NCBI RefSeq assembly: GCF_014280175.1
Contig: NZ_CP047931.1
Span: 1-32,000, forward strand
Length of the DNA stretch: 32,000 nt
Origin: Synechococcus sp. A15-28
GTDB lineage: Bacteria; Cyanobacteriota; Cyanobacteriia; PCC-6307; Cyanobiaceae
Reading direction: 5' to 3'
Shown here piece after piece: positions 1 through 32,000 of the stretch; the stretch's first letter is position 1, and the number at the start of each line of letters is the position of its first letter. The notes under the pieces are model-generated. The model was not told the origin of the DNA. It worked only from the letters and a program-made list of their open reading frames with translations, and did no database searches. Position numbers and translations under genes: made by a program.

Positions 1-173
1 AGAGGCAGTGTTCCCCATTTCCCCAGGCCCTACGACGACGGTTTTGGTTTTACTTATTCAAAAGAACTAGAACAAAACAGCCGAATAACGGGTGGGAAAA
101 ACCAGCCATTGCGCTTCCTTCTCGGCTGTGAAACGGTGGGGCACCGACACCTAGCGATCAGGCCTGCAGCACG

Positions 174-1331
174 ATGAAGGTGGTGTGCTCCCAGTCCGAA
201 CTCAACGCCGCGCTGCAGCTCGTGAGCCGTGCTGTGGCGACACGCCCCACCCACCCGGTTCTGGCCAATGTGCTGCTCACCGCCGATGCCGGCACCGATC
301 GCCTCAGCCTGACGGGATTTGATCTCAATCTCGGCATCCAGACCTCGCTTGCGGCAAGCGTTGAGACCAGTGGAGCCATCACGCTTCCGGCACGGTTGCT
401 GGGCGAGATCGTGTCGCGACTGGCCAGTGATTCCCCACTCACGCTCACCACGGAGGAGTCTGGCGAGCAGGTTCAACTCACCAGTCTCAGCGGCAGCTAC
501 CAGATGCGGGGCATGCCTGCCGATGACTACCCGGATCTGCCGATGGTGGAAAGCGGCATGACCCTCAAGCTGCAGGCTTCAGGGTTGGTGCAGGCGCTTA
601 AGGGAACCCTGTTCGCCAGCAGCGGCGACGAAGCCAAACAGCTGTTGACCGGTGTGCATCTCAGTTTCACGGACCGAAATCTTGAAGCTGCCGCCACCGA
701 TGGTCATCGTTTGGCTGTGCTGCAGGTGGATGATGCCCTCCAGGCTGCGGCTGATGGCACGGAGGGGGATGACGCTGTCTTTGCCGTGACCCTGCCCGCA
801 CGATCCCTGCGCGAGGTGGAGCGGCTGATGGCCGGTTGGCGCTCAGAGGACCCGATCAGCCTGTTCTGTGACCGGGGTCAGGTGGTGTTTCTGGCGGCGG
901 ATCAGATGGTCACCAGCCGCACGTTGGAGGGGACGTATCCCAACTACCGCCAGCTGATTCCCGATGGATTCAGTCGCACCTTGACCATGGACCGCCGCGC
1001 CCTGGTGGGAGCTCTTGAACGCATTGCGGTTCTTGCTGATCAGCACAACAACGTCGTCAAATTCAGCAGTCAGCCTGAATCCGGAGTTGTGCTCATCAGT
1101 GCCGATGCGCAGGATGTGGGCAGTGGCTCCGAGTCTCTGGCCGCTGAGCTCAGCGGAGATGCCATTCAGATCGCCTTCAATGTGCGCTACATGCTCGATG
1201 GTTTGAAAGCCATGGCTGCAGATCGGGTGGTGCTGCACTGCAATGCACCCACTACACCAGCGGTGTTGCGTCCCGTGGAGGAAAGTGACGGTTTCACTTA
1301 CCTCGTGATGCCGGTTCAGATCCGCTCCTGA
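174..1331 (+). CDS. dnaN: DNA polymerase III beta subunit (sliding clamp)
   Basis: 385-aa ORF with ATG at 174. N-terminus MKVVCSQSELNAALQLVSRAV. Length and layout are typical of DnaN. It is the first gene of the conserved origin-proximal block. Confidence 0.95.
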   Translation: MKVVCSQSELNAALQLVSRAVATRPTHPVLANVLLTADAGTDRLSLTGFDLNLGIQTSLAASVETSGAITLPARLLGEIVSRLASDSPLTLTTEESGEQVQLTSLSGSYQMRGMPADDYPDLPMVESGMTLKLQASGLVQALKGTLFASSGDEAKQLLTGVHLSFTDRNLEAAATDGHRLAVLQVDDALQAAADGTEGDDAVFAVTLPARSLREVERLMAGWRSEDPISLFCDRGQVVFLAADQMVTSRTLEGTYPNYRQLIPDGFSRTLTMDRRALVGALERIAVLADQHNNVVKFSSQPESGVVLISADAQDVGSGSESLAAELSGDAIQIAFNVRYMLDGLKAMAADRVVLHCNAPTTPAVLRPVEESDGFTYLVMPVQIRS

Positions 1332-1332
1332 G

Positions 1333-2058
1333 TTGGCCCTTCCCGACCAGCTTCTGCTCAGTGATCTGCTGCAGCACACCGTGCGCTGCGATCTTGGCCT
1401 TGATCACGGCCCCGGCGTGACGGGCTGGATTCACCCTCCGGTTCATCGTCTGTTGGGGTGGGTGAGCCGTCCCTCGGCTCTGAGGATGACCCGAGAGGTG
1501 TGGCGGCTGGATCAATGCTGTGGTTTCACGGATCAGCAGGTCTATGTACGGGGCGAGCCGGCCGTCACCGATCCAGCCACCTTGGATCGACTGCCGACCC
1601 TTTTGGAGTCGGATCTGTGTGGACGCGATGGGGAGCGTCTGGGTGCGGTGGTGGATCTGGTGTTTGAGCCTTCGACCGGAGCCATCGCCCATTACCTCGT
1701 GGCCCGCAGCGATCCCCGCCTGCCCGGAAGTTCCCGATGGCGGCTGACGCCGGAGCGCGTCGTGGATCATCAACCCGGACGGGTGATCACCGCGTTGGCA
1801 GGGCTGGATGATCTGCCCCTGACCCGCGCCAGTGTGCGTCAGGATCTGCTGCGTCGCACCCAGCGTTGGCGGGAGCAACTGCGTGACATGGGCGATCGCG
1901 CTGGTGATCGACTGGAGGGTTGGCTGGACGACCCCCCATGGGACGAATCGGAGCGTTCTGATCCGCCACAAGCTCGCTCGGAGGCGGGCCCCGAAATCTG
2001 GGACGACGAAGGTTGGCGGGATGGTCGACGTCAGCGGGATGAGGATCCCTGGGTCTGA
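1333..2058 (+). CDS. conserved hypothetical protein, PRC-barrel-like
   Basis: 241-aa ORF with strong G/C third-position bias. TTG start lies 1 nt after the dnaN TGA. Two segments resemble PRC-barrel units ([26 protein letters not shown] and [35 protein letters not shown]). The tail is Arg/Asp/Trp-rich. Family call is from memory and the start is uncertain. Confidence 0.6.
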
Positions 2059-2102
2059 TCCCGCCGTCGGCAACACTGGGAACAGCTGCTGGTCAGTCCC
2101 GC

Positions 2103-4409
2103 GTGTCCTCCCCTGCCTACGACGACAGTGCGGCTCTGAAACAGGAAGGTCTGAAACCGTCGGATTGGCAGGAGATCTGTCGACGGCTTGGACGGGAGCC
2201 CAACCGTGCTGAGTTGGGGATGTTCGGAGTGATGTGGTCCGAACACTGCTGCTACCGCAATTCCAGGCCATTGCTGCGTGGGTTTCCAACGGAAGGCCCG
2301 CGGATTCTGGTGGGGCCGGGTGAGAACGCCGGTGTGGTCGATCTGGGGGATGGCCATCGCTTGGCTTTCAAGATTGAGAGCCACAACCACCCATCGGCGG
2401 TGGAGCCCTTTCAAGGGGCTGCCACCGGGGTCGGCGGGATTCTGCGGGACATCTTCACCATGGGAGCCCGCCCGATCGCGCTGCTGAACGCGTTGCGCTT
2501 CGGTCCGCTGGAGGATCCAGTCAACGTCGGGCTGATCGAGGGGGTTGTGGCCGGCATCGCCCATTACGGCAATTGCGTTGGCGTACCCACCGTCGGCGGG
2601 GAAGTGGCCTTTGATCCGTCCTACGGCGGCAATCCCCTGGTGAATGCCATGGCGCTGGGTCTGATGGAGACCGAGGAGATCGTCAAGTCCGGCGCCCAGG
2701 GGGTGGGTAATCCTGTGGTTTACGTGGGCAGCACCACGGGTCGGGATGGCATGGGCGGCGCCAGTTTCGCCAGTGCCGAACTCAGTGCCGACTCCCTGGA
2801 CGACCGTCCTGCGGTTCAGGTGGGCGATCCGTTTCTGGAGAAGGGGTTGATCGAGGCCTGTCTGGAGGCCTTCGCCAGTGGTGATGTGGTGGCGGCCCAG
2901 GACATGGGGGCTGCCGGACTCACCTGCAGTTGTTCGGAAATGGCGGCCAAAGGTGGCCTGGGGGTTGAACTCGACCTCGATCGCGTCCCGGCCCGCGAAG
3001 ACGGCATGACGGCCTACGAATTTCTGCTCTCGGAGTCCCAGGAGCGGATGTTGTTTGTGGTGAAGGCCGGTCGCGAGGAGGCGCTGATGCAGCGCTTCCG
3101 ACGCTGGGGTCTGCAGGCAGCCGTGGTGGGTCAGGTGCTGGAGGAACCGGTGGTGCGTGTGCTCCACCACGGCGAGGTGGCTGCTGAGGTGCCGGCCACC
3201 GCCCTGGCGGATGACACGCCGATTGAGCAGCACGCCCTGTTGCAGGAGCCCCCGGCGGATCTGCAGCAGCTCTGGCTATGGCAGGAGGGTCAGTTGCCTC
3301 CCTTAGAGGACCCATCGGCCGTGCTGTTGAAGCTGCTGGATGATCCAACCATCGCCAGCAAGCGCTGGGTGCATCGTCAGTACGACCAGCAGGTTCTCGC
3401 CAACACGGTGGTGTCCTCCGGCGCAGCAGATGCGGCTGTGGTGCGTTTGCGACCACAGCAGGGTCAGGGATCCATGGCAACCGTGCAGCGGGGGGTGGCT
3501 GCCACGGTGGATTGTCCGAATCGTTGGGTGGCTCTGGATCCCGAGCGTGGCGCTCAGGCCGCCGTGGCGGAAGCGGCCCGCAACCTGAGTTGCGTTGGTG
3601 CGGAACCGCTGGCGATCACCGACAACCTCAACTTCCCTTCACCCGAAACGCCCAAGGGCTACTGGCAGTTGGCCATGGCTTGTCGCGGGATTGCGGATGC
3701 CTGCCGTGCTCTGGACACACCCGTCACCGGTGGCAATGTCTCCCTCTACAACGAGACCCGTCGGGATGACGGCACGCTTCAACCGATCCATCCGACTCCA
3801 GTGATCGGCATGGTCGGTTTGGTGGAGGACATCGACCGGGTGGTCGGACTGGCTTGGCGTCAACCCGGTGATGCTGTGCTGTTGATGGGTGTTGCACCGG
3901 ATGAACAGGGGGATGACCGCCTTGGTCTTGCTGGCAGCAGCTATCAAATGCTGGTCAGTGGGGCGCTGGCAGGTCGTCCACCGCGGGTGGACTTTGATCT
4001 CGAACGCGGTGTACAGACGTTGTTGCGCCGGGCCATTGCTGCTGGGCTCCTGGCCTCCGCCCATGACAGCAGTGATGGCGGTCTCGCCATAGCCCTGGCG
4101 GAAAGCAGCATTGCGTCTGGTCTAAGCGTCGATCTGCGGTTTGACCTGCCGAGCGAAGGTCTGGCTCGGGCCCTGTTCGCCGAAGGTGGTGCGCGGGTGG
4201 CGATCTCCGTGAAGGCTGAGTGCCGGCAGCAGTGGGATCAGATGGCGGCTGAATCGATGGTCCCCATCACCGAACTCGGTGTGGTCACGGATGGTTCTGA
4301 ATTCCGGATCCAGTGCGGTGACAGGGATGTTCAGCTGTCTGTGGCTGATCTGAAGCGGGCCCATCAGGAGGGCTTGACGCGTCGGATCGGGGGTGAGGCA
4401 GAATCCTGA
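2103..4409 (+). CDS. purL: phosphoribosylformylglycinamidine synthase subunit PurL (FGAM synthase II)
   Basis: 768-aa ORF with GTG start. Motifs [26 protein letters not shown] and [25 protein letters not shown]. Confidence 0.95.
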
Positions 4410-4467
4410 AGGAAGTCTGAAGTCGAGGCGCTCAGTGCACGTGCTGGAGGCGGAGCGTCCCGATCGG

Positions 4468-5898
4468 ATGGAAGAGGCCTGCGGCGTCTTCGCCGTTCTG
4501 GCCGGAGAACAACCGGTGGCGAACCTGGCCTATTTCGGTCTGTATGCCCTGCAGCACCGAGGCCAGGAATCGGCTGGCATTGCGGTGTTCAACCAGGGCA
4601 AGGTGCGCCTCCACAAGGACATGGGGCTCGTCAGTCAGGTGTTTGACCAGGACGTGCTGGCCCGCATGCCGGGAGACCTGGCCATCGGGCATAACCGTTA
4701 CTCCACCACCGGCAGCAGTCGGGTGTGCAACGCCCAGCCCGTGGTGTTGATGACCCGTCTGGGTGCCTTTGCTCTCGCCCACAACGGCAATCTGGTGAAT
4801 GCCCGCGAGTTGCGGGAGCTGGTGGATGACGGACAGGCCGAGTTCACCTCGACGACGGATTCGGAACTGATCGCCTTTGCTGTGCAGCAGGCGGTGGACC
4901 GTGGTCTCGACTGGACAGCCGCCATTGAGGCCGCACTCAAGCTCTGTCGTGGTGCGTTCAGCCTTGTGATCGGAACGCCGGATGGCCTGTTCGCCGTGCG
5001 GGACGGTCATGGCATCCGCCCCTTGGTGTTTGGCACCTTGGGGGATTCAGCCTCCGGTCACTGGGTGGTGAGCAGTGAGACCTGTGGATTGGAGATCATC
5101 GGTGCCCGGTATGTGGACGATGTTCAGCCCGGTGAGTTGGTGCGCTTTGCGCTCGGTTCGTCCGAGCCTCAGCGTCGGCGCTGGAGTGAGGAACCGAATC
5201 GCCTGTGCGTGTTCGAAATGATCTATTTCGCCAGGCCGGACAGTCAGTTCTTCGGTGAATCTCTGTACAGCTACCGCCAGCGCATCGGTCGCACCCTTGC
5301 CCGTGAATCCTGTGTGGATGCTGATCTGGTGATTGGTGTCCCCGATTCAGGCATCCCTGCAGCCATCGGTTTCTCTCAGGAAAGCGGCATTCCCTACGGC
5401 GACGGGCTGATCAAGAACCGTTATGTCGGCCGTACTTTCATTCAGCCCACCCAGGCGATGCGGGAAGCGGGAATCCGGGTGAAATTGAACCCCCTGCCGG
5501 ATGTTCTTGCCGGCAAGCGATTGATCGTCATTGACGATTCGATCGTTCGTGGCACCACCAGTCGCAAATTGGTTGTGGCCCTGCGGGATGCCGGCGCTAC
5601 CGAGGTGCACATGCGGATTAGTTCACCGCCGGTCACCCATCCCTGCTTCTACGGGATCGACACCGACACCCAGGATCAACTGATTGCGGCACAGATGACC
5701 CTGGAACAGATCAAGGATCACCTCAAGGTGGAATCCCTTGCCTATCTGAGCAAGGAGGGAATGCTCGAGGCGGCGAAGGCTGAATCAGGTCATTTCTGCA
5801 GCGCCTGTTTCGACGGTCAGTACCCCATCCCCATGGACGAGAAGCTGTTGTCCAGCAAGTTGATGATGGAGCCAGCGGGGATTGCCGCCAGATCTTGA
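4468..5898 (+). CDS. purF: amidophosphoribosyltransferase
   Basis: N-terminal nucleophile Cys in MEEACGVFAV. PRTase loop RLIVIDDSIVRGTTS. C-terminal Cys ligands in CFYGID and CSACFDGQYP. The longest ORF starts at GTG 4393 and overlaps purL by 17 nt; GTG 4441 and ATG 4468 are alternatives. The stop at 5898 is secure. Confidence 0.9.
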   Translation: MEEACGVFAVLAGEQPVANLAYFGLYALQHRGQESAGIAVFNQGKVRLHKDMGLVSQVFDQDVLARMPGDLAIGHNRYSTTGSSRVCNAQPVVLMTRLGAFALAHNGNLVNARELRELVDDGQAEFTSTTDSELIAFAVQQAVDRGLDWTAAIEAALKLCRGAFSLVIGTPDGLFAVRDGHGIRPLVFGTLGDSASGHWVVSSETCGLEIIGARYVDDVQPGELVRFALGSSEPQRRRWSEEPNRLCVFEMIYFARPDSQFFGESLYSYRQRIGRTLARESCVDADLVIGVPDSGIPAAIGFSQESGIPYGDGLIKNRYVGRTFIQPTQAMREAGIRVKLNPLPDVLAGKRLIVIDDSIVRGTTSRKLVVALRDAGATEVHMRISSPPVTHPCFYGIDTDTQDQLIAAQMTLEQIKDHLKVESLAYLSKEGMLEAAKAESGHFCSACFDGQYPIPMDEKLLSSKLMMEPAGIAARS

Positions 5899-8373
5899 TC
5901 AGAGGGTCTGCAGGGCGACCATGGAAACAATCTGTTCGTTGCTGTCCAGAGTCAGTTGATCGCCCCAGGCCTTCCCCGCAGCAGCAAGCTCCACTGCGGC
6001 GGCGTCCAGCCGTCCATGACGCTTCTGATCGGTCACAATCCCAGCCAGCACATCTCCTGAACAGAGTCCGACAACGGAATCTTCATCTGAACTGAGGTGC
6101 ACCGCCATCATCCCCAGATCTCCGCGTTGACAACGCCGCAGCGGGGTCAGGTCGATTCGCGTCATCTGACCGTGACGGCTCACCAGCAGCAGGGTGGGAT
6201 CCGTCTCGGCAACGTTCATGGCCAGGCTGCCCACCAGTTCTTCCCCTGGAAGGAGACGCATAGTCATCGGCCCCTGGGCCAGACGTCCCATTTTGGGCAG
6301 CACGGAATCATTCACCGGCAGCCTCAGCAGACGACCCATGCTGCTGACCAGCACCAGGTCGCTGTGTTCACGGCAGATCACCGCAGAGCAAAGGCGCACG
6401 CCTTCCTTCAGCTTCACCATGCTCGTGGCTCGGCCGGAAAGATCCAGAACTTCCGTCAGGGGAAGCCGCTTGAAGCGTCCATCACTGCTGAGCAGGCCCA
6501 GGCTGAGCTCTTTGCCATCCCCCGTTGGGAGTTGTGTGATGGCGATCAGGGGATCACCATCAAGTCCACTTGGCAGAAACTTCTCCAGGGATCCAGGTTG
6601 TTGTCCGGCGAATTCCCAACGGATCAAAGCGACTCGACCACTGGCGCTCACCCCGAGAAGCCGCGGTGAGGGTTCGATCGGAAGGATGAGCTGTGCCGGT
6701 GAAGGATGGTCACCCACGGGACAGGCTTCAGACAGGTGCATGCGGCCCAGCACCTGGGGGCTGACCAGTTTCACCTGGCCATCGGCCTGGATCAGCAGGC
6801 GTGCATCGGCGGGCAGAGCCGCCAGGGCCTGCTGACGCAGCAGCTCGGTGTTGGGTCGCTGGCTGGCGGCCCGCTCCGCAATCAGGGCATCTCCGCCTTC
6901 CACCAGGCGTGTCCGACGCGGTGTGCTGAAGCGTTTTTTCAACGTCTTCAGTTCATCGACCATGGCATCGAGCAACTGATCGCGGTTGTCGAGCAACAGG
7001 CGTAACCGCTCCCGTTCCGCCCGTAACTCCTCCAGTTCCTGGCGCAGGCTCTCCTGTTCGAGACCCGTCAATCTGCGCAGTGGCATCGCCAGAACGGCAT
7101 CGGCCTGACGTTCACTCAGGTCGAGGCGCACCATCAGGCTGGCTCGGGCTGAGGCGGCATCCCGGGCCTCCTGAATCATCGTGATCACCGCTTGAAGGTT
7201 GTTCAGCGCGTTGATCAAGCCGTCGACCACCTCAAGTCGATCCTCTGTTTTGCGCAGGGCGTAGCTGGTGCGCCGGATCAGGGTCAGTTCCCTGTAATCC
7301 AGGAACGTCTGCAACAACTGACGCAACGAGAGCTGGCGTGGCTGACCATCCACAAGGGCCAGCAGGATGGCTCCGAAGTTGCTCTGCAGCGCTGTGCGTC
7401 GTTGCAGGTCCGCCAGCACCTTGGTCGGGTCCGCATCGCGGCGAAGCTCCACCACCACGCGCATGCCATCGCGGTCGCTCTCATCACGGATGTCGGCAAT
7501 GCCGCCGATCTTTCCGTCGTTCACCGATTCCGCCAGTTTTTCGATCCAGCCGGCTTTGCTCAGCTGATACGGAAGTTCCGTCACCACGACGGCGTTGCGT
7601 TTGTGACGCCCTTTCCCGGGTTGTACCTCTTCGATGTGGGCAACCCCCCGCATGGGGATGCTGCCGCGTCCGGCCAGGTAGGTGTCCTGTAAGCCACTGC
7701 TGAGCAGTACCTCTCCACCGGTCGGAAAATCGGGTCCCGGAATCAGGGCCAGCAGTTTGTTGTCGCCCAGTTCCGGCTGGCGAATCAAGGCCACCAGGCC
7801 GTCCACCACTTCACCGAGATTGTGAGGGGGAATGCTGGTGGCCATGCCCACGGCGATGCCCGAACAACCGTTGAGCAACAGGAAGGGCAGTTGCGCCGGC
7901 AGCACGGTGGGTTCCTGCTGGGACCCATCGAAATTCGGTGCGAAATCAACGGTGTCGTCGCCGATCTCCTCCAGCAGGGCCTGGTGGGCGATGGGAGCTA
8001 ACCGTGTTTCGGTGTATCGCATGGCGGCCGGCGGATCATCGTCCACCGATCCGAAGTTGCCATGGCCATCCAGCAGTGGGTGGCGACTGGCAAAGGTTTG
8101 AACAAGCCGGACCAAGGCGTCGTAAACCGCTTGATCGCCATGGGGGTGGTATTTGCCGAGGACGTCACCGACGACGCGGGCGCACTTCCGATAGGGGCGG
8201 TCCGGGGTGAGCCCCAGTTCCTGCATGGCATAGAGAATCCGGCGCTGAACCGGTTTCAGGCCGTCGCGGGCATCGGGCAGTGCCCGGCCCACGATCACGC
8301 TCATGGCGTATTCGAGGTAGGAGCGCTGCATCTCCTGATGCAGAGCAATCGATTCAACGCGCTCCTCAGCCAT
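5899..8373 (-). CDS. DNA gyrase/topoisomerase IV subunit A family protein (GyrA paralogue)
   Basis: 824-aa ORF with ATG at 8373. Motifs [11 protein letters not shown] and KYHPHGD, and active-site Tyr context AAMRYTE. A repetitive beta-pinwheel-like C-terminal third is present. I found no Q(R/K)RGG(K/R)G GyrA box. Confidence 0.9.
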
Positions 8374-8418
8374 GTCGTCCGCTTGTTCCGACGCGGAAGG
8401 CGCTCAGCCTACAGATGT

Positions 8419-9324
8419 TCACCGGCGTTGTTTCCAGGTGGCATTGGCCTGGGCTCGCTCCACGCTGCTGGCCATGTCTGGTGAGGCCAACAGACGCGCT
8501 GCTGCTTGGCGAATTTTCCCTCCCCAAAGCTGTTCCACCTGATGGGGCGGCAGAACGTAATTGGGTTCCTTGGCTAAGGCCTCACGAGCCAGATTGAACG
8601 CATCGTCGGAATCGTCTCCACGCTGGTGAAGGGCTGCCGCGAGAGCCAGCAGCGGTTCTGCATTTTTTTCGATTCGGAGCACAGCGCGCCAGCGCTGGAT
8701 CGCTTCATCGGTGTTTCCCATTTCATAGAGCACAAGGGCCTGATTGTTGAGGGCTTCCCAAAAATCCGGCTTCAGGCCCGTGGCTTGTTCAAAGGAACCA
8801 AGGGCATTGGAGAGATCGTCCAGCATGATCCAGGCATTGCCCAGATCGAAGTATCCAGCAGGGTTTTTGGGGTCGAGTTCCAGTCCGCGTTGAATCAGTG
8901 GAATGGCTTCCTCAGGTTGCTCATCTCGCAGAGCGAGAGCACCTTGCGCAAACCAGAGACCGGCTTTGTCTGGATTGAGCTCTTTGGCACGGGCCAGGGA
9001 CTGGCCGGCTTGCTCAAGGTCGTCGCTGCGCAGTTGTGCCTCTGCCAGGACGGACCACAGCCGTTCGTCCTGAGGATCCAATCGAACCGCCAGGGCTGCC
9101 AGCTTTGCCGCTTCTTGCGGTTGACCCATCTGAAGCAGCTGGGCCGCCGTACGTCCGATCCCAATGGCCGATCCCTTCAATTCTTCTGAACTGGGGACGT
9201 AGACGTAGGGAACAACGGCTTTCGCAGCCGGCGCGCCTGCGATGGCTGCGACGCTGAGCAACGCAGCCAGGAAGCACTCACGAATCCTGTTGTTCGGCAC
9301 GCCGTTGCGTTCAGGAATTCTCAA
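8419..9324 (-). CDS. TPR-repeat protein with N-terminal signal-like segment
   Basis: 301-aa ORF. Hydrophobic N-terminal stretch CFLAALLSVAAIAGAPAAKA. Repeated ~34-aa units with the A/L/G/Y/W/P pattern of TPRs (e.g. AGYFDLGNAWIMLDDLSNALGSFEQATGLKPD). Start is TTG 9324 (TTGA overlap with the queG stop) or GTG 9300. Confidence 0.8.
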   Translation of the reverse strand: MRIPERNGVPNNRIRECFLAALLSVAAIAGAPAAKAVVPYVYVPSSEELKGSAIGIGRTAAQLLQMGQPQEAAKLAALAVRLDPQDERLWSVLAEAQLRSDDLEQAGQSLARAKELNPDKAGLWFAQGALALRDEQPEEAIPLIQRGLELDPKNPAGYFDLGNAWIMLDDLSNALGSFEQATGLKPDFWEALNNQALVLYEMGNTDEAIQRWRAVLRIEKNAEPLLALAAALHQRGDDSDDAFNLAREALAKEPNYVLPPHQVEQLWGGKIRQAAARLLASPDMASSVERAQANATWKQRR

Positions 9325-10286
9325 AGGCTAGAGGGAGGATTCGGTTGTGCTGCCGCAGCATTGCGTCGCCACATCCAGGGTTTGATCCGGCGCAGAGCCG
9401 ACCCCTGCAGGTTGGCGTTCCAGGTTGATAAGTCCCAGCTGTCCACATCCCTTTTGTGCAGATCGAGAAGCCAGGGGCGTGGTTGCAGCTCCGGGTCGTC
9501 ACTGCTCGGCAGCCGTTGGTGGTTCCAAGGGCAGACCTCCTGGCAGATGTCGCAGCCGGCGACCCAGGGGCCGAGGGCATCGGCGATCTCCTCTGGAAGC
9601 TTTTCATCGCGATTTTCGATGGTGTGATACGCGATACATCGGCGTGAATCGACGACGAATGGTTCTGTGATGGCGTCCGTCGGGCAGGCCTCCATGCAGG
9701 CCCTGCAGCGACCGCAAAGACTTCGTGCCGGTTCATCGGCTTCAAGATCCAGGGTGGTGAGCAGATGGCCGATCACCATCCACGATCCCCGTTGGCTGTT
9801 GATCAGATTGCTGTGTTTCCCGATCCAGCCCAGACCGGCTTCCTCCGCCCAGGCTTTGTCCAGCAAAGGCGCGGAATCCACGCAAGCTCTCCATTCGCAG
9901 TCCGGACGCTGGTTGGACAACCAACGCCCCACGCGGCGGAGCCGCTGGTCCACAACCCGGTGGTAATCCCGTCCCCATCCGTAGCGAGCAACCCGGAGTG
10001 CCCCCGGCGTCGCTTGGGTGTCCACGTGGTAATTGAGCCCCACGGCCAGAAGGCTCCTGGTGCCGCTCAACAAGCTGGTGGGGTCCTTTCTGCGGGGCGC
10101 GGCCATCCAGCCCATGTCCGCCTGATGACCGGCCTCCAGCCAACGCTGCAAGGCAGCTGTTCGGAGCTGAAGCCTTGCTCCCCCTGGAACTTTCGCGATT
10201 CCGACCGGTGAAAATCCCTCGGCTTGAGCCCGTTGCTTCAGCGCTTCACTGAGCTGCTGATCGGAAATGGTTGGCAGCTTTGGCAT
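9321..10286 (-). CDS. queG: epoxyqueuosine reductase
   Basis: Two 4Fe-4S ferredoxin motifs, CGRCRACMEACP and CDICQEVCPWN. Length fits QueG. ATG at 10286 (MPKLPTISDQQL) is preferred over the TTG at 10310 used in the ORF track. Confidence 0.85.
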   Translation of the reverse strand: MPKLPTISDQQLSEALKQRAQAEGFSPVGIAKVPGGARLQLRTAALQRWLEAGHQADMGWMAAPRRKDPTSLLSGTRSLLAVGLNYHVDTQATPGALRVARYGWGRDYHRVVDQRLRRVGRWLSNQRPDCEWRACVDSAPLLDKAWAEEAGLGWIGKHSNLINSQRGSWMVIGHLLTTLDLEADEPARSLCGRCRACMEACPTDAITEPFVVDSRRCIAYHTIENRDEKLPEEIADALGPWVAGCDICQEVCPWNHQRLPSSDDPELQPRPWLLDLHKRDVDSWDLSTWNANLQGSALRRIKPWMWRRNAAAAQPNPPSSL

Positions 10287-10320
10287 CGACCCTAGGATCG
10301 ACTGATACAAGCATTCTCAC

Positions 10321-10980
10321 GTGGCTTCAACGGAAACAGGAGCAACGGATAGCCGTCTGGCGCCGCTGCTGCGCTGGCTCGGCCTCACCATGGTCGTGAT
10401 TCTGTTGCTGCAGTTAGCCGCCGTCCTTGTGGGGATCGACTGGTCGGATGACAGCACGCGGCCCCAGGTGACCGGTCCGCTGGTGGCCCTGGCTCCGTTG
10501 GGATTTCTTGGGCTTCTGGTGGCCTTGTTGGGTTCACGCTTGGAGATCCCCCATCGTCGCCACACGCCTCTGCGGTGGGTGATCTGCTGTCTTTCCAGTC
10601 TTCTTGCGCTGGGGATGCTGGTGGCGATTCCGTTTTCCCTGGATGGAGAATCCGCTGACCCAGCCCAGGCTCAGAACCTCGAGCAGGGCCGTCAGGCCCT
10701 CGTCGAAGCCAGGCAGTTCCGTGAGGATGATCAACGGGTCAAGGCCGTTGGTGAACAACTGGCGCAGGCAGGTCAGCTGGCGGCTGACGCCAGTGATGAA
10801 GACAAGGTCAAAGCTGCTGAAACGTTGATCGATGAGCAGATCGCGCAGATGGATCAGCAGCTCAAGAAAGTTGAGGGTCAACAGAGGCGCCTGAGCCAGC
10901 AACGGTTGATCGGCGGCACGGCCAGTGCCGTGGTTCTGGCCGTGACCTTTGTTTTGATGGCGCTCACGGCGGTGCTCTGA
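10321..10980 (+). CDS. hypothetical integral membrane protein with central coiled-coil-like segment
   Basis: 219-aa ORF with GTG start. Three N-terminal hydrophobic helices, a Gln/Glu/Ala-rich central region (AQNLEQGRQALVEARQFRED...QQLKKVEGQQRRL) and a C-terminal hydrophobic helix. It may belong to the cyanobacterial HpsJ-like family, but that is an unverified recollection. Confidence 0.6.
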   Translation: MASTETGATDSRLAPLLRWLGLTMVVILLLQLAAVLVGIDWSDDSTRPQVTGPLVALAPLGFLGLLVALLGSRLEIPHRRHTPLRWVICCLSSLLALGMLVAIPFSLDGESADPAQAQNLEQGRQALVEARQFREDDQRVKAVGEQLAQAGQLAADASDEDKVKAAETLIDEQIAQMDQQLKKVEGQQRRLSQQRLIGGTASAVVLAVTFVLMALTAVL

Positions 10981-10990
10981 TCGCTGGTTA

Positions 10991-11045
10991 GGTTGGTCTG
11001 ACTCAATCGATCCCAGGCGCAGAGGCTCCTTGGTCCAGACCAACC
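10991..11045. repeat. 10-bp perfect inverted repeat (GGTTGGTCTG ... CAGACCAACC), 35-nt spacer
   Basis: Read directly. Left arm 10991-11000, right arm 11036-11045. The right arm covers codons 3-6 of the DUF502 ORF. Confidence 0.5.
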
Positions 11046-11764
11046 CCAGGCCTGATCTGCCGTTGTCCTCCAGGCTTCGGCAGGATCTCAAAAATGATCT
11101 GATCGCTGGACTGCTGGTGGTCATTCCACTGGCGACCACCATCTGGCTTTCCACGGTGGTCAGTCGCTTTGTGCTGGCGTTTCTGACGTCTGTTCCAAAG
11201 CAGCTCAATCCATTCATCACCCTTAATCCTCTGCTTCAGGATCTGATCAACCTGGCGCTCGGTCTCACCGTTCCCCTGATGGGGATCCTGCTGATCGGAC
11301 TGATGGCCAGGAACATTGTCGGCCGCTGGCTGCTGGAGTTCGGTGAGGGCACCCTCAGCCGTATTCCTTTCGCTGGTTCGGTTTACAAAACGCTCAAGCA
11401 GCTGTTGGAAACGTTTTTGAGGGATAACTCAACGCGTTTTCGGCGGGTTGTTCTGGTCGAATATCCCCGCGAAGGATTGTTCAGTGTCGGCTTTGTCACG
11501 GGAGAGGTTGGACCCTCCTTGCGTTCGGATCTCGATCAACCGCTCTTGAGTGTGTTCATTCCGACGGCTCCCAACCCCACGACGGGTTGGTACACCCTTG
11601 TGCCAGAAGCAGGTGTTCGTGAGCTGAACATCAGCGTTGAAGAGGCGTTCCGCACCATCATTTCCGCCGGCATCGTCAATCCCGATGATCGTGAAGCACC
11701 GGTGAATCGCAGTTTCTCCAGCCTGATTGCCCAGTTGCGGGCATCGGCCTCCCCCTCCAGTTGA
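11030..11764 (+). CDS. DUF502-family membrane protein
   Basis: 244-aa ORF. N-terminal helix with IPLATTIWL, then VYKTLKQLLETF, VVLVEYPREGLFSVGFVTGE and VFIPTAPNPTTGWY, which match my memory of DUF502. TTG start is uncertain. Confidence 0.75.
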   Translation: MVQTNPRPDLPLSSRLRQDLKNDLIAGLLVVIPLATTIWLSTVVSRFVLAFLTSVPKQLNPFITLNPLLQDLINLALGLTVPLMGILLIGLMARNIVGRWLLEFGEGTLSRIPFAGSVYKTLKQLLETFLRDNSTRFRRVVLVEYPREGLFSVGFVTGEVGPSLRSDLDQPLLSVFIPTAPNPTTGWYTLVPEAGVRELNISVEEAFRTIISAGIVNPDDREAPVNRSFSSLIAQLRASASPSS

Positions 11765-11767
11765 TCT

Positions 11768-12403
11768 ATGGCCACCCGATCTCTTGCCCGTGAGCTGGCC
11801 TTGCTTGTGCTCGGTCAGGTTTCTGATCAAAAACCCATTGCGATGGCCGATCTGGCCATGGATTCAGTGCTGGAAAAGGCGCTGGAAAGCCTCATGCAGC
11901 ACTGGCGCGAATCGCTGGACTCCAGTGCTTCCGAGCTGGAGCAGGCTCAGCAGACACTTTTGGATAGTGAACTCAAGGGTGATGCCTCCGCAGGGATGCC
12001 CACGAGTCGGGATCATCTGCGCAGCTGTTTGACCATGGCGGAGCAGGTGCTCAATGGTTTGTCCGCCAGCCTTGAACTGCCTCGCTTGCTGATGCTGGGG
12101 GATCAGGAGCAGATTCGCCATGGTGCGATGGAGCGCGTTTCATGCGTTCTGGACAAGCGCGATCGCATTGATGCCGAGCTCGATTTAGTGATGGAGGGAT
12201 GGCGGCTCAGCCGGCTTCCGCGTCTCGATCGCGACATCCTGCGGTTGGCGGTTGTTGATCTTCGCGATCTGGGCACACCGGCACCTGTTGCCTTCAGTGA
12301 AGCTGTTGAGCTCGCCAATCGCTACAGCGATGAACAGGGTCGCCGGATGATCAACGGTGTCCTGAGACGGTTCCACGATGCAGCGTCCAAGGCGGTGGGC
12401 TGA
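11768..12403 (+). CDS. nusB: transcription antitermination factor NusB
   Basis: 211-aa ORF with ATG at 11768. N-terminal RSLARELALLVLGQ and C-terminal AVELANRYSDEQGRRMINGVLRR. Long cyanobacterial-type NusB. Confidence 0.9.
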   Translation: MATRSLARELALLVLGQVSDQKPIAMADLAMDSVLEKALESLMQHWRESLDSSASELEQAQQTLLDSELKGDASAGMPTSRDHLRSCLTMAEQVLNGLSASLELPRLLMLGDQEQIRHGAMERVSCVLDKRDRIDAELDLVMEGWRLSRLPRLDRDILRLAVVDLRDLGTPAPVAFSEAVELANRYSDEQGRRMINGVLRRFHDAASKAVG

Positions 12404-13836
12404 TGGTTTACGACTGGTTCAACCGCGGTGGTGTCGAACAGCCGGGACCAACACCGGCTCCTGAATCCACACCGGAACCGACGACCGAACCGGTCGCGGC
12501 ATCACCCGAAGACGATGCCTTGGCGTGGGCCCGTGAGGCCTATGCCCGCCTTAAGGCGCAACAGGCCCAGGCTGCTGAGACTCAGCCATCCCCGACTCCT
12601 CCTCCGACATCACCCCCCCCTCCGACACCTGCACCGGAGCCAACGCCAACTCCAACGCCAACTCCAACTCAGGGTCTGTCCCTGCTTGAACAGGCTGCTG
12701 CTCAGCGGCAGCAACGGCAGCAGGATCTTGACGCCAGAGCTCTGGAGCCTGAGCCGACACCAACACCAACACCAATTTCACCGCCGGTTCAAACCGCTGA
12801 GGTTTCCGACGAACCCTCCCTCGGTGACTTCGATGAGGATTTCACCTGGTCAGCGGAGGTGCTCGCCGCGCAGGGACGGCGTGTGGATGACATCTCGTTG
12901 GAGGAGATCGATTGGCTGGGTCGACTCCGCCGTGGCCTTGAAAAAACGCGACAGGGATTCGTCAGCGGTCTGCTGGAGAACCTGGGTGACGATCCCCTCA
13001 CGCCGGAGGTCCTCGATGATCTGGAAACACTGCTCCTCCGCGCCGATGCCGGGGTTCAGGCAACGGATCAGTTGCTTGATGCCCTGCGTCAGCGCATGAA
13101 CGTGGAGGTGGTGGATCCTGCTGAGGGCATCCGCTTCCTCAAGGAACAGCTTCGCGGTTTGCTGGATGCACCGATTGCCGCCAGTGGCGCTCAACTGCTC
13201 GCCCCTGAACGGGATCGCCTCAACATCTGGTTGATGGTTGGTGTGAATGGGGTGGGCAAGACCACGACCCTTGGCAAGTTGGCCAACCTTGCGGTGCGAA
13301 GTGGTTACTCGGCCTTGATCGCTGCAGCGGACACCTTTCGCGCTGCCGCGGTTCAGCAGGTTCAGGTCTGGGGTGAGCGCAGTGATGTGCCAGTGGTCTC
13401 CAATCCCAGCAACAACGCGGATCCCGCAGCTGTGGTGTTCGATGCCATTGGTTCTGCCCGGTCGCGGGGAACCGACCTACTGCTCGTGGATACAGCCGGG
13501 CGCTTGCAGACCAAGCACAACCTTATGGAGGAGCTGCAGAAGGTCCGCAAGATCATTGACCGCCTGGCGCCGGAGGCCAAGGTGGAATCGCTCCTGATTC
13601 TGGATGCCAGTCAGGGGCAGAACGGACTGCGACAGGCGATGGCTTTTGCTGAAGCCGCAGGGTTGACAGGGGTTGTGATCACCAAGCTCGATGGCACAGC
13701 CCGAGGTGGTGTTGCCCTTGCTGTGTCGTCAGAAGCCGGTTTACCAATTCGCTTCATCGGGGCTGGTGAAGGAATCCGCGATCTCCGACCCTTCAACAGC
13801 TACGAATTCGTTGAAGCTTTGCTGGCCGGACGCTGA
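12403..13836 (+). CDS. ftsY: signal recognition particle receptor FtsY
   Basis: 477-aa ORF whose ATG overlaps the nusB TGA (TGATG). SRP GTPase motifs GVNGVGKTTTLGKLA, DTAGRL and TKLDGTARGG. The N-terminal region is long and Pro/Thr/Glu-rich. Confidence 0.95.
   Translation: MVYDWFNRGGVEQPGPTPAPESTPEPTTEPVAASPEDDALAWAREAYARLKAQQAQAAETQPSPTPPPTSPPPPTPAPEPTPTPTPTPTQGLSLLEQAAAQRQQRQQDLDARALEPEPTPTPTPISPPVQTAEVSDEPSLGDFDEDFTWSAEVLAAQGRRVDDISLEEIDWLGRLRRGLEKTRQGFVSGLLENLGDDPLTPEVLDDLETLLLRADAGVQATDQLLDALRQRMNVEVVDPAEGIRFLKEQLRGLLDAPIAASGAQLLAPERDRLNIWLMVGVNGVGKTTTLGKLANLAVRSGYSALIAAADTFRAAAVQQVQVWGERSDVPVVSNPSNNADPAAVVFDAIGSARSRGTDLLLVDTAGRLQTKHNLMEELQKVRKIIDRLAPEAKVESLLILDASQGQNGLRQAMAFAEAAGLTGVVITKLDGTARGGVALAVSSEAGLPIRFIGAGEGIRDLRPFNSYEFVEALLAGR
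12640..12669 (+). repeat. hexanucleotide repeat (CCAACK)x5 encoding PTPTPTPTPT inside ftsY
   Basis: Read directly: ccaacg ccaact ccaacg ccaact ccaact. A second related run, ccgaca ccaaca ccaaca ccaatt, lies at 12754-12777. A C8 homopolymer lies at 12613-12620. Confidence 0.8.
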
Positions 13837-13873
13837 GGCGTTGCTACGTTTCGGCTCCTGAGGGGGCTGAGCC

Positions 13874-15295
13874 GTGAGCAGCAAGCCGCCTCGCCGGCAT
13901 TCCACTCCACCCCTGCGCGGTGTCACACCAGCCCCGCAGGCGATGGCGTCGCTGCGGCAGCTGTTCGACAGCTTGAGTCATGAGCAGCGGCGTAATCAGG
14001 ATCTTCTGGTGTCGCTGGGATTTGCTCAGCGCAGCTTCACCAACCTGAACCGTTTTCTGGAGTTGGTGCCCGTCGTGGCAGCCCGTCTCGTGGGAGTGCA
14101 AGGGGCGATTCTTGTGCCCTTCCAGACCGACGGTCGACTCTGGAGGGAGCAGTTGCAGGCGGTTCCCGCAGAGAGAAGTCAGGATTTACTGGGGCGTCTG
14201 GCGGCTTTCAAGCCAGGTCATGGTGCTGGTTTCGGTACCGATGACGATCAGCTGCTGTTGATGGATCGCTTGGTGCAGCAGCAGTGTCCGGGGGCAGGCA
14301 TCTTTGCCACTTCGGTGGTGGCACGGGGACGCTCTCGAGGGCGTTTGTACGTGTTTGAACCGTCGGGAGACCTCGTCTGGACCGATGTCCATCGCCGTCA
14401 TGTTCAGTTGGTGGCGGATCTGGTCGGTGTCGCGATTGAAAACGACCAGTTGCTCCAGGAGGCCCGCCGTCATGAACGGGTGGATCGTCAACTCAGCATC
14501 GGCGCGGAGATCCAGGCACAACTGCTGCCGGATCATTGCCCGGTGATTGAGGGAGTCGAACTGGCGGCACGCTGCCGACCTGCTTTTCAGGTTGGCGGTG
14601 ATTACTACGACTTCATTCCGACCCGTCCGGAACTCTCGGGCCGCCGTCGGGAACGGGGCCGTTGGGCCCTGGTGATGGGTGATGTGATGGGAAAGGGTGT
14701 GCCGGCTGGCCTGTTGATGACCATGCTGCGAGGCATGCTTCGGGCCGAGGTGCTCAGCGGACTGCCACCGGATCGAATCCTGCACGACCTGAACCAACTG
14801 GCTCAGGAGGATCTGGCCCAGTCCCACCGTTTCGTGACGCTGTTTTATTCGGATTTCGATCCCCGCAGCCGCCGCTTGCGTTACGCCAACGCAGCCCATA
14901 ACCCACCTCTGCTGTGGCGCGCCGAACGTCGGAGCATCAGTCGTTTGGATGCCGCAGGGTTGTTGATCGGTCTCCAACCCGAAGCGGACTACGGCCTCGG
15001 CGAGGTCCGCCTCGATCCAGGCGACGTTCTGCTTTACTACACCGACGGCGTCACCGAGGCTCCCGGCCTGACGGGCGACCGATTTGATGAAGCTCGTCTG
15101 ATCCGCACACTCGATGGTGCCTGCCGCAGTTGTCAGGGAGCCCAGGGGGTTTTGGACCATCTGTTTGATCGACTCGATCGTTTCGTCGGGGCGGATCACC
15201 ACTTGGAAGACGATGCCTCGATGGTGGTCCTCAAAGTTCCTGAGGCTGTCAGCCTGCCGAGTGTGTCGCCGTCCATCAGCCGCCTGACAAGCTGA
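13874..15295 (+). CDS. GAF-domain PP2C/SpoIIE-family serine phosphatase (RsbU-like)
   Basis: 473-aa ORF. C-terminal half has SpoIIE/PP2C motifs [34 protein letters not shown] and [10 protein letters not shown]. The N-terminal half is GAF-like. Start is GTG 13874 or ATG 13943. Confidence 0.85.
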
Positions 15296-15315
15296 GGAGA
15301 TTGGCAGGGCAATCC

Positions 15316-16731
15316 ATGGCGGGTGTGACCGGTGGCGCCGCGGGCGCATGGAGTGATCGTTTTGAACAGGGACTTCATCCCTTCATCGAGGCGTTCAACG
15401 CATCCATCGGCTTTGATCTGACGTTGCTTCAGGAGGACCTGGACGGCTCCATTGCCCATGCCCGGATGCTGGCGAGCTGTGGGGTGATCGCTGAGGAGGA
15501 AGCTGTTCAGTTGGTGGAGGGTCTGGAAACCATCCGCTTGGAGGCAGCCGAGGGGCGCTTCAACCCAGGTCTGGCGGATGAAGATGTTCATTTCGCTGTG
15601 GAGCGGCGGCTGATCGCCTTGGTGGGGTCTGTTGGGAAAAAGCTCCACACAGGCCGCAGTCGCAATGATCAGGTGGGCACGGACCTTCGCCTCTGGTTGC
15701 GGCGACGGCTCGATGAGATCGATCACGATCTGCAGCGGCTTCAGAGGGCTCTGCTGGATCAGGCGGATCGCCACAAGGCCACTATGATTCCCGGTTACAC
15801 GCACCTGCAGCGCGCCCAGCCCCTGTGTCTGGCGCACCATCTGCTTGCCTACATCGAGATGCTGCAGCGGGATCGTGAGCGACTTCAAGACGTCCGCGGT
15901 CGCGTCAACATCTGTCCCCTCGGGGCTGCAGCTCTGGCAGGGACGCCCGTGCCGATCGATCGGCGCCGGACTGCGAACGACTTGGGTTTTGACGCGATTT
16001 ATGCCAACAGCCTCGACGCCGTCAGCGATCGGGATTTCTGCGTCGAATTTTCAACAGCAGCATCCCTGGTGATGGCCCATCTCAGCCGTCTTGCTGAGGA
16101 GGTGATCGCCTGGGCTTCGGAGGAATTCGGGTTTGTTCGGTTGAGTGATCGCTGTGCCACGGGCAGCAGCCTGATGCCGCAGAAGAAGAACCCCGATGTG
16201 CCGGAGTTGGTGCGGGGGAAATGCGGCCGCGTCTTTGGCCATGTGCAGGGACTGCTGACGATGATCAAAGGCCTTCCTTTGGCCTACAACAAGGATTTTC
16301 AGGAAGACAAGGAAGCACTGTTTGATGCCTATCGGACCACCCGAGACTGTGTTGAGGCGATGGCAATTTTGTTCGAGGAGGGGTTGGAGTTCCGCATCGA
16401 CCGTCTCAATCAGGCGGTGGAAAGTGATTTTTCCAATGCCACAGATGTGGCGGATTACCTGGTGGCTCGGGGTGTTCCCTTTCGCGAGGCTTATCAACTG
16501 GTTGGGGCTGTTGTGCGGCGCTGCCTCGATCGCGGTTGTCTGCTGCGGGAACTCAGCCTGGAGGAATGGAAGGACTTGCACCCTGCCTTCGAAGCCGATT
16601 TGCATGATGCACTCGCCCCCCGTGCGGTGGTGTCAGCCCGTCGCAGTGAAGGTGGAACAGGATTCGATCGCGTTCAAAAGCAGATCAAGCTCTGGCAAGA
16701 ACGCCTGAAAGATTCTGCAGTTGGTGGATGA
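15316..16731 (+). CDS. argH: argininosuccinate lyase
   Basis: Fumarate-lyase signature [16 protein letters not shown] and N-terminal [23 protein letters not shown] 15316 is preferred over the TTG 15301 of the ORF track. Confidence 0.95.
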
Positions 16732-16856
16732 CTGCACTGCTCTACCGGGACTACGATTGACAAGTCAGCGGGTAGTCATGTCTTGTTCAAGTCATGCTCC
16801 GCTGGTGATGGCACAAGCCACTTCGGTTCTTTTCTCGTACCCGGTCCACTCAGAAC

Positions 16857-17519
16857 GTGAGCATTTTTGTCGGCAACCTTCCCTTCCGCGCTGAGCAGGA
16901 GGATGTCATTGAACTGTTTGCCCAGTTCGGCGAAGTCGCGAACTGTGCCCTTCCCCTGGAGCGGGACACCGGTCGAAAGCGTGGTTTTGCCTTTGTCGAG
17001 ATGGCTGATGAAGCCGTTGAAGACGCCGCGATTGAAGGGCTTCAGGGTGCTGAGCTGATGGGTCGCCCTCTTCGCATCAACAAAGCTGAGCCCCGCGGCA
17101 GCGCACCTCGTCGTGGTGGCGGTGGTTATGGCGGCGGCGGTGGTGGCGGTGGTGGCTACCGCGGCGGTGGTGGAGATGGTGGTTACGGCGGTGGCGGCGG
17201 TGGTGGCTACCGCGGCGGCGGTGGAGATGGTGGTTACGGCGGTGGCGGCGGCGGTGGCTACCGCGGTGGCGGTGGAGATGGTGGTTACGGCGGTGGCGGC
17301 GGCGGTGGCTACCGCGGTGGCGGTGGTTACGGCGGTGGTGGAGATGCCGGCGAACGGCGTTCCGGTGCCCGTGGCTGGGAAGACCGCAGCTATGGCGCCC
17401 GCGACAACGCTGGTGAAGCTGGTGGTGGAGATGACGACGGTCGCAGCCGTCGCCGTCGTGGCTCCTCCACCGGTGGTGGTGGCGACGATTATTCCGGATA
17501 TGGAGGTGCTGAGGGCTGA
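16857..17519 (+). CDS. RRM-type RNA-binding protein with long Gly/Tyr/Arg-rich tail
   Basis: 220-aa ORF. GTG is the only start after the in-frame upstream TGA at 16806-16808. RNP2 is IFVGNL and RNP1 is KRGFAFVEM. The C-terminal ~130 aa are low-complexity GGGYRGGGGDGGY repeats followed by an R/D/G/S-rich end. Confidence 0.9.
   Translation: MSIFVGNLPFRAEQEDVIELFAQFGEVANCALPLERDTGRKRGFAFVEMADEAVEDAAIEGLQGAELMGRPLRINKAEPRGSAPRRGGGGYGGGGGGGGGYRGGGGDGGYGGGGGGGYRGGGGDGGYGGGGGGGYRGGGGDGGYGGGGGGGYRGGGGYGGGGDAGERRSGARGWEDRSYGARDNAGEAGGGDDDGRSRRRRGSSTGGGGDDYSGYGGAEG
17151..17335 (+). repeat. 51-bp (17-codon) tandem repeat, three near-identical copies plus a fourth partial copy with a 9-nt deletion
   Basis: The TAC of the YRGG unit recurs at 17157, 17208, 17259 and 17310, an exact 51-nt period. 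Copies 1-3 differ only at synonymous GGC/GGT positions. Confidence 0.9.
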
Positions 17520-17560
17520 GGCCCTCAGAGGCCGGCGTCACGCAATTGCCGTCCGGCCTC
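17509..17560. terminator. two adjacent GC-rich hairpins at the convergent rbp/dusA junction (possible bidirectional terminator)
   Basis: Hairpin 1: CTGAGGGC (17509-17516), loop TGAG, GCCCTCAG (17521-17528); perfect 8 bp. Hairpin 2: GAGGCCGG (17528-17535), 17-nt loop, CCGGCCTC (17553-17560); perfect 8 bp. There is no U-tract, so terminator function is inferred only. Confidence 0.3.
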
Positions 17561-18517
17561 TTCCAGAACCGTGAGATCAGCTCCGGGCCGTTGAGCGCGT
17601 TCCCCCAGCTCTCGGCGCCAATGTCTGGCTCCCCTGACCCCTTCCACCAGTTGCACCAGGTGGCGACAGAGATCCCAGAGTCGACCGCCTCGGCTGAGGT
17701 GGGCGTAGGCATGGGGGATGAGGCCAGACACCACATCGGAGGCCAGGACCTTTCGGGCTGGTTCGCCGAAGACAAGGTTGTCCATCGATGCCCATCGCAG
17801 GGGGTGGGCATAGGCCGCCCGTCCCACCATGGCGCCATCACAGTGCGCGAGTGCTTGCAGACAATCGTCGGGTGACTCCAATCCGCCGTTCAGTTCGATG
17901 GTGAGGTGGGGCCGTCTCCGTTTCAGAGCCTGCACACGGTCGTGCTGCAGCGGGGGGATTGTCCGGTTCTGCTTCGGGTCCAGACCGTCCAGCCAGGCCT
18001 TGCGGGCATGCACCGAAAAACGGCTTGCCCCTGCCATCGCCACCCGGTCGACGAAGTCGGTCAGACGCTCATCGCTGTCAAGATCATCGATTCCGATGCG
18101 GTGTTTGACCGTCACCGGCAGTGAACTGGCCTTCGCCATGGCTTCAACACAGCGAGCCACCAGGTCCGGCTCCGCCATCAGACAGGCTCCGAAGTTGCCG
18201 GCTTGCACCTTCTGACTGGGGCAGCCCACGTTGAGGTTGATCTCGTCGTAGTTCCAGTCGCTGGCGAGCCGTGCGGCATCAGCCAGGAGCGCTGGGTCGT
18301 CTCCCCCCACCTGCAGAGCGATTGGATGCTCGACAGGGTCAAAATCCAGCAGCCTGTCGCGGCGGTTGGTGTGATGCAGAGCCTGCGCCACCACCATCTC
18401 GGAGTAGAGAAGGGCATGGCGGCTGATCTGTCGCATCAGCACGCGAAAATGACGGTCCGTGCAATCCAGCATCGGTGCCACGCTGAAGCGGTAGGCAGCG
18501 GTTTCGGCGGCGGTCAT
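17525..18517 (-). CDS. dusA: tRNA-dihydrouridine synthase A
   Basis: Motifs FSVAPMLDCTDRHFR and INLNVGCPS, with a DusA-like length. ATG 18517 (MTAAETAAYRF) is preferred. The ORF track's TTG 18559 would overlap the divergent msrB start. Confidence 0.9.
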   Translation of the reverse strand: MTAAETAAYRFSVAPMLDCTDRHFRVLMRQISRHALLYSEMVVAQALHHTNRRDRLLDFDPVEHPIALQVGGDDPALLADAARLASDWNYDEINLNVGCPSQKVQAGNFGACLMAEPDLVARCVEAMAKASSLPVTVKHRIGIDDLDSDERLTDFVDRVAMAGASRFSVHARKAWLDGLDPKQNRTIPPLQHDRVQALKRRRPHLTIELNGGLESPDDCLQALAHCDGAMVGRAAYAHPLRWASMDNLVFGEPARKVLASDVVSGLIPHAYAHLSRGGRLWDLCRHLVQLVEGVRGARHWRRELGERAQRPGADLTVLEEAGRQLRDAGL

Positions 18518-18552
18518 GAATCCATTAGAACCTTCTGAGACGACTGTTTGAG

Positions 18553-19071
18553 GTGGCAATGGCGCTCAACGCTGTGTTTCTGTCCCGTCGTTCCCTATTG
18601 TTGGGTTCCATCGCCGGTGCCTTCGGCAGCAGCTGGTGGCCGCGGCCGGTGCTGGCGGCATCAAAAGCAACTGATGCAAGCTGGGATCTCAGTGCAGAGC
18701 AGTGGCGTCAGCGCTTGTCACCCGAGGCCTACGACGTGCTGCGCAATGAGGGCACCGAGCGGCCGTTCACCAGTCCATTGAATGATGAGAAGCGCAGTGG
18801 CACGTTCCACTGCGCCGGTTGCGATCAGCCGTTGTTCTCCTCGGAGGCGAAGTTCGACAGCGGCACCGGTTGGCCGAGCTTCTGGCAGCCGTTGCAGGGT
18901 GGCATCGCGACGAAAGTAGATTTCAAATTGATCATTCCCCGTACGGAATACCACTGCAGCCGCTGCGGTGGGCATCAGGGCCACGTGTTCAATGACGGAC
19001 CCCGACCGACGGGCAAGCGCTACTGCAACAACGGCGTCGCCCTTGTCTTCCGACCCGCAGACTCAGTTTGA
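18553..19071 (+). CDS. msrB: peptide-methionine (R)-S-oxide reductase MsrB with Tat-type signal peptide
   Basis: SelR/MsrB motifs: two Zn CxxC pairs (CAGC, CSRC), GTGWPSF, HQGHVFNDGP, and catalytic Cys in RYCNNG. N-terminus carries LSRRSLLLGSIAGAFG...VLAAS. Start is GTG 18553 or ATG 18559. Confidence 0.9.
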   Translation: MAMALNAVFLSRRSLLLGSIAGAFGSSWWPRPVLAASKATDASWDLSAEQWRQRLSPEAYDVLRNEGTERPFTSPLNDEKRSGTFHCAGCDQPLFSSEAKFDSGTGWPSFWQPLQGGIATKVDFKLIIPRTEYHCSRCGGHQGHVFNDGPRPTGKRYCNNGVALVFRPADSV

Positions 19072-20314
19072 TTTTCTCGTCGTCGGTGGTGGTGCTGCCG
19101 GCTTCATGGCGGCGATCACAGCCGCCGAACAGGGGCTACAGCGAGTCCTGGTGCTGGAAGCCACGCCGGAGCCCCTGTCCAAGGTTCGATTGAGTGGAGG
19201 CGGTCGCTGCAACGTGACCCATGCCTGTTGGGATCCAACCGAGCTGGTGGGTCACTACCCCAGGGGTCAGCGGCCCCTGCGGGGGCCATTCAGTCGTTTT
19301 GCCAGTGGTGATGCCGTTGCATGGTTCGCTGATCGCGGCCTGGATCTGGTGGAGGAGGACGACGGCCGCATGTTTCCTCAGGCCAATCGCTCGTCCGCAG
19401 TGGTGAATTGCCTGCGGCAGGCCGCGAAACGGTCCGGGGTTCAGCTGATCACAGGTTCTGCGGTTCAAGCCGTGGCCGGCGACATCAGCGGTGGGTTCGT
19501 GGCCTCCTGTCGCGGTGGTGGCAGGTTTCATGCAAAGCGCGTGCTGTTGGCTACGGGAGGACACCCCAGTGGACGACGGTTGGCGGGCCAGCTGGGCCAT
19601 CGGTTGATCCCCCCGGTGCCTTCCCTGTTTTCATTGACGTTGGATGCTCCCCAGTTGCTGGGTTGCGCCGGCATCGCCCTCGATGATGTGGCGCTCACGC
19701 TCGAGGTGGGAGACGAGCGCTTCCACCAGGTCGGTCGGGTGCTGATCACCCACTGGGGTCTCAGTGGACCGGCGACGTTGCGGCTTACGGCCTTCGCCGC
19801 CAGGGCCCTTCAGGCATCGCGTTACCGCGCGACGTTGAGTGTGAGCTGGTGCGCTGGTTGGTCCCAGGGGGATCTCCTGGCTGCGTTGCGGAACCAGCGA
19901 ACCCAGGCTGCTCGTCGCACCCTCGTTGCTTCACGACCATTGGCCGCTCATCTGCCACGACGACTTTGGATCTCGATGTTGGAGGAGGTTGGTGTCGCTG
20001 CTGATCAGCGCTGGGCGGACTGTCCAGCGAAGTTGGAGAGGGGGCTCTTCGATCGGTTGCAGCAATGTCGTTATCCCGTGAAGGGTCGCGGACCATTTGG
20101 GGAGGAATTCGTGACCGCTGGTGGCGTGGATCTGGGTGAAATCAACCTGGCCACCATGGAGAGCCGCTGCTGCCCCGGTTTGCATCTGGCGGGTGAGTTG
20201 ATGGATGTGGATGGGGTCACAGGCGGCTTCAACTTTCAGCACTGCTGGACCAGTGGTTGGCTCGCCGGCCAGTCCGTTGCCGAGCAGCTCACTGGATCTG
20301 ATCGAACACTGTGA
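18992..20314 (+). CDS. HI0933-like / aminoacetone-oxidase-family FAD-dependent oxidoreductase
   Basis: Rossmann motif FDFLVVGGGAAGFMAAITAAE and C-terminal GGFNFQHCWTSGWLAG. Candidate in-frame starts are GTG 18968, ATG 18992 and TTG 19043, all inside msrB. The stop at 20314 is secure. Confidence 0.8.
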   Translation: MTDPDRRASATATTASPLSSDPQTQFDFLVVGGGAAGFMAAITAAEQGLQRVLVLEATPEPLSKVRLSGGGRCNVTHACWDPTELVGHYPRGQRPLRGPFSRFASGDAVAWFADRGLDLVEEDDGRMFPQANRSSAVVNCLRQAAKRSGVQLITGSAVQAVAGDISGGFVASCRGGGRFHAKRVLLATGGHPSGRRLAGQLGHRLIPPVPSLFSLTLDAPQLLGCAGIALDDVALTLEVGDERFHQVGRVLITHWGLSGPATLRLTAFAARALQASRYRATLSVSWCAGWSQGDLLAALRNQRTQAARRTLVASRPLAAHLPRRLWISMLEEVGVAADQRWADCPAKLERGLFDRLQQCRYPVKGRGPFGEEFVTAGGVDLGEINLATMESRCCPGLHLAGELMDVDGVTGGFNFQHCWTSGWLAGQSVAEQLTGSDRTL

Positions 20315-21479
20315 ACATCGGCAGATACATAGCCAGAAGAATCGATCCGACAATGCCTCCCACCACCACGATCATTGCGGGCTCCAGCATGGAGGTGAGT
20401 GCCTTCACCATGGCTCCGACTTCGTCTTCGTAGAAATCAGCGACCTTGCTGAGCATCTTGTCCATCTCACCGGTTTCTTCGCCGATGGCCAACATGTTGA
20501 GCGCCATATCGGGGAGCACTTTCTGACGAATCAAGGCTGTGCTGAGCAGAACGCCCTCCTGCACCATCGTTCTTGAGGCCAGGATTGCATCAGAAATGAT
20601 CGAGTTCCCTGCGGTCTGACTGGAGATTTCCATGGACATCAAGATGGGAACACCGGCGCGGGTTAGGGAGCTGAAGATTCGACAGAACTGGGCGGTGGCG
20701 GTCATCAGAATCAGCTCACCGAACAGCGGCAGCTTGAGGATCAGTCGGTCGATGACCCGTCGTCCGTTGTGGGTTCCGTAATAACGCGCGAACAGCCAGA
20801 TGATCAGCAGCAGGGCTCCAACGAAATACAGAGCCACTGTTGATCGCAGGAGTTCACTGAAATTCACCAGCAACTGTGTGAATGCGGGGAGTTCGGCCCC
20901 CAGATCTTCAAAGATTCCGGCGAAGGTAGGAATCAGGAAAATGGTCATCCCCAGAAACACCAGGATCGCGATCACCAGAACGGCAACGGGATAGCCAAGG
21001 GCTCCCTTGATCTGGTTCTGCAGCTTGGCGTTGTCTTCCAGAAGTTTGGCCAGCGGTTTCATTGCTTCATCCAGAACGCCTCCGGCTTCGCCGGCTTCCA
21101 CCATGGCGATGCTGAGCTGATCGAAAACCTTGGGCCACTCCCGAATCGCGCTGCCCAGGGCGATTCCCTCGTTGACATCCAGGCTCACCTTGGTCAGCGC
21201 CCGCTTGAACATCGGCAGCTTCTGCTGGGTCGCCATCAGATCCAGGCTGCGCACGATCGGAACGCCGGCATCCACAAGTGCCGCCAGCTTGCTGGCGAAA
21301 ACCGCTTTCTCCTTGACGCCTGGAGCCTTCTCGAAGGTCGTGCCGAGGTCGATGGAGAACAAGCTCTTGCCCTCGCCGGAGCCGTCAGCCCCGTTGTTCT
21401 GACCGGAAGGAGCAGGTCGCAGCTCTGTGGCTCGAATTCCACGACGGCGAAGCTGTTTGCGGGCGTCTGCCAGATCCAC
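20289..21479 (-). CDS. pilC: type IV pilus assembly platform protein PilC (GspF family)
   Basis: 396-aa ORF from GTG 21479. It has two T2SSF-type repeats, several hydrophobic helices, GEETGEMDKML, and a C-terminal LLAMYLPMF. Conserved N-terminal sequence continues upstream to at least 21551 without a canonical start (see findings). Confidence 0.9.
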   Translation of the reverse strand: MDLADARKQLRRRGIRATELRPAPSGQNNGADGSGEGKSLFSIDLGTTFEKAPGVKEKAVFASKLAALVDAGVPIVRSLDLMATQQKLPMFKRALTKVSLDVNEGIALGSAIREWPKVFDQLSIAMVEAGEAGGVLDEAMKPLAKLLEDNAKLQNQIKGALGYPVAVLVIAILVFLGMTIFLIPTFAGIFEDLGAELPAFTQLLVNFSELLRSTVALYFVGALLLIIWLFARYYGTHNGRRVIDRLILKLPLFGELILMTATAQFCRIFSSLTRAGVPILMSMEISSQTAGNSIISDAILASRTMVQEGVLLSTALIRQKVLPDMALNMLAIGEETGEMDKMLSKVADFYEDEVGAMVKALTSMLEPAMIVVVGGIVGSILLAMYLPMFTVFDQIQ

Positions 21480-21563
21480 GGCCTTGATTGTCAGGTTGCG
21501 GGGTTGACCGCTTGGACCGGCATACGTGGCGAGGAACGACGGTTCGTTCAGTTCAGCCCTTGA

Positions 21564-22640
21564 TCATTCATGGCCAATCAGGCGTTGCAGTTCGCCTGGT
21601 TTGCTCGCTTTTGCCATGGCTTCGGTCTGGCTCACATCGCCGCGGTTCACCAGGTCAGCCAGCGCTTTTTCCAGGGTCTGCATTCCTTGCTCGCCACCGG
21701 TCTGAATCTGGGAATAAAGCTGAGCGGTCTTGCCTTCGCGGATGAGATTTGCGGTGGCCGGGGTGTTGATCAGGATCTCCTGAGCCATCACCCGTCCGAA
21801 TTGCCCTGGTTTTGGATCGTGGCGCTTGCAGAGGGTCTGTGAAAACACGGCCACCAAGCTGCCGGAGAGTTGAACGCGGACCTGGGTCTGTTGTTCCGGT
21901 GGGAATACATCGACCATCCGGTCCACGGTCTGCGCCGCCGAACTGGTGTGCAGCGTTCCGAACACAAGGTGTCCGGTCTCCGCAGCGCTGACTGCCAGTT
22001 GGATGGTTTCCAGATCCCGAATTTCCCCCACCAGGATCACGTCGGGGTCCTCCCGCAGAGCAGCGCGGAGGGCATTGGCGAAACTGCGGGTGTCCTCATT
22101 GAGCTGGCGCTGATGTACCAGGCTCTTGTCGCTCTGATAAACAAACTCAATCGGGTCCTCGATGGTGAGGATGTGTTCGCTGCGGGTGTGATTGATGTGG
22201 TCCAACAGGGCTGCCAGCGTCGTGGTTTTGCCCGACCCTGTGGGACCTGTCACCAGCACCAGTCCCCGCGGGCGTTTGCTGGTCTCCAGCACCACGGGCG
22301 GCAGGTTCAGAAGCTCAACGCTTGGGATCTTGCTGCCGAGGGCCCGGAGACAGGCGGCATAGCTTCCCTTCTTCCGGTAGACGTTGACCCGGAACCGTGC
22401 CACCCCTTTCAGGCCATAGGCGCAGTCCAGTTCCCAGGTCTGCTCCAGGGTTTTGCGTTGACTGTTGTTCAGCATCGAGAAGATCAGCTTGTTGCAGTCC
22501 TCCTCCTCCAGAGGGTCGTCCCGCATCGGCCGCAGCTCACCGCTGAAACGTTCGTAGGGAGGCTGACCGCTGGCGATGTGCAGATCGCTGCCGCCTGCCT
22601 CCACCAGTTGCTCCATCAGATCCTCGATCATCAGATCCAT
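21564..22640 (-). CDS. pilT: type IV pilus retraction ATPase PilT
   Basis: 358-aa ORF with ATG at 22640. Walker A GPTGSGKTTT, Walker B DVILVGEIRD, His box TGHLVFGTLHT, and ANLIREGK motif. Confidence 0.93.
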   Translation of the reverse strand: MDLMIEDLMEQLVEAGGSDLHIASGQPPYERFSGELRPMRDDPLEEEDCNKLIFSMLNNSQRKTLEQTWELDCAYGLKGVARFRVNVYRKKGSYAACLRALGSKIPSVELLNLPPVVLETSKRPRGLVLVTGPTGSGKTTTLAALLDHINHTRSEHILTIEDPIEFVYQSDKSLVHQRQLNEDTRSFANALRAALREDPDVILVGEIRDLETIQLAVSAAETGHLVFGTLHTSSAAQTVDRMVDVFPPEQQTQVRVQLSGSLVAVFSQTLCKRHDPKPGQFGRVMAQEILINTPATANLIREGKTAQLYSQIQTGGEQGMQTLEKALADLVNRGDVSQTEAMAKASKPGELQRLIGHE

Positions 22641-22650
22641 GTCGCCAGTC

Positions 22651-24324
22651 TCAATCTCGGGTGGTTAGGCAATAAGGACACTCCAGCCAGCTCTCCTGGA
22701 GACCAGCGCCGCATCCCTTGCAGGTCATTGTGCTGAGAGCGCGTGCTCTGCGCTCGGATTCCAGGCCTGAGTCGGTGAGGATCATTCGCCCAACTTCTTC
22801 CAGCGTGGTGTGACCCTGTCGGACGAGATCCAGGCTGTAGCCGAGAAGAGTCACCATCCCTGACTCGAGCGCGAGTTGACGGATCACATCGGTGGAGGCG
22901 CCTGAGGAAACGGCTGTGGCCAGCTCCTCATTCATGCGCAGCACTTCGTAGACACCCACGCGGCCCTTGTAACCACTGCCTTTGCAATTGGGGCAGGTCT
23001 TGCCGCTGCCGTCATGGCGATGGGCCCTGAAAAAGGTCACATCGCTTTCCGTGCTGGCCATCAGGCCGAAGCGACCAAGTTCTCGCTCATCCGGCCGGTA
23101 CGGTTCCCGGCACGTCGGGCAAACGCGTCGCATCAGCCGTTGGGACACGATGCCGATCAGGGCTGCCGACACCATGAAGGTCTCCACCCCCATCTCATCC
23201 AGTCGGGCGATGGTGCTGGGGGCGTCATTGGCGTGAAGGGTGCTCAGCACCAGGTGGCCGGTGAGGGCGGCTTCGATGGCGGTTTTCGCTGTCTCCAGAT
23301 CGCGGGTCTCCCCGACCAGCAGCACATCCGGGTCCTGGCGCATGAATGCCCTCAGGGCAGTGGCGAAATCGAATCCCTTGTCGCGATTCACCTGGCACTG
23401 CGTGATGCCCGGCAGCGTGTACTCAATCGGATCCTCCACCGTGGAGATGTTGATGCCGGGGTCGTTGCGTTCCGCCAGCAGGGAATAGAGGGTGGTGGAT
23501 TTGCCTGAGCCGGTGGGCCCTGTGACCAGAATCATGCCGAAGGGTTTGGCCCCCAGATCCCGCACAAGAGCGAGGGTGGCGGGATTGGAGATCAGCTTGT
23601 CCAGGCCCAGTTGCGTGGCGCTGCTGTCCAGCAGTCGCAGACAAACCTTTTCGCCGAAGCGGCTGGGCAGGGTGTTGACCCTGAAATCCACCACCCGGTC
23701 CCGGTAGCGGCGACTGATCCTGCCGTCCTGAGCCTGGCGTCGCTCAGCGATATCGAGGTCCGCCAGGATCTTGAAGCGGGAGGTCACCGCTGGGATCAAC
23801 CGGTTAGGAAGCGGCTCCACGTACTGCTGGAGCACACCGTCCTGGCGGTAGCGCAGACGGAGACCCTTCTGTTGCGGCTCCACATGGATGTCGGAGGCGC
23901 CCACGGACATGGCCTGCAGCAGGATGCGATCCACCAGGGCCACCACCGGTGATGCATCAGGGTCCTCAAGGCTGGATTCCAGATCAACGGCATTGGCGGA
24001 CAGGGCTGCCTCTTCGTCTTCTGCGGTCTCCAGCACCCCTTCGGCGTTGAAGTCTTCGAGGAACGAGGATGCTTCGTCTTCGAGGGACAACTGGCTCTCA
24101 GTCCTGTTTTGACTTGGCTGACTGGTTGTTATCGCTTGAGTTTCACGGGGAGCTTCACCAGGTGCTGACGGGGTAGATCGTTCCGATGGTTCAGTCGCCA
24201 GAGCACGCCGCAGATCGTCATGCAGCGTCGGGTGCAGACGGATGGTTCGGTCATTCGGCGGCAGTTGATCGATCAGGGCTTGCCATTCCGTTTCACCCCA
24301 CTGGCTGGGAATCGCGATGTCCAA
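22651..24324 (-). CDS. pilB: type IV pilus assembly ATPase PilB (GspE family); longest uninterrupted ORF
   Basis: 557-aa ORF. Walker A GPTGSGKSTT, GETRDLETA, TGHLVLSTLHAN, and the tetracysteine CPTC...CPNCKGSGYKGR. The TTG start at 24324 is only the first start after an in-frame TAG, and the frame stays open to ATG 24522. Confidence 0.9.
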   Translation of the reverse strand: MDIAIPSQWGETEWQALIDQLPPNDRTIRLHPTLHDDLRRALATEPSERSTPSAPGEAPRETQAITTSQPSQNRTESQLSLEDEASSFLEDFNAEGVLETAEDEEAALSANAVDLESSLEDPDASPVVALVDRILLQAMSVGASDIHVEPQQKGLRLRYRQDGVLQQYVEPLPNRLIPAVTSRFKILADLDIAERRQAQDGRISRRYRDRVVDFRVNTLPSRFGEKVCLRLLDSSATQLGLDKLISNPATLALVRDLGAKPFGMILVTGPTGSGKSTTLYSLLAERNDPGINISTVEDPIEYTLPGITQCQVNRDKGFDFATALRAFMRQDPDVLLVGETRDLETAKTAIEAALTGHLVLSTLHANDAPSTIARLDEMGVETFMVSAALIGIVSQRLMRRVCPTCREPYRPDERELGRFGLMASTESDVTFFRAHRHDGSGKTCPNCKGSGYKGRVGVYEVLRMNEELATAVSSGASTDVIRQLALESGMVTLLGYSLDLVRQGHTTLEEVGRMILTDSGLESERRARALSTMTCKGCGAGLQESWLECPYCLTTRD

Positions 24325-24369
24325 TTGGTGCTGATCAACCGCGATCGGCAGGGCCTGCAGGTCGCGCTA

Positions 24370-24522
24370 GCGCTCAGGGCTGATGTCATTCAGGGCGTTG
24401 AGCAGCGGCAGCGCTCGTTCCAGTTGCTCGGGATCCGGCACCGGCTGTTTCAGTAACAGCTCCAGTTCCAGCCGCTGCTGGGCGGCATCGTTGGTGGCAG
24501 GAATGGGCCGGCCCAGGGTCAT
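24370..24522 (-). other. pilB: 51-codon 5' segment in the pilB frame, upstream of the in-frame TAG (24367-24369)
   Basis: My hand translation gives MTLGRPIPATNDAAQQRLELELLLKQPVPDPEQLERALPLLNALNDISPER, with G/C-rich third positions. It is contiguous in frame with RDLQALPIAVDQHQLDIAIP after the TAG. Confidence 0.65.
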
Positions 24523-24621
24523 CGGTGGGTCATCGTCCGATTGAGGTGCGGGCTTCCGCAGCTTGTGTGAGGTGTGCGTTGCCCTTCAACATGTCTAAGC
24601 AGCAATTCCCCAGCGGTCAGC

Positions 24622-25278
24622 ATGAGCGGCGAGGCTCCCACCCCAGCGCAGGATCCAAGCGTTGAGCCGATGGATGCGGCTCCCGCTGTCGCAGAGCCCG
24701 AGGTGGTGTCCACGGAAACGCCTGCCGACGTCTCCGTGACCGATCCGGCTGATCGCCTGCAGCAGCTGGAGCAGGAATTGCACAGCCTGAAGCAGGAGCA
24801 CGAAACGCTGCAGAGCCAGTACATGCGCATCGCAGCGGATTTCGACAACTTCCGCAAGCGTCAGAGCAGGGATCAGGACGACATCCGTCAGCAGCTGGTC
24901 TGCTCCACCCTCAGCGAAATCCTGCCGGTGGTGGACAACTTCGAGCGGGCTCGACAGCAGCTGAATCCTGAGGGGGACGAGGCTCAGGCGCTGCATCGCA
25001 GTTATCAGGGTCTCTACAAGCAACTGGTTGATGTGCTGAAGCAGCAGGGGGTGGCGCGTATGGAAGTGGTTGGTCAGTTATTCGATCCGACCCTCCATGA
25101 AGCGGTGCTTCGCGAGGAGAGCACCGAACAGCCGGAAGATGTGGTGATCGAAGAGCTTCAACGCGGTTATCACCTCAACGGCAAGGTGCTTCGTCACGCG
25201 CTGGTGAAGGTGTCCATGGGTCCGGGTCCATCGACCGATGCTGAAGTTGCTGCCCCTGCTGAAGCGGAGGAGTCCTGA
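24622..25278 (+). CDS. grpE: nucleotide exchange factor GrpE
   Basis: GrpE signature [12 protein letters not shown], a coiled-coil N-terminal part and C-terminal [12 protein letters not shown] 24622 ([11 protein letters not shown]) is preferred over the GTG 24574 of the ORF track. Confidence 0.93.
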
Positions 25279-26411
25279 TGGCGGATTACTACGACCTGCT
25301 GGGGGTCGGACGGGATGCGGATGCCGACACGTTGAAGCGGGCTTACCGCAGCAAGGCGCGCAAGTTTCACCCCGACATCAACAAGGAACCGGGAGCCGAA
25401 GACCGCTTCAAGGAAATCGGTCGCGCCTATGAGGTGCTGAGTGACCCCCAGACCCGGGCCCGCTACGACCAGTTCGGTGAGGCCGGCCTTGGCGGTGCAG
25501 CCGGTGCTCCGGATATGGGGGACATGGGCGGCTTTGCCGACCTGTTCGAGACCTTCTTCCAGGGCTTTGGAGGCCCGGGTGGTGCTGCCGGCGGTCGCTC
25601 CAGCCGTCGTGGACCCCAGCAGGGAGACGATCTTCGCTACGACCTCACCATCGATTTCGAGCAGGCGGTCTTCGGTCAGGAGCAGGAGATCAAGATCCCC
25701 CACCTCGAAACCTGTGACACCTGCGGTGGCAGCGGAGCGAAGGCGGGCAGTGGTCCCACCACCTGCGGTACCTGTGGTGGAGCCGGCCAGGTTCGACGGG
25801 CGACCCGGACCCCCTTCGGCAGCTTCACCCAGGTGGCGGAATGCCCCAACTGCGGCGGCACCGGTCAGGTGATCGCTGATCCCTGCAATGCCTGCGGCGG
25901 CCAGGGTGTGCATCAGGTGCGCAAGAAACTTCGGATCAACATTCCTGCCGGAGTGGACACAGGAACGCGCCTGCGGGTTTCGGGTGAGGGCAATGCCGGA
26001 CCGCGGGGAGGCCCGTCCGGTGACCTCTACGTTTTCCTGACGGTCAAGTCACACCCGCGCCTGCGCAGGGATGGTCTCAACATCCTCTCCACCGTGAACG
26101 TCAGTTATCTGCAGGCGATCCTGGGGGACACGATCGAGGTGGAAACCGTCGATGGCGATACGCCCCTTGAAATTCCGCCCGGCACCCAGCCCGGTACCGT
26201 GCTGACCCTCGCCAACAAAGGCATTCCCAAGCTCGGGAACCCAGTGGCCCGAGGTGATCAGAAGGTGCAGGTGACGGTGCAGCTCCCCACGCGTCTGTCG
26301 GACCCCGAACGGACACTGCTGGAGGAGTTGGCGGGCCATCATTCGGCCCGTGGCAAGCAGCATCACCATCACAACAGCGGACTGTTCGCTCGGCTGTTCG
26401 GCCAGAAGTGA
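25278..26411 (+). CDS. dnaJ: molecular chaperone DnaJ
   Basis: J-domain with HPD (KFHPDINK), a G/F-rich region, and four CxxCxGxG zinc-finger repeats. ATG overlaps the grpE TGA (TGATG). Confidence 0.96.
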
Positions 26412-26650
26412 TGGGGACGGCCCGTTCCCTGGATCTGCGTGGCACCCCCTGCCCGGTGAATTTCATCCGTTGCAAGCTGGCCCTCGAGTCACTTCAGGCT
26501 GGAGATCAGCTTCAGGTGCAGTTGGATCGGGGCGAACCGGAAGCGACGGTGATTCCTGGGCTCCAGGATGCCGGTCACCGGGTGGAGGTCACCGCTGAGG
26601 AAGCGACCTGGGTTGCATTGGAGATCACCTGTGCCGGTGAGCTGTCGTGA
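26411..26650 (+). CDS. TusA/SirA-like small sulfur-carrier-family protein
   Basis: 79-80 aa. LDLRGTPCPVNFIRCKLALESL carries the conserved Cys-Pro of the TusA fold, followed by GDQLQV...D...GH. ATG 26411 overlaps the dnaJ TGA by 1 nt; GTG 26408 is an alternative. Confidence 0.75.
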   Translation: MGTARSLDLRGTPCPVNFIRCKLALESLQAGDQLQVQLDRGEPEATVIPGLQDAGHRVEVTAEEATWVALEITCAGELS

Positions 26651-27546
26651 CCGAAGCTGCCGGCATCGTGGTGGCGCTGCAGGCGAACTATCTCGAGGTA
26701 GAGCTTGATCAGGCGCCTGACCAGGGTCCCTCGCGTTTGCTTTGCACCCGTCGCACACGCCTCACGCACCGGGGAGAGGCGGTTCATGTTGGTGACCGTG
26801 TGCAGGTCGAGGCCATCGATCCAGTTCAAGCCCGTGCAGTGGTGTCAGGGGTTGAGCCCCGCAGCAGCTGGCTCACACGCCCTCAGGTGGCCAATGTCTC
26901 GTTGGTGGTGGTGGCGCTCGCCGTCGACCAGCCGGCGTTTGATCCGGATCAGGCCAGCCGTTTTCTGTTGACCGCTGAACGCACGGGTTTGCCTGTGCAG
27001 TTGTTGCTCACCAAGGGTGATCTGCTGGAGGAGGAGCAACGCTCAGCGCTGGTTCAGCGACTGCTGGGCTGGGGGTATGAGGCTCTGGTGATCTCCAGTC
27101 AAACCGGCGGAGGCATTGAGGCTTTGCGCCAGCATTTGCAGACCACGGAACTGGCGGTGGTCTGTGGTCCCTCGGGCGTGGGCAAGAGCAGTGTGCTGAA
27201 CCGTTTGATGCCCCACTTGGGTCTTCGGGTGGGTGCTGTGTCGGGTCGACTTCAACGGGGTCGCCACACCACGCGACATGTGGAGTTGTTTCCGATTGCT
27301 CCCGGTGCCCGGGTGGCCGACACCCCTGGCTTCAATCGACCCGAACTGCCGAGCGATCCGTCGGAACTGGGAATGTTGTTTCCTGAACTGCGAAATCAGC
27401 TGCAGTCCTGGCCCTGTCGATTCCGCGACTGCCTGCACCGTCAGGAGCCGGGCTGCGGAATTAACAGGGATTGGGAACGCTTCGCGTTTTATCAGGACGC
27501 CCTGAAGGAATGTTCCGACCTCAGCCGCCCATCCCGGGCAGGTTGA
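26647..27546 (+). CDS. rsgA: ribosome small-subunit-dependent GTPase A
   Basis: 299-aa ORF whose GTG start overlaps the upstream TGA (GTGA). Circularly permuted GTPase motifs LTKGDL then [10 protein letters not shown]-terminal zinc cluster [14 protein letters not shown]. Confidence 0.92.
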
Positions 27547-27862
27547 GATTCAGTCCACCGGTGAGTTCCTCCATCCGTCCTTTCATCGTGGCGGTGGATT
27601 GCTCATAGGCCGCCTGAAGGGCTTCCAGCGTGGAGGCTTCACAGGTCTCCTGACCCGCGCTCAGCAGCTCTGGATCCAACCGCACGCGCAAGGGTTGCTG
27701 ATTACCGGACAGCCAGACGCTGGCCCGCCCGTCAGCACTCTTGCCTTCGATCTCCATGCCGTCCAGTTCGTCCTGCAGGGCTTGAGCGTTCTGCTGGATT
27801 TCCTGGGCCTTCTTGAAGGCTTCGGTGAGCTGGCCGAAATTGGGTAGTCCGAACCCTGCCAT
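27521..27862 (-). CDS. ybaB: YbaB/EbfC-family nucleoid-associated protein
   Basis: 113-aa ORF with ATG at 27862. Has the [12 protein letters not shown]...[19 protein letters not shown] helix and a size typical of YbaB. Its 3' end overlaps the rsgA 3' end by 26 nt. Confidence 0.88.
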
Positions 27863-27886
27863 GGTGCTGTTGACGGAGCCGGCAGA

Positions 27887-28786
27887 TTAAGCGGCTCCGG
27901 TGAATCCGAGGCGTTTCACTTCGGGATGCAGGCGTACGGCATGGGCTGCCTCCACCTGTTGCAGCACGCGTTGAATCAGTTGATCGATGTCGGCTGCCGT
28001 CGCAGCACCGGTGTTGACGATGAAATTGGCGTGGAGGGTGGAGACTTCCGCGCCACCGATGCGGCTGCCCTTGAGGCCGAGACCTTCGATCAGCCGGCCT
28101 GCTTTCAGGGGTTCCGGATTGCGAAACACGCTGCCACAACTGGGTTGTGTGTAGGGCTGAGTGCTGGTGCGATGGCTGAGGTTGCCGCTGGTGATGCGGG
28201 TGATCTCATCCGGGTCATGGCCGGGGTCAAGGCGGAACCGGGCGGAGAGCACCACCAGCTCTTCCTCCTGCAGACGGCTGTGGCGGTAATCAAACGCCAG
28301 TTGGTCGCGGCCGAGTTCGAAGCTTTCTCCACCCTCGAGTGGAGCCACGCGCACCGATTCCAGACAGTCCGCTGTGCAACCACCCTGTGCTCCAGCATTC
28401 ATCACGGCGGCACCGCCGACCGTGCCTGGAATGCCGACGGACCAGGCCAGACCATCCAATCCGGCTCGGGCGGCACGACGCGCCAGGGTTGGGATCGGTT
28501 CCCCCGCCAGGGCTTCCACCACACCGCTGTCGGCATCGACCGTGGCCCCCTGCAGTTTGCGCAGGCTGAGGGTGAGTCCTGGCAGTCCGTCGTCGTGGAT
28601 GAGCAGGTTGGATCCGGCGCCGATCACACGGCATGGGATCTGGTTGTGTTGAGCCCACTGAAGAGCTTCGAGCGTGTCGTTCACCGTTGTTGGCTCCAGC
28701 AACCACTGGGCTGGTCCGCCCACTCGCCAGGTGGTGAAGTCCGCCAGGGGGACGTTGGATCGCAGCGGAATGTTGGTGCTCAGCAT
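27887..28786 (-). CDS. murB: UDP-N-acetylenolpyruvoylglucosamine reductase
   Basis: Motifs [17 protein letters not shown] and GSVFRNP. ATG at 28786 overlaps the murC TGA (TGATG) and is preferred over GTG 28807. Confidence 0.93.
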
Positions 28787-30189
28787 CAGGCCGCCAGCCG
28801 TTGCCACAGGCCGTTGACATCCCCTGCACCCATGGCCAGGACCAAGTCCTCACGCCGGCTGCGGCTTCTGACCAATTCAGTGAGGTGGTCAAGGTTGTCA
28901 GCCACGGCAACCTCAAGATCCGGCCTCAGCTCATGAATCCGATCGGCCAGGGTCTGGCTGCAGACTCCAGACAGCGGCGTTTCGCCGGCGCCGTAGACCG
29001 GAGCCAGGAGCAGGGAGTCACAGTTCTGCAATGCGTTCGCGAAGGAGTCCAGGAATTCCTTGGTGCGGCTGTAGCGATGGGGCTGAAACACGGCTAACAA
29101 CCGTTGGGGTGGGGTCGGCAAGGGGCTGCGGCCACTGCTCACCATCAGTTGCGCCATGGCCAGGGTGGCTTTCACTTCACTGGGGTGGTGGGCGTAGTCG
29201 TCGACGATGTGGCGCCCCTCCCAGGTGCCCCGCCAATCAAAACGGCGGCCGGGGGGTTTCAAGGCAGAGAGCCCATCCACCAGTCGATCGAAGGGAACAC
29301 CTTCCATGCGGCATGCCGCCAGGGCGCCGGCCGCGTTACTGAGGTTGTGCAATCCAGGCAGGGGCAGCACGAAGTCCCCGACGGGTTCGCCTTGTTCGTA
29401 GAAGCGGGCATGGCAGCGATCGCCGTCGAGCTGGAGCGGCAAAGCGGCGTAATCGACACCGTTGGCCTGCGTGACGGACCACCACGCGTCCGCCTGAATG
29501 TGGTCCTCAAGGGTGGCGCAGTCGCGGTTCGCCAACACCTGGTCGCACCCATCGGCAAAGCGACGCATCGTGCCGATCAGGTCGTCGAGGCCGCTGTAGT
29601 GATCGGTGTGATCGAGTTCAAGGTTGGTGATCAGCCCCAGGCGGGCTCGGAATTTCACCAACGACCCATCCGATTCATCGGCTTCGGCCACCAGCAGTCG
29701 GCCATGGCCAGCATGACCATTGCTTTCGAGGCATGGAACGATGCCGCCGATGATGGCGGTGGGATCCTCACCGGCCTCCATCAGGAGTGTCGTGATCAGG
29801 GTGCTGGTGGTGGTTTTCCCATGGCTACCGGCAACGGCGATCGACGGTTGCTGATCGATCAGTGCAGCCAGCAGGTCAGAGCGATGCCAGATCTCCAGTT
29901 TCGCGGCACGGGCACGGCTCAGCTCGGGATTGCTGGCAGGAATCGCCGTTGAGACCACCACGATGGGCCTGAGGCCTTTGGCGAGCAGTGCCTCGATCGT
30001 GGCTGCGGTCTGGTCATGGAAGACGCTGACGCCGAGCTGGGTGAGCTGCCGCGATGTGGGGGTCTCCCGTGGGTCCGATCCACTCACCGGATGACCTCGA
30101 TCCGCAAGGATCTTCGCCAGTGCTGACATCCCGATACCGCCGACGCCGATGAAATGCACTGGGTGCTGGCGTTCAAGCGGACGGGACAA
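28786..30189 (-). CDS. murC: UDP-N-acetylmuramate--L-alanine ligase
   Basis: Motifs [14 protein letters not shown] and the Mur ligase P-loop GSHGKTTT. 467 aa from TTG 30189; GTG 30159 is an alternative start. Confidence 0.93.
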
Positions 30190-30362
30190 GGATCGGCATC
30201 AGAGGCATGAAAGATAAGTCAGTTCAGACGTTGCGTCCCCCTTGGGTTGAGACGGATCGAATCGGGTTTGTGATTCAGGTGCCATCCGAAAAAACTCAGA
30301 TTTTTGGCCAATTTCTGTATGATCGGCGGCCAAAACCCTTATGCGGCAACCCCGCTTCAGCT

Positions 30363-31388
30363 ATGACCCTGCGCGTTGCGATCAATGGATTCGGCCGAAT
30401 TGGTCGCAATGTGATGCGGGGTTGGATCAGCCGTGGTGCTGACACAGGCCTGGAGATTGTGGGGATGAACTCCACCTCCGACCCCAAGACCAGCGCTCAC
30501 CTGCTGACCTACGACTCGATTCTGGGCAAGCTCGATCCCAGTGTAAAGATCGAAACCACTGACGACACGATGATCGTCAATGGCAAGGAGATCAAGTTCT
30601 TCGCCGACCGCAACCCTCTGAACTGCCCCTGGAAAGACTGGGGTGTGGATCTGGTGATCGAGTCCACCGGTGTGTTCAACACCGATGAGAAAGCCAGCAT
30701 GCACATTGAAGCTGGTGCCAGCAAGGTGATCCTCACCGCACCGGGTAAAGGTGATGGCGTGGGGACCTTCGTGGTCGGCGTCAACGACGACCAGTACCGC
30801 CACGAGGACTGGAACATCCTTTCCAACGCCAGCTGCACCACCAACTGCCTGGCCCCCATCGTCAAGGTTCTGGACCAGAACTTCGGCCTCGACTGGGGTC
30901 TGATGACCACCATTCACAGCTACACCGGCGACCAGCGGATCCTGGACAACAGCCACCGCGATCTGCGCCGTGCCCGTGCAGCAGCCCTCAACATGGTCCC
31001 CACCACCACCGGTGCGGCCAAGGCCGTTGCTCTCGTTTACCCCGAGGTGAAGGGCAAGCTCACCGGCTTCGCCATGCGCGTTCCCACCCCCAACGTCTCC
31101 GCCGTTGACCTCACCTTCGGACCCTCCCGCGCCACCAGCGTTGACGAGGTGAAGGCTGTGATCAAGGCCGCCTCTGAGAACGGCATGAAGGGCATCATCA
31201 AGTACAGCGATCTGCCCCTGGTCTCCACCGACTACGCCGGCACCAACGAATCCACCATTTTCGATGCCGATCTCACCTATGCGATGGGCGACAAGGCTGT
31301 GAAGATCCTGGCCTGGTACGACAATGAGTGGGGCTACAGCCAGCGCGTCGTTGACCTGGCTGAAGTGGTGGCTCGCAACTGGAAGTGA
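30363..31388 (+). CDS. gap2: glyceraldehyde-3-phosphate dehydrogenase (Calvin-cycle type)
   Basis: [16 protein letters not shown] and active site [12 protein letters not shown]. 341 aa from ATG 30363. The 52 in-frame codons upstream (from 30207) lack G/C third-position bias and look non-coding. The gap2 symbol rests on its position divergent from murC, as I recall for picocyanobacteria. Confidence 0.92.
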
Positions 31389-31413
31389 TCCGTTTTCATT
31401 GATCGGTTCGTTC

Positions 31414-31442
31414 ATCCCTTCCTTCGGGGAGGGATTTTTTTT
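31414..31442 (+). terminator. Rho-independent terminator of gap2
   Basis: ATCCCTTCC (31414-31422), loop TTCG, GGGAGGGAT (31427-31435). This is a 9-bp stem including one G-U pair, followed directly by a run of T to 31442. It begins 26 nt after the gap2 stop. Confidence 0.85.
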
Positions 31443-31462
31443 GGCGTCACCCGGCAGGTTCT

Positions 31463-32000
31463 TCAGCCCGGGGCGAAATGATCAAAGCCGCAGTCTTGAA
31501 CCGGGCCGAGGTCGTCTGTCCAGACGATCGATCCGGTTTGATCGGTGATCTGGCCGAAGCGTCGACAATCGGGCAAGGCCTGTTCCAGGGCGTCCGCCCA
31601 GGCCGGTGGCAGGCTGAGCACCAGCTCGAAATCTTCTCCCCCACCCAGGCACCAGCGGTCCCAGAGGTCTCCTTCTGGCCAGTCCTCGGCCTTTGGTAAC
31701 TGGCTGCGGATGAGTCGGGCGCCAGTACCGCTGCTGTTGCACAGCCCCCGAACAGCTGCCAGAAGCCCATCGCTGCTGTCGGTTCCGCCGGCACGCCAGG
31801 GAAGTTCAGCAGGTTTGCAAACCAGAAGACGGTTCAGAACATCCAGACGGGGCTGAGGACGCTGGTGTTGCCTGATCGCCTTGTCCCGGAGTGCCGCAGC
31901 AAGGCTGGTGGCTTGGAGCTGAGGGTCGTTCTGAAGAAGGGCCAGACCAAGGCGGCTGAGACCGTGGGGTCCGCTGCTGATCAGCACGTCTCCAGGTCGA
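31463..32000 (-). CDS. thiL: thiamine-monophosphate kinase (3' part; continues past the window end)
   Basis: C-terminal ThiL-like sequence with GGGEDFELV and an upstream RPGDVLISSGPHG. The frame is still open at 32000. Confidence 0.8.
   Translation of the reverse strand, partial: RPGDVLISSGPHGLSRLGLALLQNDPQLQATSLAAALRDKAIRQHQRPQPRLDVLNRLLVCKPAELPWRAGGTDSSDGLLAAVRGLCNSSGTGARLIRSQLPKAEDWPEGDLWDRWCLGGGEDFELVLSLPPAWADALEQALPDCRRFGQITDQTGSIVWTDDLGPVQDCGFDHFAPG

What the first reader, a model, noticed from the sequence alone, without database searches (positions are those of the whole stretch)
24325..24522. pilB reading frame continues 51 codons upstream through a single in-frame TAG (24367-24369)
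On the minus strand the pilB frame reads ATG(24522) MTLGRPIPATNDAAQQRLELELLLKQPVPDPEQLERALPLLNALNDISPER, then TAG, then RDLQALPIAVDQHQ-L(TTG 24324)-DIAIPSQWGETEW. I translated this by hand. The upstream codons keep the G/C third-position bias of real genes in this window. The stretch across the stop (ISPER*RDLQALPIAVDQHQLDIAIP) resembles the 'ip..a.....lP......l.vA...P' core of the GspE/PilB N-terminal domain (T2SSE_N). The 557-aa TTG-initiated ORF would truncate that domain. Four explanations are possible.
(a) pilB is split or inactivated by a nonsense mutation, for example in a non-piliated variant.
(b) The TAG is a sequencing or assembly error.
(c) Two polypeptides are made.
(d) The amber codon is read through.
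The answer determines whether this strain can extend type IV pili.
Basis: partly seen in the sequence, partly recalled or inferred. Interest (0 to 1): 0.7.

Follow-up and report, generated by a model that had tools for sequence, protein, structure and literature searches.

The report
Broken pilus motor gene pilB
In the marine cyanobacterium Synechococcus sp. A15-28, one G-to-A change turns a strictly conserved tryptophan codon of the pilus-extension motor gene pilB into a stop; it is one of several defects in a decaying pilB-pilT-pilC operon, so this is an ordinary pseudogene, not recoding.

Summary
On the minus strand, ATG 24522 opens 51 codons, then TAG (24367-24369), then 14 sense codons, then the 557-aa TTG ORF. 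Together they make a 623-codon pilB, colinear with intact 623-aa orthologues.

All 15 closest relatives examined (96.6-99.6% nt identity) have TGG at this codon. Trp52 is invariant in an 18-sequence alignment and lies inside a GSPII/MshEN-fold N-terminal domain.

The window is the first 32 kb of the closed, Illumina-based genome of Synechococcus sp. A15-28 (clade III). GenBank already lists the two pieces as separate CDSs.

The TAG is not an isolated oddity:
- pilC has lost its ATG.
- PilB, PilT and PilC carry six private replacements at positions invariant or nearly so in about 35-43 species.
- Private changes are 8 non-silent to 2 silent in the pil genes, against 5 to 21 in flanking housekeeping genes (p=0.001).

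The same operon is frameshifted or deleted in other closed genomes and MAGs. A published survey lists no PilQ for A15-28.

Best reading: a genuine nonsense mutation in an operon under relaxed selection. Sequencing error, functional reinitiation and amber readthrough are unlikely. Interest is low to moderate.

The parts
24370..24522 (-). pilB codons 1-51: the native start ATG 24522 and the first half of the GSPII/MshEN-fold N-terminal domain. GenBank annotates it as the 51-aa CDS QNI41072.1.
   Evidence: It is identical to residues 1-51 of P0001 and of the 623-aa orthologues.
24367..24369 (-). TAG nonsense codon replacing Trp52 (TGG). The change is G>A on the coding strand, which is T instead of C at + strand position 24368.
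   Evidence: all 15 close relatives examined have TGG. W52 is invariant in 18 sequences. W in 24 of 28 species orthologues.
24325..24366 (-). pilB codons 53-66, in frame between the TAG and the first possible restart codon.
   Evidence: identical to the orthologues' residues 53-66.
22651..24324 (-). The rest of pilB, as the 557-aa TTG ORF (GenBank QNI41071.1). It holds the remainder of the N-terminal domain, the linker and the T2SSE ATPase, and has no further stop or frameshift. It carries the private replacement R270S (codon 23713-23715) at a position where 43 of 43 orthologues have R.
   Evidence: (PF00437, E=1e-118).
21564..22640 (-). pilT (358 aa), uninterrupted. It has three private replacements at positions invariant or nearly so: G30E (22551-22553), Q90K (22371-22373) and M207I (22020-22022).
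20289..21545 (-). pilC (418 codons in relatives). Its start codon is destroyed: relatives read ...AACGATGCCG..., the window reads ...AACGA-ACCG..., so 21543-21545 is GAA. The first remaining in-frame ATG/GTG/TTG is GTG 21479, 22 codons in. Private replacements L162M and R164P fall at invariant positions.
   Evidence: the published table lists PilC of A15-28 starting VDLADARK.

Best explanation
pilB of Synechococcus sp. A15-28 is a pseudogene. A G-to-A transition changed the invariant Trp52 codon (TGG) to TAG, so translation from the native ATG 24522 stops after 51 residues, in the middle of the N-terminal GSPII/MshEN-fold domain. This is a real mutation that belongs to the ongoing decay of the whole pilB-pilT-pilC operon in this lineage. 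pilC has also lost its start codon, and all three proteins carry replacements at otherwise invariant positions. Selection to keep the type IV pilus extension machinery has lapsed here, as it has repeatedly in related marine Synechococcus. Shown: the lesion, its uniqueness to this genome, the companion lesions, the excess of non-silent changes, and the parallel decay elsewhere. Inferred: that no functional PilB is made, that the strain cannot extend pili with this operon, and that the decay predates isolation in culture.
For: (1) The TAG replaces TGG in all 15 closest relatives examined, which are 96.6-99.6% identical in DNA. Trp52 is one of nine invariant columns in the 18-sequence N-terminal alignment.
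(2) Orthologues are uninterrupted 612-638-codon genes that begin at the equivalent ATG.
(3) Codon 52 lies in helix 49-54 of a confidently modelled domain (pLDDT 71-85). That domain matches MshE-N 5HTL, PilF GSPII-A, XpsE-N and the X. citri PilB N-terminus.
(4) There is a second lesion: the pilC ATG is destroyed (M1 in 31 of 31 orthologues).
(5) Private codon changes are 8 non-silent to 2 silent in pilB/T/C, against 5 to 21 in 11 flanking genes with private changes (Fisher p=0.0013). Among relatives the pil genes are under purifying selection, with 176 silent and 51 non-silent polymorphic codons (p=3e-4).
(6) Six private pil replacements hit positions invariant or nearly so in 34-43 species: PilB R270; PilT G30, Q90, M207; PilC L162, R164. 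Private replacements in rsgA, murB and murC hit variable positions.
(7) The source is a closed genome from Illumina paired-end plus mate-pair data. Consensus substitution errors in such assemblies are rare (general knowledge).
(8) Decay of the same syntenic operon recurs elsewhere. CP047947.1 has frameshifts in pilB, pilT and pilC. CP047949.1 joins pilB to pilC with pilT gone. Two near-identical MAG contigs carry different deletions, one at an 8-bp direct repeat. Nonsense codons occur in L017 (TGG>TGA at W75), L018 and L091. dnaJ, rsgA, murB and murC are intact in about 36 of 36 loci.
(9) Supplementary Data 1 of PMC7994388 lists no PilQ, PilE or PilA2 for A15-28.
Against: - No reads were available, so the single base at 24368 cannot be verified directly.
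- Apart from W52* and R270S the pilB ORF is uninterrupted, so a truncated product from a restart codon cannot be excluded.
- pilT is an uninterrupted ORF, and pilC could still start at GTG 21479 or at a rare CTG three codons upstream of the lost ATG.
- The counts behind the selection test are small (10 against 26 changes). One of the eight 'non-silent' pil changes (PilC R224Q) is a return to the common state, not a derived defect.
- Whether a second pilB paralogue exists elsewhere in the genome was not testable from a 32-kb window.
- No phenotype data for A15-28 were found.
Confidence: 0.85

Rival explanations
1. Sequencing or assembly error: the strain really has TGG, and the A in TAG is a consensus mistake.
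For: The TAG allele is private to this record. It appears in none of the 15 close relatives, nor in the only JGI metagenome match. No reads could be inspected.
Against: The genome is a closed assembly from Illumina paired-end plus mate-pair data with manual finishing. The same 4.2-kb operon carries a destroyed pilC start and six replacements at invariant or near-invariant sites. Flanking genes show only the silent-dominated divergence expected of real evolution. Errors would not cluster in one operon and spare its neighbours.
Confidence: 0.05
2. Two polypeptides or reinitiation: ribosomes terminate at the TAG and restart at TTG 24324 (or later). This would yield an N-terminally truncated PilB (lacking residues 1-65 or more) that still powers pilus extension, possibly alongside the 51-aa peptide.
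For: The restart codon lies only 42 nt downstream of the stop. The ATPase part has no further stop or frameshift and scores E=1e-118 against PF00437. GenBank annotates both pieces as CDSs.
Against: There is no Shine-Dalgarno-like sequence before TTG 24324. The product would lack helices 13-54 of a domain whose fold needs them. No relative has this arrangement, so it is not a selected architecture. R270S, the loss of the pilC start and the absence of PilQ in the published table argue that the machine is not maintained.
Confidence: 0.07
3. Amber readthrough or suppression: the TAG is decoded as a sense codon, by programmed readthrough or a suppressor tRNA, giving full-length PilB.
For: None of 29 genes in the window ends in TAG (28 TGA, 1 TAA). 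The window alone therefore does not show TAG acting as a terminator in this genome.
Against: TAG is simply a rare stop in marine Synechococcus (20 of 271 ORFs in orthologous loci), and zero of 29 is not significant. No tRNA gene lies in the window. The stop is not conserved in any relative, which programmed recoding would require. No other in-frame TAG interrupts a gene in the window.
Confidence: 0.03

Closest known systems
PilB, the type IVa pilus extension ATPase of the pilCTB operon of marine Synechococcus (described for WH7803 in PMC7994388); solved homologues are Geobacter PilB 5TSH and 5ZFR
   Same: It has the same syntenic operon (pilB-pilT-pilC next to grpE-dnaJ). PF00437 scores E=1e-118. 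The Walker A motif (GPTGSGKST) and the tetracysteine region can be read in the ORF. The modelled segment 190-270 is 52-55% identical to Geobacter PilB.
   Different: The gene is interrupted at codon 52 and carries R270S at an invariant position. It is a pseudogene copy of the family, not a variant enzyme.
MshEN / GSPII (T2SSE_N, PF05157) N-terminal domain, e.g. V. cholerae MshE 5HTL, T. thermophilus PilF GSPII-A 9G1W, XpsE-N 2D27
   Same: The fold of residues about 11-110 matches: Foldseek probability 1.0, 95-100 aligned columns and target-normalised TM 0.5 to 5HTL. PF05157 hits 10 of 18 orthologues.
   Different: The 24-residue c-di-GMP-binding motif of PMC5013675 is absent, in strict and relaxed form, from all 18 marine Synechococcus sequences. 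In this respect the domain resembles the non-binding XpsE type. The window's own sequence is below the Pfam gathering score.
Degraded pilBTC operons in other closed marine Synechococcus genomes (CP047947.1, CP047949.1) and in MAG contigs L001 and L084
   Same: The locus and the outcome are the same: loss of the extension motor, by frameshifts, nonsense codons or deletions.
   Different: A15-28 is at an earlier stage. It has one nonsense codon and one start-codon loss, with no frameshift or large deletion.
Programmed stop-codon readthrough or amber suppression
   Same: The only shared feature is an in-frame TAG with a continuing reading frame.
   Different: The stop is not conserved in relatives. 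No suppressor tRNA or recoding signal was found. The replaced codon is an ordinary TGG in every other genome.

Membership tests
GspE/PilB secretion ATPase (PF00437 T2SSE) | Significant match to the T2SSE ATPase profile over its full length | tested here: met
   E=1.1e-118, 396.5 bits against a cut-off of 24.9; residues 189-578 cover profile positions 4-369 of 370.
GspE/PilB secretion ATPase (PF00437 T2SSE) | Uninterrupted reading frame giving a full-length protein, as in orthologues | tested here: not met
   TAG at codon 52, whereas relatives have an uninterrupted 623-aa gene.
Type IVa pilus pilB-pilT-pilC operon | pilB followed by pilT (T2SSE) and pilC (T2SSF) on the same strand | tested here: met
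   pilT at 21564-22640 and pilC at 20289-21545, minus strand. Relatives' products hit PF00437 and PF00482.
MshEN / GSPII N-terminal domain (PF05157) | Profile match above Pfam's gathering score | tested here: inconclusive
   The window sequence scores 16.0-16.3 bits against a cut-off of 23.1 (E about 0.01).
MshEN / GSPII N-terminal domain (PF05157) | GSPII fold | tested here: met
   a model of the TGG-bearing twin P0001 has pLDDT 71-85 over residues 11-110. Foldseek hits include 5HTL, 9G1W, 2D27 and 7LKO.
c-di-GMP-binding MshEN | The 24-residue motif RLGxx(L/V/I)(L/V/I)xxG(L/V/I)(L/V/I)xxxxLxxxLxxQ, or the relaxed form given in PMC5013675 | tested here: not met
   no match in any of 18 sequences. 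The window reads RLELELLLKQPVPDPEQLERALPL, with both motif glycines replaced.
Pseudogene under relaxed selection | Disabling lesion relative to intact orthologues, plus an excess of non-silent changes at conserved sites specific to the lineage | tested here: met
Programmed readthrough / recoding site | Conservation of the in-frame stop among relatives | tested here: not met
   every relative has TGG.
Programmed readthrough / recoding site | Suppressor tRNA or full-length product | not testable with these tools
   Only 32 kb of the genome is available and it holds no tRNA gene. No proteomics data are available.

The most novel reading that the evidence does not exclude
The lesions could be a selected off-state instead of neutral decay. 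Marine Synechococcus lineages would repeatedly shut down piliation, for example to lower phage encounter, through easily reverted point mutations at Trp codons: TGG>TAG here and TGG>TGA at W75 in L017. A15-28 would then be a recently switched-off, still revertible variant, or would keep partial function through a reinitiated truncated PilB. The evidence does not exclude recurrent positive selection for loss. The private changes in A15-28 fit neutral decay equally well.
Probability: 0.1. Interest if true: 0.5.

Novelty: new member of a known kind. Interest (0 to 1): 0.25.

Why it matters
For this strain, the result predicts that A15-28 cannot extend type IV pili with this operon. Clade III A15-28 also lacks the swmA/swmB swimming genes, according to PMC7522525.

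More generally, it shows that presence/absence surveys based on BLAST or HMM hits over-count functional pili. The published table of PMC7994388 lists the truncated PilB and PilC ORFs of A15-28 as present.

The same operon is broken by different lesions in several closed genomes and MAGs. Loss of piliation is therefore a recurrent, ongoing process in oceanic Synechococcus. That fits the reported patchiness of pili in clades II and III, and the proposed cost of pili through higher phage encounter (bioRxiv 10.1101/2025.09.20.677514).

None of this is mechanistically new.

Tried and rejected
- Exact-product look-ups for PilT and the 557-aa ORF in the contig index found nothing. The source was identified later through cluster membership.
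- A profile of the N-terminal domain against PDB sequences gave only a non-significant top hit to 5HTL (E=0.15). The fold comparison was needed to settle the domain question.
I re-ran it with P0001 and database hits.
- A scan of JGI metagenome contigs for either allele found a single contig, with TGG. There is therefore no independent sighting of the TAG allele.
- I considered whether the absence of TAG stops in the window hinted at reassignment. I rejected this because TAG is a rare stop in related loci, and no other in-frame TAG interrupts a window gene.
- The HI0933-like gene showed 'stops' in several species loci in my tblastn screen. I did not follow this up and did not use it as a control.
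- One apparent private replacement (PilC R224Q) proved to be the common state in other species. It should not be counted as damage.

Full report
**1. Observation**

On the minus strand, ATG 24522 opens a 51-codon ORF (MTLGRP...ISPER) that ends at TAG 24367-24369. The same frame continues through 14 sense codons to TTG 24324, which opens a 557-aa ORF ending at 22651. The joined reading is 623 codons plus a stop. GC3 is 0.76, 0.79 and 0.72 for the three segments.

**2. The upstream segment is real pilB coding sequence**

- The conceptual N-terminus finds orthologues over its whole length. The best hit, P0001, is 100% identical over 269 residues and has Trp where the window has the stop.
- Six metagenome contigs carrying an identical DnaJ and 96.6-99.5% identical DNA each have a called, uninterrupted 623-aa pilB that begins at the equivalent ATG.
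- Most species-representative genomes of marine Synechococcus show a single-frame match to residues 1-622.

**3. The codon that was hit**

- All 15 close relatives examined have TGG at this codon. The change is a G>A transition on the coding strand, at window position 24368.
- Trp52 is one of only nine invariant columns in an 18-sequence alignment of the N-terminal 130 residues. It is W in 24 of 28 species orthologues that align there.

**4. The domain**

- PF00437 (T2SSE) covers residues 189-578 at E=1e-118.
- The window's N-terminus scores only 16 bits against PF05157/MshEN (cut-off 23.1) over residues 27-108. Ten of 18 orthologues hit that family, with best E=5e-11.
- I modelled P0001, the TGG-bearing twin, with AlphaFold. 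Residues 11-110 form a confident domain (pLDDT 71-85), and Trp52 sits in helix 49-54.
- Foldseek matches this domain to MshE-N 5HTL (95-100 columns, probability 1.0), PilF GSPII-A, XpsE-N and the PilZ-binding N-terminus of X. citri PilB.
- The c-di-GMP-binding motif defined in PMC5013675 is absent from all 18 sequences. This is a non-canonical, probably non-binding version of the domain.

**5. Source of the window**

- Exact-sequence look-ups identify the window as Synechococcus sp. A15-28, a closed chromosome of 2,341,586 bp.
- GenBank already lists the 51-aa piece (QNI41072.1) and the 557-aa piece (QNI41071.1) as separate CDSs. RefSeq has a 51-aa model and a 537-aa model.
- PMC7522525 describes the sequencing as Illumina paired-end plus mate-pair, with a CLC assembly and manual finishing. 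Numbering starts 174 bp before dnaN, which matches the first ORF of the window at 174-1331.
- A15-28 belongs to sub-cluster 5.1, clade III.

**6. The TAG is not alone**

I compared the window with up to 13 relatives over 15-32 kb and kept only the changes private to the window.

| Genes | Silent | Non-silent | Details |
|---|---|---|---|
| pilC | 1 | 3 | L162M, R164P, R224Q |
| pilT | 0 | 3 | G30E, Q90K, M207I |
| pilB | 1 | 2 | W52*, R270S |
| All three pil genes | 2 | 8 | |
| 11 flanking housekeeping genes with private changes | 21 | 5 | |

- The contrast between pil and flanking genes gives Fisher p=0.0013.
- Among the relatives themselves, pil polymorphism is mostly silent (176 silent against 51 non-silent codons). 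The operon is normally under purifying selection, and the window lineage differs from that pattern at p=3e-4.
- The pilC start codon is also destroyed. Relatives read AACGATGCCG and the window reads AACGA-ACCG, leaving GTG 21479 as the first standard start, 22 codons in.
- Across 31-43 species orthologues the affected positions are invariant or nearly so: PilB R270 43/43; PilT G30 38/38, Q90 38/38, M207 36/37; PilC M1 31/31, L162 34/34, R164 34/34.
- PilC R224Q is a return to the common residue and should not be counted as damage. The private replacements in rsgA, murB and murC fall on variable positions.
- Random sequencing errors would not concentrate in one operon and spare its neighbours. 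About ten private changes in 4.2 kb is also far more than could arise during a decade or two of culture (my inference from ordinary bacterial mutation rates). The decay therefore most likely predates isolation.

**7. The same operon decays elsewhere**

- CP047947.1 (L099, closed genome) has at least two frameshifts and a stop in pilB, and one frameshift each in pilT and pilC.
- CP047949.1 (L100, closed genome) joins pilB residue 408 to pilC residue 207, with pilT gone. dnaJ is intact in both genomes.
- Two near-identical MAG contigs carry different large deletions. L001 joins window 23713 to 20643. L084/L089 joins 23940 to 20369, at an 8-bp CCACCACC direct repeat.
- L017 has TGG>TGA at the other conserved Trp (W75). 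L018 has a TAG at codon 340. L091 has a nonsense codon in pilT.
- In the species-representative loci, pilB is broken by a stop or frameshift in 4 of about 37. dnaJ, rsgA, murB and murC are never broken.

**8. Literature context**

- PMC7994388 shows that pili let marine Synechococcus stay suspended and evade grazers. It describes the pilCTB operon and reports lower pilA1 prevalence in clades II and III.
- Its Supplementary Data 1 lists, for A15-28, a weak PilA1 hit, no PilE, no PilA2 and empty PilQ columns. It lists PilC starting at VDLADARK and PilB starting at LDIAIPSQ, which are the truncated ORFs scored as present.
- PMC7522525 notes that A15-24 and A15-28 are the only clade III strains lacking swmA/swmB.
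- A 2025 preprint argues that pili raise phage encounter, which is a cost that could favour loss.

**9. Alternatives**

- Sequencing error cannot be excluded for the single base without reads. It is unlikely given the platform and the companion lesions.
- Reinitiation at TTG 24324 is physically possible, since it lies 42 nt downstream. However, it has no Shine-Dalgarno-like sequence, it would truncate a folded domain, and no relative shares the arrangement.
- Readthrough has no support. The window holds no tRNA gene, the stop is not conserved, and no other in-frame TAG interrupts a gene.
- The lack of TAG terminators among 29 window genes reflects the rarity of TAG in this group (20 of 271).

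**10. Verdict**

This is a confirmed observation and a correct domain reading, with an ordinary explanation. pilB carries a nonsense mutation at an invariant Trp codon, in an operon that is being lost. It is a new instance of a well-known kind, pseudogenisation. The split is already visible in the public annotation, although the literature scored the gene as present. Interest is low to moderate. Its main value is as a caution for pilus surveys and as one datum in a recurrent pattern of pilus loss.

Noticed in passing
window 21543-21546 (minus strand); pilC 20289-21545: The pilC start codon ATG is replaced by GAA through a TG>A change (one base lost). All 31 species orthologues that align at this position, and the three close relatives read directly, keep Met1. 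The first standard start left is GTG 21479.
   Followed up: yes
window about 26637 (3' end of the tusA-like gene 26408-26650): There is a private 1-bp deletion in the stop codon (relatives GGT TGA, window GGT GAG CTG TCG TGA). It adds three residues (ELS) and makes the gene overlap the rsgA start. It looks benign.
   Followed up: partly
L001 6807-6812 (window 23713 joined to 20643) and L084 about 1663 (window 20369 joined to 23940): Two contigs at least 99.4% identical to the window, from different assemblies, carry different deletions of about 3.1-3.6 kb. Each removes the pilB 3' part, pilT and the pilC 5' part. The L084 junction lies in an 8-bp CCACCACC direct repeat. The L001 junction shows no clear microhomology and could be an assembly chimera.
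   Followed up: partly
L099 (CP047947.1) 3877-8114; L100 (CP047949.1) 4001-5702: Two other closed Synechococcus genomes have the syntenic pilBTC operon in advanced decay. In L099 all three genes are frameshifted. In L100 pilB is fused to the pilC 3' half and pilT is absent.
   Followed up: partly
L017 codon 76 of pilB; L018 codon 340; L091 pilT codon 280: These are independent nonsense codons in pil genes of other assemblies. L017 is TGG>TGA at the second conserved Trp of the N-terminal domain. That contig is binned as 'Methanobacteriota archaeon' but is clearly Synechococcus DNA.
   Followed up: partly
window, all 29 inferred genes: Stop-codon use is 28 TGA, 1 TAA and 0 TAG. This is more TGA-biased than orthologous loci of other marine Synechococcus (204 TGA, 47 TAA, 20 TAG).
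   Followed up: partly
window 16857-17519 (RRM_1 protein gene): The length of this RNA-binding-protein gene varies among near-identical relatives (188-208 aa called). BLAST alignments overlap around 17186-17275, which suggests a variable internal repeat.
   Followed up: no
window 18968-20314 (HI0933-like flavoprotein) and its orthologues in L010, L016, L023, L031, L037, L038: The gene is called with different starts (402 or 440 aa) in relatives and overlaps msrB and pilC. My tblastn screen flagged stops or frameshifts in several species loci. These could be artefacts of alignment past gene ends or real lesions.
   Followed up: no
window 24367-24522 and 22651-24324; public records QNI41072.1, QNI41071.1, WP_186587140.1, WP_286187966.1: Public annotation treats the two pilB fragments as independent protein-coding genes, not as one pseudogene. 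Supplementary Data 1 of PMC7994388 scores PilB and PilC as present in A15-28 on that basis.
   Followed up: yes
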